NCBI GenBank assembly: GCA_902798595.1
Contig: CADBXE010000007.1
Location: forward strand, 1,800 to 65,799
Origin: an uncultured Erysipelotrichaceae bacterium
GTDB lineage: Bacteria; Bacillota_I; Bacilli_A; RFN20; CAG-826
Direction: 5' to 3'
DNA: 64,000 nt
Position numbers and translations under genes: made by a program. Under the pieces are notes generated by a model, which was given only the letters and a program-made list of their open reading frames with translations, ran no database searches and was not told where the DNA came from. Below are positions 1 to 64,000 of the stretch, one piece after another (within the stretch, counting starts at the first letter, position 1; each line of letters begins with the position of its first letter).

Positions 1-378
1 AACAATATAAGCAAGATAATAATAATTATCTGCTTGGGTGATAATACGTCCACCATAAGCTCTATGAGTGGCAAACATCATAATATCCCAATTATTAGCA
101 ATAGCCATGTAAATTACATCCCATGTTGCCATGAAAGCAAGGCACACTAAAGCGGGGATAATTAGTTTGATGAAATTACCAAGATAGAACTTCTTCTTAT
201 CGGTAATTAACTTTTGTGAGTATAAAAAACCTGATAACGCTGTTAAGCCTTGCACGCCTTTGCTTAAAAGCATTTCATATGGAATTGCTCTAGCGTAAAG
301 AATATAGAATATATGGAACTGTAGTACACAGATTGTGGCGATGATTCTATATATAGAAATGTTATTAAATCTTCTCAT
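1..378 (-). CDS. Acyltransferase family 3-like membrane protein, N-terminal 126 codons (gene runs off the left edge)
   Basis: Own translation from ATG at 376-378: MRRFNNISIYRIIATICVLQFHIFYILYARAIPYEML... The frame stays open to position 1. The sequence is hydrophobic and resembles the start of OafA/acyltransferase_3 proteins. It is not in the supplied ORF track. Confidence 0.5.
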   Translation of the reverse strand, partial: MRRFNNISIYRIIATICVLQFHIFYILYARAIPYEMLLSKGVQGLTALSGFLYSQKLITDKKKFYLGNFIKLIIPALVCLAFMATWDVIYMAIANNWDIMMFATHRAYGGRIITQADNYYYLAYIV

Positions 379-449
379 ATTATATATGATAATGAGTTTT
401 GTAGATTAACGCTATATTTAACAAAAAAGATGCGCTTATACGCATCATG

Positions 450-707
450 TTAAGCAATGTTTTTCTTTTCTTTTAAGATGCCGTAAATAGTGACATCTAC
501 AAGAAACGCTATCAGTAGCAATACAAAGGAAGTGTTAAGTATATTTTGGATGGTTGGCCAAGGTTCACTGAATCCATGATGATGGCCCGTAAAATAAGCG
601 ATAAAATCACCACCGAATGACACTACTGGGAATAATAGTGATACCAAAAACAAGATAAAGAGTACTACGTTAATTGGGTATTTAAAGAATGGTTTCATAA
701 GCACCAT
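450..707 (-). CDS. Small membrane protein (85 aa), unknown function
   Basis: The ORF has hydrophobic segments and a GHHHG motif. It lies directly downstream of the ABC operon. Confidence 0.4.
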   Translation of the reverse strand: MVLMKPFFKYPINVVLFILFLVSLLFPVVSFGGDFIAYFTGHHHGFSEPWPTIQNILNTSFVLLLIAFLVDVTIYGILKEKKNIA

Positions 708-771
708 TTATTATAGATACAGTCAAATAAAAATGCAATAACACGACATGAAAGTATGTGTTACATCTTAA

Positions 772-798
772 TAAAAAATCTCTGAGGGAGCAGAGATT
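772..798 (-). terminator. Rho-independent terminator after the ABC ATPase gene
   Basis: Stem aatctctg/cagagatt with a 6-nt loop, followed by a U-run on the minus strand. Confidence 0.6.
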
Positions 799-807
799 CT
801 TTGTTGT

Positions 808-1566
808 TTACCAACCCATATCCATGAGCCAGGTATTAAGCGCTCTTTCTCTTTCTTTTTGATCAAGAGCGGGATCATTATTTTTAAATTCTCCTGCGAT
901 TTGACCATCAACGATATAAAGAACTCTAGAGCATCTTGCAGCCACTTTAGCATCGTGAGTAACCATCATAATTGTGGTACCTTCTTCGTTCAATTTACAT
1001 AACTCATCCATCACTTCTTTTGATGATTGTCTATTTAAGGCACCTGTTGGTTCATCGGCAAACAAGATATCAGGATTATTAATCATACTTCTAGCGATAC
1101 ACGCTCTTTGGAGTTGGCCACCAGATACTTCGTTGATGTCATTATCAGCGACTTCAATAATGCCTAGTTTACGCATTAGGAATTCCGCTTTAAGAAGTTT
1201 TTCTTTTCTTGAAAGAGATTCTTTTTTGCTTTCGATAGCTGGTAATAAGACATTATCTAAGATTGAGAGGTTTTTCATCATAAACATTTGTTGGAAGATG
1301 AAACCCATCTTATTGAGTCTTAATTCGGATAATTCGTTTTTGCTGAGTTTAGAGATATCTTTTCCATCAAAGATGACTTCACCAGAAGTAATCTTGTCCA
1401 TACCAGAAATACAGTATAGGAGAGTGGACTTACCACTACCGGATGGGCCCATAATGCCCACCATTTCTCCTTTTTCAACTCTTAAATTCACATTTCTTAA
1501 GACATTGTTTTGTCTTTTATCAACAATGTATGTTTTGCATAAGTTTTTTGCTTCGATGATATTCAT
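808..1566 (-). CDS. ABC transporter ATP-binding protein (MacB/FtsE-LolD type)
   Basis: Walker A GPSGSGKST, signature SGGQLQR and Walker B ILFADEPTGALN. Confidence 0.9.
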   Translation of the reverse strand: MNIIEAKNLCKTYIVDKRQNNVLRNVNLRVEKGEMVGIMGPSGSGKSTLLYCISGMDKITSGEVIFDGKDISKLSKNELSELRLNKMGFIFQQMFMMKNLSILDNVLLPAIESKKESLSRKEKLLKAEFLMRKLGIIEVADNDINEVSGGQLQRACIARSMINNPDILFADEPTGALNRQSSKEVMDELCKLNEEGTTIMMVTHDAKVAARCSRVLYIVDGQIAGEFKNNDPALDQKERERALNTWLMDMGW

Positions 1567-1581
1567 GATTGTTTCCTCCTA

Positions 1582-3954
1582 TTATTCGATACTTGCAGTA
1601 TCAGAACTCTTAATTGTTTTGGTGATTAACGATGTAACAAATGCGACTAATAATGTAGCAGCTAAGATGATGAGTGGATAAACGACGAAGATGCTTAATG
1701 GATTAATTGCAAATGTCATCGTAGTCATACCCATTGATTGGAAGATTGGTCCAATAGTGAGATATGTTAATGGAATGGATATCGCACCAGCGAAGATTAC
1801 CGCGACTAATGTGGCAAGGCCAAACCTTATCATGTGGTAGAGAATGACTCTTCGATCCTTGAAGCCAACAGCTTTGAGAATCGCTATTTCGTTCTTTTCA
1901 TCGCTAATGAATGAGCGTTCCATTAAGACAACCACAAGTGTGATGACCACTATCGTGATGGCGAGAAGCAACATTTGCACTGTTTCCATTGTTGGAACAA
2001 CACCAATGCAATCCGCTTGATATTCCCAAGCAAATTGGACTTCTTTATCGCCAAAATATTCAATTAGTTTTTGTTTGCGCTGTCTTAGAACACTGCTTGA
2101 TGGATGATCGTTAAAGTTGATTTGGAAAGCCATCCACGAAGTACAGTTCTTTAGATTTGTTGGAGCGGTTTCGTGTATTCTAATGACTTCACCCATCCAG
2201 TTCATGCTTTGGAAATAGGCAGTAACTGTGGTTTGCACAGGGCCTGTGCCATAGTCCACTGTCACAGTGTCACCGATATGAGCATTAATTTTCTTTGAAA
2301 CTGTTGGGGTAATAGCAATCTCATACATGTTTTGTGGCGCCGTACCTTGGGTAAAGACATACATATCAATTGTGGAACCAATACCTTGTTGGCAAGAGAC
2401 GGAATATTCATTGTCATTGCTTGTTACTTTAAGGATGTATTGGGCATCCACGAAGACGTGTCCCGGCATGCCCATTGCATCCAAATCGCTTTCAACCTTT
2501 GTGACGTATTCTTGAAGTTCTTCGTTACCACCTTCGTGCATGAAGGACATTTGCTTGTCTTGATCACTGTAGTAAAGATCACTACGAGCAGAGAAGGAAT
2601 CAATAAGTCTGTCACTTTTCATTGTGTTGACTGTATTTGTCATGACAAGGACAAAGGATGCACAGAGGGCAAAGATTGCAGCGACTGTAATATATTTCTT
2701 CTTATTACTAAGGACATCATTAACCGCCATAAAGGTGACGGAATTGGTTTTGCTCTTAGATAATTTGAGTTTTGACTTCTTTTTAAATCTTTCGCCAGTT
2801 TGCCCTTTTCTAATAGCGTCTACTGGAGTGGCTTTCTTGACAACACCTGTTGCTAAGTAGGCAAAGCCTAAGATCGATAAGACTACTAACAACGAACCAA
2901 TAATATTTGGAATGAGACCTAAACCATTGCCAAGCACCATTGTTTTAGTCACGCTATCCAATAAGAGCTTAGAGAATGGGAAGCTTAAGGCAAATCCAAT
3001 TAAGGAGCCTAAGACTGAGATAACTAAATATTTAGTTAAATATAAGCTTTTAATCTTTATATCTCTAATACCGATAGCCTTCATGACACCGATTTCACGG
3101 TATTCTTCAGTGATGGTAAAGGTAATAGTAAATCTTAAGATGACGAATGAAACAATGATTAAACAGACACTGAGGATCAAAGTGATGAACGCGAGAACCA
3201 TGTTCATGAAGTATGCCGCTTTAATGGTAGATCTTGGTCTATTTAACATTAATGTTGGGCACTTCTCTGTTAAAGCGACATCAACCGCACCAACATCATC
3301 AGTGTCAATATAGGCGAATTCACCAATCATACCTGCACTAGATACACCATTATCTCGATAGTTTTCAAAATCCGCTTTGCTTAAGAATAATCTCACGTTA
3401 TTAAGCATATCTGAGCCAAACAAGGCATCTTTTAACGTACCATCAAATGTTAAACTAAGACGGACATCATTACCTTTCACGACAATTTTGTCGCCAGTTT
3501 TTAAGTTGTTGTTCTTAGCGAATCTATAGGAACAATAGAAATGACCTTCAGGCACAACAGTGGCCACTTTATCGTTAACATAGAAATAGTTAAGACCACT
3601 ATCCTCTAAACTTTGAATCATTAAGGTGTTATCAAAGTCGAGTTCACTTCCATCTTCTTTTTCAAGAGTGTCTTTAGTGGAGAAGATGACTTCATCAAGA
3701 CGATATGATTTGATTTCTCCAATAGTTGGTAAGATTTCATCAAATGTTGCAACTCCTTCACCTGAACCTTTTCTCGCGGCAATATAATCGCCTAAACGCG
3801 CTTGGTCGAAGAAATAGTCAGTACCATTAGCGATAGTGATAACGTTATTAAGACCACTAGCGACAAACATTGAGGCAAGAATGATGAATACCAACATGAT
3901 GATATTCATGGTTTTCTTACGCTTTATATCTTTTTTTAATATTCTTAGAAACAT
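1582..3954 (-). CDS. ABC transporter permease, double FtsX-domain type (790 aa)
   Basis: Two membrane blocks separated by large extracytoplasmic regions. An FtsX-like motif is present (GVMKAIGIRD / ILKAVGFKD). The gene is adjacent to the ATPase gene. Confidence 0.85.
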   Translation of the reverse strand: MFLRILKKDIKRKKTMNIIMLVFIILASMFVASGLNNVITIANGTDYFFDQARLGDYIAARKGSGEGVATFDEILPTIGEIKSYRLDEVIFSTKDTLEKEDGSELDFDNTLMIQSLEDSGLNYFYVNDKVATVVPEGHFYCSYRFAKNNNLKTGDKIVVKGNDVRLSLTFDGTLKDALFGSDMLNNVRLFLSKADFENYRDNGVSSAGMIGEFAYIDTDDVGAVDVALTEKCPTLMLNRPRSTIKAAYFMNMVLAFITLILSVCLIIVSFVILRFTITFTITEEYREIGVMKAIGIRDIKIKSLYLTKYLVISVLGSLIGFALSFPFSKLLLDSVTKTMVLGNGLGLIPNIIGSLLVVLSILGFAYLATGVVKKATPVDAIRKGQTGERFKKKSKLKLSKSKTNSVTFMAVNDVLSNKKKYITVAAIFALCASFVLVMTNTVNTMKSDRLIDSFSARSDLYYSDQDKQMSFMHEGGNEELQEYVTKVESDLDAMGMPGHVFVDAQYILKVTSNDNEYSVSCQQGIGSTIDMYVFTQGTAPQNMYEIAITPTVSKKINAHIGDTVTVDYGTGPVQTTVTAYFQSMNWMGEVIRIHETAPTNLKNCTSWMAFQINFNDHPSSSVLRQRKQKLIEYFGDKEVQFAWEYQADCIGVVPTMETVQMLLLAITIVVITLVVVLMERSFISDEKNEIAILKAVGFKDRRVILYHMIRFGLATLVAVIFAGAISIPLTYLTIGPIFQSMGMTTMTFAINPLSIFVVYPLIILAATLLVAFVTSLITKTIKSSDTASIE

Positions 3955-4041
3955 AAATAATAAGCCCTCCTTTTAGCAGGATGGCTCAATTATAAAAAAT
4001 AAATTATTAAACAATCATTAAATGCCGAAAAATTTATTGTT

Positions 4042-5259
4042 TCAGCATTTTTTTACTACCGTAACCGCAGTAAATTCATCGTTATTAATTTTGACAAATA
4101 CATCTCCACCCATCATTCTCATTAAACTTTTAGCGATGTATAAGCCAAGACCACTACCATCTTTCTTTTCGGCGTTACTTCCGCGATAGAAGGAATCAAA
4201 TAGATGTGGTAATTCTTCCTCTTTTAATGAACATCCAGAGTTAGTGATTTGGATGAGTTTAAAGCTCTCTTCTTCATCAATTTTGATATTAACGTAACGA
4301 CCATCACCATATTTAATCGCATTTTCTAAGATGTTTTGTAAGACTTCTTCTAAGCGGTCAGCGTCACCTTTGATTAAGCAGTTATCAAAAGCATCGATAG
4401 CAAATTCAGTGTGGATGGCAGCGAATTTTTCTTTATAAAGGATGCCAATCTTATTCATTAAATCTTCGAGATATAACTCACCCATGTGCACGGTAAGATT
4501 TAAGAAATCATCTCTAGAAGCTGCGACAATATCAGAAACGTGTTTTTCAATTTCTAAAGCATTTTTATCAATACCATCTAAGGCTTCTATTCTCTTTTCT
4601 TCTGTATCATAGATACCTTCTTTTAGAGCTTTTGAATAAAGCTTAATCGCAGATAGAGGTGTTTTAATATCATGAGAGATAGAAAGGATAAGAGTCTTCT
4701 TGTCCTTTTGCAGTTTTAATTCATTCTTCTTATTTGTTTCTAAAGTTTCTCTAAGCATATCCATGCCCCAGACAAACTTACCAAAGTTCTTATTTTTTTC
4801 TTCTTTCATTGGTTTAGAAAGATTGCCTTTAGCGAGTTCTGTTGAGTAATTGCTTAATGTATGGAATGGTTTAAGAACTTTTAAATCGATATATAGTAAA
4901 ACACCAGCTGTTAATAGGAACATCACTCCTAATCCTACGTTCATAAATATCACAGCGGTATTATCAACGCTTTCTATTTTATATTCAATAGAATATAATT
5001 CACCATTAACATTGATTACTGCATAATCGTTATTGGTTTGGTAATTTTCATCATAGTGAACGATTTTAATGACCGTTGGATAATCGTTAGGATTAACATC
5101 CTTACCTTCAGATAACGCTAATTGGATACGGTTAATATCAACGCGATGTTGTCTATCTTCATTACTTGGTCGATTAAGGAAAATCACCACATTAAAAACA
5201 GCGATGAGTAATAATTGAGCGACTAAAACAATAATCGAATTTCTTCTAAATTTACTCAT
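4042..5259 (-). CDS. Sensor histidine kinase (HisKA + HATPase_c)
   Basis: H-box SISHDIKTPL, N-box NILENAIKY and G-box GSGLGLYIAKS. I prefer the start at MSKFRR (5257-5259), which overlaps the response regulator stop in ATGAGTAA. Confidence 0.85.
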   Translation of the reverse strand: MSKFRRNSIIVLVAQLLLIAVFNVVIFLNRPSNEDRQHRVDINRIQLALSEGKDVNPNDYPTVIKIVHYDENYQTNNDYAVINVNGELYSIEYKIESVDNTAVIFMNVGLGVMFLLTAGVLLYIDLKVLKPFHTLSNYSTELAKGNLSKPMKEEKNKNFGKFVWGMDMLRETLETNKKNELKLQKDKKTLILSISHDIKTPLSAIKLYSKALKEGIYDTEEKRIEALDGIDKNALEIEKHVSDIVAASRDDFLNLTVHMGELYLEDLMNKIGILYKEKFAAIHTEFAIDAFDNCLIKGDADRLEEVLQNILENAIKYGDGRYVNIKIDEEESFKLIQITNSGCSLKEEELPHLFDSFYRGSNAEKKDGSGLGLYIAKSLMRMMGGDVFVKINNDEFTAVTVVKKC

Positions 5260-5914
5260 AGCGGTAGCCGTTACCCCAAACGGTAATAATGTGTTTAGGG
5301 TTCTTTGGATCTTCTTCAATCTTTTCTCTTAACCATTTGATATGAACGGTTAAGGTTTGAGGTTCTGATTCGCTATCACTACCCCAAATAGTATTGAAGA
5401 TATATTCTTTCTTTAATGTTGTACCTTTGTTTTCAATAAGGAGTTTTAATAATTCAAATTCCTTATCAGTCACTGTGACTGGTTTGTTATTCACTTTTAA
5501 AACATTATTCACAGTATTGAGAATGAGACTTTCTTCATGGATCTCTTCGATCGCGTATTTTCTCTTAAAGACGCCTTTAATCTTCGCTAATAAGATATCA
5601 ACGTCGTATGGCTTTTCAATATAATCATCCGCGCCTAAATTAAGTCCAGCGAGTTTATCTTCTTTTTCAGATTTCGCACTGGCGATAATGATATAGGCGT
5701 TTGATGTTTCACGGATTTTAGAGGTGACCGCTAAACCATCAATACCAGGAAGCATAATATCTAAAACAAAAATCTTAGCCCCATATTTAGCGAAAAGCTC
5801 TAATGCCTTTTCACCACTTGTAGCTAAGCAAACCGAATATTTCTCTTTGCGCAAAAAGTCACATAAGAGATTACCAATTTCTACATTATCTTCAACAATG
5901 ATGATATCCGCCAT
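5252..5914 (-). CDS. OmpR-family response regulator
   Basis: Receiver domain (IIIVEDN...LDIMLPGIDG) followed by a winged-helix output (LTVHIKWLREKIE...ITVWGNGYRY). The start is taken at MADIII rather than the longer track ORF. Confidence 0.9.
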   Translation of the reverse strand: MADIIIVEDNVEIGNLLCDFLRKEKYSVCLATSGEKALELFAKYGAKIFVLDIMLPGIDGLAVTSKIRETSNAYIIIASAKSEKEDKLAGLNLGADDYIEKPYDVDILLAKIKGVFKRKYAIEEIHEESLILNTVNNVLKVNNKPVTVTDKEFELLKLLIENKGTTLKKEYIFNTIWGSDSESEPQTLTVHIKWLREKIEEDPKNPKHIITVWGNGYRYE

Positions 5915-5967
5915 AAATCTACATGCCCTCAAATAATATAGCAAAAATCAGAGTTAATAGTCTATAT

Positions 5968-6552
5968 TCAGTCCTTTGCATGCTTTGTCATCGTGATAGG
6001 ATAGCCAGAGCCTAATAATCTCATCATTGAGAATTTGTGTTCCTTTGTAATAACAAATTCATTCTTCTCGTAAAACTTAATAGCTTTTGTGTTTTTAGAA
6101 AACACTTCCACGATGATTGAATCATACTCTTTAATAGAGCATGCTTTATTAATAAGGATTGAGCCTATGCCTTTACTTCTATACGAAGGATGTGTGACTA
6201 AAGTGTCTAGATATAATTCTCTATCACCCTTAACCACGATTTTCTGGAACGAAGCATTCATTTGTTTACTAATGATTGCCCCTTTACATTTACCAAAGAG
6301 TTCTTGGCAGATTTCTTTTTTAAAATTGATAGGTCTAACTTTGTTAGTGCCTAACCCCATAAGGCCAAGAACTACACCATCTTCTAGATAGCAAAGAAAT
6401 AATTTAGGATCAAAGATTCTCATAAAAAGTTCTTTTTTAAGTTCTTCGTTTTTAGAGAAAGTCATGAACTGACCAAAGCCTTCCATGAATAAATTAACCG
6501 CTTCTTCTTTTTGGAAAACGGATAGTTCACCAAATTCCAATATTTTGTTCAT
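5968..6552 (-). CDS. GNAT-family N-acetyltransferase
   Basis: Acetyl-CoA-binding-like motif HPSYRSKGIGSILI. The start is taken at MNKILEF so that it abuts the upstream gene stop. Confidence 0.7.
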   Translation of the reverse strand: MNKILEFGELSVFQKEEAVNLFMEGFGQFMTFSKNEELKKELFMRIFDPKLFLCYLEDGVVLGLMGLGTNKVRPINFKKEICQELFGKCKGAIISKQMNASFQKIVVKGDRELYLDTLVTHPSYRSKGIGSILINKACSIKEYDSIIVEVFSKNTKAIKFYEKNEFVITKEHKFSMMRLLGSGYPITMTKHAKD

Positions 6553-6554
6553 AA

Positions 6555-6938
6555 TTACATTAAGATTCCCACTACTAGGAAGCAAACAGCGGAGATAAGC
6601 GACATTGGTGTCATCACAAACTTTTCTTTCTTACTTGGAGAAATGATATTTAAGAATGTATTACCAAAGAAGAAAACTGCGAACACAAAACAAATAACTC
6701 TTGTGACTGTGTAATTGATAAAATAAGGAATGCCTGTACCCGCTGCAAGGATGATATATAAGGCAAACATTTGGGCTAATAATTGTGTAACACCAAGAAG
6801 TTTTATCTTAGGAGGCCAGATTTTGCCAAATCTTCCTCCCATAGAGAATTCTCCCAAAGGGAGTCCACATATTAATAAAATGGACATAACAATAACAACA
6901 GCGAGTAACGCTGCTCCAATAAACGCTAAAATTTGCAT
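6555..6938 (-). CDS. Four-TM membrane protein, unknown function
   Basis: Hydrophobic 127-aa ORF that abuts the PadR and GNAT genes in an operon-like arrangement. Confidence 0.5.
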   Translation of the reverse strand: MQILAFIGAALLAVVIVMSILLICGLPLGEFSMGGRFGKIWPPKIKLLGVTQLLAQMFALYIILAAGTGIPYFINYTVTRVICFVFAVFFFGNTFLNIISPSKKEKFVMTPMSLISAVCFLVVGILM

Positions 6939-6940
6939 AT

Positions 6941-7561
6941 TTATCTATTCCTCTCTTCCTTAAGAAGATTTTTATAAAAAGTTAAATCGAATTTAGTTCT
7001 TTCAATGCCATATTTAAGTAATGACATTTGATAGTCATATGTATTGAGTAAAACAGTGCTCAAATCTTTTTCGTTAGAAACGGATAAAAGATTATTCACA
7101 TATTTATTCTCTTTAGAAATGTTTGAAATGTTATCTCTGATAACAGCTTCTTTAGCGGTCAATGCAAACTCTTGAATCGCGGTTAGTGCCTTTAACTGTT
7201 CTTCTAAATCTTTATTTAGGGCCGCTAGGAAGGCGATACGTTTTTCTTTAGGAGCGACACCTAGGAAGAATAATTTGCTTTCTTCCATATTGGTCATCTT
7301 AGATAAGTTAATAGGAGTACCAACCCATTTCTTATATTCCACTAAACCTTTATCAGTGATGTTATATTTCTTTTTGTTTAAGCCATTTTCTACATATTCA
7401 TTAATTTCAATAAAACCTTTAGAAAGCATCTTTTTAATTGCGGTTTGAATACTGCCTAAACTATTGCTGCAGACAGTTGTTAAGTTCTTAATAATGTAGT
7501 TTCTTATTTCATAAACAGTCATTGCTTTACATAGAAGCATACTCAGGATTATATATTCCAT
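6941..7561 (-). CDS. PadR-family transcriptional regulator with extended C-terminal domain
   Basis: N-terminal winged helix typical of PadR (ILSMLLCKAMTVYEIRNYI...KKKYNITDKG). A strong SD (GGAGGAG) precedes the ATG. Confidence 0.75.
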   Translation of the reverse strand: MEYIILSMLLCKAMTVYEIRNYIIKNLTTVCSNSLGSIQTAIKKMLSKGFIEINEYVENGLNKKKYNITDKGLVEYKKWVGTPINLSKMTNMEESKLFFLGVAPKEKRIAFLAALNKDLEEQLKALTAIQEFALTAKEAVIRDNISNISKENKYVNNLLSVSNEKDLSTVLLNTYDYQMSLLKYGIERTKFDLTFYKNLLKEERNR

Positions 7562-7577
7562 AATCTCCTCCTTCTCG

Positions 7578-7604
7578 TATTACTAATAGGTATATTACTA
7601 ATAG
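7578..7604 (-). promoter_or_regulatory. Tandem 12-nt direct repeat (tattactaatag x2), candidate promoter/operator of the PadR operon
   Basis: Exact copies at 7578-7589 and 7593-7604, 17-43 nt upstream of the PadR start. Confidence 0.35.
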
Positions 7605-7629
7605 AGTGTATTTATGTCAAGCAGATAAA

Positions 7630-7657
7630 GAAAAAAGCCTCGGGTATTACCTGAAGC
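7630..7657 (-). terminator. Rho-independent terminator closing the tRNA-Trp transcription unit
   Basis: Minus strand GCUUCAGG-UAAUA-CCCGAGGC followed by UUUUUU. The stem has one mismatch and one G-U pair. Confidence 0.6.
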
Positions 7658-7756
7658 TCTTCATCTATGTTCTAGCATCCAATCCTGGTTCATCCTGGAG
7701 GACATTCTCTTCGAACGTTTCCTGGACATCCTGGCTAGATATCGACACAAGTTATT
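7658..7756 (-). ncRNA. Candidate small RNA with repeated CCAGGA(U/A) motifs between tRNA-Trp and the terminator
   Basis: Four CCAGGA motifs on the minus strand (plus-strand tcctgg at 7683, 7693, 7720 and 7729) plus one UUGGAUG. No credible ORF is present. The region is bounded by the tRNA 3' end and a terminator. Confidence 0.35.
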
Positions 7757-7830
7757 TGGCAGGGGTGACAAGAATCGAACTCGCATCAGCGGTTTTGGAG
7801 ACCGTTGCACTGCCATTGTGCTACACCCCT
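7757..7830 (-). tRNA. trnW: tRNA-Trp (anticodon CCA)
   Basis: 74-nt cloverleaf AGGGGTGTAGC...CTCCAAA...GGTTCGATTCC...CCCCTGCCA. CCA is encoded. Confidence 0.95.
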
Positions 7831-7880
7831 AGCGTGCTTTGTTATTATTACATAAATATTTTAAATAATCATCTTTTTTA

Positions 7881-8339
7881 TTAATATTTTTGCGCATTTA
7901 TCAAAATATCGTTTTCATAGGTCAGTCTAATTCTGAAATATGACTCATGATTTATTAATAAAGGTAGGAATACTTTATCGCCTTCCCACATTGGATAATT
8001 AAAAATCTCTTTAATAGGAATCCATCTAAGTTCACCTTCATTACAATCGATGATATCTCCTGAAAAATCAGTGATTTCATAGATGTACATCTTTTCAAAG
8101 TAGCCATCATAGATGAAGTCCACTTCACCAGCGCACTTTAAACTATGAACATCTAAGCCCGTTTCTTCTTTAACTTCACGGATGGCACATTCATCTGGTG
8201 TTTCAGTGTTTTCTAGACCACCACCGACACCAATCCATTTGCCTTTGTTATAATCGTTTTTCTTTTTATTACGGAAAAGAAGCAGATATTGCTCATCTTT
8301 CTTTAAATAGCAACATGTCGAATAACGATCGATTTTCAT
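7881..8339 (-). CDS. NUDIX hydrolase (MutT-like)
   Basis: Canonical Nudix box GGGLENTETPDECAIREVKEETGL. Confidence 0.85.
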   Translation of the reverse strand: MKIDRYSTCCYLKKDEQYLLLFRNKKKNDYNKGKWIGVGGGLENTETPDECAIREVKEETGLDVHSLKCAGEVDFIYDGYFEKMYIYEITDFSGDIIDCNEGELRWIPIKEIFNYPMWEGDKVFLPLLINHESYFRIRLTYENDILINAQKY

Positions 8340-8341
8340 AA

Positions 8342-8815
8342 CTATCTATGAGCGGCATTGACATCGTTTTGATTAAAGTAACAATCTTCTTTATAGACAA
8401 CGCAATCAAAAACATAGCCTTTGATAAAAGAATAATACTGTTCTTTTGAAAGAGGGTAGTTAACTTTGTAAAGACGGCCTGATTCACCTTTATAGGTAGC
8501 AACCATATGATATGTATCAACATAACGGACATGTCTTGCAAACAAATCTATGATTTGGCATTGTTTTTTAGTGCCGTTTGCTAAAATTTTCTTTTTCCTT
8601 AAAGCTTCCACGATAGTGAAGATGCCTGCCGCAATTAGGGCAAGAGAAATAGCCGGGGCAACACCACATAAAATAATATAAGGTAAGACAGGATCTTTTT
8701 CTTTTCCTAAAGCAAAATAAATGGCAAAAGCGCCATAAGCAACTAAGGCTATGACAATAATGATGATACCGCCAGTAATAGATCCACCAGCTACTCTTCT
8801 ATATTCTTTTTTCAT
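8342..8815 (-). CDS. Membrane protein (two TM plus beta-rich C-terminal domain), DUF3592-like
   Basis: ORF with two hydrophobic helices followed by a soluble domain. No catalytic motif is recognised. Confidence 0.45.
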   Translation of the reverse strand: MKKEYRRVAGGSITGGIIIIVIALVAYGAFAIYFALGKEKDPVLPYIILCGVAPAISLALIAAGIFTIVEALRKKKILANGTKKQCQIIDLFARHVRYVDTYHMVATYKGESGRLYKVNYPLSKEQYYSFIKGYVFDCVVYKEDCYFNQNDVNAAHR

Positions 8816-8830
8816 AATTGTTTATTAAAT

Positions 8831-8916
8831 TGGTGTGGCCAAGAAGACTCGAACTTCCATGAGTTTCCTCACTGGCTTCTGAGACCAGCGCGTCTACCAA
8901 TTCCGCCATGACCACA
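8831..8916 (-). tRNA. trnL: tRNA-Leu (anticodon CAG), long variable arm
   Basis: 86 nt: GTGGTCATGGCGGAATTGGTAGACGC...CTCAGAA...GGAAGTTCGAGTCTTC...GCCACACCA. Confidence 0.95.
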
Positions 8917-8932
8917 TGTGACTGCTATTATA

Positions 8933-10588
8933 TCATAACAGTCCACGTTTTTTATCTTCTTCCTCTTGCAGCACTCTAAAGTTGACTTTACCGAGCATTG
9001 TTAAAGGTAGTTCATCCCTAAATTCGATTTCAGTTGGAACTGACCATCTAATGAGATATTTACGACATGTCTCTAAAATCTTTTCTTTCATTGCGGTTTC
9101 ATCAAACACTTTGGCCACAACAAAGACCTTTAGTGAATTTTGTAATTTTTCGTCAGGAATACGGATAGCCGCACAAGCAGTAACTTCTGGCATGGTTTCA
9201 ATTAGTTGTTCCACTTCACTTGGGAAGACCGCGACACCAGAGACTTTCACCACTCTCTTTTTGCGTTGCTTAAAGAAGATGAAATCATCTTCATCCATAT
9301 AACCAAGGTCACCTGTATATAGATAACCATCTTTTAAGCAGTTTTTGGTGGCTTCTTCATCTTGATAATATCCAAGCATGATTGCTCCGCTTTTAATGAT
9401 AATTTCACCTAATTCACCACGTGGCACTTCATTGCCTTTTTCATCCACTACTTTAAATGTAGCTTCAGGCATAGCCTTGCCTAAGGAACCTTTGCGATTA
9501 GCGTCGAATGTATTAACGCAGTTAACAGCGATAGCTTCAGTTAAGCCATATCCTTGGAATAAACGACATTTTGAGCCTGCTTGTTCCATCGTTTTATTAA
9601 ATCTATCTTCTAGATCCGCTGGCATTGAATCACCACCACAGAAGCAGCAATGTAAATACTTTAGGTTCTTAGAATTAACAAATTTTGGCTCTTGGAGTAA
9701 TTTTTCATAGATCGTTGGTACACCACACATACATGTGAGTTTTGTGGCGTTCATGGCTTTCACCACTTTATCTGCTTTAAATTTAGGGACTAAGATAGAA
9801 GAGAAGCCATTAGCTAACGGAGCGTGCATGGTCATGCATAAACCAAAGCCATGGAAACTTGGTAATACGCTAAGCATCTTGTGACCTTTCATTTCTTCAG
9901 GCTTAACCGCTAAGAAGGAATGAGCGTATTGAGAAATAAAGTTAAAAGCATAATCACTTAAACAAATGGTTTTCGGCTTACCAGTTGTGGAACCACTGTG
10001 TAAAAGAACGGAACATCTACTCTTATCCATTTTGGCAACAGGAACTTCTTTGCCTGTTGGTTTTAATTGATAGGTATATTTAAAACCGTCGAACTTAAAT
10101 CTTGGTGGTAATTTACCTAATTTTTTACGAATTCTAAAGTTCATGAAATTGTGATAAATGAACTTGGAGAATAAAGGCAAATCGTCTTCAATGCGTGTAA
10201 CGTATACCTGATCAGCGATTTCACGATATTGTTTGACTTCTTTAGCAATTCTTTGTTCAAATAGGAAAGCTACCTTGGTATTTGTCTTATCCATGATTTG
10301 TTTCACTTGGTTAAATGGAGTGAATGGGTGGATAAGATTACTTGTTGCCCCGATCTTATTAATCGCGTAGAAAAGAACAATAGTTTCTGGGATATTTGGT
10401 TGAGCGATTACTATGACGTCTTTTTCTCTCACACCAAGACGGTGATATAAAATATCCGCAGTCATATCGACACGTTTGAGAAGTGTTTTAAAGGAAATTC
10501 TTTTTCCTTCGTAATAAATGGCAAGTTCATGAGGTGACTTAAGAGCCGCCTCTTTTAATGCCTCGTACATTGTATATTCTGTCATCAT
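8933..10588 (-). CDS. AMP-dependent synthetase/ligase (acyl-CoA synthetase-like)
   Basis: AMP-binding motifs LHSGSTTGKPK, GYGLTE and YTGDLGYMDEDDF. The 5' end is trimmed so that it abuts the upstream gene stop at 10585; the exact start is uncertain (10588 or 10570). Confidence 0.85.
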   Translation of the reverse strand: MMTEYTMYEALKEAALKSPHELAIYYEGKRISFKTLLKRVDMTADILYHRLGVREKDVIVIAQPNIPETIVLFYAINKIGATSNLIHPFTPFNQVKQIMDKTNTKVAFLFEQRIAKEVKQYREIADQVYVTRIEDDLPLFSKFIYHNFMNFRIRKKLGKLPPRFKFDGFKYTYQLKPTGKEVPVAKMDKSRCSVLLHSGSTTGKPKTICLSDYAFNFISQYAHSFLAVKPEEMKGHKMLSVLPSFHGFGLCMTMHAPLANGFSSILVPKFKADKVVKAMNATKLTCMCGVPTIYEKLLQEPKFVNSKNLKYLHCCFCGGDSMPADLEDRFNKTMEQAGSKCRLFQGYGLTEAIAVNCVNTFDANRKGSLGKAMPEATFKVVDEKGNEVPRGELGEIIIKSGAIMLGYYQDEEATKNCLKDGYLYTGDLGYMDEDDFIFFKQRKKRVVKVSGVAVFPSEVEQLIETMPEVTACAAIRIPDEKLQNSLKVFVVAKVFDETAMKEKILETCRKYLIRWSVPTEIEFRDELPLTMLGKVNFRVLQEEEDKKRGLL

Positions 10589-11400
10589 TTGATAAATAAC
10601 CCCACTAATGAAAAGATACCAATCAGCACAATGAAGTGACTGATGTATATAATTAACGAATGACGACCAACAAAACAAATTGGTCTTTCGAATTCATGAC
10701 GTTTGAAGTAGCTTTTTCTTTCAACACTATAAGTGAATTTAGAAAGAAGAGCTCCACCAAAGAAGAAACCAAGGTATGGAAATAATGGCATATGGTCTGC
10801 AAAAACATACTTAGCGCGGTTTGGTTCCCATAAAGGTGGAACATAAACATTCTTACCCCACTCTGTATTGCTAAGAATGACACAAATTGGATGAATTAAT
10901 AAACCTGCGATAGCAATAGCCATCAACCATTTCCAGCTCTTCTTTTGGAAAAAACAATAGATAAATGTCGACCAGGCAAGGACACCGATAATATTAAAAT
11001 CAACTTTGAAACTATTAACACCGAATTGCCAGTCAAATGTAATTCTGCAATATTCCAGAATATTGGAACCAATAAGGATAATGGCCCACAGAGCTAGCAT
11101 TTGGCCTGCCCTCTTCCAGTTATTTTTGGAGAAAGCACAAGAAATACCACTGACAAAGCAGAAACCAATTAAGCATAACCAACGCACACCGGTTCTTACT
11201 GGGTTAGTCCAGTAGAAATGAGCGATTTGATAAATTGTATAGAATGGCTGGGTATGAGCGTCTCCCGCCCAACTACCGTTGTATGTCATTAAAAGGTTGA
11301 AAAGATGATCTAGGACCACTAAAACCATAAGAAGTCCGCGAAGGAAATCAATCTCATGGATGCGCTTTTCAAATGCACTTAATTTAACTTGTTCTTCCAT
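10585..11400 (-). CDS. DUF1624/HGSNAT-like membrane acyltransferase
   Basis: N-terminal RIHEIDFLRGLLMVLVVLDH motif followed by multiple TM segments. Confidence 0.55.
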   Translation of the reverse strand: MEEQVKLSAFEKRIHEIDFLRGLLMVLVVLDHLFNLLMTYNGSWAGDAHTQPFYTIYQIAHFYWTNPVRTGVRWLCLIGFCFVSGISCAFSKNNWKRAGQMLALWAIILIGSNILEYCRITFDWQFGVNSFKVDFNIIGVLAWSTFIYCFFQKKSWKWLMAIAIAGLLIHPICVILSNTEWGKNVYVPPLWEPNRAKYVFADHMPLFPYLGFFFGGALLSKFTYSVERKSYFKRHEFERPICFVGRHSLIIYISHFIVLIGIFSLVGLFIK

Positions 11401-11464
11401 AACAGTGAAATTAGTGTACCACAGGGTATACTAAAAAGCATTTTATTTTATGTGTAAGTATTGA

Positions 11465-12367
11465 CTATTTGCCTAAGATGTAATGAGCCCAGTCTTCATA
11501 GACCTTGAGATAATCATCTTCGTTATGAATCTCATGACGCATATGAGGATAGAGTTTTAAGCTGACATTATTAATTCCTAATTTTTTATAGGTGGATTCT
11601 AACCATTTTACACCTTTACCATTTTGACCAACCGGATCGTCTTCACCAGAAGTGATGTAGATAATTTCATTTTTATCCACTTTCTTCATGTTTTTCTTTT
11701 TCCAGATTTGGGCCATGCCCTTTAAGAATTCTCTCCAGAAACCACCAGTATTCATATGACCGAGATATGGGTCAGCAACATAGGCATCCACATTAGCGGT
11801 GTTGTAGGATAACCAATCAACGCCTGTTCTCGGGTTTTTAATTTGTTTATTGTATGGTCCTAAACCAAGGTTAGTGAAGAACTTATTTGGTTTATCCCAA
11901 TTAGATTTATGGATAAGTAGCTTTGCTAAGAAAGCAGCAATAGACATTAAACCACCTTGACCACCATTACTGCCAATAATAAGCGTTTTATCTGCGGCCA
12001 ATGGATATTTCTCCAAGCGTGCTTGTGTGGTAAATGAGCCCATGGAGTGACCACCTTGCACAGTTGGCAAGCCATTCTTCTTGGCTTCTTTGATTGTGAG
12101 GTATAAAGCATCAACGATATAATCAAAGGCATTCTTTGGCCATTTTTGTAAATCGTCTTCTGATGGAGCGTTGAGTCCTTGACCAAAATGATCTAAAATC
12201 CAAACGTTGATTCCTTGTTTGTTGAGATAATCCGCTAAACGGGCATATCGTGTCGCATATTCTTGCATGCCGGTAATAAACACATAATTGGCTTTGCCGT
12301 CGTTAACAAGCCACTTAGCCCCTTTAACTTTTAAGCCATTATCTAAAGCAATTTCAAAAATTTCCAT
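11465..12367 (-). CDS. Alpha/beta hydrolase (lysophospholipase/monoacylglycerol lipase-like)
   Basis: Nucleophile elbow GHSMGS. The C-terminal HEIHNE provides a catalytic His context. Confidence 0.8.
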   Translation of the reverse strand: MEIFEIALDNGLKVKGAKWLVNDGKANYVFITGMQEYATRYARLADYLNKQGINVWILDHFGQGLNAPSEDDLQKWPKNAFDYIVDALYLTIKEAKKNGLPTVQGGHSMGSFTTQARLEKYPLAADKTLIIGSNGGQGGLMSIAAFLAKLLIHKSNWDKPNKFFTNLGLGPYNKQIKNPRTGVDWLSYNTANVDAYVADPYLGHMNTGGFWREFLKGMAQIWKKKNMKKVDKNEIIYITSGEDDPVGQNGKGVKWLESTYKKLGINNVSLKLYPHMRHEIHNEDDYLKVYEDWAHYILGK

Positions 12368-12416
12368 ATTTATACCTCGATTATGTTTCTTAATTCTTTT
12401 TTAGTTTAGCATGGGC

Positions 12417-12448
12417 AAATAAAAAACTCTACAAAGTAATTGTAGAGT
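12417..12448 (-). terminator. Rho-independent terminator after the clostripain-like gene
   Basis: 9-bp stem actctacaa/ttgtagagt with a 5-nt loop, followed by a U-run on the minus strand. Confidence 0.75.
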
Positions 12449-12468
12449 CTTTATTAATTGGGTTTTGA

Positions 12469-15186
12469 TTAGGCGAAGATGCTTCTCCAAGTATTGAAGT
12501 TTGTTTCGCTTGCTGGATAGTCGCAATAAGAACCAACACAAGCATGTAAAGCTAAACCATACGATTTGCCAGCATCAGTGCCCACCGCGCTATAAACCAC
12601 TAATTCATTGTATGCATCCATTGCTTCAAGAATCACATCTGTATATTGAGCATAAGAACTATTAGCTTTAATCTTGTTCATGGCGTCGTAAGCATCGATT
12701 AAACCGAAACTACTAACTTCATCGAAACATTTAGCGGTCCTAAGAAGGTTCTTGAATGAAGAGAGATTGGTTTTAGCTTTGTCTTTAATAGCAGCGGCAA
12801 AAGCTTCAAACTTTTCAAGGTAATTCTCCATCTTAGATAAATCTAAGTAAGAGAGTGTTTGGTCATTATCTCCATGATAATAACAATCAATAAAGGAATC
12901 GCAGCAAGCTTTTAAAACTCTTTCAGTTGGTTCATAAGCATATAAATCATCAATCCAGCCTTCATAATCCCAACCATCACCAAGTTCAGATTCTTCGGAA
13001 CCAATCATGTAATTGAAGTATTTAGAATTGATTTCGGCAATATCTTGAACTTGCATTAAGCAAGCATCGTAGCCAATGAATTCAAGTTTATCGGTAAGAG
13101 CGTTCTTTTGGAAGACGTTCTTCATTGCACTTTCAACTTCAGAAGCTGTTAAACCATCATCGCTATAATTTTCATCGAAACAGACACCGCCAAGACCACC
13201 ACCGTGGTTCCATAAAACGAGACCAACTTTTTCTGCTGGATAGTTTTCAAGACCCCAGTTAATAAATGATTCTAAGGTATTAGGATTACCCATACTGGCT
13301 CTAGCAATCTTTTCATCTAAAACAAGTTGTCCGTTATCAGCGTGGAAACGGCAGAGTTTACTTGCATCAATTTGAGGATTGGTCCATTTCTTAGCGCCAC
13401 CCGTTTGAATAACAAGATTGATATCATCTGGTTGATTTGGAACATTGAGCATTTCAGCGATGTCTTCTGAAGCAGCACCACCGCTGTCGCCCCAGCCCCA
13501 ACCCCAGCCCCAGTCGCCACCACTTTCAAGGTCGGCGCCACAGATGTAGAACAAGATTGTCCAGGCATCACCGGCTGGTTCGTTAACTTCAAAGGTAAAT
13601 GAAGCGCTGATTTCTTCCTTGTTAGCGTTTAATGCATAAGCGGTAACTGTTGCTTCACCAGCAGAAAGAGCGTTGACTAAACCATTTTCATCTACTGTTG
13701 CAACTGTTTCGTTATTAGAAGTCCAAAGATATGGATATTGGTTAGCGTTAGCTGGTGTAAAGTCAATTTCAATTTGAGCAGTCTTGCCAACAAGAAGATT
13801 TTCTGGTCCTCTTAAAGCAAAGCTTTCAGGATAGACTGGTCTTTGTTCACCAGTGACGAATAAGTCAAAGTTGAAGACTTTACGATATGTACGGAAATTA
13901 ATAACCGCATTAGCTTTACGAGCTTTGTATGTTGTGCTTAATCTAGCAACATCCCAGCCATCTTCCTCTAATACTTTGCTATATTTAGCATCAATAGAAC
14001 CCTTGTCTGATGTTTCAGCATGGAAACCCGCGCCAAATTGTTCATCGGTAGCGGTACCGTTTTTCCATTCACCTGTGCTATATGGAACAGGAACTGGAAC
14101 CCAAACATCTTTTTCTTCAACGAATTTTTCAAAAGGTTGAATTGGGAAAGCATTAGCTTTTACGAAGACAGTAATGTTAGCACTAGCGTCTTCAAATGTT
14201 ACTTTAACTTCTTGTTCACCTGGAACCTCATCATCGAAACCTTGAGTATCATAATCTTGGATTTCAATTTGAGAATTGTCAGTATAGAAAGCAGTAACGG
14301 TTAAATCTAATTCGTCATCGAGTTCATAACCGATACCGGCTTTATTATCAATAACTTCGATCTTTACTAATTTAGCAGGGTTAACAGTAACGTTTATTTT
14401 ATATGACTCATCGTTATACTTAACGATTAATTCTTGTTCACCACTTGTGAAGTTATCATAACCATAAACTTCATATTTATCCGCTTCTAATTCTTCAGTA
14501 TGGCCGTCAGAATAGTTAGCGATAACAGTAAGATTTAATTCATCACCGATTTCATAGCCGTTTTCTGCTTGGTTGTCAGTAACAACGATATTTGTTAAGA
14601 CAACTGGTTTTGGGTTAACAGTAACGGTAATATTAGCAATTTTGTCTTGGTATGTAACCACTAAGACTTGTTGACCATCGTTTTGATTATCAAATGGAGT
14701 AACATCGTAATCAGATAATTCTTCAGTATGGCCATCAGAGTAATTAGCGGTGACTTTAATATCTAATTCGTCATCAATTTCATAACCGGTTGATGCCTTA
14801 TTATCGACAACGGTAATGTTTTCCAGAACGACAGGTCTTGGCTTAACATAGACGTTAACAACAGCAATCTTACCTTTGTAGTTAACGGTGACAGATTGAA
14901 CGCCTGAATACTCATTGTAGAATCCACTAGCCTCATAGTCTGTGACCTCTTCAGAGGAACCATCAGAGTAATTAGCTTTAACAGTAAGATTCAATGATTC
15001 GCCAATTTCGTAACTGGCTTTGTTGTTAGTGACGGAGATATCAACAAGTATTTTTTCTTGCACTTGCGATGTTTCGCCGCTGAATGATGATGAAAGCGTG
15101 CCCATGGGTAGATCACACGCGGAAAGGCTTACCATCCCGAGGAGGGAAGCAATGCCAACAATGAATGTTTTCCGAATCTTAATCAT
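12469..15186 (-). CDS. Surface lipoprotein: four Ig-like repeats + Big_2-like domain + clostripain (peptidase C11)-like domain
   Basis: Lipobox LSAC. Four repeats of about 85 aa carry ANYSDG(H/S)(T/S)EE. A Big_2-like segment follows (LWTSNNETVATVDENGLV). C11 hallmarks are present: WTILFYICGADLE, LVLWNHGGG (His) and IGYDACLM (Cys). Confidence 0.8.
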   Translation of the reverse strand: MIKIRKTFIVGIASLLGMVSLSACDLPMGTLSSSFSGETSQVQEKILVDISVTNNKASYEIGESLNLTVKANYSDGSSEEVTDYEASGFYNEYSGVQSVTVNYKGKIAVVNVYVKPRPVVLENITVVDNKASTGYEIDDELDIKVTANYSDGHTEELSDYDVTPFDNQNDGQQVLVVTYQDKIANITVTVNPKPVVLTNIVVTDNQAENGYEIGDELNLTVIANYSDGHTEELEADKYEVYGYDNFTSGEQELIVKYNDESYKINVTVNPAKLVKIEVIDNKAGIGYELDDELDLTVTAFYTDNSQIEIQDYDTQGFDDEVPGEQEVKVTFEDASANITVFVKANAFPIQPFEKFVEEKDVWVPVPVPYSTGEWKNGTATDEQFGAGFHAETSDKGSIDAKYSKVLEEDGWDVARLSTTYKARKANAVINFRTYRKVFNFDLFVTGEQRPVYPESFALRGPENLLVGKTAQIEIDFTPANANQYPYLWTSNNETVATVDENGLVNALSAGEATVTAYALNANKEEISASFTFEVNEPAGDAWTILFYICGADLESGGDWGWGWGWGDSGGAASEDIAEMLNVPNQPDDINLVIQTGGAKKWTNPQIDASKLCRFHADNGQLVLDEKIARASMGNPNTLESFINWGLENYPAEKVGLVLWNHGGGLGGVCFDENYSDDGLTASEVESAMKNVFQKNALTDKLEFIGYDACLMQVQDIAEINSKYFNYMIGSEESELGDGWDYEGWIDDLYAYEPTERVLKACCDSFIDCYYHGDNDQTLSYLDLSKMENYLEKFEAFAAAIKDKAKTNLSSFKNLLRTAKCFDEVSSFGLIDAYDAMNKIKANSSYAQYTDVILEAMDAYNELVVYSAVGTDAGKSYGLALHACVGSYCDYPASETNFNTWRSIFA
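14150..15060 (-). repeat. Four tandem, diverged coding repeats (~255 nt each) encoding Ig-like domains
   Basis: Repeated protein blocks V(L/K)xN(I/V)xVxDNxAxxGYE(I/L)(D/G)DEL(D/N)(I/L)xVxAxY(S/T)D read from the translation. Confidence 0.8.
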
Positions 15187-15388
15187 ATAAGCTCTTTTCT
15201 TTCTTTAGGATATAAATTTGCATAAAAGATATCAAAAAATCCGCATGTAAGCAAGAAAACTAGAGTTTTTTGTGTTACTAATTGCCAAATTTGTAATATA
15301 TGGGTGCGTATGTGCATGCAATTGCCCATGATAAAAAGCACGATTGTACGCTTTAATAAAACCGTGCTTATTTTTAATATTTTGGCTT

Positions 15389-17038
15389 TTACGCTTTCAA
15401 GACATCGATACTGTCAAAGAGCTTTACCTCATCATTAAGAGCGGTATAGACGTCATAATTGAGCGTTGTTTCGGTGAGGTTTAAGACACCAAACATTGGT
15501 GCATTAACGTTACCTGTAGCTAAGTCGCCCTTATGGTAATCTTGAGCAGATGTATAACTACCAGTTTTGTAAGATTCGTACTGGTTATCATACTTGATAG
15601 AGCCACATTCAATTTTGTATTTGTTGGATAAGAATGTTTTACTGCTATTTAGACCTTTCCATTCTTCACCGTCTTTAACGACTTCCGCCCAGACACCATC
15701 ACTTTCATTAGCGCCGTATCTGTGACCAGCAGCGCCTGTAGTGACATAGTAAGTACCATTTGGATTCTTGTCGTATTGTCTTTCATCCTTGGTTTCAGTT
15801 TCTGGAGTTAGATTTACCACTGCATCATCATTGAATGATTGTGTATAACCAGCGGCATCCCACTTATATGGTTTGGTCTTATTGTATGTATGGTCATGGG
15901 CTTGCAAAACTAAGTCAACGTGTTTTTCAGAGAAAACAGGTGTGAATTTTTCCACAATCTTTTGGTTTTCACTCTTGTTAGAATGGTCGCCTGAAGAATA
16001 TGGAGAAATATGCATCATCACAATCTTCCATTTAGCGTTATTAGCTTTATCTAAGTCATCTTTTAGCCAGTTGATTTGTGTGTCATCAACGGTGTTAGTA
16101 TTTAAAACCACAAAGTGGGCGTAATCATAGTCATATGAGTAATAACAGCCATCTTCGTTATAACCAGCATAGTTAATGTCGCCTGTTAAGTAGTTAGCGT
16201 ACGCCACGCTTGGTTCGTGGTTACCACTACTGGCCATGTATGGAATATCAAACTTGTAATCAGCAATGATATCAATGGCTTTTGTGTGTCTTAACATTCT
16301 AGCAGGCGTACCATCCTTGCCACTGGAATTATTTTGGTCAAATTGGTCACCGTTATACAAAGCCATATCCAAGCCTTTTCCAGCCTTTTCGACAGATTTA
16401 ACAAAGGTGTTTCTCCAAACATTAAGTTTGGAATTGTCCTTGGTTTGCGCATCACTCATGTGGACTGCAGTAATGTTTTTAGCCGCTTCTTTTTCCACGA
16501 TGAAAGCGCCATAATTCCAACCTTGTTCACTACCAACTTTATAACTATAAGCTTTACCTTTTTCTAAGTTTTCGACGTGCACCTTATGGGAGTATAAATT
16601 GAGTTCAGTATCGTTACTACCGCTACCCTTTTTACTTGGGATAGAACCATCCTTAGCGGTAAATGTACCATCTTTCTTAATTTGGATTTCTAAAGATGTG
16701 CCTTCCACCATGGTGGCATTAGTCCAATCAGCTTGTTCGCCTTTATCGGACTGTACTAAGTATAGTTTTGTGTCTTGTGCGGTTAAATCGGTTAACCAAG
16801 CAAAACCACGAGAATAGATATCTTTGTAATAGGTCATATTGAAGCATGCAGGTGTGGCACCAATACCGTAGTTATCAAAATCAGGGGTAAAAGCCGGTCT
16901 TTCGATATTGTAATTTGGTTCATCTGGCTCTTCACTCTTTTTATCAACGCGTTGGCAAGCGGCTAACGCAGCAATGACTGCTAACGACAACAGCAAAAGA
17001 GGTTTTTTGCTTTTGAAATTAAAAATATTGTTTTTCAT
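15389..17038 (-). CDS. Lipoprotein metallophosphoesterase (purple-acid-phosphatase-like)
   Basis: Lipobox LAAC plus the motifs GDQFDQ, SSGNHE, MMHISPYSSGDH and LQAHDHTY. Confidence 0.8.
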   Translation of the reverse strand: MKNNIFNFKSKKPLLLLSLAVIAALAACQRVDKKSEEPDEPNYNIERPAFTPDFDNYGIGATPACFNMTYYKDIYSRGFAWLTDLTAQDTKLYLVQSDKGEQADWTNATMVEGTSLEIQIKKDGTFTAKDGSIPSKKGSGSNDTELNLYSHKVHVENLEKGKAYSYKVGSEQGWNYGAFIVEKEAAKNITAVHMSDAQTKDNSKLNVWRNTFVKSVEKAGKGLDMALYNGDQFDQNNSSGKDGTPARMLRHTKAIDIIADYKFDIPYMASSGNHEPSVAYANYLTGDINYAGYNEDGCYYSYDYDYAHFVVLNTNTVDDTQINWLKDDLDKANNAKWKIVMMHISPYSSGDHSNKSENQKIVEKFTPVFSEKHVDLVLQAHDHTYNKTKPYKWDAAGYTQSFNDDAVVNLTPETETKDERQYDKNPNGTYYVTTGAAGHRYGANESDGVWAEVVKDGEEWKGLNSSKTFLSNKYKIECGSIKYDNQYESYKTGSYTSAQDYHKGDLATGNVNAPMFGVLNLTETTLNYDVYTALNDEVKLFDSIDVLKA

Positions 17039-17121
17039 AATGGCTCCAAAATATATGTATTTATCTACACATTATTTTAAGGCTGTCTTGGAAAAATACA
17101 AAAGGAAAATAAATAAAATAT

Positions 17122-18204
17122 TTATATGCTGCGTCTTCGTTTTCCGGTCTCTTGATAATAAAGATCTTTTTCTTTGTACATCATAGAGTCTGATTCTCTT
17201 AATAATTCTTCAATAGTTTGTTCCTTTGAGACACGATAACTATAGCCGATAGCGCAACTATATTTTGTTTCAGAAACTTTCTTACGAATGCGTTCTAATA
17301 AAGCAAGAACTTCTTCTTTAGTGGTTTTACGGCAGATAATCATGAATTCGTCGCCACCAACACGATAACCTGCTTGTTTACGTCTAAGTGCACTATTGAA
17401 GCATAAAGCAAGCGTAAGCAAAGCTTCATCACCAGCAGCGTGACCAAAATTATCATTTAAGTACTTTAGACTATTCATATCAATAGACACCAAAGCGGTA
17501 ATTTCTTCAGCGTCATTTTTTAAATCAGCGTAATAAGCATGACGATTAAGCAGGCCTGTTAATGAATCCTTTTTAGTGAGCTGTAAGATGGTCAATTCGT
17601 AGTAAGCGAATAACGCAATAGAAATGGTAATGCAGAACATTGAAGCGTAATCACTACCAAAAATAAACGGTAAGATTAAACCAGAACTGATTGCTAACGC
17701 CATAAAGACAATTGGGATGATCTCAATTAAGCGCTTGTTGCTGCGCATAATTAAAATGATGATTAAGAAGGCACCGTATAGGCCAGTAACAATGTAAGGC
17801 AAATAACCCATGAAAGGCGTTCTTACTAAACTATTGCTTTTATCAATTGTAAAAATAATCCCCGTAAAAATAGAGATGACATTTAAAAGGGCTAAAACCA
17901 TCGCTGGAATAAAAATCATCCAGTTTTGTTTCTTCACTAACGCAAAAGCAATCAAGCCCATAATAAATGGTGTTGCGCTGTATCTAATCGCGGTTAATAC
18001 CGCTCTTATTTGACGATAATCTGGATTCTTAGCAATTCTAAACTCGATAAAAACCACTATCGAGAGAAGCAAAATAATGACGTTAATCATATGAAGACGT
18101 ACAATACGTTTCTTCTCCATGAAAACCGTGGAAATCAAAGAAATAGTAAAAGCGGCAGTAATTAAAATTAGAGGCCAGTTTTGCAATAAGTAGTCCTTAA
18201 ACAT
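17122..18204 (-). CDS. Membrane-bound diguanylate cyclase (GGDEF)
   Basis: An N-terminal domain of six to seven TM segments, followed by LTGLLNR...GHAAGDEAL...RVGGDEF. Confidence 0.85.
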   Translation of the reverse strand: MFKDYLLQNWPLILITAAFTISLISTVFMEKKRIVRLHMINVIILLLSIVVFIEFRIAKNPDYRQIRAVLTAIRYSATPFIMGLIAFALVKKQNWMIFIPAMVLALLNVISIFTGIIFTIDKSNSLVRTPFMGYLPYIVTGLYGAFLIIILIMRSNKRLIEIIPIVFMALAISSGLILPFIFGSDYASMFCITISIALFAYYELTILQLTKKDSLTGLLNRHAYYADLKNDAEEITALVSIDMNSLKYLNDNFGHAAGDEALLTLALCFNSALRRKQAGYRVGGDEFMIICRKTTKEEVLALLERIRKKVSETKYSCAIGYSYRVSKEQTIEELLRESDSMMYKEKDLYYQETGKRRRSI

Positions 18205-18242
18205 ATTTGATATTTAACATATCTATTATACTACGTATTGAA

Positions 18243-18267
18243 CAAAAAAACACGGGTTTAACCGTGT
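18243..18267 (-). terminator. Rho-independent terminator after the upstream GGDEF gene
   Basis: Stem acacgg/ccgtgt followed by a run of seven U on the minus strand. Confidence 0.7.
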
Positions 18268-18268
18268 C

Positions 18269-19396
18269 TTATATTTTTCTTCTTTCAATCGATGAATTTT
18301 TATAGAACTCAGCTTTATTTTCGTACATCTTCTTTTCTGCATCTTTCAAGATGTCAATGATAGTAGCCTTCTTATTTTTCCTATAAGAGTAGCCAACCGA
18401 ACAGCTATAAGGAGTTTCATTAATTTTCTTTTCAAACTCACTGATTACTTCTTCGAGTTGTGATTCCTTAGCGTTGACCGCGATTAATAGGAATTCATCA
18501 CCACCCATGCGATAAGCAGTCATGTTGTTTTGTGCACATTCACTTATGATATGAGCGATAGTAGCAATGGCTTTATCACCTTCGAGGTGACCTTGATTAT
18601 CGTTAATGTGTTTGAGACCATTCATGTCGAATTGGATGACGCCTGTAATGGCTTTACCTAATCTATCGACATCGTGATAATAAGTTTCACGGTTAAATAA
18701 GCCAGTTAAACCATCAATTTGTGTTCTTTCAATATATAAGAACAAATAATAAACAATAGTACTAAATCCGATTGTAGTGCTTAAAACATAAATCTTTCCT
18801 GTTGGATTAAAGAACGATTCAATGATTACCGCAGTGACAACAAATAAAGAACAAACAATAAGAGTTAAACCATGCCACAAGTGTTTTGAAGAAATCTTGA
18901 TGACTGAAATGTAAACGAGGTAAACAAGATATAAAGCAGACACGATATGAGACGTAAATCTCAAAGGACCAGGACTAAATACCAATGTGTCTCCCGTTTC
19001 GGCTAAGTAGAAAGTGACAACAGTTTCCCTAGTCGGAGGAATAAACATTAGAGTATATATAAGGCCATTAACCACTAGTGGTATTAATAGCAAAAGTAGA
19101 TGTTTTTTGCTCTTAACTTCACCACTCATCATCATGAAGAAAAAGATGCAGAATGGGTTTAAAACATAGTTAAAGAACGAACACGCTATCGCTAATGGGA
19201 TGTTTACTACGACGTCTTTAGCATAGTCTTCTAACACCTTAGAAACGGACAAAAGAAGTGCAGCGGAAATGATTACCAACGAATAAATACTAATCCTTGG
19301 ATGTTGCTTAAAGCGAAGGATGGAGTTAGAAATCATCACTAAGCTAATAAGCAATAAGAAGAAATACTTAACTACAAAATCATTCAGCCAATCCAT
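18269..19396 (-). CDS. Membrane-bound diguanylate cyclase (GGDEF), paralog of the neighbour
   Basis: Multi-TM N-terminus, followed by LTGLFNR...GHLEGDKAI...RMGGDEF. Confidence 0.85.
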   Translation of the reverse strand: MDWLNDFVVKYFFLLLISLVMISNSILRFKQHPRISIYSLVIISAALLLSVSKVLEDYAKDVVVNIPLAIACSFFNYVLNPFCIFFFMMMSGEVKSKKHLLLLLIPLVVNGLIYTLMFIPPTRETVVTFYLAETGDTLVFSPGPLRFTSHIVSALYLVYLVYISVIKISSKHLWHGLTLIVCSLFVVTAVIIESFFNPTGKIYVLSTTIGFSTIVYYLFLYIERTQIDGLTGLFNRETYYHDVDRLGKAITGVIQFDMNGLKHINDNQGHLEGDKAIATIAHIISECAQNNMTAYRMGGDEFLLIAVNAKESQLEEVISEFEKKINETPYSCSVGYSYRKNKKATIIDILKDAEKKMYENKAEFYKNSSIERRKI

Positions 19397-19447
19397 ATGC
19401 AGTTATTTTACAATCATGTAAATTAACTAGCAATTATAAGTTATTCG

Positions 19448-19888
19448 TTAGTTCTTCCAATGTTTCAAGTTTGGAAGCATTCCTTTCATATAAGTTTGTG
19501 CTTGCTCTTCAGAAAAACCTTGTGCAACCATGTGTGGCAAGCATGTCTTAATCAGGTCGTCCATATTGTCGTACGTGAATTTTTCATCGTGATAGCACCA
19601 CTGGCAATATTCTTCATTGAAAGAGCCATCTTTTTCTCTGCTCATCAAAGAATCTTGTAAAGGCATGCCACAGCATTGGCATATCAATTGTCTTGGAGAA
19701 CCCAATAAAGTGTTTATCGAAACATCGAATAGTTTTGATAACAATTTGAGGGTTTCTGTATTCGGAGTGGTTTCGCCAGTTTCCCAACGAGAAACAGCTT
19801 GTCTAGTGACCATAACTTTTTCCGCAAGTTCTTCCTGGGATAGACCATTTTTAGTTCTTAATTCTAGTAATATGTCTTTAGTTTCCAT
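19448..19888 (-). CDS. XRE-family HTH regulator with C-terminal zinc-ribbon domain
   Basis: HTH segment GLSQEELAEKVMVTRQAVSRWETGETTP followed by CQCCGMP...CQWCYH. Confidence 0.75.
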   Translation of the reverse strand: METKDILLELRTKNGLSQEELAEKVMVTRQAVSRWETGETTPNTETLKLLSKLFDVSINTLLGSPRQLICQCCGMPLQDSLMSREKDGSFNEEYCQWCYHDEKFTYDNMDDLIKTCLPHMVAQGFSEEQAQTYMKGMLPNLKHWKN

Positions 19889-19961
19889 TTTTTCTTCCTC
19901 CGCTTACATTATGAATTGTTATCAAAGCCATGCAAGCAACGCGTTGTTGCTATTAAAACCA

Positions 19962-20606
19962 CTACTTATTAAGCAGAGATTTAAGTTCTTCTTTGCTGTT
20001 TGATAAATCGCCAGTAAGGAATGGAATTAGTTTTTTAATCTCTTCAATGTCTTTATCCCACCACTTCAATTCTAAAAGTAGATCGATCGTTTCTTTATCA
20101 AATCTATATTTCTTAATGACAGCGGGATTGCCCGCTACAACTGCGTAAGGTGGAACATCTTTAGCCACAACTGCATTAGCACCAATAATTGCGCCATCCC
20201 CGATATGAACGCCTGGTAATATTGTGACTTTTTGTCCAATCCAAACATCATTACCCACTACTGTATCACCACGATTGCCTCTATCTCCAAAAGATCTCGA
20301 TAAACCTTTGAATTCATCAATGATTTCAAAAGGATATGTGGTTAAACAATCGAGCATATGATTAGCGCCATTCATCACGAATTCCACGCCTCTTGCTATA
20401 GCAACAAACTTGCCAATAATGAGCTTATCGCCCATGAAGTCATAATGATGGGTAACATGTTTTTCAAATGATTCTGGTCCATCCTCACTATCGTCATAGT
20501 AAGAATAGTCACCAACGATGATGTTTGGTCTCGTGATTACACTTTTAATATAGCAAAATGATTTAAACTGAGAGTTTGGATAAATAGGTTTTGTTTCTTT
20601 TTCCAT
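19962..20606 (-). CDS. Vat-family (xenobiotic/streptogramin A) hexapeptide O-acetyltransferase
   Basis: The layout matches Vat/XAT as I remember it: [14 protein letters not shown]...[12 protein letters not shown], left-handed beta-helix repeats, and C-terminal LKWWD. Confidence 0.75.
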
Positions 20607-20745
20607 ATAGATATGATAGCAAAAATGACTAGCTAAGATACATAGATTTTATAACTATATAAAAAAGATTATCCCACATTATGTGGAACAATCAACAAAG
20701 AAGCTTATTGACTTTCAGTTGTCTACAATTTGTATACAGCTCAAC

Positions 20746-20772
20746 AAAAAAGGACTGACACATTGTATCAAT
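20746..20772. repeat. Direct repeat copy R1 (aaaaaaggactgacacattgtatcaat)
   Basis: About 85% identical, with one indel, to R2 at 21436-21463. R2 is the hairpin/U-run terminator following tRNA-Glu on the minus strand. Confidence 0.7.
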
Positions 20773-20878
20773 TTATTAGTACACATCAATCTTTGATTGA
20801 AAATTCATTTTGACAGCAAGTGTAAATTATATATAATATAAGTGTGAACCCAAGTTGGCAAATGGAGCCTTCCTCGGT

Positions 20879-21412
20879 TCATTTTTTTATAGTTATTTTG
20901 CTTTTAGGAATGTTATTTATATAATTGTCCAACTTTTTCTTAGGATACAAAGTGACTACTTTGTTGATGTTTGCATTACGATTTAAGGTTAAAGGTGAAC
21001 CTGTTTCTACTATTGCGATGATTGGATCTCCACAGCTAGCAATTATGCTTGTCACAATAACAAATCTAGTTCCATACACACTTACTATGCATCTAGTGTT
21101 TTGTAAATCGTGCAAAGAGTCATAAATCTCTTCTGGTGAAAGACCATGAAAATTGTGCTTGCCCTTAGCTCCTAACGGTTGCATACATTCCCATAGCGTT
21201 TTACCAGTAATAAATAGAGAGCCCTTTCTAAAAACATTAATATCTAAGTTATCATTAATATTTTTTAAATGAGAATTAAGTAACTCAATATCAAAAGGAA
21301 CATAATCATTTGTTTTGAAGGTTTCAAATGCTTTAACTGCCTCTTTTTTATTCCCAAGATTGATTTTGCGTATCATGCCTATATTATTACATATTATGTA
21401 ATAACTTGTCAT
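20879..21412 (-). CDS. Orphan hypothetical protein (~165-177 aa), possibly MuF-C/polyvalent-protein-type domain
   Basis: The ORF is trimmed to exclude the part that overlaps tRNA-Glu; candidate starts are at 21412 or 21376, both with a poor SD. The segment HGLSPEEIYDSLHDLQNT...DPIIAIVETG...NKVVTLYPKKK resembles, from memory, domains at the ends of phage MuF/polyvalent proteins. Confidence 0.45.
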   Translation of the reverse strand: MTSYYIICNNIGMIRKINLGNKKEAVKAFETFKTNDYVPFDIELLNSHLKNINDNLDINVFRKGSLFITGKTLWECMQPLGAKGKHNFHGLSPEEIYDSLHDLQNTRCIVSVYGTRFVIVTSIIASCGDPIIAIVETGSPLTLNRNANINKVVTLYPKKKLDNYINNIPKSKITIKK

Positions 21413-21435
21413 TGATTTTTGCTGAAAAAGACAAG

Positions 21436-21463
21436 AAAAAAGGACTGGCACTTTCGTATCAAT
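21436..21463. repeat. Direct repeat copy R2 (aaaaaaggactggcactttcgtatcaat), also the tRNA-Glu terminator
   Basis: See R1. A second short repeat is also present: aaccaagttgg at 21471-21481, overlapping the tRNA CCA end, versus acccaagttgg at 20848-20858. Confidence 0.7.
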
Positions 21464-21478
21464 CCTATTTAACCAAGT

Positions 21479-21555
21479 TGGTGACGAATACGGGATTCGA
21501 ACCCGTGAATGCATGCGTGAAAGGCATGTGAGTTAAGCCGCTTCTCCAATTCGCC
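21479..21555 (-). tRNA. trnE: tRNA-Glu (anticodon UUC)
   Basis: GGCGAATTGGAGAAGCGGCTTAACTCACATGCCTTTCACGCATGCATTCACGGGTTCGAATCCCGTATTCGTCACCA. Confidence 0.95.
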
Positions 21556-21558
21556 AAG

Positions 21559-21634
21559 TGGCGCCTACCGAGGGACTCGAACCCACGACCGATCGGTTAA
21601 CAGCCGATAGCTCTACCGACTGAGCTAGGTAGGC
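21559..21634 (-). tRNA. trnN: tRNA-Asn (anticodon GUU)
   Basis: GCCTACCTAGCTCAGTCGGTAGAGC...CTGTTAA...GGGTTCGAGTCCC...GGCGCCA. Confidence 0.95.
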
Positions 21635-21663
21635 AACGCTTTATAAGCGCGAATAAAATATTA

Positions 21664-21855
21664 TCATGTGCGAACAGCAATGACAACAATTTCATCAGTG
21701 GCAAATTCGACATTTAAAGCTTCTTCGATCTTTAACATAGTTTCAACTAAATCCAAAGAATCGAGGCCCAAATCATCTAATTTGTCATCGTAATTAATCG
21801 CACCGATATTAATACGGTCTTTTATTGCTTCTTTTACAATTTCTAATGCTTCCAT
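21664..21855 (-). CDS. Acyl carrier protein-like, C-terminally short (63 aa)
   Basis: Phosphopantetheine attachment motif DDLGLDSLDLVETMLKIEE. The protein ends shortly after helix III, directly against tRNA-Asn. Confidence 0.6.
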   Translation of the reverse strand: MEALEIVKEAIKDRINIGAINYDDKLDDLGLDSLDLVETMLKIEEALNVEFATDEIVVIAVRT

Positions 21856-21864
21856 GTCCCCACT

Positions 21865-21893
21865 ATAATACAATAACTTCCCCCACCCTTCAA
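21865..21893 (-). promoter_or_regulatory. Sigma-A-type promoter of the ACP-like gene (TTGAAG-17 nt-TATTAT), giving a near-leaderless mRNA
   Basis: On the minus strand, the -35 is at 21888-21893 and the -10 at 21865-21870. The -10 ends 9 nt before the ATG. Confidence 0.4.
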
Positions 21894-21894
21894 T

Positions 21895-21922
21895 ATAAAA
21901 AACGGCCTTTTTATGAGCCGTT
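21895..21922 (-). terminator. Hairpin terminator immediately after the pilin-like ORF
   Basis: Minus strand AACGGC-10 nt-GCCGUU followed by UUUUUU. Confidence 0.55.
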
Positions 21923-21927
21923 AGTTT

Positions 21928-22095
21928 TTAGAAAGTAAGCATTTCTGCTTTTGGATTTGTTGTCACTGCTTTAGCAACTTCGCTTGAAACTGAGCTTGTT
22001 AAGTTTTGAAATACAGCGGTAATGCCTGTAGCAACGACACCAAAGACGAGAATTACTAGGATGATACCAAGTAGTTGTCCTTTGATTTCTGACAT
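21928..22095 (-). CDS. Pilin-like small protein (55 aa), absent from the ORF track
   Basis: Own translation: MSEIKGQLLGIILVILVFGVVATGITAVFQNLTSSVSSEVAKAVTTNPKAEMLTF. A strong SD is present (GAAAGGAGGTCAATATG). It has a short charged leader ending in Gly, then a hydrophobic helix. It is the last gene of the filament operon. Confidence 0.65.
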   Translation of the reverse strand: MSEIKGQLLGIILVILVFGVVATGITAVFQNLTSSVSSEVAKAVTTNPKAEMLTF

Positions 22096-22108
22096 ATTGA
22101 CCTCCTTT

Positions 22109-22450
22109 CTACCCGTAAAATCCCACGACTGTCATTCTTGTAATGGCAATAATCATCTTCCTCTTATTGATAATAAGGGGTTGATAATTCGTGAAAATGG
22201 TATAGGTGATTTCCTCACCGATATAAGGGGACGGGTTATTTTTGCAAACAAAATTCACGTCATATGTTTCTTGGACTTGTATCTTAAAACGATTATCGAT
22301 AACACCATTCTTCGAAATAAGATAAGAAATGTTATTCGCTTTAGCGTCCAGGGAAGAATATATGCTTTGAATCGAAATCAGGTCCGCGCCGAAAAGAAAG
22401 CACATTGAGACGAATACCATTGATATGATAAGACCAACTTTATACGACAT
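22109..22450 (-). CDS. Prepilin-like/TadE-like minor pilin candidate (113 aa)
   Basis: The N-terminus MSYKVGLIISMVFVSMCFLFGADL has the same MSxx(K/V)G-plus-hydrophobic layout as the 55-aa pilin. Its start overlaps the upstream gene. Confidence 0.5.
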   Translation of the reverse strand: MSYKVGLIISMVFVSMCFLFGADLISIQSIYSSLDAKANNISYLISKNGVIDNRFKIQVQETYDVNFVCKNNPSPYIGEEITYTIFTNYQPLIINKRKMIIAITRMTVVGFYG

Positions 22451-23114
22451 TTATCAAATCTCCCAAGATGGACAATATCGACATCGTCAAAGTAATGGTT
22501 ATTAAACCCGCACCTACTAAAGGGAAAGAGGACATATTAGCGAGCGAGTTTGATTTCTGTTCCATCATTTCACGATTTCGGTTCCTTGCCAGTTCAGTAA
22601 AAATGACATCAAATTGTTTTAATTGATGAGTGTTTTCTCCCTGATCCACCATTTGATAAATTGATAGCATCAAGCTATGGGTGGACAGTTGATGGAAATT
22701 ATTGGCGAAGTTAACAAATGGTTGAACAGATTTATCTTCATCTATTTCTTTTAGAAGTGTTTCAATTTTATCTTTCAACCAAGAAGAACAATAAGGAATC
22801 AACATGTTGAATGACTGATAGACATTATTTTTATTCTGCACATAGACTTCGAAATAAGAGATGATGGCAATTAATTCATTCTCGCGACTCTTGATTAATG
22901 CTTTTTTCTTATCGTTAAATCTGCCGAGCAAGAAATAATTAATCGCAAAAAGGGATATCAAGCAAAAGATAGCGAAGATGACATTATTTAATAAGAAATA
23001 AATAAGAAACGCTAAACCCAGAATAATGATGTTAACACTCACCACTTTGAGCATTTCTTTGGTGTATGATAAACCGACAAATTCGATTGTTTCTTTTAGA
23101 TTATTTTTCGTCAT
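22440..23114 (-). CDS. Half-size GspF/TadC-like platform membrane protein
   Basis: 224 aa with N-terminal TMs, a cytoplasmic helical domain and C-terminal TMs. The SD is GGAGGGGTGG. It pairs with the neighbouring paralog. Confidence 0.6.
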   Translation of the reverse strand: MTKNNLKETIEFVGLSYTKEMLKVVSVNIIILGLAFLIYFLLNNVIFAIFCLISLFAINYFLLGRFNDKKKALIKSRENELIAIISYFEVYVQNKNNVYQSFNMLIPYCSSWLKDKIETLLKEIDEDKSVQPFVNFANNFHQLSTHSLMLSIYQMVDQGENTHQLKQFDVIFTELARNRNREMMEQKSNSLANMSSFPLVGAGLITITLTMSILSILGDLINVV

Positions 23115-23808
23115 CTTTCCACCCCTCCAAAATAATATTTGTGATACGGCTGACCATTACGTAGATGGACAAAATCAAAAATAGAAAGATAACGACTACT
23201 GAGATTTGATAAAAAGGCGTTTTAACAATATGAGTAAAGAATTGTGATAACGCAAACCTTAGAGAAATGAGAATTACTAAGGTAAGACTCCATAGAACAA
23301 TGAATTCCACTAAGCGAGAACGGTTTGTTGATTCGCAAAACAAGATGTATTCTTCTTTTAAGCGCACTTGATTGACTAGATGTTGACTCATTGAAAGAAT
23401 ATCTCCTCCTTGCTCATTCCATAGTGAAACGGTATCCAAAAACAAACGATAGAGATCGAATTTAAAATATTTGCACAAGTAAGATAGCTTTTCACTCTCA
23501 TCAAAATCCTTTATTGAATCAATAATTTCTCTAGTAGAACTATCCGCGGTGTTATAGCTACTTTCTCTAGCCGCGGACATTGAACCTTTAATGCTTAGAG
23601 AAACAAGATATGAGTTAATAAACTGATAGCACTGATGGTAGCGGCGGGTTTTTGTTCGGTATTTATCAATTTGCCTTCTGACGAGGAAAACGAAGAAAGC
23701 CATCGATAATAAGAAGATAAATAAGCATAGAAAGATGTTTTCGCTCGCCATATAAATCAGGCCTCCAAAGGCTAAAGAGACAAAGGTACCAATTAATAAA
23801 AAGTTCAT
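23101..23808 (-). CDS. Half-size GspF/TadB-like platform membrane protein
   Basis: 235 aa with the same TM-cytoplasmic domain-TM layout. It has a 4-nt ATGA overlap with the ATPase gene. Confidence 0.6.
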   Translation of the reverse strand: MNFLLIGTFVSLAFGGLIYMASENIFLCLFIFLLSMAFFVFLVRRQIDKYRTKTRRYHQCYQFINSYLVSLSIKGSMSAARESSYNTADSSTREIIDSIKDFDESEKLSYLCKYFKFDLYRLFLDTVSLWNEQGGDILSMSQHLVNQVRLKEEYILFCESTNRSRLVEFIVLWSLTLVILISLRFALSQFFTHIVKTPFYQISVVVIFLFLILSIYVMVSRITNIILEGWKDDEK

Positions 23809-24863
23809 TTAGTTCCTCCTAGATAAGTCTTTTTGAATAAATCACTGACATTTGAAATGTTGAGTAAGGCAAGGGCTTTGTCAGACAACGATTTATACTT
23901 TTTATTCTCCCCGTCACTACCATATATTTCTTCCATCTCTTTACCATTAAGGTAAGCAATGGATGAAATGTATCTTAATACCGCACCACTATTGAGGTAC
24001 TTTCTCTTCATGTAGATATAGAAACGCATGTGGTAGGCTATATCCTGATAAACATCGTTAAAATCCATTTTTTGTTCATTCATCATCACCATTCTCACCA
24101 TGCGATATGGGATGCTTTCAACATCAAAGGCATGCAAAGTTGTGATGATGGGATGGCCAGTTAAAGAAGAATTCAAAACATCAATCATTTCTTGACCACG
24201 CGATTCCGCGACTATCAGCCAGTCAGGATTGCTTCTTAATGCGGTTCTCACTAGGCTTTGAATTGAAGCTTTATAACGATTCTCATCAACTTGCCAAATA
24301 TTTAAATCAAGTTTTTTGTCAATTCTAAGCTGGTCTAATTCCAAAATATTGTCTATAACAATGGTTCTGCTATTTTCTCCCATTCTTGTAATGAGATATT
24401 TTTGTAATTCGGTTTTGCCTGAACCAGTTAATCCTCCAATGACAATCGAGACATTAGAACTAACTAAAACATCCAATAATTCACATACTTCTTTGGGAAA
24501 GAATTGCTCATTTTGTTCAATACGCAATTTATTTGATGCTATGCGTACGGAAAAACAAATGCACTCTATATTGTTTTTACGACATATGCTTTGATGCAAA
24601 GCGCTTAAGCGATATTTTCCAAAGGAAACATCTAGTTCCGGACTTTGAAATGAGAATTGTTTTTCAGAAAGGTTAGCGATTTGCCTAATAAAGTCTTTGA
24701 CTAGTTGTGGTTCCACCTCCACATCTCTTCTTAATCTGCCAAAACGGTTATCGATGTAATAAAGAGATTCTCCGTTATAAGAAATATCTGTTACACTTTC
24801 TAAATTTAGAAGGTCTCTTAAGAATGAAGATTCTAGATATTCAATCAATTTCTTCACATCCAT
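23805..24863 (-). CDS. Type II/IV secretion family ATPase (TadA/CpaF/VirB11-like)
   Basis: Walker A GGLTGSGKTE, Asp-box-like TIVIDNILELDQ, Walker B PDWLIVAESRG and His box GHPIITTLHA. Confidence 0.85.
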   Translation of the reverse strand: MDVKKLIEYLESSFLRDLLNLESVTDISYNGESLYYIDNRFGRLRRDVEVEPQLVKDFIRQIANLSEKQFSFQSPELDVSFGKYRLSALHQSICRKNNIECICFSVRIASNKLRIEQNEQFFPKEVCELLDVLVSSNVSIVIGGLTGSGKTELQKYLITRMGENSRTIVIDNILELDQLRIDKKLDLNIWQVDENRYKASIQSLVRTALRSNPDWLIVAESRGQEMIDVLNSSLTGHPIITTLHAFDVESIPYRMVRMVMMNEQKMDFNDVYQDIAYHMRFYIYMKRKYLNSGAVLRYISSIAYLNGKEMEEIYGSDGENKKYKSLSDKALALLNISNVSDLFKKTYLGGTK

Positions 24864-25249
24864 TAGTTGCTCCTTATCTCATAGAAGAGAGTTTTTTCAT
24901 AGTGGTAGTTAAGAACCAGATTCGCTTCAACAGTTACTTCAATTGCCGAACAATTCTCAGAAACGCACAAGGAGTGATTACTAGGATTGTAATAATAAAA
25001 ATCCAAAGTATAATCGTCAGCATATCTTTTCATCAAAGCATTAAAATAAGAGGTTAATTTTTCTTCTAAAGTATCTTTGATAAAAAATGCACCATTATTT
25101 TCATCAACGCCATAGAGGTTTAATGATGTTTCAAATAGAGAAACTGGGACACCGTAAACCAAGCGATTAATACCATTCACTTGATAAGAAATCATAAAGA
25201 AATTAAAGGAGAGAGTGACCACTAATAAGGCAAAAAATATCATCGCCAT
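24863..25249 (-). CDS. Membrane-anchored protein of the filament operon (128 aa), possible minor pilin/assembly factor
   Basis: N-terminal hydrophobic helix MAMIFFALLVVTLSFNFFMI followed by a soluble domain. Both ends overlap neighbouring genes by 1 nt (TAATG). Confidence 0.4.
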   Translation of the reverse strand: MAMIFFALLVVTLSFNFFMISYQVNGINRLVYGVPVSLFETSLNLYGVDENNGAFFIKDTLEEKLTSYFNALMKRYADDYTLDFYYYNPSNHSLCVSENCSAIEVTVEANLVLNYHYEKTLFYEIRSN

Positions 25250-26304
25250 TATTTCACCCCTCCAACGACATAATATTTCGCTTCGTTACTACTTCCAAAT
25301 ATGGGCTTACCCGCGATAAAGCGTAAAGAAAAAGAAACATTAATCTTACTTTTTGAAAAGTCAACAAAATCAACATAAAAGAGCTTATCGTCAAGCTTAT
25401 TCTTACTATTAATTGGAAAATATAAGTTATTTGTTTTGACGTACCCATTTTTTGAATACTCTGATAAATCTAGCGTTGATTTATCGACATACAAAGTATT
25501 TTTCAAAGCCAAGGTAAAATTTGAATCAAAACCAGGAACAGTTTTTAAAGGAAGAGTAACGTTTCCATGGGAATCGTGATTCAAGTTAGGAAACAGGTTA
25601 TTTTGATCATCAAATCTGAGATTGATAACGCTATAAGTTATAGGGAAATAGGAAGAGTAATAGAAATAGTTTTCTTTTAAGTCCAGTCGATAGTAATAAT
25701 CGTTTTCGATATAGTCACCAAAATAGCAAAAATCAAATGCTTCAGTGACCTCATTCATTCTTTCTCCGTCTCCATAAAAGCCAAAGCTTTTTGTTACATA
25801 ATAATTATTCTTTAAATCAGAGGCAGTCCATCCAGGCTGGATAAGCGGATAAAACTTCGCGCTATAGGACTTTAAAACCTTTCTTGATGGCGATGCTAGA
25901 ATGTCGAATTTGAGGATAAGTCCATCGTTAGTTAAATATCTTTTGATCGGTATAGTAAATGTCGTTTCAATTAAGGCGTGATTTTGATAGTCAAAAGGAG
26001 CGTGATTGGTGGTCGAGTATGGGTCTCCCGACATGCTGCATAATTGCATTCTTTCGATAATCCTTTGATTCTCAATATCAGCGCGATATGTGAACTTAGC
26101 GTCGAAATCAGGATCTCCGATGTTGAAAGGTCCGTATACATCAGAAGCAAAATAATCAGTCCTCACTTTTGAGTTTGAATTTGGATATGGGGATGATAAG
26201 GACATGTGCGAGGGCTGATTATCAGGAGCGATATCATTGTCTTTCTTTGAATTAGCGCAGGATGTGAGAAAGACGATAATAAGAAAGGGGATAAGTTTAC
26301 GCAT
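25249..26304 (-). CDS. Lipoprotein of the filament operon (351 aa), Tyr/Asn/Asp/Phe-rich, no recognisable domain
   Basis: I prefer the start MRKLIPFLIIVFLTSCANS (lipobox LTSC). It overlaps the upstream stop by 8 nt (ATGCGTAA). Confidence 0.6.
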   Translation of the reverse strand: MRKLIPFLIIVFLTSCANSKKDNDIAPDNQPSHMSLSSPYPNSNSKVRTDYFASDVYGPFNIGDPDFDAKFTYRADIENQRIIERMQLCSMSGDPYSTTNHAPFDYQNHALIETTFTIPIKRYLTNDGLILKFDILASPSRKVLKSYSAKFYPLIQPGWTASDLKNNYYVTKSFGFYGDGERMNEVTEAFDFCYFGDYIENDYYYRLDLKENYFYYSSYFPITYSVINLRFDDQNNLFPNLNHDSHGNVTLPLKTVPGFDSNFTLALKNTLYVDKSTLDLSEYSKNGYVKTNNLYFPINSKNKLDDKLFYVDFVDFSKSKINVSFSLRFIAGKPIFGSSNEAKYYVVGGVK

Positions 26305-26620
26305 GACGGAAAGCCTCCAAAAACTTAAACATGGCTTGCTTTTTAAAACGATAAAAGTTTGCCTTGGAATAGAGGCCGGTCCACCAATCACGATAGTTTT
26401 GGTAAAAGAATTCGTTGTTAATCAAATTCTTTTCTCTTGGGTCTAACATAGCGTATGCGCGCTCGACTTTATAAAGATATACATCATAAGGCGCATCAAT
26501 CTCAGCGATTAACTCACCACGCATCTTTAGTAAAGTCATCTGTTTGGCTTCAAAGTACTTTTCAGAGACTTTTTCTACTAAATCACAAAGCTCTTTGAAG
26601 GTCTTTTCCGTTAGACTCAT
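26297..26620 (-). CDS. Small sigma-70 region-4-like/HTH protein (107 aa), first gene of the filament operon
   Basis: The segment LDPREKNLINNEFFYQ...WWTGLYSKANFYRFKKQAMFKFLEAF resembles region 4 of ECF/ArpU/YlxM-like proteins. It has a strong SD (TAGGAGGCTG). Confidence 0.4.
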   Translation of the reverse strand: MSLTEKTFKELCDLVEKVSEKYFEAKQMTLLKMRGELIAEIDAPYDVYLYKVERAYAMLDPREKNLINNEFFYQNYRDWWTGLYSKANFYRFKKQAMFKFLEAFRHA

Positions 26621-26775
26621 ATAACAGCCTCCTATTAACTAGTACGGCGACAAATTCATTTTTTTCCTAAAAAATTACATATTTTTTTGAAGAATTTTCT
26701 TTTAATTCATAGAATTAACTTTTTTTCATTTTTTTCATAAATAAAATGCGTTACAATTGTACGTAATTAAAAACT

Positions 26776-27318
26776 ATGATTGTTCTAAGTGGCGCAAGTG
26801 CATCGGGAAAAACAGAAGCGGCAAAAATGCTGATGGCGAAGTATGGCATTAGAAAGGCCATAACTACCACCACTCGTTCAATGCGCGTTAATGAACAAAA
26901 CGGCAGAGATTATTTTTTCGTTTCAAAAGAAAAATTCAACCAATTAATCGCTGAAGATAAATTCGTTGAATATACACTCTATAACGGCAATTATTACGGC
27001 TCTACTAAAGACCAAATTGCTAATGATCGTGTCGTGGTTATTGATTTAGAAGGTTTGAAGTCATATTCTCGTCTCAATGATAAGAGAATCGTGACTTTTT
27101 ATTTATCGACCTGTGAAGAGATTCGCTATAAAAGGATGCTTGAAAGAGGCGATAAAGAAGAAGATGCGAGAAGAAGATTAGAAAACGACCGCAAAGTGTT
27201 CGCGGATAATCAAATTCCTAATGTCAATTTCTCAATTGATTCAGAAAGCAAGTCCATCGAAGAAGTTGCTGACGAAATCTATAAACTTTACATGGATTAT
27301 CTAAAAGCTAATTTTTAA
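26776..27318 (+). CDS. gmk: Guanylate kinase
   Basis: P-loop SGASASGKT followed by TTTTRSMRVNEQNGRDYFFVSKEKF...NYYGSTKD. Confidence 0.85.
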   Translation: MIVLSGASASGKTEAAKMLMAKYGIRKAITTTTRSMRVNEQNGRDYFFVSKEKFNQLIAEDKFVEYTLYNGNYYGSTKDQIANDRVVVIDLEGLKSYSRLNDKRIVTFYLSTCEEIRYKRMLERGDKEEDARRRLENDRKVFADNQIPNVNFSIDSESKSIEEVADEIYKLYMDYLKANF

Positions 27319-28555
27319 CGTATTTATACATATAAGCAGGATTAAGATAGACGTCTACTAAATAGCCGTCTTCTTTTTCTTTGTGGCTTATAACATAGTT
27401 TTCTTTGCTAAAAGTGGCAAAATCCACACTGTAAGGGAGAGTCAATTCTCTTCTTTCCCAATTCTTAGTGGCGTTATTAACAATAAACTTTAAAGCATCT
27501 AAGACATCGTTATCATCTAAAAGAGAGACTAATAGTTCATCTTCTTTTGGAATGAAATTAGCGAAGCCTCCTAATAAATCATATTTATTATAAATATTAA
27601 TCATTGGAATATTATCCGCTTCGAGGTCTTTGATGATTCCTTTAGTGGTTTTGATTTCTTCATCTTTAAACGGATCAGATAAATCAACGACTTGAACTAA
27701 TAAGTCTGCTTCTTTAATCTCTTCTAAAGTAGAACGGAATGCATCAACGAGATAAACAGGTAAATGAGAAATGAAACCAACAGTGTCAGTAAGGAAGAAT
27801 GTTGGATAACCAAATACAGAAATATTTCTTGTCGAAGTTTCTAAAGTGGCAAATAGCGCATTCTTTTCTAAGACTGTTTTCTCGTCTTTAGAAAGTTTTA
27901 CTAGGCGATTCATTAGGGTGGATTTGCCAGCGTTTGTATATCCTACAATACAAATTTTAGGACTTGGGTTATTAATTCTTTTTGTGCGCATGTTTCGACG
28001 CGATAGTTTAATCGCTTCAAGTTCTTTCTTCTTTTGAAAAATAGCCCGTGCAATTTGTCTTTTTGATAGTTCAATTTGCTTTTCACCTTTGCCTTTATTG
28101 TGGCCACTTCCTGACGTGACCTGTGAATAAGAAGCCTTTTCATCAACAAGGTGATTTTTAAGGTATTCTAAACGGGCAATTTCCACTTGAATTTTAGCTT
28201 CTTTTGTTTTTGCATTCTTCTCGAAAATATTAAGGATGACAAATGTCCTGTCAATTATTTCCGCTTTTGTAATTGCAGAAATGGCTTTCTTTTGCAAACC
28301 TGTTAATTCAAAATTACAGGCAATGATATCAATTGGGGATTCTGGATTCTCTTCATTGTATTGATGATAGAAATAGCCAATCTCATGGATCTTACCAGAG
28401 CCTAAATACGTGTTCTTATCAATGCTTTCAATATCTTGAGAAAAATAAGAGACGACTTCATAGCCAATCTCTTTTAAAAGCATGCTAAATTCGCTTTGCT
28501 CATGATTGAGCTCAAGAGAATTTGTCTTGCCACGAGAAATGACCAAAGCCTTCAT
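27308..28555 (-). CDS. hflX: GTPase HflX
   Basis: HflX N-terminal domain followed by G1 GYTNAGKSTL, G3 DTVGF and G4 NKYD. Confidence 0.9.
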   Translation of the reverse strand: MKALVISRGKTNSLELNHEQSEFSMLLKEIGYEVVSYFSQDIESIDKNTYLGSGKIHEIGYFYHQYNEENPESPIDIIACNFELTGLQKKAISAITKAEIIDRTFVILNIFEKNAKTKEAKIQVEIARLEYLKNHLVDEKASYSQVTSGSGHNKGKGEKQIELSKRQIARAIFQKKKELEAIKLSRRNMRTKRINNPSPKICIVGYTNAGKSTLMNRLVKLSKDEKTVLEKNALFATLETSTRNISVFGYPTFFLTDTVGFISHLPVYLVDAFRSTLEEIKEADLLVQVVDLSDPFKDEEIKTTKGIIKDLEADNIPMINIYNKYDLLGGFANFIPKEDELLVSLLDDNDVLDALKFIVNNATKNWERRELTLPYSVDFATFSKENYVISHKEKEDGYLVDVYLNPAYMYKYVKN

Positions 28556-28564
28556 ATAGTTACA

Positions 28565-29833
28565 CTACTCTTCTTTTTCATATTCAAGGTCAGTGACTTT
28601 GAGCTTTTCAACAGTGAATTCATCCGCTTCAAGAACTTTAAAATGATAATGAGCAAAGTCAAACTCATCACCCTTTTTAGCGAATCTATCTAGAATGTCT
28701 TGGCAGAAGCCACCCACAGTTGTGTAATCAGTTTCCACTTCTTCTTCGTAGCCAATTAATTCAAAAAAGTCGTCGATATTCATCGTGCCATCCACTACCC
28801 AGGTGCCATTACCTTTATCAACATATTCTTCTTCGATTTCATCGAATTCATCAAAGATATCGCCAACAATTTCTTCTAAGATGTCTTCCATAGTGATAAT
28901 GCCTTCAGTGCCACCGTATTCATCTTTCACGATTGCAACATGTACTTTCTTTTCTTTAAATTCACTTAAAACATCAAGAATTTGATGATTTCTAGGAACG
29001 ATTAAAGGTTTGTAGCATAAAGACATAATGTCGATATTCTTTTCGCCGGCAAGAATCTTCTTGGCTAACGCTTTGATTGGTAAGATACCAACAATATCAT
29101 CGATTGTTTCATCATAGACAGGCACACGTGAGTGTTTAAAGAATTCCTTATCCTTGATAAGTTCGTTGATGTCTTCATCTTTGCTAATTGCGTAAACATC
29201 GACACGTGGAGTCATAATTTCAAAAGCTTCGATATCATTTAAATCGATCGCGCTTCTTAATAATTCCGCTTCGTTTTCTTCTAAGATTCCTTCTTCCTCT
29301 AATGAGTCCGCCATTTCCGTTAAGACATCTTCATCAATTTGGTCTTCCTCTTTACTCTTTTTAGCAAATAATTTACCAAAAAGTTTGAAGAGTTTGGCGA
29401 TTGGCCAAACGATAATAAAGAATAAGTATTTAAAAAATGTCGCTGGATAAGCAAAGTAAATCGCTAGGGAATAATTAAATCTCTTGGCGAATGCTTTAGG
29501 AATGAATTCGCAGAAAATAATAATAAAGACAGTAAAGATTATCGTAGATAAAGTTGTGCCTAAATCTTCATTGCCGTTTGATAAAGCAATGCCAATTAAG
29601 GTCACAATAGAAGCCGCGAGAACATTGACAATGTTATTGCCTAAAAGAATAGCGGAAATAGATAACTCATAGTCATCAGCAATCTTGATAGCGAGCTTTG
29701 CTCTTTTTTCTCTTTTGCCTTTTTCTCTATTGAGACGATCCTTATCCACCATGCCATACACCATGTCGGCAGCAGAAAAGAACATTGAGAACAACGAACA
29801 GACAATGACGATAACCCAATAGTACCACTGCAT
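28565..29833 (-). CDS. CNNM/TlyC-family protein (DUF21 + CBS pair + CorC_HlyC)
   Basis: Four-TM DUF21, two CBS motifs and a C-terminal transporter-associated domain. Confidence 0.85.
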   Translation of the reverse strand: MQWYYWVIVIVCSLFSMFFSAADMVYGMVDKDRLNREKGKREKRAKLAIKIADDYELSISAILLGNNIVNVLAASIVTLIGIALSNGNEDLGTTLSTIIFTVFIIIFCEFIPKAFAKRFNYSLAIYFAYPATFFKYLFFIIVWPIAKLFKLFGKLFAKKSKEEDQIDEDVLTEMADSLEEEGILEENEAELLRSAIDLNDIEAFEIMTPRVDVYAISKDEDINELIKDKEFFKHSRVPVYDETIDDIVGILPIKALAKKILAGEKNIDIMSLCYKPLIVPRNHQILDVLSEFKEKKVHVAIVKDEYGGTEGIITMEDILEEIVGDIFDEFDEIEEEYVDKGNGTWVVDGTMNIDDFFELIGYEEEVETDYTTVGGFCQDILDRFAKKGDEFDFAHYHFKVLEADEFTVEKLKVTDLEYEKEE

Positions 29834-29834
29834 A

Positions 29835-30845
29835 TTATCTGTTTCCTTTCACGCTGCTAGGCTCTCTAATGTCATCAACAAGTTCTTCTAAAACATCATC
29901 CATGGTGACCATGCCGACAACTTGTTGCTTTTTATCCCTGACGATAGCGATATGCGTATGATGCTTTTTAAAGCCATTAAACAAATCATCAATCATGATG
30001 TTTGATGAAACGAAATATGGCTTTTGAAGCTTGCTTCTAATAGAAATATTAGGATTTCTTAAATAGGCGCTTAAATAGGCTTTGATATGTAAAACACCAA
30101 TGATATTATCAATATTTCCATCGTAGATTGGGATTCTTGAGTAGTTTGTATTGATAATAATCTTGTGTAATTTTTCTTTATCTAACTCTCTAATATTAAG
30201 GGCAAAGATCTTATTCTTTGGTGTTAAAACTTCCTTAACGTTAGTGTCTGCGAATTCCAAAGCGGATTGAATGATATCACTTTGTTCTTCTTCTAAGATG
30301 CCTTCATCAGAAACCTTTTCCACAACATTTTCAAAGTCTTCTTCATCAAATGTTGTTTCTTCTTTAACTTTGAAAGCTTTTTCAATACCCTTGGCCATTA
30401 ATTCAAATAATAAGGTCACAGGATATAGAAGCATCATCAAACCAAACGTTGGATAAACAAGTATCTTAGACAGTGTATCTGGAATGCTTCTAGCAATGGT
30501 TTTTGGAAGAGCATCACCCAGAATATAAATTAACAAGGCAATTGTGATGGACGCCAACAATGAAATCAATTCACTTGTCATAGAAGTGAAGAGGTTATAG
30601 AAAAGAACAGTACAAATAGCACTGGCCACGATAGAGACAATGTTGCTTCCTATTAGAACCGTAATTAGAGCGCGATCATATTTTTCAACAACGCGTAACA
30701 CTAATTTGGCAGATTTTTTACCTTCATCCGCTTCGACTTGCATCTTGAAGCGGTTTGCACATGCGAGTGCAGTTTCACCAGCGGAAAAGAAAAAGTGTGC
30801 TAATACACAAATTCCAATGATTACCCACGACAGAGGTACATCCAT
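29835..30845 (-). CDS. CNNM-family protein (DUF21 + CBS pair, no CorC domain)
   Basis: Paralog of the neighbouring gene that ends after the CBS pair. Confidence 0.8.
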   Translation of the reverse strand: MDVPLSWVIIGICVLAHFFFSAGETALACANRFKMQVEADEGKKSAKLVLRVVEKYDRALITVLIGSNIVSIVASAICTVLFYNLFTSMTSELISLLASITIALLIYILGDALPKTIARSIPDTLSKILVYPTFGLMMLLYPVTLLFELMAKGIEKAFKVKEETTFDEEDFENVVEKVSDEGILEEEQSDIIQSALEFADTNVKEVLTPKNKIFALNIRELDKEKLHKIIINTNYSRIPIYDGNIDNIIGVLHIKAYLSAYLRNPNISIRSKLQKPYFVSSNIMIDDLFNGFKKHHTHIAIVRDKKQQVVGMVTMDDVLEELVDDIREPSSVKGNR

Positions 30846-30921
30846 TAATGAACCACATCCTTCCTTTGCTGGTCGCAGATATAAAATTTATCATACTTTT
30901 AAGCGTTTGTAAAAAGATTAA

Positions 30922-30952
30922 ATAAAAAGGTATGCTTAGCATACCTTAATAT
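30922..30952. terminator. Strong hairpin (aaggtatgc-tta-gcatacctt), bidirectional terminator
   Basis: Perfect 9-bp stem flanked by A-runs and T-runs. Confidence 0.7.
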
Positions 30953-30968
30953 TTAGATTAACTGACTA

Positions 30969-32474
30969 TTAGTCCTCTTCGGTGTCATCTTGTTGATCTT
31001 TCAATTTCTCGACCCAATCAATGTCGCCAATCGGTCCTTGTTCTAAGCCACCTTTTTCCATGACTGTTTGAATGAGTTCTTTACATCTTCTCATGGATAA
31101 ACCCGATTTCACTTTGAACACTAATGGGATTTCTTCATAGATACCTTTATGCCCAGCGTTTTGGACCGGAATCGTGGAATCTTTATAGTCATCTGGATTT
31201 AAAGCAAAATAGAGTTTTAAACTTAAACCAGCAATAGTAATTTTCACATATGTCTTACGATGTAAGCGGAAGGCATCACCAGAATTAGAAACGCGAGAAT
31301 TAACACCATAAGAGAGTATCTCGTTCTTTAATTCGTTATAGTTCTTCTTCATTTCATCATCAGCGTTAAGCATTCTTGTTTGGAATGGAATGCGGATGAT
31401 TTTATTCTTTTCTTCTGGCTCTTCTTCTTTAGGAGCAGGTTTTTCTTTCTTTTTACCAGTGACGATTTTATATTCAGGAGCTTTTGGTTGTTCAGGAATA
31501 ATTTTGTCATGGATTTGGATTTCTTCGTCCTTAGCAACTTCAGCGACAGGCTCTTTCTTTTCTTCTTTTACTGGCTTTAGTTCTTCCTTTTTGACTTCTT
31601 TGATTTCTTGTTGAAGTGGCATAGAACCAAAGTATTGGACCACTAATGGGCCTGGATTTGGATTATTAGGCGCATTACGATTGATTTCATCTCTCACAAT
31701 ATTTCTAATAAGATCCGCTAATTCATTTTTGTCTAAGTCTTTTTCTTCAGACTTCTTTTCTTCTTGATGAGGAACTTCATCGAAGAATGGTTTATCTTCT
31801 GGAGGAACTTCTGTTTCGATTTCTTCAAACATTACAGGTTCACAAGGATCATTAGCGTCTTCTTCCTCATAAACTGGTAATTCTTGTTTTGTTTCCTCTT
31901 TAACTTCTTCCTCTTCTTTTTCTTCAACTTTAGGATTTCTAATGGCTTCAAAAATACAAGCTAAGTAGGAAATATAAGAGCATACCGCAAATAGGGCGCC
32001 AGAAATAATAAGAGAAATCACTAAGATAAGGAGAAGACTTTGATCTTTAAATGGCGCACGGTTATTGATTATCAGCCAGTATTTTGGCAAACCCGTTGCC
32101 CCAAACATATAAATAGCAGCAGTTAACACCACTAAAACAATACCAAATATAACGATTTTTCTTTTCATTTTAACGGCCATGATAATGCCGACAACAAGAA
32201 AGATAAGCGCTAAGGCGATGAGGCCATATAATAAAGCGCTTAAACCAAGATAAACAATATTGGAAGCGTTATGGAACTTAAAGGTAAATAATCCCTTTAA
32301 ACCATCAACGTGATATTTCATTGCATCGCCAAAGTTCTTTAATTCAGCATCGTTTGCGTTGCCAACAGAAGCGGCATAAAGCATAAAGAACGCGATGAAT
32401 AGAACAAATAATATAAACGAAATAACCAAAAGGACTTTTAAACCCTTCGAGGTTTCTTTCTTTGTCTTAAACAT
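30969..32474 (-). CDS. Membrane protein with Lys/Glu/Pro-rich linker and conserved-looking C-terminal globular domain
   Basis: N-terminal TM bundle, a KE-rich low-complexity region of about 200 aa, then a structured C-terminus. Function is unknown. Confidence 0.5.
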   Translation of the reverse strand: MFKTKKETSKGLKVLLVISFILFVLFIAFFMLYAASVGNANDAELKNFGDAMKYHVDGLKGLFTFKFHNASNIVYLGLSALLYGLIALALIFLVVGIIMAVKMKRKIVIFGIVLVVLTAAIYMFGATGLPKYWLIINNRAPFKDQSLLLILVISLIISGALFAVCSYISYLACIFEAIRNPKVEEKEEEEVKEETKQELPVYEEEDANDPCEPVMFEEIETEVPPEDKPFFDEVPHQEEKKSEEKDLDKNELADLIRNIVRDEINRNAPNNPNPGPLVVQYFGSMPLQQEIKEVKKEELKPVKEEKKEPVAEVAKDEEIQIHDKIIPEQPKAPEYKIVTGKKKEKPAPKEEEPEEKNKIIRIPFQTRMLNADDEMKKNYNELKNEILSYGVNSRVSNSGDAFRLHRKTYVKITIAGLSLKLYFALNPDDYKDSTIPVQNAGHKGIYEEIPLVFKVKSGLSMRRCKELIQTVMEKGGLEQGPIGDIDWVEKLKDQQDDTEED

Positions 32475-32587
32475 AGGCTTTCTCCTTACCTGTATTTCTT
32501 GCTAATAATATAGCGCGCACCTGCATATAAAAGCAACTTTTTAAGGCAAAAAGACTGCAAATCAGGGATTATTTTATAGTTTTTACT

Positions 32588-33274
32588 CTATTTAACGTAG
32601 AATAAAGCGTTCTTATCAAAAGCGCCAAAGGCAAAGCCAAAATTTAAAAAGAGTGGTAAGTTTTTATAGGCTTTAAATGTGGTTCTTGAGAGGAATTCTT
32701 CACAGTTAATGTTTTCAATATAGCCATATGGATTATAGATGGTGATTTGATCGTTTCCCAAATCCATCATAGTCACAACTGAAAAATGCAACGTCCATTC
32801 TTCTTGGTATTTAGCCGCCCATTCAATAGCGACTGGGTTATTTTTGGCTAATGAGTTATGTATTTCTTTCAAATAATTATCGTTAGCAAGATATGTTTTC
32901 TTCGCAAACTTTTTATCGCTGATTGATTCATTAATTTCCTTTAAAAAGCCACTTGTGCTTGATGTAGATACTGAACCATTATTCTTTTCATCTAAATCAT
33001 CTTCTGTGACAACGTTGCCATAATATTCAGAAATCATTTCAATAGAGGCATAACCACATGAAACATGTTGTGTCACTAATTTTAAACCTGTGACTTCCAC
33101 TTTTTGTGAGTAAGTAACGTCATCTTTTAAATATTCATAATTAGCATTCATGTGATTCGTCTTAATGCCCAAAATACCAAAAGGCACGACAATAGCGAGA
33201 GCTACGACAAAGAAAAAGCCCGCGATGACGGATGCAATAATTCTTCTATTTCTTCTAGACTTTGACATTCTCAT
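32588..33274 (-). CDS. Membrane-anchored papain-like (peptidase C39-like) protein
   Basis: A signal-anchor, then QHVSCGYASIEMISEYYG (candidate catalytic Cys), with a His later in WTLHFSVV. Confidence 0.5.
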   Translation of the reverse strand: MRMSKSRRNRRIIASVIAGFFFVVALAIVVPFGILGIKTNHMNANYEYLKDDVTYSQKVEVTGLKLVTQHVSCGYASIEMISEYYGNVVTEDDLDEKNNGSVSTSSTSGFLKEINESISDKKFAKKTYLANDNYLKEIHNSLAKNNPVAIEWAAKYQEEWTLHFSVVTMMDLGNDQITIYNPYGYIENINCEEFLSRTTFKAYKNLPLFLNFGFAFGAFDKNALFYVK

Positions 33275-33327
33275 AATTAAAAGGTTCTGTGATATTCTAT
33301 CACATACCTTGTCATTTACCTATAGTT

Positions 33328-33606
33328 TTAAAGAACATCTTTATATTCTTCGTTATCAAGCATCATTTTTTGAGCGTATGAGCAAATAGGAACGATTTTA
33401 ATCATTCTTTTTCTTGCTTGCTCTATGACTTCTTTCACAAGCATTTTAGCAATACCACGACCACCGAATTCCGATATCACAACAGTGTGAGTGATATACC
33501 ATTTGCCTTCCTTAATTTGGTAATCACATCTACCGATGACTTTATCTTCATGGAACGCTAAAGATTGATTGCCTTTTTCATTAAAAACAATTCTGATTTC
33601 TTCCAT
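33328..33606 (-). CDS. Small GNAT-like acetyltransferase (YjdJ type, 92 aa)
   Basis: The segment GGRGIAKMLVKEVIEQARK and the overall size are typical of the single-domain GNAT_acetyltran family. Confidence 0.65.
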   Translation of the reverse strand: MEEIRIVFNEKGNQSLAFHEDKVIGRCDYQIKEGKWYITHTVVISEFGGRGIAKMLVKEVIEQARKRMIKIVPICSYAQKMMLDNEEYKDVL

Positions 33607-33631
33607 AATTCCATTTTATGGCATTAAATAG

Positions 33632-34501
33632 TTATTTTAAAGTTTCGAGTTCTTGATAGAAACCGTTAGGATCGTTTAAATCTATAATAGCGAGTAATTT
33701 TACTTTGTCGTTCATTAAATAATCATTCATTTCTAACCATTCAACGGTTTTAATAACACTATCAATGTCTTGCTTGTCTAGTGTGATGTATCTTTTATTC
33801 TCATCGTTAGAAGCTGTCAGCTTCAATAATGTGTATTTATTTGAGGAACTTAAAAGATACAATTCTTCATAACCAAAGTAATTAGATAGGAAAAACACTA
33901 AATCTTCCTTATTAACAGAGATTGGTGAAAACTTGAATTTCTTTTCTTTGCCGCTTGTTTGATTTTGGTAAGAAGAAATAGTTTTCTTGGACACGTCTCT
34001 TTTCTTTTCATCATAAAAGTTATTGATAACATGTGTCCCTTCGATGATGGAAACTTCAATGGAAGCTTTATCATTTATCTCTTTTTCTTTCCTTAGTAAA
34101 GAAGATGGATTTTTTAAAGGGTATTCAAATAAACTTATCTTTTTAGCGTTATATTCACCTTTGATTCTTAAACCCCTAATGAAGTAATCTCCACCTTGAC
34201 GGGTTTTGCTAACTTTAGCCACTGGGTTTTGAATTACAATAGTTTTAGATGGACTATTGTTAAGTTTATTGTTCAATCGGATAGTAAGTATCGTACGGAT
34301 TAATACTGGGACTGCTAAAACGCAAAGGATCAATATCTTGAGCCACAATTGTCCTGGCGCAAAAATCGCCACAAAAATGGAAACAAAGAAAGCGATTCCA
34401 CACAAAAGTGCTAATAAATCATAGGTAAAATACCAAGTTAAAATTAGGTCTTTTTGTCTCTTGTTTCTGTTTTCACAAATCATTCTATTTTTCATACTCA
34501 A
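33632..34501 (-). CDS. Membrane protein, unknown function
   Basis: 289-aa ORF with two N-terminal TM helices and no recognised motif. Confidence 0.4.
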   Translation of the reverse strand: MSMKNRMICENRNKRQKDLILTWYFTYDLLALLCGIAFFVSIFVAIFAPGQLWLKILILCVLAVPVLIRTILTIRLNNKLNNSPSKTIVIQNPVAKVSKTRQGGDYFIRGLRIKGEYNAKKISLFEYPLKNPSSLLRKEKEINDKASIEVSIIEGTHVINNFYDEKKRDVSKKTISSYQNQTSGKEKKFKFSPISVNKEDLVFFLSNYFGYEELYLLSSSNKYTLLKLTASNDENKRYITLDKQDIDSVIKTVEWLEMNDYLMNDKVKLLAIIDLNDPNGFYQELETLK

Positions 34502-34520
34502 ATTATAACATATTAATATA

Positions 34521-34552
34521 GAAAAAGCTGCTTTATTAGCAGCTTTTCTTTT
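34521..34552. terminator. Hairpin terminator (aaagctgct-ttatt-agcagcttt)
   Basis: Perfect 9-bp stem flanked by A-runs and T-runs. It lies downstream of tRNA-Glu(CUC). Confidence 0.7.
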
Positions 34553-34596
34553 GATTATTTCACACCTTTTATCAATCGGGGTGATTATTAGTTAAT

Positions 34597-34673
34597 TGGT
34601 GATCCCAACGGGATTCGAACCCGTGAATGTCGCCTTGAGAGGGCGATGAGTTAAGCCACTTCTCCATAGGACC
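34597..34673 (-). tRNA. trnE: tRNA-Glu (anticodon CUC)
   Basis: GGTCCTATGGAGAAGTGGCTTAACTCATCGCCCTCTCAAGGCGACATTCACGGGTTCGAATCCCGTTGGGATCACCA. It shares D-arm and T-arm sequences with the UUC isoacceptor. Confidence 0.9.
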
Positions 34674-34699
34674 AGCGAGAGTAATTATACTCTCATTAA

Positions 34700-36370
34700 T
34701 TATTTTAAGGAAGAGATAACCTCGTCAATACGACGATGTGTTTCTTCTAAACCTAAAACGTACATGACTGCACAAAGGTTTGGAGCGTTCTTTCTACCTG
34801 TTAAGGTAATACGAAGGATTTCCGCTAAATCACCGATGTTACCTTTATAGGCTTCTGGGTTAGCTTTATAGTCTTTGTTATTAGCGGCGTAGCCTAAAGA
34901 AACACCAATTTCCTTTAATTCGTTGAACCAAATTTGTTCATCTTGGTTAACATGAAGTTTCTCTTTGATAGCGCTCAAAGCTTCAATGAGTGCTTCTTTA
35001 GAAAACTTTTCGTTAAATGGTAATGGTTCTTTAATAATATTTTGATAACGTTCTTCGTAGAAGAAACCAATGAAATCTAAGATATGACCGAACTTTTCAT
35101 AGTCTTTTCTTGGATTAGCTTTTTCACGGTCGATGTTCATAATAGCAGTGAAATAAGCTGGATTATATTCAATAGCCGCTTTTAGTTCTGGGTTATAGAG
35201 TTTAGCGTATTCATAAGCAAGAGCGCTGATTTCATCTTTATTTAGCTTTGCTAAAAGTTCACGTGCAAAGAAGTTTAATTTGCCCATATCGAATAAGGCG
35301 CCTTCGTTATTCATCTTCTTAAAGGAGAATTCGAAGTTTTCCATGCCTTCAAACTTATTGGCTAAAATCCATTCTTCGAAGTTGGAATTAGCAATGGTCA
35401 TTAAATACATGATTAATGATTTTGGTAAGTAGCCATCTTCAATGAAGAACGAAACAGCGGCTTCTTTATCTTTTCTTTTAGAAAGTTTACGTTTATTGCC
35501 TGTTTCTTCATCGACTTTCATGATGACTGGTAAGTGAGCGTAATTAGGGGCTTTCCAACCTAAGGCTTCGAATAATTCGACATGAATTGGTAAGGAAGCA
35601 ACCCATTCTTCACCACGGATAACTGTAGTTGTTCTCATGAAATGGTCATCACAAGCGTGAGCGAAGTGATATGTTGGTAAGCCATCACTCTTATAGATAA
35701 CGATATCTTGATCGTTTTGAGCGATATCAAATGTGCCTTTGATTAAATCGGTGACAGTGATCTTGTTTTCATGATTACCACTACTTCTAAAACGGATAAC
35801 GAATTTATCGCCATTTTTAATTCTTTCGTATTTTTCTTCGTTAGTAAGATTTCTACATTTAGCGAATTCACCATAGTAACCTGGGTTTAATTTCTTACTT
35901 TCTTGTTCTTTGCGGAGTTCCTCTAAGTCTTCAGAAGTGCAGAAACATGGATAAGCTTTGCCATCCACAAGTAATTGTTTAATCACTGTTTTGTATATAT
36001 CCGCGCGCTTAGATTGGATATATGGACCATATTTGCCTTCTTCATGGTCACCTAAATAGCCTTCATCAGGATCAATGCCGAAGATATGCATTTGCTTTAA
36101 TAATTCTTCACCAGAGCCAGCGATTTCTCTTTTTGTGTCAGTATCTTCAAGTCTAACATAAAAGACACCTTTAGATTGGCTGGCTACTTTATGGCACACC
36201 AAAGATGTGAATAAAGAACCCGTATGAAGGAAGCCTGTTGGGCTTGGAGCGAAACGCGTTACTTCCGCACCTTCTGGTAAATTTCTTTCAGGATATCTTT
36301 TTTCTAAATCATCGATTGTTTCGGTAATTTCTGGAAAAATCAGGTCTGCGAGTTGTTTGTTTGTAATCAT
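34700..36370 (-). CDS. gltX: Glutamate--tRNA ligase, long form (556 aa)
   Basis: Class I motifs RFAPSPTGFLHTGS (a HIGH variant) and KLSKRK. Confidence 0.9.
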   Translation of the reverse strand: MITNKQLADLIFPEITETIDDLEKRYPERNLPEGAEVTRFAPSPTGFLHTGSLFTSLVCHKVASQSKGVFYVRLEDTDTKREIAGSGEELLKQMHIFGIDPDEGYLGDHEEGKYGPYIQSKRADIYKTVIKQLLVDGKAYPCFCTSEDLEELRKEQESKKLNPGYYGEFAKCRNLTNEEKYERIKNGDKFVIRFRSSGNHENKITVTDLIKGTFDIAQNDQDIVIYKSDGLPTYHFAHACDDHFMRTTTVIRGEEWVASLPIHVELFEALGWKAPNYAHLPVIMKVDEETGNKRKLSKRKDKEAAVSFFIEDGYLPKSLIMYLMTIANSNFEEWILANKFEGMENFEFSFKKMNNEGALFDMGKLNFFARELLAKLNKDEISALAYEYAKLYNPELKAAIEYNPAYFTAIMNIDREKANPRKDYEKFGHILDFIGFFYEERYQNIIKEPLPFNEKFSKEALIEALSAIKEKLHVNQDEQIWFNELKEIGVSLGYAANNKDYKANPEAYKGNIGDLAEILRITLTGRKNAPNLCAVMYVLGLEETHRRIDEVISSLK

Positions 36371-36464
36371 ATTTTTTGCCTCTTTAATATTTTTGAAAAG
36401 TTAGTGTTGCAAGAATTTTTTCTTTTGCATATAATAATTGAGCGCGATTTGGAAAAATCCAAAT

Positions 36465-36538
36465 GCAGGTGTAGTTCAGTGGTAGAACGTAACCTTGCCA
36501 AGGTTAATATGCGGGTTCGATTCCCGTCACTTGCTCCA
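36465..36538 (+). tRNA. trnG: tRNA-Gly (anticodon GCC)
   Basis: GCAGGTGTAGTTCAGTGGTAGAAC...TTGCCAA...GGGTTCGATTCCC...TGCTCCA. Confidence 0.95.
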
Positions 36539-36549
36539 GATGCTTAATA

Positions 36550-36574
36550 CCTAGATGCAAATCTAGGTTTTTTT
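36550..36574. terminator. Terminator cctagat-gcaa-atctagg + T7
   Basis: Perfect 7-bp stem with a GCAA loop and a T-run. Confidence 0.8.
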
Positions 36575-37580
36575 ATTCCTCTTTGTCATCTTTGCTTGCC
36601 CCTCTAAGTGACTCTTCTAAATGTTTCTTTTCTTCTTCACTGAGTTCAATACTATTTTGAATTCTAAGAAGAATGTTTTCTATCGCTCTTTGGTTACCTT
36701 CTTTGAAATATGGTTCGTATTTCTTATAGATGGTTTCCATATTTGCGAAATAGAATGGCAAATAGAACATTAATAAGGCCACACCACCAACGATGACGAA
36801 TGCTGGTAAAAGGTCAATCCTTCTCACAAAGAATAAATCTAACATGACGAAGAGTGCCATACCCAATAAAGATAAAGCGAGTATCGGCCAGTTTAAAAGG
36901 AACCAGTCTTTCCTCATACTCTTATGGTGAAGAGAATAAGTACTGTTGACTGACATTTTTAGTAATGGCGCGCTCGCGACGAGCACATTCGTACGATAGT
37001 ATATAGAAATTGAAGAGAAGGAAATGTAATAAACAAACGCTAACATAGCGAGTGGAATAGCGATGACGGAAATATAAACGATGAAGGTTAATAATAATCC
37101 ATCATTATCATTGAGCGTAGCAATGATGTCTTCTAGAGCAGATTCTTGGTTAGACATGTATAGATAAACGAGCCTATTGAAAGAATCAGTAAAGGTTGCT
37201 CCATAGTTAGCTTTGAAGATTAAATATAAGACAAATCCACCGATAAGAAACATCGCGAAATAGAAGCCTAATGATTTAAGGAATGAGATGAGACCTCTAA
37301 AGCTTCCTCTGAACTGTGAACGGAAGAATCCAACAAAGTATCTAAGGAATGCTGATGGATTGATTTGTTGATTAATTTGTAAGTAATAACACGCTACATG
37401 GCTAGCGAATAAAAATGGTAATGCAATCAAAGGAACTGCGACAATCAAAATAAGCGGTTCGATGAATGCTAAAACTGTAGCAATAATTAAAAATAGACCA
37501 CACATAATACCTACTGATAAGTAGGAAATTGGACTAGATTTAAACTTATTAAAAGAAATGCTTCTTAATGAATCTTTCAT
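36573..37580 (-). CDS. Polytopic membrane protein, unknown function
   Basis: 335-aa hydrophobic ORF. Its start overlaps the NERD gene stop by 1 nt. Confidence 0.5.
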   Translation of the reverse strand: MKDSLRSISFNKFKSSPISYLSVGIMCGLFLIIATVLAFIEPLILIVAVPLIALPFLFASHVACYYLQINQQINPSAFLRYFVGFFRSQFRGSFRGLISFLKSLGFYFAMFLIGGFVLYLIFKANYGATFTDSFNRLVYLYMSNQESALEDIIATLNDNDGLLLTFIVYISVIAIPLAMLAFVYYISFSSISIYYRTNVLVASAPLLKMSVNSTYSLHHKSMRKDWFLLNWPILALSLLGMALFVMLDLFFVRRIDLLPAFVIVGGVALLMFYLPFYFANMETIYKKYEPYFKEGNQRAIENILLRIQNSIELSEEEKKHLEESLRGASKDDKEE

Positions 37581-38263
37581 TATTTCTTCCTTTTGTTTTC
37601 TTTTGCAATCGATTGCACCGCTTTAGCGAGTTGTTGCTCATTAATCTTTTCTACAGGACGAGATTCAATAGCCTTAATTAAAGCAGGAAGTTTCTTCCTT
37701 TGAATGATGTAGAACTGTTTGGATTCGCTTTGAACTTCGACCTTGCAATCATCGTTGATTAAAGTGATACCAATGAGCATTGAGACATCTAAACCTGTTG
37801 AAGATGAAAGCTTGCTTGTTAAGTTCTTGGATTGGATAATTGGGTTATCTGTATAACACTTTTTCCCTTTGTGGGAAATAAAGATTAAAGACTTGTCACT
37901 AGATTTACCCACCAAGTCACCTTCATAGTATTTACAAATGATGACATAGATGTATTTATCACCAAAGATGATGTGATCAACTTTCGCTAATTTATTGGAA
38001 TCTATTTTGAAATAGAATTGGTTGATTAAGTAATAGTCATTTTCTAAGGCAACTTTATAAACTCGTTTATAGTAACGAACTTGGAAATGATGACGTCTAT
38101 AAGATGCTGAAATCGGGAAATATAAAACAATCGCTAAGAATAAAACCACCACGATTGGTACAATGATGACAAACGCGAGTTGGATTTTTGTTAACGATGT
38201 TAATAGTTTTAGGTTCAGCATATAGAATATGATAACAAAAATGACCTTATAAATTAAGGACAT
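37580..38263 (-). CDS. Membrane-anchored NERD-domain protein
   Basis: VDHIIFGDKYIYVIICKYYEG matches the NERD (nuclease-related domain) core as I remember it. Confidence 0.6.
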   Translation of the reverse strand: MSLIYKVIFVIIFYMLNLKLLTSLTKIQLAFVIIVPIVVVLFLAIVLYFPISASYRRHHFQVRYYKRVYKVALENDYYLINQFYFKIDSNKLAKVDHIIFGDKYIYVIICKYYEGDLVGKSSDKSLIFISHKGKKCYTDNPIIQSKNLTSKLSSSTGLDVSMLIGITLINDDCKVEVQSESKQFYIIQRKKLPALIKAIESRPVEKINEQQLAKAVQSIAKENKRKK

Positions 38264-38277
38264 TTTGCATATTCTAT

Positions 38278-38886
38278 TTAGTCAAAGATGGTTTTATTAG
38301 TTTTTATCGCATCAATGATGCGGTCAATTTCTTCTCTCATAACCTTCCTAGATAAAGGTGGAATTTGATCGATTGGGAACCAAGCAACATCATCAGTTTC
38401 ATATTCGTGTTCATGGAGTTGACCTTTTAGTTTGGCTTCAAAAACAACGAGATATTCTGGAGCATTAACATTGCTCTTAAACGGGGTTCTATTGAGGACA
38501 CCAACAAGGCGAACTAGTTCAATATCCGCGCCCGCTTCTTGGCTTGATTCGTTGATGGCAGTTTGGCCCGCTGAATCGTATAAATCCGCCCATCCTCCAG
38601 GGAAGGAATAAGTACCACTATTAGCCTCTCTAACAAAGAGGATTTTTGACTTATCTTCGTTGACGATAACCGCGCGAACTGACACACTTGGTGTAGGATA
38701 AATGTCTCTTGAAAAATAATTTGGTCGATGGAATTCGATTTCCATGAGCTTTTCAAGCATCTCCATGGTCAAATCATTGATCTGTTGATAGTTGGTCAAG
38801 GCGTATGGGTCTTTAGAAAAAACCAATCCTATTTTCGCAATGGATTGGATTTTCAATATATAGTCGTAAAGTTCTTTGCTATCCAT
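38278..38886 (-). CDS. Nudix-fold protein with Nudix_N-type N-terminal domain and degenerate Nudix box
   Basis: The N-terminus is LKIQSIAKIGLVFSKDPYALTNYQ. The box reads GGWADLYDSAGQTAINESSQEAGADI, with N for the canonical R, Q for one E, and D for the first E. Confidence 0.7.
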   Translation of the reverse strand: MDSKELYDYILKIQSIAKIGLVFSKDPYALTNYQQINDLTMEMLEKLMEIEFHRPNYFSRDIYPTPSVSVRAVIVNEDKSKILFVREANSGTYSFPGGWADLYDSAGQTAINESSQEAGADIELVRLVGVLNRTPFKSNVNAPEYLVVFEAKLKGQLHEHEYETDDVAWFPIDQIPPLSRKVMREEIDRIIDAIKTNKTIFD

Positions 38887-39671
38887 TATTCCTCAGATGA
38901 GTTATCACTCATGTAAGTTTCAAAGACACGGCGGAAATTGGTTTGATTAACCGCTTCTAAATCGCCATTAACAGCGAAGGAAATACGGCCTGTTTCTTCA
39001 GAAACAACAACAGTCACTGCATCAGAAACTTCACTCACACCGATAGCCGCTCTATGACGAGAACCATATTTACCAGCGAATGGTTTGGTTGTTGGAGTAA
39101 AGAAGACACTAGCAGCAACGATTTCATTGCCATGAATAACTACCGCACCATCGTGCAAACGTGTGCCTGGGTAGAAAATTGTCATTAAAATTTCTGGTGT
39201 CACTGGAGCGTGAACTGGAACACCATTTTTCATAATATCTTTTAAGTCTGTGTTCTTTTCAAACGTCATAATGGCGCCGATACGGGCATTACTTAATGAA
39301 ATAACTGCAGTTTCAATGTTCTTATATAAGAGTTGTGTATCGTAGATTTTTTCAATACCAAAGTTGCCAGCTTTAGCAACTGTGCGAGAAAATGGGTTGG
39401 CAATGAATTTTCTTAAGTCACCTAAGTTAGCGAAGAATGCTGCGGCCATACAGGCTGCAGAAATAAAGCCCATCATGATGCAGACAGGGACTAAATCAAA
39501 AAAGAATCCCACCAAGAAAACACCAGCACAAACACCATAGAAGGCGAAAGTAACTTTACGCTTAGCGACTTTGAAGAGGATAAAGAAAGCAAGGGCATGA
39601 ATAGCAATCACCAAAATTAAAGCAATAATAAAATTTGCTGGTTTTAAATGATCCCAAATAAATTCAACCAT
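38886..39671 (-). CDS. cdaA: Diadenylate cyclase CdaA
   Basis: Three N-terminal TMs followed by a DAC domain (GAIMTFE...LHDGAVVI...GSRHRAAIGVSEVSDAVTVVVSEETG). Confidence 0.9.
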   Translation of the reverse strand: MVEFIWDHLKPANFIIALILVIAIHALAFFILFKVAKRKVTFAFYGVCAGVFLVGFFFDLVPVCIMMGFISAACMAAAFFANLGDLRKFIANPFSRTVAKAGNFGIEKIYDTQLLYKNIETAVISLSNARIGAIMTFEKNTDLKDIMKNGVPVHAPVTPEILMTIFYPGTRLHDGAVVIHGNEIVAASVFFTPTTKPFAGKYGSRHRAAIGVSEVSDAVTVVVSEETGRISFAVNGDLEAVNQTNFRRVFETYMSDNSSEE

Positions 39672-39757
39672 ATCCTTACCTCCAAAAATCAGTGCATAAT
39701 TATGATATTATATTTTCAAATATATTTTCAACACTATGTACGAAATGTAGAGTAAAA

Positions 39758-40138
39758 TTAATCGATTTTAACAATTGTAGGCGTATTATTCTTACTTCTT
39801 CTCGCAAATGGCTTTTTATGTTTTTTAAGGAATAACTCTGTCGCTTCCAAGCCTTTATCGGTTAAGGAGAAATAGAGTTTTTTAGTGTTTGTGTCAAATA
39901 CTCTACCTAAATATCCGTAGCGGAATAACATCATCGTTAAACGGCAAACCTTTTTGCTTGTGAAGGAAATAAGCGTTCCAAAACAATCCATATCAATAAA
40001 TGGCTTGGTTTCATCATCAACAACACCAATAAGAATCTTATAGATGCCTTCATTTAATGGGTAATAATGTAAGTCGTTTAATGCTTTGATAGTGATAAGA
40101 ACTTTGTAATAAGTTTGATTGAGCTTAACTTCTTTCAT
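39758..40138 (-). CDS. Hypothetical winged-helix-like protein (126 aa)
   Basis: An ORF with a plausible context. It has a weak resemblance to RQC/wHTH folds only. Confidence 0.35.
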   Translation of the reverse strand: MKEVKLNQTYYKVLITIKALNDLHYYPLNEGIYKILIGVVDDETKPFIDMDCFGTLISFTSKKVCRLTMMLFRYGYLGRVFDTNTKKLYFSLTDKGLEATELFLKKHKKPFARRSKNNTPTIVKID

Positions 40139-40240
40139 GCTGATATTGTAACGATTTATACCATCAAGGTCAAAGACATTCTCTATTGAGAAACATTATG
40201 TTTTTTTGTATGATAGTTACGGAAATGGAGAATTAAACAT

Positions 40241-40960
40241 ATGCCAACACCACATAATAGTGCCAATCCTGGCGATTTTGCTAACGTCGTATTAATGCCT
40301 GGCGATCCATTAAGAGCCAAATTAATTGCAGATACTTATCTCCACGATGTTAAATTAGTCACAAGCGTTAGAAATATTTACGGTTATACCGGTTATACCA
40401 AAAACGGTAAAAAGATCAGCGTCATGGCCTCAGGTATGGGTATGCCATCCATTGGTATCTACTCCTACGAATTATATAGCCGTTATGACGTGGATGTGAT
40501 TATCCGTGTCGGTACATGCGGTGCCTATCAAGAAAATATCAATTTATTTGATATCATTGTTGGAAGCGCTGCTTCTACAGATAGTAACTGGGTCCACCAA
40601 TATGGATTAAACGGACATTATTCCGCAAGTGCGGACTTTGATGTCATGGAAGCTGCTGTCAACGCTGCTAGAAAGAAAAAGATTCCAGTTCACGTCGGTA
40701 ATGTTCTCTCTAGTGATGTCTTCTATAATTCTGATAAAGAAGGCTGGAAGAAATGGGCGGACATGAACGTCTTAGCGGTTGAAATGGAAGCTTTCTCACT
40801 CTATTGCAACGCTGCTAAGTTAAAGAAAAAAGCTCTCTGCTTATTAACCGTTAGTGACTCATTCTTAATCAAAGAAGAACTCACACCAGAGCAAAGACAA
40901 AACGGTTTATTACGAATGATTGAAATCGGTATTGAAGCCGCTGAAAAGTTCGCTAAATAA
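40241..40960 (+). CDS. deoD: Purine nucleoside phosphorylase, DeoD type
   Basis: GDFANVVLMPGDPLRAKLIA...MASGMGMPS...VEMEA closely parallels E. coli DeoD. Confidence 0.9.
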   Translation: MPTPHNSANPGDFANVVLMPGDPLRAKLIADTYLHDVKLVTSVRNIYGYTGYTKNGKKISVMASGMGMPSIGIYSYELYSRYDVDVIIRVGTCGAYQENINLFDIIVGSAASTDSNWVHQYGLNGHYSASADFDVMEAAVNAARKKKIPVHVGNVLSSDVFYNSDKEGWKKWADMNVLAVEMEAFSLYCNAAKLKKKALCLLTVSDSFLIKEELTPEQRQNGLLRMIEIGIEAAEKFAK

Positions 40961-40977
40961 CTAACAAATTGTCCAAA

Positions 40978-41018
40978 CAAAAAGCACGTACCACATGCTA
41001 GAGATACGTGCTTTTTTA
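40978..41018. terminator. Bidirectional terminator between the convergent deoD and P-type ATPase genes
   Basis: Stem agcacgta/tacgtgct flanked by A-runs and T-runs. Confidence 0.75.
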
Positions 41019-41031
41019 TATACCATGTAAC

Positions 41032-43425
41032 TTATTTTGATAATTTACGGTAAAGAATTAATAAGGAATTAATCACTAAGGCCACAGTCAATCCTGTATC
41101 TGCGATAACAGGGACAATCATTGGGATATTTAATGCTGGGATTAAGACAAGAATGGCCACTGCGAGTTTGACTAATAAGGCGAAGATAATATTGAAGATA
41201 GCAGTATGTCTTGCAATTCTAGCAATCTTCACAGCTTCATAAACTTTAGCAGGATTATCATTCATGATAACAACATCAGCGTTTTCGACCGCAATATCGC
41301 TGCCGATTGCACCCATAGCAATGCCTACATCCGCACGCATGATGCTTGGCGCGTCATTAATACCATCACCAACGAAGGCTACGGCTTTATTAGTGACAGA
41401 CATTTCTTTTTCTAAGATTTCAGTCTTTTGATCTGGTGTTAATTCGCTGTAGACACGGTCGAGGCCTAATTCTTTCATAATGAATTCAGCGTTTTCTTTC
41501 TTGTCGCCTGTGAGAAGGACAACGCCTTTCTTCTCCTTATGGAGAAGTTTAACCATGTCATAAGCTTCTTTCTTCACTTCATCATATAAGACAATATAAC
41601 CAAGATATTTATCACCTTTCTTACAATGGACAATGGTTCCAGTTGCATCTTCATTAATAGAAAGTACACCATTATCCCTCATGAATTGCGCGTTACCCGC
41701 AAGGATGGTTTCGCCTTCATACGTGGTACGGACACCATAACCAGCGATTTCTTGATAATCGACTTGTTTTGCCGCAAGGGCTTTGACATCAACATCGTGG
41801 CAGATTGCTTTAGCAATTGGGTGAGTGGATAAGCATTCAGCAGCGTATAAGGCATTTAGCAATTCTTCTTCGCTGACGCCGTCTTCATTAGCAATCTTTT
41901 GGATAGAGAAGACACCGTGTGTTAATGTACCAGTTTTATCAGTCACGATTTTATCGACATTGTTTAATTGATCTAAGTAATTGGTGCCTTTAATAACAAT
42001 GCCTCTTTTACTTGCTAAACCAATACTAGCAAAGTAGGCAAGCGGGACAGAGATAACAATCGCGCATGGGCAACCTGTCACTAGGATTTCTAAACCTCTT
42101 ACTACGTAATCTCTCCAGTCTTTGGTGATAAGACCACCAATGACAAGCACTAAGATGGCTAAGATAACGATAGCAGGTGTATACCATTTAGCGAACTTAG
42201 CGATGAATTCATCGGCTTTTGATTTCTTTTCACCACTATTGCTGATGAGTTCAATGATTTTAGCGACAGCGCTATCTTCATATTTCTTATTCACCTTAAT
42301 GGTGATAGAACCTGTTTTAACAAGGCAACCCGCTAAAACATCTTTATCATTAATATCTGCTAAGACTGGGACAAATTCACCAGTTAAGCTTGATTTATCA
42401 ACATAAGCGGAACCAGCAATAACTTCACCATCAACAGGGATCATTTCGCCAGCGCTGACAACAACGTTGTCACCGATTTCTAATTGTTCTGGATCTACTT
42501 TACTGATTTCGCCATCTTTTAATAAGTTAGCGTATTCCACTCTTAATTGAATGGCGTTCATGACCGCTAATTTACTTCTATTAGTGGCCACTTTCTCAAC
42601 AATTTGACCAACTTGGAACAAGCCAACAACCATCATACCTTCCATAGCGAAGTGAACACCGTGTTCGGTTCCACCATTTTCTAAAAGGTAGATAACCGCT
42701 AAAGCGGTTGCACCTAATACTGCGATAGTAATTAATAAGTTATGGTCAATAATATTTCTTCTATTTTTAATATGAAGAATAACACGCCATGTCACATCAT
42801 ATGTTAATAACACTGTTGTGGCGGTATAAATTGCAAATCTAATCCAACCACTGTTATCAAAATGTTCAAAAACTAACAAGTTAACAAGTAAGACAACAAC
42901 AGCGAATAAGACTCTCGCTAATAAGAACCACATGCCTTTGGTAAAGAGCTTTTCTTTATGTTCTTCTTTTTTGCTTTCTAATTCTTTGATGTTTAATGGG
43001 TCACTTTCCACTTGAGCGATAATTTTCTTAATCTTATCAACACTGAATGGATTGTTTTTATATGTGATGAACATCTTATTTGTTGAGAAGTCAATATGGA
43101 CACTTTCAACGCCCTCTTGCTTTGCAAGATGTTCTTCAGATTTCTTAGCACACATTGGGCAGTCAAAGCCAGAAATGTGGTATGCTTTCTTAATGTTTTT
43201 CTTATCGAAGTCATAAATATCAAGTGGGTCACTTTCAACTTGAGCGATAACCTTTTTGATTTCCTCAACCTCTAATTCATCTTGTTTGTATGTGATATAC
43301 ATCTTATTCATTGAAAAATCGATATGGCAACTATCGACTTTTTCATGCTTGCCTAAATGATCTTCTGACTTCTTTGCGCACATCGGACAGTCAAAGCCAG
43401 AAATGTGATACTTTTTCTTAATCAT
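41032..43425 (-). CDS. P1B-type heavy-metal ATPase (Zn/Cd/Pb-type) with two N-terminal HMA domains
   Basis: Two GFDCPMCAKK motifs, TM CPC (GCPCAIV), DKTGTLT, GDGINDAP, and a ZntA-like IADTGLTVALVINSL. The start is taken at MIKKKY, 8 nt into the ArsR gene. Confidence 0.9.
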   Translation of the reverse strand: MIKKKYHISGFDCPMCAKKSEDHLGKHEKVDSCHIDFSMNKMYITYKQDELEVEEIKKVIAQVESDPLDIYDFDKKNIKKAYHISGFDCPMCAKKSEEHLAKQEGVESVHIDFSTNKMFITYKNNPFSVDKIKKIIAQVESDPLNIKELESKKEEHKEKLFTKGMWFLLARVLFAVVVLLVNLLVFEHFDNSGWIRFAIYTATTVLLTYDVTWRVILHIKNRRNIIDHNLLITIAVLGATALAVIYLLENGGTEHGVHFAMEGMMVVGLFQVGQIVEKVATNRSKLAVMNAIQLRVEYANLLKDGEISKVDPEQLEIGDNVVVSAGEMIPVDGEVIAGSAYVDKSSLTGEFVPVLADINDKDVLAGCLVKTGSITIKVNKKYEDSAVAKIIELISNSGEKKSKADEFIAKFAKWYTPAIVILAILVLVIGGLITKDWRDYVVRGLEILVTGCPCAIVISVPLAYFASIGLASKRGIVIKGTNYLDQLNNVDKIVTDKTGTLTHGVFSIQKIANEDGVSEEELLNALYAAECLSTHPIAKAICHDVDVKALAAKQVDYQEIAGYGVRTTYEGETILAGNAQFMRDNGVLSINEDATGTIVHCKKGDKYLGYIVLYDEVKKEAYDMVKLLHKEKKGVVLLTGDKKENAEFIMKELGLDRVYSELTPDQKTEILEKEMSVTNKAVAFVGDGINDAPSIMRADVGIAMGAIGSDIAVENADVVIMNDNPAKVYEAVKIARIARHTAIFNIIFALLVKLAVAILVLIPALNIPMIVPVIADTGLTVALVINSLLILYRKLSK
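42990..43425 (-). repeat. Tandem duplication encoding the two HMA domains (~220 nt units)
   Basis: The protein blocks KKxYHISGFDCPMCAKKSE(D/E)HL...IAQVESDPL(D/N)I occur twice in succession. The DNA similarity is visible by eye, for example gggtcactttc(c/a)acttgagcgataa. Confidence 0.75.
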
Positions 43426-43783
43426 TTTCCTCTCCCTCCATGACGTGTTCATACGCTACGCCTAGAAGTAAGCGGATATGTCTATCCTTTAATGAGTAAT
43501 AGACTTTGGTCTTCTCTTTACGGGTTCTCACTAAATCCGCATCTTTAAGTACTTTGAGTTGATGGCTCACTAAAGATTGAGAAGCCCCTATTTCCATTGC
43601 GATATCATTAACGCATTTTTCAATCATGCAATTTAATGATTCACAAACACCACAGTTACATTCTTCACATTCGCATTCATCATCATCGAGGAGCGCGAGC
43701 ATGATCTTTAATCTTGTGCTGTCGCTTGCGGTTTCTAGCAAGCTTTCCATTTTTTTAATCGTAGTTAATTTAACGTCTTTCAT
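43418..43783 (-). CDS. ArsR/SmtB-family metalloregulator with Cys-rich insertion
   Basis: The HTH is SQSLVSHQLKVLKDADLV. The insertion DDDECECEECNCGVCESLNCMIEKC precedes the recognition helices. The start is taken at ATG (MKDV). Confidence 0.85.
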   Translation of the reverse strand: MKDVKLTTIKKMESLLETASDSTRLKIMLALLDDDECECEECNCGVCESLNCMIEKCVNDIAMEIGASQSLVSHQLKVLKDADLVRTRKEKTKVYYSLKDRHIRLLLGVAYEHVMEGEEND

Positions 43784-43802
43784 TTTTATCACCGTGAATA
43801 TT

Positions 43803-43822
43803 ATATGAATGTTCGTTCATAT
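43803..43822. promoter_or_regulatory. Candidate ArsR/SmtB operator 1 (ATATGAA-N6-TTCATAT)
   Basis: Perfect 7-bp inverted repeat 20 nt upstream of the arsR start, with a TGAA-N6-TTCA core like SmtB/CzrA-type sites. Confidence 0.5.
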
Positions 43823-43834
43823 TTGCAATTAAAA

Positions 43835-43853
43835 AATGAATGACTGTTCATAT
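43835..43853. promoter_or_regulatory. Candidate ArsR/SmtB operator 2 (AATGAA-N6-TTCATAT)
   Basis: A second inverted repeat with the same half-sites, 32 nt from operator 1. Confidence 0.45.
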
Positions 43854-43873
43854 AGTTGATATTTAGTCATAGA

Positions 43874-44737
43874 CTAAAATCCAACCACTAAACAAGTCAA
43901 ATAACCAAATATATTAGCGACAACGAAGCAAATTGCGACGATGATTAGAGCTTTTTTAATTGTCTTTTTATCTTTTAATAGCACCATGAGGCCTAAGCCA
44001 GAATTAACTAATAAACCGGCGAATAACGCTCCAAATGAGAGATTACCGTCAACAAATAATTCAGTAATAAAAATAGACGAAGCACAGTTAGGAATAAGGC
44101 CAATAATAGAAGCAAATAGAGGCGCCACGTAACGGTTGGTCATCATGAAATTAGAAAAGTTCTCTTCGCCAACTAAACCAATGATAATACCCATGACTAG
44201 ATTAATGACAAAAACATACGCAAGTATTTTTGCAGCGTGTATTAATGGGTGCACGAGGTGTGCGTGCATTGGCGTGTTTTCATGATGATGGGTATGGCAT
44301 TCATGTTCTTCTTCAATATGGTCAACCTCTTCGATTTTTTGCTTTCTAACAATTAAATCGACGAGAAGGCCCACGAGGATACCACTAACGAGTTTTAAGC
44401 CAATCAATGGGAAGATCATGAGAGTCTTTTCGTTCCATGAACCCAAAAGAACTAAAACCGCTTCATCAGAGCAGCTTAAAAAGACAGCGATGACCGTACC
44501 GATAGTAATGAATTTTTTAATATACAAATCAGCAGCAATGACGGAAGTACCGCATTGAGGAACTAAACCAAATAAAGCACCAAAGATTGGGGATGTTTTC
44601 TTTCTTTTAATTAAGAAGTTAGAAACAGGTGTCTCAATAAATGAAAGAATGACATGAAAAAAGAAGACGAAAGCGAAGACAATCATGCTGTCTTTTAATG
44701 CGTCTAACAAGATGTCAAAGAATAGTTCCCAAGTCAT
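43874..44737 (-). CDS. Polytopic membrane protein, putative metal permease/exporter (ArsP_2-like) with His-rich loop
   Basis: Paired motifs PQCGTS and IPNCASS lie in two halves, with a central loop HIEEEHECHTHHHENTPMHAHLVHP. Confidence 0.5.
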   Translation of the reverse strand: MTWELFFDILLDALKDSMIVFAFVFFFHVILSFIETPVSNFLIKRKKTSPIFGALFGLVPQCGTSVIAADLYIKKFITIGTVIAVFLSCSDEAVLVLLGSWNEKTLMIFPLIGLKLVSGILVGLLVDLIVRKQKIEEVDHIEEEHECHTHHHENTPMHAHLVHPLIHAAKILAYVFVINLVMGIIIGLVGEENFSNFMMTNRYVAPLFASIIGLIPNCASSIFITELFVDGNLSFGALFAGLLVNSGLGLMVLLKDKKTIKKALIIVAICFVVANIFGYLTCLVVGF

Positions 44738-44808
44738 ACGGCTACATATTGTAACACAAAAACATTTTTTGTGATGACAAACGATAAAAATAATGGAATA
44801 ATCTTCTC

Positions 44809-45516
44809 ATGATTAAGACAATTTTATTCGATTTAGACGGAACATTACTCCCTATGGACGAGGAGTATTTTAAGAAAATTTACTTTGGCGCGGTCTATCA
44901 AAAAATCGCTCATTTAGGCTATACACTCGATGAACTTTTAAAGTGCATTTGGTATGGCACCAAAGCCATGATTAAGAATGATGGAAAACAGACAAACGAA
45001 GAGATTTTCTGGAAGGCTTTTGTTGAGATTCATCCAGATAGAGTGGAAGAAAACAAAGCCAACTTTGTGGAATTCTATGATCAAATCTTTCCAACGTTAG
45101 GGGATTCATGTGGCTATCAACCACTATCTAAAGAATTTATTAAAGAGTTAAAAGATAGAGGCTATGAACTTATTATTGCATCCAACCCAATATTCCCTCT
45201 TGTTGCCACAAAAGCAAGATTAAGATGGGCGGGTCTTAACCCTGATGATTTCAAATACATTACTGCGTATGAGAACTCTTCATTTAGTAAACCTAATCCA
45301 AAATACTACGAAGAGATATTAAAGAAGCATAATCTTAAACCAGAAGAATGCTTGATGATTGGCAATGACGCAAAAGAAGATATCGCAGCAATGCAGTTAG
45401 GCATTGATACATATCTTATTACCGATTGTTTACTTAATCCTGATAACGTTGACATCAAACAATATAAAAACGGAACGTTTAAAGAGATTATGGATTTCGT
45501 CTTAGCAAGGCTTTAA
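44809..45516 (+). CDS. HAD-superfamily hydrolase
   Basis: Motif I FDLDGTL and a late motif GNDAKEDI. Confidence 0.8.
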   Translation: MIKTILFDLDGTLLPMDEEYFKKIYFGAVYQKIAHLGYTLDELLKCIWYGTKAMIKNDGKQTNEEIFWKAFVEIHPDRVEENKANFVEFYDQIFPTLGDSCGYQPLSKEFIKELKDRGYELIIASNPIFPLVATKARLRWAGLNPDDFKYITAYENSSFSKPNPKYYEEILKKHNLKPEECLMIGNDAKEDIAAMQLGIDTYLITDCLLNPDNVDIKQYKNGTFKEIMDFVLARL

Positions 45517-45546
45517 AAAACTGGGTTCAACCCAGTTCTTTTTTTA
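45515..45546. terminator. Bidirectional terminator (aactggg-ttcaa-cccagtt)
   Basis: Hairpin flanked by A6 and T-rich runs, between convergent genes. Confidence 0.8.
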
Positions 45547-46695
45547 ATTTCTTACAGCGACAATCGCAAGCGATAAAGCTATCTTAGCGAAGATGAACAG
45601 TGCGCTCATTCCTCCGATAATTGCGTAATTAAACTTTGGCATTTTGAATGAGCCAATAAATAAAGCAAATAGGAGATAATATGACGCCGCAACGATTACG
45701 ACTCCGATGACGTCTGGGAAACCAAATAATTGGTCTAGACTCAAGAAGAACATAAGAACGGGGATTATCGATAAGAAGAATAGGGAGTTTAACTTCTTAT
45801 TCGCGAAGCCGTAATTGTTGCAGCTTTCACCACTACCATCTTTCATGTATAGTGTGAAGAAACAAGCTAATGCGCCAACTAGTACTTCTAGTACTATGCA
45901 AATAATTAAGAATGCTAAATATCTATTGTCTGTCGCAAATGGGAAGCTGTGATTGAAAACATCAAAAGCATACTTAGTAGCAATATAACCTGGCAATTGG
46001 AAGCCGATAACAACTCCTGGAGAATAATTAATCGCAACATTAGAAAGGTCACCGATGATGTATGTTGTATGCTCGTTGACTTGCGCAATTTCACACATCA
46101 TACGAGCAAATTGCATAGAAGCATTTAAAGTGAGAATCAAAATCAATTGTAATGAAACATTAATTAGTAAAGCTGAAATTGGTTTGCTCGCCAAAGAGCA
46201 GCAGAAACAAGAAATGAAGTATTCAATCACCACTGTAACTAGGCTGACTCCGATTGCCGCAAATAAATAACCAGCGTGGAAATATTTAAAATAAGTGATA
46301 TGGGCAATGATTTTTGAATCTGGAGCCAATATATAACGTACAATTTGTGCAAAAGATGTGATTAAAGATGAAAGAATGAAACTGGTCACTAAAATGCATA
46401 AACCAGCAATAATTCTAGTGTTCTTTAATTCTTTCTGTTCGAGAGGCAATTGATAATACGTGTCGCCTCTTTTTAATGAATATTTATAGTTATAGACAAA
46501 TAAAGGCAAGGCCGCAGCGAACACCATCATAGGGGCAGTTAGCGCCAGCATTGAACCATTATCCGAACTTGGACAATAGAAATCAGACGCCATTAGGCTT
46601 GAGAAAAAAGTAATTGTCGTGATGAGGGTGAACACTATAAAAAGAGGAAGGTATTCTTTAACTATCAAGTATTTTGCATAATTACGCTTTTTCAT
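45544..46695 (-). CDS. ABC-2-like polytopic membrane protein (permease partner)
   Basis: 383-aa hydrophobic ORF whose start overlaps the ATPase gene stop. Confidence 0.55.
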   Translation of the reverse strand: MKKRNYAKYLIVKEYLPLFIVFTLITTITFFSSLMASDFYCPSSDNGSMLALTAPMMVFAAALPLFVYNYKYSLKRGDTYYQLPLEQKELKNTRIIAGLCILVTSFILSSLITSFAQIVRYILAPDSKIIAHITYFKYFHAGYLFAAIGVSLVTVVIEYFISCFCCSLASKPISALLINVSLQLILILTLNASMQFARMMCEIAQVNEHTTYIIGDLSNVAINYSPGVVIGFQLPGYIATKYAFDVFNHSFPFATDNRYLAFLIICIVLEVLVGALACFFTLYMKDGSGESCNNYGFANKKLNSLFFLSIIPVLMFFLSLDQLFGFPDVIGVVIVAASYYLLFALFIGSFKMPKFNYAIIGGMSALFIFAKIALSLAIVAVRN

Positions 46696-47584
46696 GGTGT
46701 TTGTCCTCCTTATTGGCTAAAGCCATTTGTAAAAGGATAATTTCGTTAGCGTCAATAGCGACTGTTTCTAACAATGATGGCTTGAGTGTTTCTAAAGCCT
46801 TTTCGATATCTTTGTTATCTTTGTTATCGATTACAAAGTTGTGAAGAGAGCCAGCCTTTCTATAAGAAAGGATATTTAATCCTAATTTAGAAAGTGTTTC
46901 TTCATTGCATTGTTTATCAAAGATGGCTTGATACTTAATGAATGTCTCGCCTAAAGAATCGAGGTCACCATCACTGGATAATTTGCCATCATGAATAATC
47001 ACGAACTTATCAACAAGCTTTTCTAAAGCGGTCACGTTATGGGAAGAAACCACAACTGTTTTTTCTTTGTCTTTACAGATTCTGACAATCTCTTCTTTCA
47101 CTGTTTCAAGAACAAGTGGATCTAAACCATCAAACGCTTCATCTAAAAGTAAGTACTTGCAGTTAACAGATAATGACAAAGCAATGAATAGTAAGCGTCT
47201 CATGCCTTTGGAGTATTTGCTAATTCTCACATTCATAGGAAGATTGAATTTAGTAATTAAGCTATCAAATATCGCCTTATCGATAGAGTAGAAGATTTGA
47301 TAAAACTCGAAGACAGCTTTAATATCGCTACTAACTGGAGCGTATGGGTCATCTGGTAAAAAGAACACTAGCTCTTTAGCTTGCTTGGTATTACTTAAAT
47401 ATGTATCAATAAAAATATCGCCTTCATCCGCTTGATAGACACCTGCGATCATTCTAAGAAGTGTGGATTTGCCCGCACCATTTTGACCGACAAGGCCAAT
47501 GACACCAGATTCAATATTCAAATCTAAGGAAGAAATGGCGGTTTTTTGTTCAAATCTTTTGGTCGCATTACTTATTTGGATCAT
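46682..47584 (-). CDS. ABC transporter ATP-binding protein
   Basis: Walker A GQNGAGKST, signature YSKGMRR and Walker B LLLDEAFDGLD. Confidence 0.9.
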   Translation of the reverse strand: MIQISNATKRFEQKTAISSLDLNIESGVIGLVGQNGAGKSTLLRMIAGVYQADEGDIFIDTYLSNTKQAKELVFFLPDDPYAPVSSDIKAVFEFYQIFYSIDKAIFDSLITKFNLPMNVRISKYSKGMRRLLFIALSLSVNCKYLLLDEAFDGLDPLVLETVKEEIVRICKDKEKTVVVSSHNVTALEKLVDKFVIIHDGKLSSDGDLDSLGETFIKYQAIFDKQCNEETLSKLGLNILSYRKAGSLHNFVIDNKDNKDIEKALETLKPSLLETVAIDANEIILLQMALANKEDKHHEKA

Positions 47585-47930
47585 TTTCCTTTTCCTCCTC
47601 TTCTATCATTTTTTCTAAACGTTTTTTGATTGTTTGCAAGTTATAACCTTTGAACTTAATATCTTCAATTAATTGACATAATTCATCTTTTTCTTCTTGG
47701 TTATCAACTTTATTAATACGATTTCCTTTACCACTTATAGGCGTTAAGTAACCTAAATCAATCAGCATTGAAAAGGCCCTTTGCACTGTGTTAGGATTCA
47801 CACCGATTAATAATGATGTGTCTCTAACTGAAGGAAGATAATCGCCTTCTTTGAGCGCGCCTTTATCAATTAGATTCTTGTAATAATCTTTAATTTGTAA
47901 GTATGCAGGAATACCAGGTAAAAGTTTCAT
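47568..47930 (-). CDS. GntR-family (YtrA-like) transcriptional regulator
   Basis: LPSVRDTSLLIGVNPNTVQRAFSML with a short C-terminus. It heads the ABC operon. Confidence 0.85.
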   Translation of the reverse strand: MKLLPGIPAYLQIKDYYKNLIDKGALKEGDYLPSVRDTSLLIGVNPNTVQRAFSMLIDLGYLTPISGKGNRINKVDNQEEKDELCQLIEDIKFKGYNLQTIKKRLEKMIEEEEKENDPNK

Positions 47931-48119
47931 ACGTCTATAGTGTACTAATCGTATTAATATGCGTCAATACTTTTTGTTGTTTTCATGGTTTGAAAATAAA
48001 ACGACACTAAAGTGTCTTCTTTTCGTTAAAAACAAATAGAGTTTCTTATCGGTGTATCACATCATCCCATATTCAACAAAAAGTCTCGTAATGTCATATC
48101 TTTTTCTTGGTTATACCAA

Positions 48120-49436
48120 TTGCATATTTTAGGTGTTTTTTACCGAAATAGACAAAACAACAAAAGTGTAATTAGTCAATCGCAAAGTTTTTCATTTTTA
48201 AAAGGCATTTTCCCGTATAATTTTCTTGTGAAGAAAATATTGCATAACCTTGTTAACTACCTTTTCTTTTGTGGCATTCCTCGTAAGAACTATAACGAAA
48301 TTAAAGCGATAGTTTGGGCCAGGAACAGACGTATATTAAGAATCACATCCGTTTTAACCGCAGTTTTTGGATTCGCTCTTTTAGTGGTCGATATTGTAAA
48401 ACAAGGTCATTCGTTTATCCCTTATATTTTTTTAACTATTGGCAGTTTAATCATTTACTTCTTTGTTATGACATTGGGTAGAAGATTTAAAAATGCTTAT
48501 TTTTCATTTGCGGTTTGTTACGGGCAGATGGTTTTAACCATCGTCTATGCATTATTACTATCAATTCAACCAAGTAGTTATTCGATACCCGCTACTAGTG
48601 TCATTATATTTATCGCCCTACTTCCAATCACAATTGATGACCGTCCGATTAGAATGTATGGTTTTATGATTTGTGAATGTATTGGCTATTTAATCTTCTC
48701 TTATCATTTTAAAGATGCGAAAGCGTTTAATTTGGATTTAACTAACTGTATTTCTTTTACCGTCATCGGTATCATCATGTATTCCGTTGTGTGCTTTAGA
48801 AACGTTAAAGAGATTTCACAAGGAACAAGAATTGAAAAAATGCAAAATAATCTCATCACCACTTTGGCTACAGCGGTTGAAGAAAGAGATGCTTGTACTG
48901 GTGGTCACATTGTGAGAACTGAGCAATACGTTTCCCAATTAGTGGACAAAATTAGGAGGAAAGAGAAGTATTCTAAGCTATCTCGCTTGTATTTTAGAAA
49001 TGTCGTCATGGCGGCACCTATGCATGATTTAGGGAAGATTAAGATTCCTGATAGTATTTTAAATAAACCAGGAAAACTCACTTCTGAAGAATATGAAGTA
49101 ATGAAAAAACACGCTGTCTATGGTGCGGACTTCATTCAAAAAAGTATGAAGAATGTTGATGACGACACTTACTTAAGTGTAGCGGTTAACATCGCTAAAT
49201 ACCATCATGAAAGATATGATGGTACTGGTTATCCAGAAAACCTAAAAGGTGAACAAATACCATTAGAAGCGAGAATTATGGCCCTCGCTGATGTTTATGA
49301 CGCGTTAGTGTCTAAACGTCCATATAAAGAAGCTTATTCAAAAGAAAAAGCCATGGAAATCATTAGAGAAGGAATTGGCACACAGTTTGATCCAGAACTT
49401 GCCCCTATCTTCCTCGAAATCGTTCAACAAGGCTAA
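48120..49436 (+). CDS. Membrane-bound HD-GYP domain protein (c-di-GMP phosphodiesterase family)
   Basis: HDLGKIKIP...HHERYDGTGYP follows a multi-TM N-terminus. The track start is TTG, so the true start is uncertain. Confidence 0.8.
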   Translation: MHILGVFYRNRQNNKSVISQSQSFSFLKGIFPYNFLVKKILHNLVNYLFFCGIPRKNYNEIKAIVWARNRRILRITSVLTAVFGFALLVVDIVKQGHSFIPYIFLTIGSLIIYFFVMTLGRRFKNAYFSFAVCYGQMVLTIVYALLLSIQPSSYSIPATSVIIFIALLPITIDDRPIRMYGFMICECIGYLIFSYHFKDAKAFNLDLTNCISFTVIGIIMYSVVCFRNVKEISQGTRIEKMQNNLITTLATAVEERDACTGGHIVRTEQYVSQLVDKIRRKEKYSKLSRLYFRNVVMAAPMHDLGKIKIPDSILNKPGKLTSEEYEVMKKHAVYGADFIQKSMKNVDDDTYLSVAVNIAKYHHERYDGTGYPENLKGEQIPLEARIMALADVYDALVSKRPYKEAYSKEKAMEIIREGIGTQFDPELAPIFLEIVQQG

Positions 49437-49609
49437 TTATTTATTTATGATTTGATTTGCATCGAAAGAATCAAATTACTATGCAAACATTATTTGAGTT
49501 TGATTCAGCTATTTGAATTTCAGAATCAGAGGTCTTGTTCAGTAATTCTGGAAAGGTAGACTGTTGATTTGACATGAGCAACGGAATTAAATTTGCAAAA
49601 ATTAATAAA

Positions 49610-50095
49610 TTAGTCGTATAAGTAGTCGTTCTCACTAATAAAAAGTTTGAAATAAAAATGCTGTTGTTTCAGTTCACAATTGCTTTCTATCACATAATAC
49701 GCACTATCCAAATTATCTTCGTCATCAGTAGATAATGGCTTAACGTATATAAAATTTTCGTCAACATATGTTACAGGAGCGCTTTTGGATCCGTTATGAG
49801 CGTCGGTTAAATTAATTAAGTCGATAACTTTTTCAGAACCGCTTTCATCATAAGCATAAAATGACAAAAGAAAATAATCATTCTTAACTACATCTTTCAC
49901 AACGTTTTTGCCATTGCGTAGGATATATTCATCTTTGTCGATTTTAGAAACAATCAATCGGCAGGTTTCAGATGAATTATACGAATTGACTCCATTATAT
50001 ATGCCCTCGACAAAAAAATTCCTGCAATGATTAACACAGCCGGTCAAAAAGTTCAAAGTAACAAACAAGATTGAAGTCGAAAATAGTTTTTTCAT
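49610..50095 (-). CDS. Lipoprotein, unknown function
   Basis: Signal peptide with lipobox FLTGC. Confidence 0.55.
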   Translation of the reverse strand: MKKLFSTSILFVTLNFLTGCVNHCRNFFVEGIYNGVNSYNSSETCRLIVSKIDKDEYILRNGKNVVKDVVKNDYFLLSFYAYDESGSEKVIDLINLTDAHNGSKSAPVTYVDENFIYVKPLSTDDEDNLDSAYYVIESNCELKQQHFYFKLFISENDYLYD

Positions 50096-50566
50096 ATAAA
50101 ATCAACTCTATTTTATCAATCCTCCTCACAACATTAAAATGAAAAATTATGGTTGGTTTATTTTTCAAACCTTTTAAAAAGTAATGATTTCATCACACTT
50201 ATTCAAAAAAATATTAATCACTCCAAAAATATGTTTCTGTTTTTAAAAAACTATTTCCATTTTTAATAAATCTTACAAAACAAAGCGTAGTTTTCTGCGT
50301 AGTTTAGATAGGAGCCCCCCATCGCCACTTTATCTAATTTAGTGCTTTTTCTTCATCAATAAGTGGCATCGCGAAGTCTTCAATTTTATGAATTTTATGA
50401 GCAATGTGTATATTTTGCATTCCAAAGTTCGAATTGTTTCAAACGTAACAATTTTGACATTTTTAAACTTATGAAAGAATTTATGCCAAATTTTGATAAA
50501 TGTATTATGTCCTGATAAGAAAAAACTGGGTTCCAATTATGAAACTACCAGTTAAAAATCTCTTAG

Positions 50567-50640
50567 TGGAGCACGCGACGGGAATCGAACCCGCACGATT
50601 AGCTTGGGAAGCTAAAGTTCTACCACTAAACTACGCGTGC
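50567..50640 (-). tRNA. trnG: tRNA-Gly (anticodon CCC)
   Basis: GCACGCGTAGTTTAGTGGTAGAAC-TTTAGC-TTCCCAA-GCTAA...GGGTTCGATTCCC...GTGCTCCA. Confidence 0.9.
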
Positions 50641-50646
50641 TTCTTG

Positions 50647-50670
50647 TAAAAAAGCCCTTTAACAGGGCTT
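50647..50670 (-). terminator. Hairpin + U-run between tRNA-Val and tRNA-Gly(CCC)
   Basis: Minus strand AAGCCCU-GUUAA-AGGGCUU followed by UUUUU. Confidence 0.55.
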
Positions 50671-50681
50671 ATTCACTAATT

Positions 50682-50757
50682 TGGTGGGTACTGACGGGAT
50701 CGAACCGCCGACCTTCTGTACGTCAAACAGATGCTCTCCCAGCTGAGCTAAATACCC
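50682..50757 (-). tRNA. trnV: tRNA-Val (anticodon GAC)
   Basis: GGGTATTTAGCTCAGCTGGGAGAGC...TTGACGT...GGTTCGATCC...TACCCACCA. Confidence 0.95.
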
Positions 50758-50765
50758 AAATTTGC

Positions 50766-50842
50766 TGGTGCCGACTACAGGAATTGAACCTGCAACCTAC
50801 TGATTACGATTCAGTTACTCTACCTAATTGAGTTAAGTCGGC
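50766..50842 (-). tRNA. trnT: tRNA-Thr (anticodon CGU)
   Basis: GCCGACTTAACTCAATTAGGTAGAGT...ATCGTAA...GGTTCAATTCC...GTCGGCACCA. Confidence 0.95.
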
Positions 50843-50921
50843 AACTAAGTCGCCTTAATATAATAGTAAAATTCAAATAGAGTTGCAACAATAAATTATT
50901 TTTTTATTTAAATAATAAATG

Positions 50922-52442
50922 CTAGGCTTTTTTCTTGACTGGTATTGGAGAGAAAACAAAGGACAGTTTTTCTCTTTTGCATATTCTTTGAATAGCAAAT
51001 TTACCTTGTGTCATAGCAATTGGCAAACCACCAGGGCCTTGCATCCATTGGCCAGATAGGTAGAAGTTCTTTAAACCACGAACTGTACCATTATGGGCAA
51101 ACATTGGATCTTTCTTAGTGAATAAGAAGCTCATGTAAACACCATAGGATGTATTAACATATCTATTAAATGTATGTGGGGTACAGACATCTAATAGTTC
51201 AATATCTTTTAAATTTGGGAACTTAGCGATGATTCTATTTTTCACATCATTAGCGATTTCATTCTTTATTTTTAAATAAAGTTGTCTATTCGCAGATAAT
51301 TTTCTCCAGTAAGCATATTCGTTACTGCTTTGATCCACCATGACGGAGAGAATTGTTTTATCGCCTCTAGTGAATGTTTCATCATAAGCATAGTTACGAA
51401 CGGTTAAGTGATCAATTGTTAAACCACCACAGCTGAATTTATCACATTCAAAAGAGAAAGGTGTTGGAATATTGCTATTTTTATCAATCGCAAAATGCAT
51501 CATCACACAGCTAGGAGCAGGATTTCTTCTAGGATTATCAAATCTCTTTTGGAACGCTGGGAATTTATATTGGTCTCTTAATAATCTCTTTAATGTGTAA
51601 TTGGTATCCAAACAAGAGACAACATAGTCACCTCTGAATTCTTCACCGTTTAATAATTTAATGCCCTTAGCGTGGCCGTTTTCAATAATCACGCTATCAA
51701 CGTTAGCGTTCACTTTTAAAGCGCCACCTAAAGAGAGGAACTTTTCTTTCATACGTTCCACCATCGGTGTACTTGCACCGATTGGGACACCACCATCGCC
51801 CACAACAACAGTTGCATAGCTATAAATCATGGAGAATAAGTTACCCGCACCGATTTGGGCTTTGGTTAAAGCAAATCTAATGGCTGGTGATTTAAATTTC
51901 GCTGCGAATTGTTCGCATGATTGAGTCATGGTTTTTAAATAGGATGGCCAGACTGATAATACTTTAAGACCTAAAGCAATCTTACGATTTAATGGAATCA
52001 TACTTAAAGGTAGGTCTAATGGTAATTCGACTTTAGTGAAGTCTTTGACCATTTTAAAGAATTTATGAATCATCTTACTATCAACTGGTGATAGTTCTTT
52101 CCATTCTCTTTCCGCTCTATCGAGATCTCTCCAGAGAGTAACTGATTGGCCTTGATATTCAAAAGTGCCCCAACTTGGGAGATATAAAATATCATCTTGG
52201 GTTTTGAAAGCACCGACATTCTTCCACATTTCGTTTAAGAGTGTGCCTTCTTTAGTGCCTGTTAGCCAGTGAATACAACCATCAAGATAATAGCCTTTTC
52301 TATTCCAACCAACACACATGCCGCCTACGACAGGATTCTTTTCTAATATAACCGCGTGAAAACCATGCTGTTCAGCATAGATACCTGCTGATAAACCAGC
52401 GACGCCACCACCGATAATAATAATGCGCTTTTCGTTTTGCAT
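50922..52442 (-). CDS. FAD/NAD(P)-dependent oxidoreductase, phytoene desaturase (CrtI)-like family
   Basis: Dinucleotide fold IIIIGGGVAGLSAGIYAEQHGFHAVILEK. The length and C-terminal pattern fit the CrtI-like family. Confidence 0.75.
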   Translation of the reverse strand: MQNEKRIIIIGGGVAGLSAGIYAEQHGFHAVILEKNPVVGGMCVGWNRKGYYLDGCIHWLTGTKEGTLLNEMWKNVGAFKTQDDILYLPSWGTFEYQGQSVTLWRDLDRAEREWKELSPVDSKMIHKFFKMVKDFTKVELPLDLPLSMIPLNRKIALGLKVLSVWPSYLKTMTQSCEQFAAKFKSPAIRFALTKAQIGAGNLFSMIYSYATVVVGDGGVPIGASTPMVERMKEKFLSLGGALKVNANVDSVIIENGHAKGIKLLNGEEFRGDYVVSCLDTNYTLKRLLRDQYKFPAFQKRFDNPRRNPAPSCVMMHFAIDKNSNIPTPFSFECDKFSCGGLTIDHLTVRNYAYDETFTRGDKTILSVMVDQSSNEYAYWRKLSANRQLYLKIKNEIANDVKNRIIAKFPNLKDIELLDVCTPHTFNRYVNTSYGVYMSFLFTKKDPMFAHNGTVRGLKNFYLSGQWMQGPGGLPIAMTQGKFAIQRICKREKLSFVFSPIPVKKKA

Positions 52443-52518
52443 GCTTAAATGATATAGATTTCTCTAAAATTAAGCACACTACTATAAAATTTATTAACTC
52501 TACTGAGAGTGGAACGTA

Positions 52519-55263
52519 TTATCTACTAGCTTTTCTCTTTATAAAGAGAACAAGGGCAACAATTTCATGTACAACAAGTGGAGCGACACTTAACGCAATG
52601 ATTAAGCCCCAGTGAGCGATATCCAAAGGATAACAGGAGAAGAAACTATTTAAACCTGGAATATTAACGACAGCGACTTGCAAAGCAATGCCTGCAACGA
52701 AAGATATCCAGAGTAACCAGTTCTTGCTCCAGAAGTTGTGAACAAATGATTTTTTAAGCGATGTCATACCGAGCATATGGAATAACTCAGAGAGTGATAA
52801 AACACAGAATGCTGCGGTTTGAGATTGGGCTAAAACATCTTTATTCTTTTCAAATAATTCAGCAATAGCTTCAATGGATGTACAACCGTGTTCAAACATT
52901 GGAATCATTAAGAAAGCAAAGACAGTAGTGATGGTAATTAATAAACCATAACCGAAAGTAATGAAGTAACCACCTTTAGAGAATAAGGATTCTTTTGGAT
53001 TACGTGGCTTATCGTCCATAATGCCACTTTCCTTTTCATCAGCGCCTAAAGCAACCGCTGGTAAGGAGTCAGTGATTAAATTAACCCATAAGATATGGAT
53101 GGCTAATAATGGGGTTGGTAAGTTGTACTTAACCACAAATAAAGACATGATAACGATAGCAAACATTGCTAAGACTTCAGCAATATTTGTGGATAGTAAG
53201 AACAAGACTGTCTTTTTAATATTGGTATAAATACCACGACCTTCTTCCACTGCTTTTTCAATGGAAGCAAAGTTATCATCAGTTAAAACCATATCGGCAG
53301 CGCCTTTAGCAACATCAGTACCGGTAATACCCATGGCAATACCAATATCGGCAGCTTTTAAGCTTGGAGCGTCGTTAACACCATCACCAGTCATGGCGGC
53401 GATATTGCCATTATTACGGATAGCGGTTACGATTTGGACTTTATTTTCTGGTGAAACACGAGCAAATACGTGCACGGTCTTCACCTTTTCTTGCAATTGT
53501 TCTGGAGTTAAAGCATCGATTTCTTCGCCAGAAAGTGCTTCACCATTAGCGTCAGTAATGCCTAATTCTTTAGCAATCGCTAAGGCGGTTGTCTTATGGT
53601 CACCAGTAATCATGATGGTTGTAATACCAGCATTCTTGAAGATTGAAACAGCATTCTTCGCTTCTGGTCTTGGTGGATCAATCATGCCCACTAAACCGAG
53701 GAAGACTAAGTTTTCTTCTTTAAGTTCATCAGCGTATGTATAAGCAAGGCCTAAAACACGTAAGGCATCCACTGCCATCGCGTCACTTGCAGCCATGATT
53801 TTTTCTTTATCTTCTTTAGTGATTTTTCTTTCTTTACCATTGATACAAATACGGTCCGCTACTCTAAGGATGGAATCAATCGCACCTTTGGTGAAGATAA
53901 TCTTTTTACCTTCATAGGCGTGTTGAGTGGACATCATCTTACGTACGGAATCAAACGGATATTCATTAATACGTGGAGCAAGTTTTTCTAAATCACCTTT
54001 GTGTTGATTCATTTTGTTGGCGTATTCCACTAGAGCAATTTCAGTAGGGTCACCATAGAGGCCTTCATCAACTGAAGCATTAGAGCATAAAGACAAGCCC
54101 ATGGATAACATCTTGCAGTTATCTTTAAAGATATCTTCGTTAGCGACAAGTTGTTCGTCGATATACGCTCTCACCACTGTCATTTTGTTTTGTGTTAATG
54201 TACCTGTCTTATCAGAGCAAACAACGCTAACAGCGCCTAATGTTTCAACAGATGGGAGCTTTCTGACGATTGTGTTGGCCTTAACCATCTTTTGAACACC
54301 TAAAGCTAAAACGATAGTAACAACCGCTGGTAAACCTTCTGGGACAGCAGCAACCGCTAACGAAATAGCAAACATGAAGTTTTCAATAATGCCATCAAGC
54401 CAGCCTTCTGGTCCTAATGGGACATTCATGTTTTGTTTAACCAAATCAATGATTTGAATGCCGAATAAGAGAATGACAATACCAATAGTTAAGAAGCCTA
54501 AGAACTTAGATAACTTAGCGAGCTGTTTTTGAAGCGGAGTGGTATCATCTTCTCCTTCGGAGAGTAATTTAGCGATTTTACCAGTTTCGGTTTGTCCGCC
54601 AGTTAAAACGACAATGCCTTCACCACGTCCATATACCACAGGTGTGGACATATAAACCATGTTCACTCTATCACCGACACCGACTTCATCACTGAAGACG
54701 ATATTTGCATCTTTCTCAACTGGTAAAGATTCACCAGTTAAGGATGATTCATCTGTTTTTAAGTTAATAGCCTCAATTAAACGTAAATCTGCGGGAACTG
54801 TACGACCTTCTTCTAAGATGACAATATCACCGGGAACGAGTTCCTCGGCCTTTAATTCCACGAGTTTACCATCTCTTCTCACCACACATGTTGGGGAAGA
54901 CATTTTCTTTAAGGCTTCTAATGATTTCTCGGCTTTGTTTTCTTGAACAGTACCAATGATGGCGTTAAGAACGCAGACACCCATAATGATAACTGGGTCA
55001 GCAAAATCAAATGGTTCATGATTTTTAACTGTGTTAAAGATGGAAATAGCCACGCTTAATAAAGCCGCGGCTAAAAGAATAAAGATCATTGGATCATTAA
55101 ACTGTGATAAGAAAACTAAAAAAAGCGGAGTTTTCTTCTTTTCTGGTAATTTGTTGAACCCATATTTAACGAGTCTTTCACCAGCTTCTTGGCTAGATAG
55201 ACCTTGCTCAACATTACTATTCAGTTCTTGCAAGACCTCTTTAGAGCTTTTAGTTTCAAACAT
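52519..55263 (-). CDS. P2-type cation-transporting ATPase (Ca2+/Mn2+-type)
   Basis: TGES, CSDKTGTLT, MITGDH, GDGVNDAPSLK and 10 TM segments. The start is taken at MFETK, 8 nt after the GGAGG SD. Confidence 0.9.
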   Translation of the reverse strand: MFETKSSKEVLQELNSNVEQGLSSQEAGERLVKYGFNKLPEKKKTPLFLVFLSQFNDPMIFILLAAALLSVAISIFNTVKNHEPFDFADPVIIMGVCVLNAIIGTVQENKAEKSLEALKKMSSPTCVVRRDGKLVELKAEELVPGDIVILEEGRTVPADLRLIEAINLKTDESSLTGESLPVEKDANIVFSDEVGVGDRVNMVYMSTPVVYGRGEGIVVLTGGQTETGKIAKLLSEGEDDTTPLQKQLAKLSKFLGFLTIGIVILLFGIQIIDLVKQNMNVPLGPEGWLDGIIENFMFAISLAVAAVPEGLPAVVTIVLALGVQKMVKANTIVRKLPSVETLGAVSVVCSDKTGTLTQNKMTVVRAYIDEQLVANEDIFKDNCKMLSMGLSLCSNASVDEGLYGDPTEIALVEYANKMNQHKGDLEKLAPRINEYPFDSVRKMMSTQHAYEGKKIIFTKGAIDSILRVADRICINGKERKITKEDKEKIMAASDAMAVDALRVLGLAYTYADELKEENLVFLGLVGMIDPPRPEAKNAVSIFKNAGITTIMITGDHKTTALAIAKELGITDANGEALSGEEIDALTPEQLQEKVKTVHVFARVSPENKVQIVTAIRNNGNIAAMTGDGVNDAPSLKAADIGIAMGITGTDVAKGAADMVLTDDNFASIEKAVEEGRGIYTNIKKTVLFLLSTNIAEVLAMFAIVIMSLFVVKYNLPTPLLAIHILWVNLITDSLPAVALGADEKESGIMDDKPRNPKESLFSKGGYFITFGYGLLITITTVFAFLMIPMFEHGCTSIEAIAELFEKNKDVLAQSQTAAFCVLSLSELFHMLGMTSLKKSFVHNFWSKNWLLWISFVAGIALQVAVVNIPGLNSFFSCYPLDIAHWGLIIALSVAPLVVHEIVALVLFIKRKASR

Positions 55264-55284
55264 ATAGTGTTCCTCCAAAAAGAT

Positions 55285-55368
55285 ATTTGCGTCTTGCTCA
55301 TGAACTGGTTAGGTCCCGGGTTATTCACCGTGTTGACGAGATTCTAACTTCGCTACTCCCGCTTTTTA
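55285..55368 (-). promoter_or_regulatory. yybP-ykoY-like (Mn2+) riboswitch in the 5' leader of the P2-type ATPase
   Basis: The minus-strand leader is AAAGCGGGAGUAGCG...GUCAACACGG...UGAGCAAGACGC. It contains the two conserved blocks I recall for this class (GGGAGUAGCG and AGCAAGAC) with about 55 nt between them. The 3' block ends about 17 nt before the SD. Confidence 0.6.
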
Positions 55369-55433
55369 ATATTTGAAATGTATGTGCCTAAGCACGATTA
55401 AATAGTATATGAGTTTACTATTATTGTAAATAA

Positions 55434-56150
55434 TTATTCTTCAACAGGGATTGTTGGATAATCGATTTTCGGTTTGGACGCACCTTCTTTAAAGGTAAAG
55501 CTCTGACTATTAGAGAACGATCTATATATGAATAAATCGTTTTCATAGCGATAAGAAGTTTTCTCGCCATTACTAAAATAGAATGTCACCTTCTTATACC
55601 ATCCGTCAGAAACACACAAATCAGTCTTCACTAATTGTTTTAGCCAAAAGATGGAACAGTTATATTCGATATCTCTAGTATCAGTACTGTATTGAACTGC
55701 TGGTGTATATGCGAAAGGCGGGTTAACTCCACCATCTTCGATTTCCACAGCGGTCACCATATCTTTTGAAACGCTGAAGATATGTAGTTCGTTCATCGAG
55801 TACTCTCTATCGACATAGATTTCATCTCCAATGCCTAATGTCACATCGCTTGCGGGCATCGTGAATTCATAATATTTGTAGCCATTAAGGCTCATGTCAT
55901 CTTTTGTGGGCGTTAATTTTTCGTTATTCAAATAAGCATAGAAAGAAACGTCTGTGACAATTTTGATTTTAAAAGAAAACTTAGTGTTTTCCTTATAATC
56001 ACCTTCCTTTGGAAGGCCAACACAAAGATCTGTCGTTTTGCTATCAATAGTCAAATGATACTTTGATATAGAAGCATCTTCTTTGTCACACGCAGTGACT
56101 GTTAAAGTAAGGGACATTAGCCCCAATAAAAGGAACGTTTTGGTTTTCAT
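55434..56150 (-). CDS. Lipoprotein, unknown function
   Basis: Signal peptide with lipobox VTAC. Confidence 0.55.
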   Translation of the reverse strand: MKTKTFLLLGLMSLTLTVTACDKEDASISKYHLTIDSKTTDLCVGLPKEGDYKENTKFSFKIKIVTDVSFYAYLNNEKLTPTKDDMSLNGYKYYEFTMPASDVTLGIGDEIYVDREYSMNELHIFSVSKDMVTAVEIEDGGVNPPFAYTPAVQYSTDTRDIEYNCSIFWLKQLVKTDLCVSDGWYKKVTFYFSNGEKTSYRYENDLFIYRSFSNSQSFTFKEGASKPKIDYPTIPVEE

Positions 56151-56159
56151 AAGTCTTAA

Positions 56160-56534
56160 TTATTTGTTTGTGGTGCTAAGCAACAACGCTAAGAAGGCGG
56201 AGATGACTAGCAAGACAGAAGCAGCAAATAAGATAAGACTACCCACTCTAATCATTCTTCTGTGTTTAAGATCAATAACAAAGAAGTCACTGAATAAGCA
56301 AACCATATCAGTGATAAGGGCTACTAAGGCCACTAAGGCTGGTGGAATGCCTAAACCCAAAGTGATTGATAACGGAGAAGAATAATAAGGAACGTACTTC
56401 ATCTGATCGGAATCATAGTAACTAGTACGGAACCAAGGGATGATTAATAGTAAAATAAGACATGCACAAATAGCGGCGACTGCAATAGTAATCGCACGTT
56501 TGTTGAGATTGACTTTTTTAAGATTGTTTTCCAT
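56160..56534 (-). CDS. Small polytopic membrane protein
   Basis: 124-aa hydrophobic ORF in operon-like spacing. Confidence 0.45.
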   Translation of the reverse strand: MENNLKKVNLNKRAITIAVAAICACLILLLIIPWFRTSYYDSDQMKYVPYYSSPLSITLGLGIPPALVALVALITDMVCLFSDFFVIDLKHRRMIRVGSLILFAASVLLVISAFLALLLSTTNK

Positions 56535-56583
56535 ATCTTTTCACCACCTCTCACTAATTAGACGATTCAACAATTGGAAATTG

Positions 56584-57129
56584 CTAAAAAAGGGAATTAA
56601 CAATAATTGGTGTGGCAATCGCGACAGCGATAATTAGGAACACTAAGACAAGAATTAAAGGCGCATATTTTCTTCCTTCTCTTACCATGAGCATTCTATT
56701 CTCATATTTCTTGCCGATTTTTTGATAATCTTCATAAGATAATTCATCATAATAATGTTCGTTAATATATTTCACTAAATCGCTATCTTCTTTGGTGTGG
56801 ATATAACACATCTGGTCATATCCAATAGCAAAGGCGATTGCTTTGACTTCTTTTTTGCCATTAGGCGCCATCACGAGATTAACTCTCCTAATAGCTTTAA
56901 CTTCATTCATCGCAAAGAGTTTTTCAAAGCGGTTAGGATCTTTGCTCATCGCTTCAAGAACGATGATACCGATAATTGTGATGAACAAGAGAATTGTAAA
57001 GAGGAAACGGTAGAAGACACCCTTATCTTCACACATCTCATCATTAATCACTCTAAGGCGTACTTTTCGATAGAGACCTTTTTGATCAATGATTTCTGCT
57101 TTAAAAGACTTTTTACTACTAATAGTCAT
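56584..57129 (-). CDS. Membrane protein, unknown function
   Basis: 181-aa ORF with two TM helices. Confidence 0.45.
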   Translation of the reverse strand: MTISSKKSFKAEIIDQKGLYRKVRLRVINDEMCEDKGVFYRFLFTILLFITIIGIIVLEAMSKDPNRFEKLFAMNEVKAIRRVNLVMAPNGKKEVKAIAFAIGYDQMCYIHTKEDSDLVKYINEHYYDELSYEDYQKIGKKYENRMLMVREGRKYAPLILVLVFLIIAVAIATPIIVNSLF

Positions 57130-57236
57130 ATTTTTTTCCTAATTTCATTATAGCAAACAAATAACCCATAAGTTAATTTATTTAGAATATTTCTAAACTT
57201 AGTTATTCCCTATATAAGCCCTTCTTTAGACTATTT

Positions 57237-57265
57237 AAAAAATAAAAGCCCTGAATTAACAGGGC
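57237..57265 (-). terminator. Terminator after tRNA-Leu(CAA)
   Basis: Minus strand GCCCUG-UUAAUU-CAGGGC followed by UUUUAUUUUUU. Confidence 0.75.
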
Positions 57266-57277
57266 ATTTTGTCTAAG

Positions 57278-57364
57278 TGGTGCCCGAGGCCGGAATCGAA
57301 CCGGCACGGTATCGCTACCGCTGGATTTTGAGTCCAGTGCGTCTACCAGTTTCACCACTCGGGC
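57278..57364 (-). tRNA. trnL: tRNA-Leu (anticodon CAA), long variable arm
   Basis: GCCCGAGTGGTGAAACTGGTAGACGC...CTCAAAA...CCGGTTCGATTCCGG...CGGGCACCA. Confidence 0.95.
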
Positions 57365-57418
57365 AGTGAGTTAATTATATAACAGTGATGAAAAAGATAG
57401 AAACACTAATTTTATTAA

Positions 57419-58300
57419 TTAATCGCGATTTTCTCCAACATAGAAGATTGCTAATGAATCTGGACCAATATGCGCACCTGTGATAAGGTCATAGAAATAG
57501 ATTTCCACGTTCTTAATACCATGGTCTACTAAGTAGTTCTTTACGGATAAAGCATCATCGTAAGCATCACAGTGGGAGATATAGACTGTTTGCTTTTCTG
57601 GATGTCTGATTTTAGCGATACACGTTTCCGCAAGACGACGTAAAGCCATTTTACGGCCACTGACTTTACCAGCTACTTCAATCTTGGATTTATTGCTACC
57701 TTTAAGGATGAATTTGATTCTCAAGAAGTTAATGAATTTTGCTAACAAAGCGGATACCCTACCCTTTTTGATTAGGTATTTGATATCACCCACAGTAAAC
57801 TCACTTCTCACTTGAAATTTGAACTTTTCACATTCATAGCAAATGTTTTTGAAACTCATACCCTTCTTCACTAACTCATAGGCATGGAGTGCTTGTAAGC
57901 CTTCACCAAAGCCTGCGGTCGCACTATCGACGATATAGACCATTTCTTTACCTTGTTCTCTATTGATGTTGTCTCTAGCGATACAAGCGGAGTTATATGT
58001 TCCTGAAATACCTTTAGCCATAACAAAGCAGATAATTTGATTACCTTCTTCGATATCTTTCTTAAAAGCTTCTTCATAAGTATAGGGAGTAATTTGTGAT
58101 GTATTTATATTTCTTCCTTCACGCATTTTCTCGTAGAAGGAACGAGAGAATTGATCGACATCAATTTCATCTTTGTAACATTGGTAGATTTTTTCATCAA
58201 CGGTTAACGACATATTAACCACGGTAATGTCTGCATTTCTTTTTTTAATGATGCCTGAGAATAAATTGCTTCCGGCATCAGCGTAAATCTTAATAGCCAT
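57419..58300 (-). CDS. DegV-family fatty-acid-binding protein
   Basis: The length and the N-terminal IKIYADAGSNL / GISGTYNSA pattern are typical of DegV. Confidence 0.8.
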   Translation of the reverse strand: MAIKIYADAGSNLFSGIIKKRNADITVVNMSLTVDEKIYQCYKDEIDVDQFSRSFYEKMREGRNINTSQITPYTYEEAFKKDIEEGNQIICFVMAKGISGTYNSACIARDNINREQGKEMVYIVDSATAGFGEGLQALHAYELVKKGMSFKNICYECEKFKFQVRSEFTVGDIKYLIKKGRVSALLAKFINFLRIKFILKGSNKSKIEVAGKVSGRKMALRRLAETCIAKIRHPEKQTVYISHCDAYDDALSVKNYLVDHGIKNVEIYFYDLITGAHIGPDSLAIFYVGENRD

Positions 58301-58425
58301 AAGTAACCCTCCTTTGGGACCGAGAGTATCTTAAGAAAATTAATAAATTTTATAAATCTATTAATAAAAAAGATTTTTCTATCGTGAAAAACCTTAATTC
58401 TACTCGAAAAATATTAAAAAGTAGA

Positions 58426-59880
58426 TTACTTCGTAATCTGATTGTCTAAACCACCATCAACAATGTAATCTTTTAATAAATCACGGGCATAGTAACAATT
58501 AATGTCATATGTATCAACAATGGTTAAATTGTTAGGGCCAAAGTCTGAACAATATGAGTCAGTAACAATGTAATATGTCTCATTGTTATTCACATTATTA
58601 ACTAAGCCTTCACCATAATTAGAATAGCTGATGAAATAGTTTTCATTATCAGTGTTAATAAACTGTTTTAAGAGGTAATATCCAGTAACAGAACAAAGTT
58701 GGATGTCATTATCAAATGGGAAGAGATTATATATATCAGCATAACTCACATCCCCAGATGGTAAATAATATGGGGAACGGCATGAAATATAACCACCACC
58801 AAGGAAGATATCGTATTGTTCGCCCCACTTTTCTAGACCCGCTTCTAAATATAGAGAACTAACAAGATTTCTTAAGAATGTAGAATCTCTTCTTGAAGAG
58901 TTATAGCCAATTGGCATTCTAGCGGTACCAATCACACTGTTATACTTAGCAAACAGTTCGTTTGTTTTTGTGTCTTCTTCTAACTTGCTATATTCATTAG
59001 TGTACACACTCTTAATCTTTTTGATTTCATAAGTATCATTCGCGGTATCAATATCAATGGAGATGTATGGAAGACTCTTATTGTAACCACCACCCTGAAG
59101 GTGATAGACGCCTTTTCCATCTTTTCTAGCGTAATTCTTATGTGTATGGCCTTCTAAGACAAGATCGACATAGCCATCACTTAATTCCAAATTATAAGCA
59201 CTATCATCATCGTGAATTGAATAGATAATAAAGTCACATCCTTGTTCTTTTAAGGATTTTGCCTCCGCTTTCACTAGGGAAGTTAATTCATCTCCAACCT
59301 TAAAGTAGATGTCTTTAACTTGTGAAGACGAGATAGAAGAATAGCAATCACCAATTGCCCCAATGATACCAATTTTGGCATCTCCTCTATCAACGATGAC
59401 AGAAGGTTGACAATAACTTACTAAAGCATTAGTTTCAGTGCTATAAACGTTAATCGCTAAGAATGGGAAATTCGCTAACTCTTTATTAGCGATGATATCA
59501 TCTTGACCCCAGTCAAATTCGTGATTGCCTAAAGTCATGGAGACGAAGCCTTGTTCATTCATCCATTCGGTAACTAAGTTACCGTGAGTTAAGTTACTTT
59601 CCGCTGAACCTTGCCACATATCTCCTTGAGAAATATATAACTTTTGCGGACTATCTTTTGTTAAAGAATTTATTAAAGTCGCTGTTTTGGACAAGCCTAA
59701 ACCAGTATCGGAATCTAAAGTGTTACCATGAAAATCATTAAAAGCAACGATATCTAGACTAACGATATTTGGTTTGTTCGGCTTGTTAGATGCCTTGTTA
59801 TTACCGCGAGCATTATGACAGCTCACTAAAGATAATGAGAGGACAACAGCACTAATGGCGAGAGAGAATGCTTTCTTCAT
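58426..59880 (-). CDS. Lipoprotein 5'-nucleotidase/metallophosphoesterase
   Basis: Lipobox LVSC plus the motifs NDFHG, GDMWQGS, GNHEFDWG and GHTHK. The start is taken at MKKAFS. Confidence 0.8.
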   Translation of the reverse strand: MKKAFSLAISAVVLSLSLVSCHNARGNNKASNKPNKPNIVSLDIVAFNDFHGNTLDSDTGLGLSKTATLINSLTKDSPQKLYISQGDMWQGSAESNLTHGNLVTEWMNEQGFVSMTLGNHEFDWGQDDIIANKELANFPFLAINVYSTETNALVSYCQPSVIVDRGDAKIGIIGAIGDCYSSISSSQVKDIYFKVGDELTSLVKAEAKSLKEQGCDFIIYSIHDDDSAYNLELSDGYVDLVLEGHTHKNYARKDGKGVYHLQGGGYNKSLPYISIDIDTANDTYEIKKIKSVYTNEYSKLEEDTKTNELFAKYNSVIGTARMPIGYNSSRRDSTFLRNLVSSLYLEAGLEKWGEQYDIFLGGGYISCRSPYYLPSGDVSYADIYNLFPFDNDIQLCSVTGYYLLKQFINTDNENYFISYSNYGEGLVNNVNNNETYYIVTDSYCSDFGPNNLTIVDTYDINCYYARDLLKDYIVDGGLDNQITK

Positions 59881-60019
59881 ATGCAACACATTTTATTATA
59901 TTTTCTAATAATAAAAAATAGAGAAACACTATTTATTAGCAGATTAGCCCACACAAAATGTCTAATTAGCGAAAGCAACAATTGCGCTTTACGCTTGAGG
60001 AAAGGATAATAAAATCACC

Positions 60020-60784
60020 ATGAAAAATGGATTAAAACTATTTCCCTTAATAATGATGTCGCCACTACTTATGGCCACTGCGACAAGTCCTACTCTCACT
60101 ACTTATTATGAAGATGTTGATGTCCGTGTGAACTATATTGGCGAAGATACAACTAGAAATGACATCAATAACATTTGTTACGAAATAGAAGTTAAAAATG
60201 TAGGCTCTAAGCACATTGCTCCATTTACTACTGCGTTATTTATTGAAGATAGAACCGGTAGAGGTTTTAATATCCCGTTAGAACAAACAAGCCAAGTGTT
60301 TGTCAATCAAACAATTGCCCCAAATGGTACAGAAAAATATCATACATATGTTTCTAAAAGTTTTGATTTTGCTCAAAGATACGATGTCAGATTCAACTGT
60401 TATGAAATAGAAGTTAATGTCGATTTCACAGGCGCAGAGATTAAAGAAGATTATAAGCAAAACAACCGCTATGTCTTAAAAGTGAGTAATAGTCAAATTC
60501 CTGATAAAAACTTAGCGTTATTCTTAGACGTCACCTATAAAGGTGAAGAAAAGAGTTTCTATATGTTCTTCAACAGTGCAAATAGAACATTCAACACCAA
60601 TGAAAAACTTGATCTTAAACAATTAACAATTAACAACATTACTGCTTATAGAGAGGCGGAACCCGCTAAAAACTCCAGATGGTCATTAAACACAGTACTT
60701 TGGATCTTGTTAGCTGTCTTTTTCTCTCTCATCTTAGCAGCAATATTGGTTCCTGTAATCATTACTTCAATTAAAAGAAGATAG
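60020..60784 (+). CDS. Secreted protein with C-terminal membrane anchor, unknown function
   Basis: Signal peptide, a beta-rich body, and a C-terminal TM helix followed by KRR. Confidence 0.5.
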   Translation: MKNGLKLFPLIMMSPLLMATATSPTLTTYYEDVDVRVNYIGEDTTRNDINNICYEIEVKNVGSKHIAPFTTALFIEDRTGRGFNIPLEQTSQVFVNQTIAPNGTEKYHTYVSKSFDFAQRYDVRFNCYEIEVNVDFTGAEIKEDYKQNNRYVLKVSNSQIPDKNLALFLDVTYKGEEKSFYMFFNSANRTFNTNEKLDLKQLTINNITAYREAEPAKNSRWSLNTVLWILLAVFFSLILAAILVPVIITSIKRR

Positions 60785-60812
60785 AAGCGCTACTACGTAG
60801 CGTTTTCTTTTT
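60785..60812 (+). terminator. Terminator of the plus-strand gene
   Basis: aagcgctac-tac-gtagcgtt followed by a T-rich run. Confidence 0.7.
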
Positions 60813-60816
60813 GCGA

Positions 60817-60840
60817 AAGAAAAACGCTCGTTGAGCGTTA
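60817..60840 (-). terminator. Terminator of the DUF4097 operon
   Basis: Minus strand AACGCUC-AAC-GAGCGUU followed by UUUUCUUU. Confidence 0.65.
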
Positions 60841-60846
60841 ATCTTT

Positions 60847-61803
60847 TTAAGCGATGGAAATATCGATTGGACCAGTATCGGTGTCAATCTTGCAAACGCC
60901 ACCACTCCATTCACTGACAGGTGGCAGTTTTGGTTTGCCAACATCAGAAGAGACATCAAACATTTTTGGTGTTAAAAGTGTGCCTTTGATGCTGCCTGTA
61001 TCTGTTCTAATGTCCATGGTTTCAGCATCGCTCTTAGTGAACACTACAGCACCTGTACTTGTTTTAACTTCCATATGGGTGTCAACTACTGTATTTATGA
61101 AAATGACATCACCTGTACTTGTTTTGGATTTATAAGAAAGGGCTTTAACGTTTTCAAAACGTAAATCACCTGTGGAGGATGTGCAATCAATTGCGCCTTT
61201 GATTTCAGCGTTCTTGCAATTAAGATTTCCAGTGGATGATTTGAACTTCAAACTATTGCCATCAACATCTGCAAGACGGACATTACCAGTATGAACTTTG
61301 ATGTCAATATCACCACTGGCTTTGCTATTGATTGTCATATTACCAGTATCAGATTCAAGTGTCATATTAGCGAATGTGAAATCTTTTGGAATACTGACGT
61401 TACCAGTATTGGTATCGATAGTAACATCGCTATAATCTGTTTCTGGTAAGTAAACCGCGATATCCATTGATCTCCAATTGAAGTTAAATAAGTACTTTTG
61501 ATACCATTTGCGTTCATCAATTTGTTTAATTGTTAAGAGTTTATTGGAAACGCTGACTGAGTGATAAACCTTTTCTTTTTCTGTGCAGACGACTTTAATC
61601 TTATCGTCTTCAGCTTTTTCAAAGTGCACATTAGCGGTAGAAACATCAATACTGATGTTATCCGCATCTTCTTCCAAAACATATTCGTTTGTGACGAAAC
61701 CGTCATTTATTTTACCTTTGTGAATGCCATACGCAAGAACTGCGGCACCACCTACGAGGCAAACGCCTCCAAGGACAATTAGTCCTACAACAAAACCTTT
61801 CAT
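60847..61803 (-). CDS. DUF4097-like beta-repeat protein (putative adhesin fold), membrane anchored
   Basis: N-terminal TM helix followed by repeated (S/T)(S/D)TG(N/D/A)(V/L/M) strand motifs, for example TNTGNVSI, SDTGNMTI, HTGNVRL, SSTGNLNC, SSTGDLRF, TSTGDVIF and TSTGAVVF. Confidence 0.7.
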   Translation of the reverse strand: MKGFVVGLIVLGGVCLVGGAAVLAYGIHKGKINDGFVTNEYVLEEDADNISIDVSTANVHFEKAEDDKIKVVCTEKEKVYHSVSVSNKLLTIKQIDERKWYQKYLFNFNWRSMDIAVYLPETDYSDVTIDTNTGNVSIPKDFTFANMTLESDTGNMTINSKASGDIDIKVHTGNVRLADVDGNSLKFKSSTGNLNCKNAEIKGAIDCTSSTGDLRFENVKALSYKSKTSTGDVIFINTVVDTHMEVKTSTGAVVFTKSDAETMDIRTDTGSIKGTLLTPKMFDVSSDVGKPKLPPVSEWSGGVCKIDTDTGPIDISIA

Positions 61804-62408
61804 TACTTTCTATCTCCTTTTCTGATGAACCAGGATTTAATTCCTATGAACATCCCTCTAGTGGCTTTTGCCATGCCTTTAGTAATTCCATAACACGCAA
61901 AGCCAAACATAATTGCACCACCAAAGCACATCATTGAAATACCCAAATATGGGAGATTTGCGGTGATGCCACCACCATCGAAATAGCCGAGGAAGAAACT
62001 CAATAAGCCCATAAAACATGCGGCGATTAATGATGTTTCTACAGCATAGCTAACGATTGCGCCAGTCCACATCAGGATAAATCCGACAAATATGAGGACA
62101 AATCCAGTGATTAATAATGGGAACCAAAGTGGGAAGCCTAAGACAATAAGGACTACTTCCCAACCTCTTAATCTTCTCTTTGGTTTCATCTTGTGTCTGA
62201 CCAAGCTGACTAATGGTGTTTCTTTTGCAATTTGTTTAATTACTTCATCTACTGTACCGATATCATTGACGGCTTCTTCTTCAGATTTGCCTTCATCCAT
62301 ACGATCGTTAATCATTTCTTCGTAGAAGCTGATACGTTCGTCGATGTCCGCTTGTGGTAGACCGACAAGTTTGCTTCTAAGTTCATCTAAGAATTCTTTC
62401 TTTTTCAT
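61803..62408 (-). CDS. DUF1700-like membrane protein
   Basis: N-terminus KKEFLDELRSKLVGLPQADIDERISFYEEMI followed by TM helices. The start is taken at MKKKEF, overlapping the PadR stop. Confidence 0.6.
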   Translation of the reverse strand: MKKKEFLDELRSKLVGLPQADIDERISFYEEMINDRMDEGKSEEEAVNDIGTVDEVIKQIAKETPLVSLVRHKMKPKRRLRGWEVVLIVLGFPLWFPLLITGFVLIFVGFILMWTGAIVSYAVETSLIAACFMGLLSFFLGYFDGGGITANLPYLGISMMCFGGAIMFGFACYGITKGMAKATRGMFIGIKSWFIRKGDRK

Positions 62409-62719
62409 ACCTGCTCCCCTCTTTCTATGAAGGAATAAATTTCCATTATTTCCTTCCATTCATTTTTGAAGTCTTCGATTCTTTGACGCCCAGTGCTGGT
62501 TATACGATAGTACTTTCTTAACCGGCCCTCATATTCCGCGGTTCGAGTAATGAGCATGTGTGAATCTTCTAGACGTTTCAAGATGGTATAGAGAGTGGAT
62601 TCTGATAATTCTAAGATTGGTTTTAGGTCTTTAATAATCTTATAGCCATAGGAATCTTCGTTCTTAATAGCCGCTAAGACGCAGACATCTAGTACACCTC
62701 TTTTTAATTGAGCATCCAT
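62405..62719 (-). CDS. PadR-family transcriptional regulator (short type)
   Basis: LDVCVLAAIKNEDSYGYKIIKDL...TLYTILKRLE...RKYYRITSTG. Confidence 0.85.
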   Translation of the reverse strand: MDAQLKRGVLDVCVLAAIKNEDSYGYKIIKDLKPILELSESTLYTILKRLEDSHMLITRTAEYEGRLRKYYRITSTGRQRIEDFKNEWKEIMEIYSFIERGEQV

Positions 62720-62795
62720 AGCATACCTCTTTTCACGGTATACATCATATCACGAGGTATATATGTGTCAATAGTTTTTTTAACATTTTTTTCAT

Positions 62796-62826
62796 AAATA
62801 AAAGCACCCTATTTTACTAGGATGCT
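62796..62826 (-). terminator. Terminator after tRNA-Arg
   Basis: Minus strand AGCAUCCUA-GUAAAA-UAGGGUGCU followed by UUUUAUUUAU. Confidence 0.7.
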
Positions 62827-62839
62827 GTTTTCTACGCGC

Positions 62840-62917
62840 TGGTGCGCTTGACGCGATTTAAACGCGTGACCTCAACCTTCGGAGAGTTGCACTCTAATTC
62901 AACTGAGCTACAAGCGC
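62840..62917 (-). tRNA. trnR: tRNA-Arg (anticodon CCG) with atypical D-loop and T-loop
   Basis: GCGCTTGTAGCTCAGTTGAATTAGAGTGCAACTCTCCGAAGGTTGAGGTCACGCGTTTAAATCGCGTCAAGCGCACCA. All four stems pair. The T-loop is TTTAAAT and the D-loop is AGTTGAATTA. Confidence 0.85.
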
Positions 62918-62944
62918 AGTTAATATTATAGCGCATATTTTTTA

Positions 62945-63994
62945 TTATTTTTCTCTTAATAAGTTGTTATTGATGATAATTTCACCATACGCTTTACCTA
63001 ATTTATAAGCATCTGGTGTATTGTAATGGAATGTGTTATAGCCACCTTTAGCATCGTCACCGATTTCTAAACCTAGGCCGCCTTCTTCGTGGTTAGCGTT
63101 GATGCAGAAGTTTAAGTCTTCTTCGGATTCGTTAGCAATTTTTAATTTTGCTTTATTTGCAGCAGTCCCATAAGTTTGTGTACTTTTACCCTTGCCATCG
63201 TAGATGGTGCAGTCGATAAAGGCAATCTTATTTGGATCTTCATCAACAGCATAACTCTTAAATTCTTCACGGAAGTCACCAACAAGTGTTCTAGTGTATT
63301 GTTCATATTTAGAATCGCCACCATCGGATTCACCTTGGTGCCATAAGAAGCCTTTTAAGACTGGAACTTTGCCAGTTTCAGCAATTTGGTCTAAACATGC
63401 ATGTGTATATTTCTTTAATAAATAGAATAAAGACTTGGTTGGATCTTCATCACGTTTTGTCCAGTTAGGACCATCGTTTTTAGTAAAACCACTACCAGAG
63501 AAAGCACATTTCACTAAGTGCACTGGGTTTTCTTCGCTAGCGTGTTCAGCAATAGTATTGGCCAAGCCTAACTCAGGACCAAAGAAGATATCTTTCTTAC
63601 CTTGGACTGTATCACCAACACCCATACCGACTTTAGTTGGCTGGAAGTTAGGAGTCATTCTCGCTTCAGCGCTGGATTGATCAGGACTAGAAGAATGGGC
63701 TTGTTTCCAACCATTTGGATAGTAAAAGCCATAGTAGCTTGTTTTAACAGTAGGAATGCCTTCTGAAACAGGAGTATAGTCCATGCCTTCTTCTTGGAAA
63801 TAGTTTTTTAATAATTCTGTACCCTTTGGATGAACATAGTAGGTACTTCCTTCCATATTGGATTGACCAGAAAGAACGAAAACATCAACGTGGGTATTAT
63901 CTGGTTCTGGTTCTGGTTCGGCGTGATTACAAGCGGTTAAAGAGGTCGCTAATAAAGCGCCTAAAAACAAAAGTTTATTTGGTAATTTCATCAT
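62945..63994 (-). CDS. Lipoprotein, SGNH/DUF303 sialate-O-acetylesterase-like carbohydrate esterase
   Basis: Lipobox LTAC, then VFVLSGQSNMEG and WHQGESD, which are typical of the DUF303 esterase family. Confidence 0.7.
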   Translation of the reverse strand: MMKLPNKLLFLGALLATSLTACNHAEPEPEPDNTHVDVFVLSGQSNMEGSTYYVHPKGTELLKNYFQEEGMDYTPVSEGIPTVKTSYYGFYYPNGWKQAHSSSPDQSSAEARMTPNFQPTKVGMGVGDTVQGKKDIFFGPELGLANTIAEHASEENPVHLVKCAFSGSGFTKNDGPNWTKRDEDPTKSLFYLLKKYTHACLDQIAETGKVPVLKGFLWHQGESDGGDSKYEQYTRTLVGDFREEFKSYAVDEDPNKIAFIDCTIYDGKGKSTQTYGTAANKAKLKIANESEEDLNFCINANHEEGGLGLEIGDDAKGGYNTFHYNTPDAYKLGKAYGEIIINNNLLREK

Positions 63995-64000
63995 TACTCA

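What the first reader, a model, noticed from the sequence alone, without database searches (positions are those of the whole stretch)
21895..26620. Compact eight-gene Tad/archaeal-pilus-like type IV filament operon with non-canonical composition
Seen in the sequence:
- Eight minus-strand ORFs are chained by overlapping or abutting stops and starts: 26297/26304, 25249, 24863, 23805/23808, 23101/23114 and 22440/22450. A 13-nt gap carrying an AGGAGG SD precedes the last gene, and a hairpin terminator follows it.
- The gene order is: sigma-r4-like protein, lipoprotein, membrane-anchored protein, secretion ATPase (GGLTGSGKTE, PDWLIVAESRG, GHPIITTLHA), two ~230-aa polytopic proteins with the TM-cytoplasmic domain-TM layout of GspF/TadB/TadC, a 113-aa prepilin-like protein, and a 55-aa pilin-like protein.

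Established knowledge: one T2SSE ATPase, two half-size platform proteins and a very small hydrophobic pilin make up the Tad/Flp (type IVc) arrangement. The Tad lineage has been argued to derive from archaeal pili (type IV filament phylogenies by Denise, Abby and Rocha).

What is unusual:
- No prepilin peptidase (A24/TadV), TadZ or TadG is present.
- The pilin lacks Glu5.
- A Tyr/Asn-rich lipoprotein and a small sigma-like protein are translationally coupled to the machine.
- The surrounding genome looks like an Acholeplasma/Erysipelotrichia-type lineage with no cell-wall genes in 64 kb. This last point is inference.

A minimal filament system of this composition would be worth characterising as a possible adhesion, DNA-uptake or secretion device.
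Basis: partly seen in the sequence, partly recalled or inferred. Interest (0 to 1): 0.85.

Follow-up and report, generated by a model that had tools for sequence, protein, structure and literature searches.

The report
Minimal Tad-like pilus operon, plasmid-related
Uncultured rumen Bacilli carry a conserved eight-gene chromosomal operon that looks like a stripped-down type IV (Tad-like) pilus machine, and its only annotated relatives found here (in a plasmid collection) are an unexplained "VirB11 plus unknown genes" block in Gram-positive conjugative plasmids of the pLS20 type.

Summary
Eight minus-strand genes (21928-26620) overlap or abut, each has a GGAGG-type ribosome-binding site, and one terminator follows the last. 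All eight are under purifying selection (dN/dS 0.03-0.24). Order is kept in 12 species-level rumen genomes (MAGs) and, where contigs are complete, in relatives with 25-30% identity, always between gmk and an acyl-carrier-protein gene.

The filament-machine reading is supported:
- g4 is a T2SSE ATPase.
- g5 and g6 are divergent paralogous single-domain GspF/TadBC-like platform proteins, judged from an AlphaFold model, Foldseek and profile comparisons.
- g7 and g8 carry short K-x-G leaders followed by a hydrophobic helix.
- The first 19 residues of g8 are almost invariant.

Genes g3-g8 are collinear with pLS20-family conjugation genes 36-41 ("putative VirB11" plus five unknowns). Here the block is chromosomal and no T4SS genes were found.

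Gene g1 is an MG284/MPN403-family activator-like protein. Gene g2 is a fast-evolving surface protein built of tandem Ig-like domains.

It is not a canonical Tad system: it has no TadZ, no Flp motif and no peptidase in the window. An unlinked peptidase is common, so that absence counts for little. I rate it a new variant of a known kind. No filament has been demonstrated.

The parts
26702..26718 (.). Perfect palindrome TTAATTC-N3-GAATTAA in the gmk/g1 divergent intergenic region; candidate operator
   Evidence: It is unique in the window, with 0 matches in 100 shuffles. It occurs once, at the same place, in all 16 close loci that include the region. It is invariant in the 7-species upstream alignment while the flanks vary. 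Its function is inferred.
26297..26620 (-). g1: 107-aa cytoplasmic MG284/MPN403-family protein, a likely transcriptional activator of the operon
   Evidence: NCBIfam NF045770 matches at 60.5 bits against a cutoff of 37.3. Two of three distant orthologues also pass. PHROG 248 'transcriptional activator' matches at E 1e-4 and ArpU at E 0.028. dN/dS is 0.07-0.10. No plasmid counterpart was found.
25249..26304 (-). g2: 351-aa secreted/lipid-anchored protein (lipobox LTSC) with a disordered linker and tandem beta-sandwich (Ig/Fn3-like) domains; the fastest-evolving component and a candidate adhesin
   Evidence: The AlphaFold model has pLDDT 83, and residues ~47-330 are all-beta. Foldseek matches the multi-Ig stalks of C5a peptidase (E 1e-5), transglutaminase barrels and Cpe0147 adhesin repeats. 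Identity is 39-54% where the ATPase is 75-89%. dN is 0.36. There is no Pfam hit. Distant orthologues have a signal peptide but no Cys.
24863..25249 (-). g3: 128-aa bitopic protein (N-terminal TM with no leader, extracellular domain with two conserved Cys); positional counterpart of pLS20 gene 36
   Evidence: The TM segment spans residues 2-20. Conserved C95/C100 appear in alignment A8. hhalign against the plasmid gene-36 family is only weak (probability 12%, E 2.5e-3) but it is the best partner and collinear. g3 is unrelated to g7.
23805..24863 (-). g4: 352-aa secretion ATPase of the TadA/VirB11/archaeal group with intact Walker A, Walker B Glu and His box
   Evidence: Pfam T2SSE matches at E 2.3e-23. 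NCBIfam gives VirB11 107 bits and TadA-type 103 bits, both far below cutoffs. In the PDB the best matches are afGspE at 1e-12, VirB11 at 8e-11 and CpaF at 4e-9. Identity to 'CpaF/VirB11 family' ATPases of Firmicutes conjugative plasmids is 33-36%.
23101..23808 (-). g5: 235-aa platform protein (2 TM, cytoplasmic helical bundle, 2 TM), TadB/GspF-like; orthologue-like to pLS20 gene 38
   Evidence: The AlphaFold model has pLDDT 95.9. The only compact Foldseek hits are GspF-family cytoplasmic domains (OutF, EpsF, PilC; target-normalised TM 0.59-0.64, E-values only 1-6). Three of 128 family members hit Pfam T2SSF. hhalign to the plasmid p38 family gives 97.5%, E 7e-12, and one p38 member passes the T2SSF gathering score.
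22440..23114 (-). g6: 224-aa second platform protein, a paralogue of g5 (TadC-like); orthologue-like to pLS20 gene 39
   Evidence: hhalign of g5 against g6 gives 86%, E 5e-6. One orthologue hits T2SSF at 1.3e-5. hhalign to the plasmid p39 family gives 97.4%, E 9e-12. BLASTP to the P. larvae protein annotated 'FlaJ' gives 6e-9.
22109..22450 (-). g7: 113-aa minor-pilin-like protein with leader M-x-S-K-[IVL]-[GS], a hydrophobic helix and a small beta domain; homologue of pLS20 gene 40
   Evidence: See alignment A3 and the orthologue sequences. hhalign to the plasmid p40 family gives 90.8%, E 1.2e-6. dN/dS is 0.10. There is no Pfam TadE hit.
21928..22095 (-). g8: 55-aa candidate major pilin with leader MSEIKG followed by a hydrophobic helix and a variable C-terminus
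   Evidence: The N-terminal 19 residues are nearly invariant, even in lineages where g5 is 29% identical. dN/dS is 0.07-0.12. A strong SD (AAAGGAGG) lies at 22101-22108. Only weak profile similarity to archaeal type IV pilins was found (E 0.2-0.4). Cleavage and polymerisation are inferred.
21901..21922 (-). Intrinsic terminator hairpin ending the operon
   Evidence: The stem has 7 bp and is followed by TTTTATATTG. It is the only minus-strand terminator-like site in 21500-27000.

Best explanation
The operon encodes a minimal, monoderm type IV filament (Tad-like) machine that is a core chromosomal trait of a lineage of uncultured rumen/gut Bacilli.

**Proposed mechanism**
1. The g4 ATPase hexamer docks on a membrane platform made of the paralogous single-T2SSF-domain proteins g5 and g6.
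2. The 55-aa g8 protein is inserted in the membrane. Its six-residue MSEIKG leader is probably removed by an unlinked A24 prepilin peptidase.
3. g8 is then polymerised into a thin helix-only filament.
4. Polymerisation is primed by the pilin-like g7 and perhaps assisted by the membrane-anchored g3.
5. The Ig-like surface protein g2 acts with the filament as an adhesin or filament-associated surface factor.
6. g1, a small MG284/MPN403-family activator-like protein, controls transcription from the region holding the conserved palindrome.

The most likely function is adhesion or cell-cell contact.

**Evolution.** The g3-g8 core is homologous to genes 36-41 of pLS20-type conjugation operons. The same module therefore exists in two settings: coupled to a T4SS on plasmids, and free-standing on this chromosome.

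**Shown versus inferred.** Shown here: gene order, coding status, homologies, predicted fold of the platform proteins, and conservation. Inferred: leader cleavage, polymerisation, the role of g2, the regulatory role of g1, and the biological function.
For: - **Operon structure and translation signals:**
- **Purifying selection on all eight genes:**
- **Conserved order and conserved housekeeping flanks** (hflX/gmk upstream, ACP downstream) down to 25-30% g5 identity.
- **ATPase:** T2SSE domain with intact motifs.
- **Platform proteins:**
  - The AlphaFold model of g5 has pLDDT 95.9.
  - GspF-family cytoplasmic domains are the only compact structural matches.
  - g5 and g6 are paralogues.
  - Family members and plasmid homologues hit Pfam T2SSF; one passes the gathering score.
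- **Pilin-like features:** invariant MSEIKG plus a hydrophobic N-terminus with a variable C-terminus in g8, and an SK[IVL]G leader in g7.
- **Gene order** ATPase, platform, platform, TadE-like matches tadA-tadB-tadC-tadE. This is established knowledge of tad loci from my own memory, not checked in a paper here. Tad and Epd systems are the ones with two single-T2SSF platform genes and short pilins (PMC6668835).
- **Collinear homology to pLS20 genes 36-41:**
  - ATPase: 33-36% identity.
  - g5~p38: 97.5%.
  - g6~p39: 97.4%.
  - g7~p40: 90.8%.
  - Negative-control pairs: mostly at or below 2.4%. Higher non-orthologue values were the g5/g6 cross-paralogue pairs and g8~p40 at 30%.
- **g2:** tandem Ig-like folds and the fastest evolution in the operon.
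Against: - No A24 prepilin peptidase is present in the operon or the window.
- No Pfam Flp, TadE or T2SSF hit is obtained with the window proteins themselves.
- g8 shows only insignificant similarity to known pilins (E 0.2-0.6) and no detectable homology to plasmid gene 41.
- The Foldseek E-values for g5 are poor (1-6), although TM-scores and hit consistency are good.
- g3 has no prepilin-type leader.
- The nearest annotated relatives sit in T4SS operons, where the ATPase is assumed to be VirB11 (PMC8557374).
- A 26% GC sister lineage keeps the slot with a catalytically degenerate ATPase and no g8-like gene, so filament assembly is not universal in the family.
- No filament has been observed for this module anywhere.
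Confidence: 0.6

Rival explanations
1. The operon is a domesticated or relict piece of a Gram-positive conjugation system. Its ATPase and membrane partners would energise or gate DNA transfer through a T4SS encoded elsewhere, or they would be a remnant of an integrated pLS20-like element, rather than building a pilus.
For: The best annotated homologues are the 'CpaF/VirB11 family' ATPases and flanking genes of conjugative plasmids. These include pLS20-type Bacillus, Listeria, Paraclostridium, Paenibacillus and B. badius plasmids, where the block lies next to VirD4, VirB4, pLS20_p028 (VirB6-like) and a peptidoglycan hydrolase. The pLS20 literature treats gene 37 as the T4SS VirB11 (PMC8557374).
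Against: - No VirB4, VirD4, relaxase, VirB6 or VirB8-like gene was found among the ORFs of the 64-kb window that were annotated, or in the flanks of any chromosomal relative.
- The locus sits in the same housekeeping slot (gmk...ACP) across very deep divergence, and base composition is unremarkable.
- Purifying selection is strong.
- Canonical VirB11 proteins do not partner with T2SSF-type platform proteins (established knowledge).
- The ATPase scores higher against CpaF (76-78 bits) than against proteobacterial VirB11 (61-65 bits).
Confidence: 0.15
2. The operon encodes a DNA-uptake (competence) pseudopilus, functionally equivalent to ComG, in a lineage with reduced genomes.
For: Type IV filaments in monoderm Bacilli are classically competence pseudopili with an unlinked peptidase (established knowledge; PMC6668835). 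The machine is small and lacks a retraction ATPase. Its plasmid relatives are tied to DNA transfer.
Against: - ComGA is only the fifth-best NCBIfam match (62 bits).
- The platform is split into two single-domain proteins, unlike ComGB (established knowledge).
- The pilins lack Glu5 and the ComGC-type leader.
- No comEA, comEC or dprA gene lies in the window ORFs that were annotated.
- A fast-evolving Ig-like surface protein is translationally coupled to the machine, which fits adhesion better.
Confidence: 0.12
3. The operon is a piston-type secretion or surface-display device, or a non-filament membrane complex. Its ATPase and platform would export or position g2 and the small membrane proteins without forming an extended pilus.
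For: g2 is always encoded immediately upstream and is extracytoplasmic. T2SS-like pseudopili work this way (established knowledge). A sister lineage retains the membrane proteins with a dead ATPase and extra anchored proteins.
Against: g2 has its own Sec or lipoprotein signal and needs no dedicated exporter. The extreme N-terminal conservation of g8 with a free-varying C-terminus is the signature of a polymerising pilin. Plasmid homologues lack g2 altogether.
Confidence: 0.1

Closest known systems
pLS20-family conjugation operon, genes 36-41 ('putative VirB11' gene 37 plus five genes of unknown function; Val-Calvo et al. 2021, PMC8557374) and the equivalent blocks on Listeria, Paraclostridium, Paenibacillus larvae and Bacillus badius plasmids
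   Same: The order, sizes and membrane topologies match: ~126-aa N-anchored protein, ATPase, ~268-aa and ~243-aa polytopic proteins, ~120-aa N-anchored protein, ~47-aa one-TM protein. ATPase identity is 33-36%. Profile-profile matches are g5~38 (97.5%), g6~39 (97.4%) and g7~40 (90.8%). The P. larvae gene-40 homologue begins MSELKG, like g8.
   Different: - The plasmid block is embedded in a T4SS operon with VirD4, VirB4, a VirB6-like protein, VirB1 and a VirB2-like protein. The window block is chromosomal and has none of these.
- The window ATPase is ~50 aa shorter.
- g8 and plasmid gene 41 are not detectably homologous, and g3~36 is only weak.
- g1 and g2 have no plasmid counterpart.
- The function of the plasmid block is itself unknown, and the field states that Gram-positive T4SS lack pili.
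Tad/Flp (type IVc) pilus
   Same: A single ATPase is followed by two contiguous single-T2SSF-domain platform genes, then a TadE-like small anchored protein. The pilin is very small and helix-only. There is no retraction ATPase. CpaF is the best non-Firmicutes tblastn match (76-78 bits).
   Different: There is no TadZ, no TadV in the locus, no TadG, and no Flp G/XXXXEY motif or Glu5. Pfam Flp_Fap, TadE and T2SSF models do not hit the window proteins. The pilin gene is last rather than first. An activator-like protein and an Ig-like lipoprotein are added.
Archaeal Epd-like / adhesion type IV pili
   Same: The leader is very short with K at -2, G at -1 and Q at +1, and Glu5 is absent. Q at +1 resembles EppA substrates; that comparison is from memory and was not tested. 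Platform genes are half-size and the pilins are short (PMC6668835). The best PDB sequence match of the ATPase is archaeal afGspE 2oap. The weak best pilin matches are archaeal.
   Different: The host is bacterial. There is no FlaH/KaiC-like second ATPase and no EppA/PibD in the locus. The similarities are at motif or weak-score level only.
ComG competence pseudopilus of Bacilli
   Same: It is a monoderm type IV filament in the same class, with a peptidase commonly unlinked.
   Different: ComGB is one protein with two T2SSF domains. ComGC-GG pilins are larger and have Glu5. The ComGA model scores only 62 bits.
VirB11 of Gram-negative T4SS
   Same: The ATPase is of similar size (~350 aa), and TIGR02788 is nominally the top NCBIfam model (107 bits).
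   Different: The score is far below the 250-bit cutoff. Identity to plasmid VirB11 is 22-23%. No VirB partners are present, and the T2SSF-type partners found here are foreign to VirB systems.

Membership tests
Type IV filament superfamily (generic) | PilB/TadA/VirB11-type hexameric secretion ATPase (Pfam T2SSE) | tested here: met
   PF00437 matches at E 2.3e-23, 82.9 bits against a cutoff of 24.9. Walker A, the Walker B Glu and the His box are intact.
Type IV filament superfamily (generic) | Polytopic inner-membrane platform protein of the GspF/PilC/TadBC (T2SSF) family | tested here: met
   The support is indirect but convergent:
- The g5 AlphaFold model (pLDDT 95.9) matches only GspF-family cytoplasmic domains compactly (target-normalised TM ~0.6).
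- Three of 128 g5 relatives and one of 10 g6 relatives hit PF00482.
- g5 and g6 align with plasmid families at 97%, and members of those families reach or approach the T2SSF gathering score.
- The window proteins themselves do not hit PF00482.
Type IV filament superfamily (generic) | Pilins with a class III signal peptide (short charged leader, G at -1, ~20 hydrophobic residues) | tested here: inconclusive
   g8 (MSEIKG|QLLGIILVILVFG) and g7 (MSYKVG|LIISMVFV) fit the pattern, and the motifs are conserved. There is no significant match to any pilin model, and cleavage is untested.
Type IV filament superfamily (generic) | A24 prepilin peptidase | tested here: not met
   None is present in the operon. 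No GxGD-type motif appears in the six-frame translation of the 64-kb window, and none appears among the annotated window ORFs. The rest of the genome could not be searched. An unlinked peptidase is common.
Tad/Flp (type IVc) pilus | Two contiguous platform genes, each with one T2SSF domain (TadB, TadC), next to the ATPase | tested here: met
   g5 and g6 are paralogues (hhalign 86%, E 5e-6). Each has one cytoplasmic bundle between TM segments, and they lie directly after g4.
Tad/Flp (type IVc) pilus | Flp-family pilin (PF04964, G/XXXXEY processing motif) | tested here: not met
   No Flp_Fap hit was found at E<=1. The residue at +5 is Ile, and there is no Glu-Tyr.
Tad/Flp (type IVc) pilus | TadZ (ParA/MinD-like) and TadV encoded with the system | tested here: not met
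   No such domains occur in any of the eight proteins or their neighbours.
Tad/Flp (type IVc) pilus | TadE/TadF pseudopilins (PF07811) | tested here: inconclusive
   There is no Pfam hit. g7 has the right size, a leader and TM helix, and the right position after the platform genes.
pLS20-family conjugation block (genes 36-41) | Collinear six-gene block with matching sizes/topologies and homologous ATPase, two polytopic proteins and the 120-aa protein | tested here: met
   Shown. Gene 36 is only weakly matched (12%), and gene 41 is not detected.
pLS20-family conjugation block (genes 36-41) | Embedded in a conjugation operon with VirD4, VirB4, VirB6-like, VirB8, VirB1 and relaxase | tested here: not met
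   The window and all chromosomal relatives are flanked by hflX, gmk, ACP, tRNAs and nusA-infB. No T4SS domain was found.
ComG competence pseudopilus | ComGA ATPase, double-domain ComGB, and ComGC-type pilins with Glu5 | tested here: not met
   The ComGA model scores 62.5 bits against a cutoff of 300. The platform is split and Glu5 is absent.
MG284/MPN403 family (g1 only) | C-terminal domain matching NCBIfam NF045770 above its cutoff | tested here: met
   The window g1 scores 60.5 bits against 37.3. L022 and L024 orthologues score 52 and 51 bits, while the L020 orthologue does not match.

The most novel reading that the evidence does not exclude
This is a free-living, chromosomally fixed version of a previously unrecognised Firmicutes-specific class of type IV filament: an ATPase, two half-size platform proteins and mini-pilins with six-residue K-G leaders. 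Its plasmid-borne copies (pLS20 genes 36-41, and the blocks on pXO2-like, Listeria and Paenibacillus plasmids) would then build a Tad-like conjugative or mating pilus. That would overturn the view that Gram-positive conjugation systems have no pili. The rumen lineage would show the module working on its own with a dedicated Ig-like adhesin and an MG284-family regulator.
Probability: 0.3. Interest if true: 0.85.

Novelty: new variant of a known kind. Interest (0 to 1): 0.62.

Why it matters
- **An uncharacterised surface machine.** It would define a very small, self-contained type IV filament system that standard Pfam and TXSScan-type models largely miss. It is fixed in the core genome of an abundant uncultured rumen/gut Bacilli lineage, so it is a candidate colonisation or cell-contact organelle. 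The g5 family has 261 clusters at 50% identity, and the only source name seen among ten clusters sampled was 'hypothetical protein'.
- **A testable idea for plasmid biology.** It gives a functional hypothesis for a conserved six-gene block of unknown function in pLS20-type and related Gram-positive conjugative plasmids, whose ATPase has been filed as 'VirB11'. If that block makes a pilus, the long-standing question of how Gram-positive donors find recipients in liquid becomes directly testable.
- **A context for an orphan family.** It links the MG284/MPN403 protein family, which has no known function, to the regulation of a defined operon.

Tried and rejected
- **Direct family searches.** Pfam, NCBIfam, PHROG and PADLOC scans of the eight proteins gave hits only for g4 and g1. 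There is no defence-system link and no phage link beyond an activator-like match for g1.
- **Profile searches against PDB sequences.** Searches with the g5, g1, g8 and g7 profiles found nothing significant.
- **g3 versus g7.** They are not paralogues (hhalign 1%).
- **g1 and g2 versus plasmid upstream genes.** Comparisons with ConAn1 (gene 28), Ses, Tie, DUF916 and others found no relation.
- **Homologue search with g1.** It returned only 15 close relatives and no Mycoplasma proteins. A remembered MG284...MG287 (ACP) synteny in Mycoplasma genitalium therefore could not be checked and is not used as evidence.
- **Literature.**
  - Searches for MG284/MPN403 found nothing relevant.
  - Searches for a pLS20 or Gram-positive conjugative pilus found no paper describing one.
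- **Mobile-island idea.** The tRNA genes just downstream suggested an island, but the conserved housekeeping flanks and flat composition argue against it.
- **A24 peptidase.** A regex scan of the window was negative.
- **Failed or limited look-ups.** One look-up failed because the start codon was wrong. No proper ATPase phylogeny was built, because no reference sequences or tree software were available. Score rankings were used instead.

Full report

Yes. ORF listing shows eight minus-strand genes between 21928 and 26620. Their stops and starts overlap by 8, 1, 1, 4, 14 and 11 nt, and a 13-nt gap with AAAGGAGG precedes the 55-aa ORF. Every gene has a GGAGG-type Shine-Dalgarno sequence upstream. 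The only minus-strand terminator-like hairpin in 21500-27000 lies directly after the last gene.

The genes are real coding sequences:
- Against the two closest species-level relatives, dN/dS is 0.03-0.24 wherever dS was not saturated (g3 against L007 and g7 against L008 gave no estimate). The value is 0.07-0.12 for the 55-aa ORF and 0.10 for the 113-aa ORF.
- A competing antisense 128-aa ORF, which some gene callers prefer, is interrupted in every other species, whereas g7 stays 112-114 aa.

**2. Where does it occur?**

The identical ATPase is found on gut/rumen metagenome contigs with the same neighbours. Twelve species-representative genomes carry all eight genes in the same order. All are uncultured MAGs, mostly rumen-derived by their isolate names, titled 'Bacilli bacterium', 'uncultured Bacillales' or 'uncultured Erysipelotrichaceae'.

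| Gene | Identity across those genomes |
|---|---|
| ATPase (g4) | 75-89% |
| g8 | 64-87% |
| g7 | ~66% |
| g2 | 39-54% |

An exhaustive HMMER search with g5 finds only 261 clusters at 50% identity among 1.84 billion proteins, most of them ~225-260 aa. Among ten clusters sampled, the only source name was 'hypothetical protein'.

Members with only 25-30% identity to g5 still keep the gene order as far as their contigs reach. The full set g1-g8 is seen in L020 and L022/L023, g1-g6 in the truncated L024, and g3-g8 in the truncated L031. They also sit in the same chromosomal slot: guanylate kinase (divergent) and often hflX upstream, an acyl-carrier-protein gene downstream, and in one lineage the nusA-infB operon beyond that. 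L033/L034 occupies the same slot but lacks g1 and a g8-like gene (section 9).

Base composition across the window is flat. The rest of the window encodes ordinary chromosomal functions. This is a vertically inherited core locus, not an island, despite the tRNA genes just downstream.

**3. The machine parts**

*g4 (ATPase).* It has a T2SSE domain (E 2.3e-23) with an intact Walker A, Walker B Glu and His box. Curated models rank VirB11 (107 bits) and an actinobacterial TadA type (103 bits) first, both far below their cutoffs. Among solved structures the best sequence matches are archaeal afGspE, Brucella VirB11 and CpaF.

*g5 (platform).* It gets no Pfam hit itself. With a 128-sequence alignment, AlphaFold gives a very confident model (pLDDT 95.9): two TM helices, a cytoplasmic helical bundle, then two TM helices. 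In Foldseek against the PDB, the only compact matches are the five GspF-family cytoplasmic-domain structures (OutF, EpsF x3, PilC). Target-normalised TM is 0.59-0.64 and rmsd 3.6-4.4 A, although the E-values are weak at 1-6. Three of 128 family members hit Pfam T2SSF.

*g6 (platform).* It is a paralogue of g5 (hhalign 86%, E 5e-6 over 147 columns). One orthologue hits T2SSF at 1.3e-5.

Two contiguous single-domain platform genes next to one ATPase is the arrangement that Denise et al. single out for Tad and the archaeal Epd-like pili (PMC6668835).

**4. Pilin-like parts**

*g8.* Orthologues share an almost invariant N-terminus, MSEIKGQLLGIILVI-VFG, followed by a freely varying C-terminus. This holds even in a lineage whose g5 is 29% identical. 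That pattern, together with K at -2, G at -1 and a 20-residue hydrophobic helix, is what a class III (prepilin) signal looks like. There is no Glu5.

*g7.* Orthologues begin M-x-S-K-[IVL]-[GS], followed by a hydrophobic helix and a ~85-residue domain.

*g3.* It starts directly with its TM helix and has two conserved cysteines. It is not related to g7.

No pilin model or solved pilin matches significantly. The best meaningful hits of the g8 profile are archaeal type IV pilins at E 0.2-0.4. Processing and polymerisation are therefore inferred, not shown.

No A24 peptidase is present in the operon or the window. Unlinked peptidases are normal for Tad, MSH and Com systems, so this absence is weak evidence either way.

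**5. The accessory parts**

*g1.* It passes the NCBIfam cutoff for the MG284/MPN403 C-terminal domain (60.5 bits against 37.3), as do two of three distant orthologues. It also weakly matches phage ArpU and 'transcriptional activator' families. No literature on that family was found.

*Upstream region.* About 85 nt upstream of g1 lies a perfect palindrome, TTAATTC-N3-GAATTAA. It is unique in the window, present once at the same place in all 16 close loci, and invariant while its flanks vary. It is a plausible operator.

*g2.* It has a lipobox in the window sequence, but only a signal peptide in distant orthologues. AlphaFold (pLDDT 83) predicts a disordered linker followed by tandem beta-sandwich domains. 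Foldseek matches these to the Ig/Fn3-like stalks of C5a peptidase, transglutaminase barrels and adhesin repeats. g2 is the fastest-evolving gene, as expected for an exposed adhesin or antigen.

Neither g1 nor g2 has a counterpart in the plasmid systems described next.

**6.

A translated search of the plasmid collection puts the ATPase closest to 'CpaF/VirB11 family' proteins of Firmicutes conjugative plasmids: 33-36% identity over 81-89% of its length, with E-values down to 5e-49.

In B. velezensis pDSYZ, a pLS20-family plasmid, the ATPase sits in this run of genes: 128-aa TM protein, ATPase, 267 aa, 243 aa, 120 aa, 48 aa, 47 aa. The pLS20-family paper lists exactly this as genes 36-41:
- gene 36: 126 aa, N-terminal TM
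- gene 37: 'putative VirB11'
- gene 38: 268 aa
- gene 39: 243 aa
- gene 40: 120 aa
- gene 41: 47 aa

All but the ATPase are marked 'unknown'. The paper states that these plasmids encode no pilus homologues (PMC8557374). Later papers repeat that Gram-positive T4SS seem to lack pili, and no paper describing such a pilus was found.

Profile-profile comparison gives one-to-one matches:

| Pair | hhalign probability | E-value |
|---|---|---|
| g5 ~ gene 38 | 97.5% | 7e-12 |
| g6 ~ gene 39 | 97.4% | 9e-12 |
| g7 ~ gene 40 | 90.8% | 1e-6 |
| g3 ~ gene 36 | 12% (weak) | 2.5e-3 |
| g8 ~ gene 41 | none | - |

Most unrelated pairs score at or below 2.4%. The exceptions are the g5/g6 cross-paralogue pairs and g8 against gene 40 at 30%.

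In B. badius pPM400 the two membrane proteins are annotated 'type II secretion system F family'. One passes the Pfam gathering score. The P. larvae homologue of gene 40 begins MSELKG.

On plasmids the block lies among VirD4, VirB4, VirB6-like and hydrolase genes. In the window and all chromosomal relatives no such gene was found.

The ATPase also scores higher against alphaproteobacterial CpaF (76-78 bits, full length) than against proteobacterial VirB11 (61-65 bits) or TrbB. It is therefore not 'firmly VirB11'.

**7. Interpretation**

The best reading (confidence ~0.6) is a minimal Tad-like type IV filament machine of monoderm Bacilli:
- g4 powers assembly on a g5/g6 platform.
- g8 is the helix-only major subunit.
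- g7, and perhaps g3, prime or anchor it.
- g2 is an associated Ig-like surface factor.
- g1 regulates the operon.

The likely function is adhesion or cell-cell contact.

Rivals are a split or relict conjugation function (0.15), a competence pseudopilus (0.12), and a non-filament secretion or display complex (0.10). The evidence for and against each is listed in the structured fields.

The locus fails several defining tests for canonical Tad (no TadZ, no Flp motif, no peptidase in the locus, no Pfam hits) and for ComG and VirB systems. It should therefore not be filed as a member of any of them. It works like a Tad system, and it is homologous to the pLS20 36-41 block.

**8. Novelty and score**

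I rate it a new variant of a known kind. The superfamily is known, but this composition, its chromosomal fixation in an uncultured lineage, and its kinship to an unexplained plasmid block were not found described in the literature that could be searched.

Interest is 0.62. The locus is solid and conserved, and it opens a testable question about Gram-positive mating pili. However, no filament, no processing and no phenotype has been shown, and the peptidase question is open.

**9. A caution from a sister lineage**

In a 26% GC lineage the same slot holds a version whose ATPase has lost the Walker A Ser/Thr, the Walker B Glu and the His box. It has no g1 and no g8-like gene, and it has two extra anchored proteins instead. 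The family is therefore not functionally uniform.

Noticed in passing
window 26702-26718: A perfect palindrome, TTAATTC-N3-GAATTAA, lies in the gmk/g1 intergenic region. It is invariant in all close relatives and unique in the window, so it is a likely operator. A different 9-nt-arm palindrome occupies the same place in the distant locus L024 (2011-2031).
   Followed up: partly
L033 7506-13271 and L034 872-6637: In a 26% GC sister lineage, the same gmk...ACP slot holds a variant with a catalytically degenerate ATPase (GENESGKK, no Walker B Glu, no His box). It has no g1 and no small pilin gene, and it has two extra membrane-anchored proteins (320 and 195 aa). This may be a decaying or repurposed machine.
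   Followed up: partly
L027 8403-12262 (B. velezensis pDSYZ), L026, L028, L029, L030: pLS20-family and related Gram-positive conjugative plasmids carry a block of ATPase, two T2SSF-like proteins and small anchored proteins (genes 36-41). It looks like a Tad-like filament module, although the literature states these systems have no pilus. These plasmids also encode a separate VirB2-like two-TM protein.
   Followed up: partly
window 22022-22408 (+): An antisense 128-aa ORF overlapping g7/g8 is what gene callers annotated on several public contigs (L001-L003, L005), hiding g7 and g8. It is not conserved in other species.
   Followed up: yes
window 21664-21873 (-) and tRNAs 21479-21634: A small acyl-carrier-protein gene (PP-binding, TTG start as listed) follows the operon terminator in every relative, even the most distant. 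tRNA-Asn and tRNA-Glu follow it. From memory only, M. genitalium MG284 lies a few genes upstream of its ACP gene MG287; this could not be checked.
   Followed up: no
window 17122-19888: Two adjacent GGDEF-domain membrane proteins and an HTH_3/Zn-ribbon regulator lie 2-4 kb downstream of the operon. c-di-GMP control of the pilus operon is conceivable but untested.
   Followed up: no
window 32588-33274 and 12469-15186: A Peptidase_C39_2 (C39-like cysteine peptidase) gene and a 905-aa Big_3/Big_2/Peptidase_C11 surface protease gene are present in the window. No link to the operon was found.
   Followed up: no
phage-collection records OR848116.1 and OR846771.1 ('Listeria phage LM 4-14-1 / 4-11-1'): These unannotated 21-kb 'phage' records encode the same CpaF/VirB11-family ATPase as Listeria plasmids (33.6% identity to g4). 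They may be plasmid fragments rather than phages.
   Followed up: no
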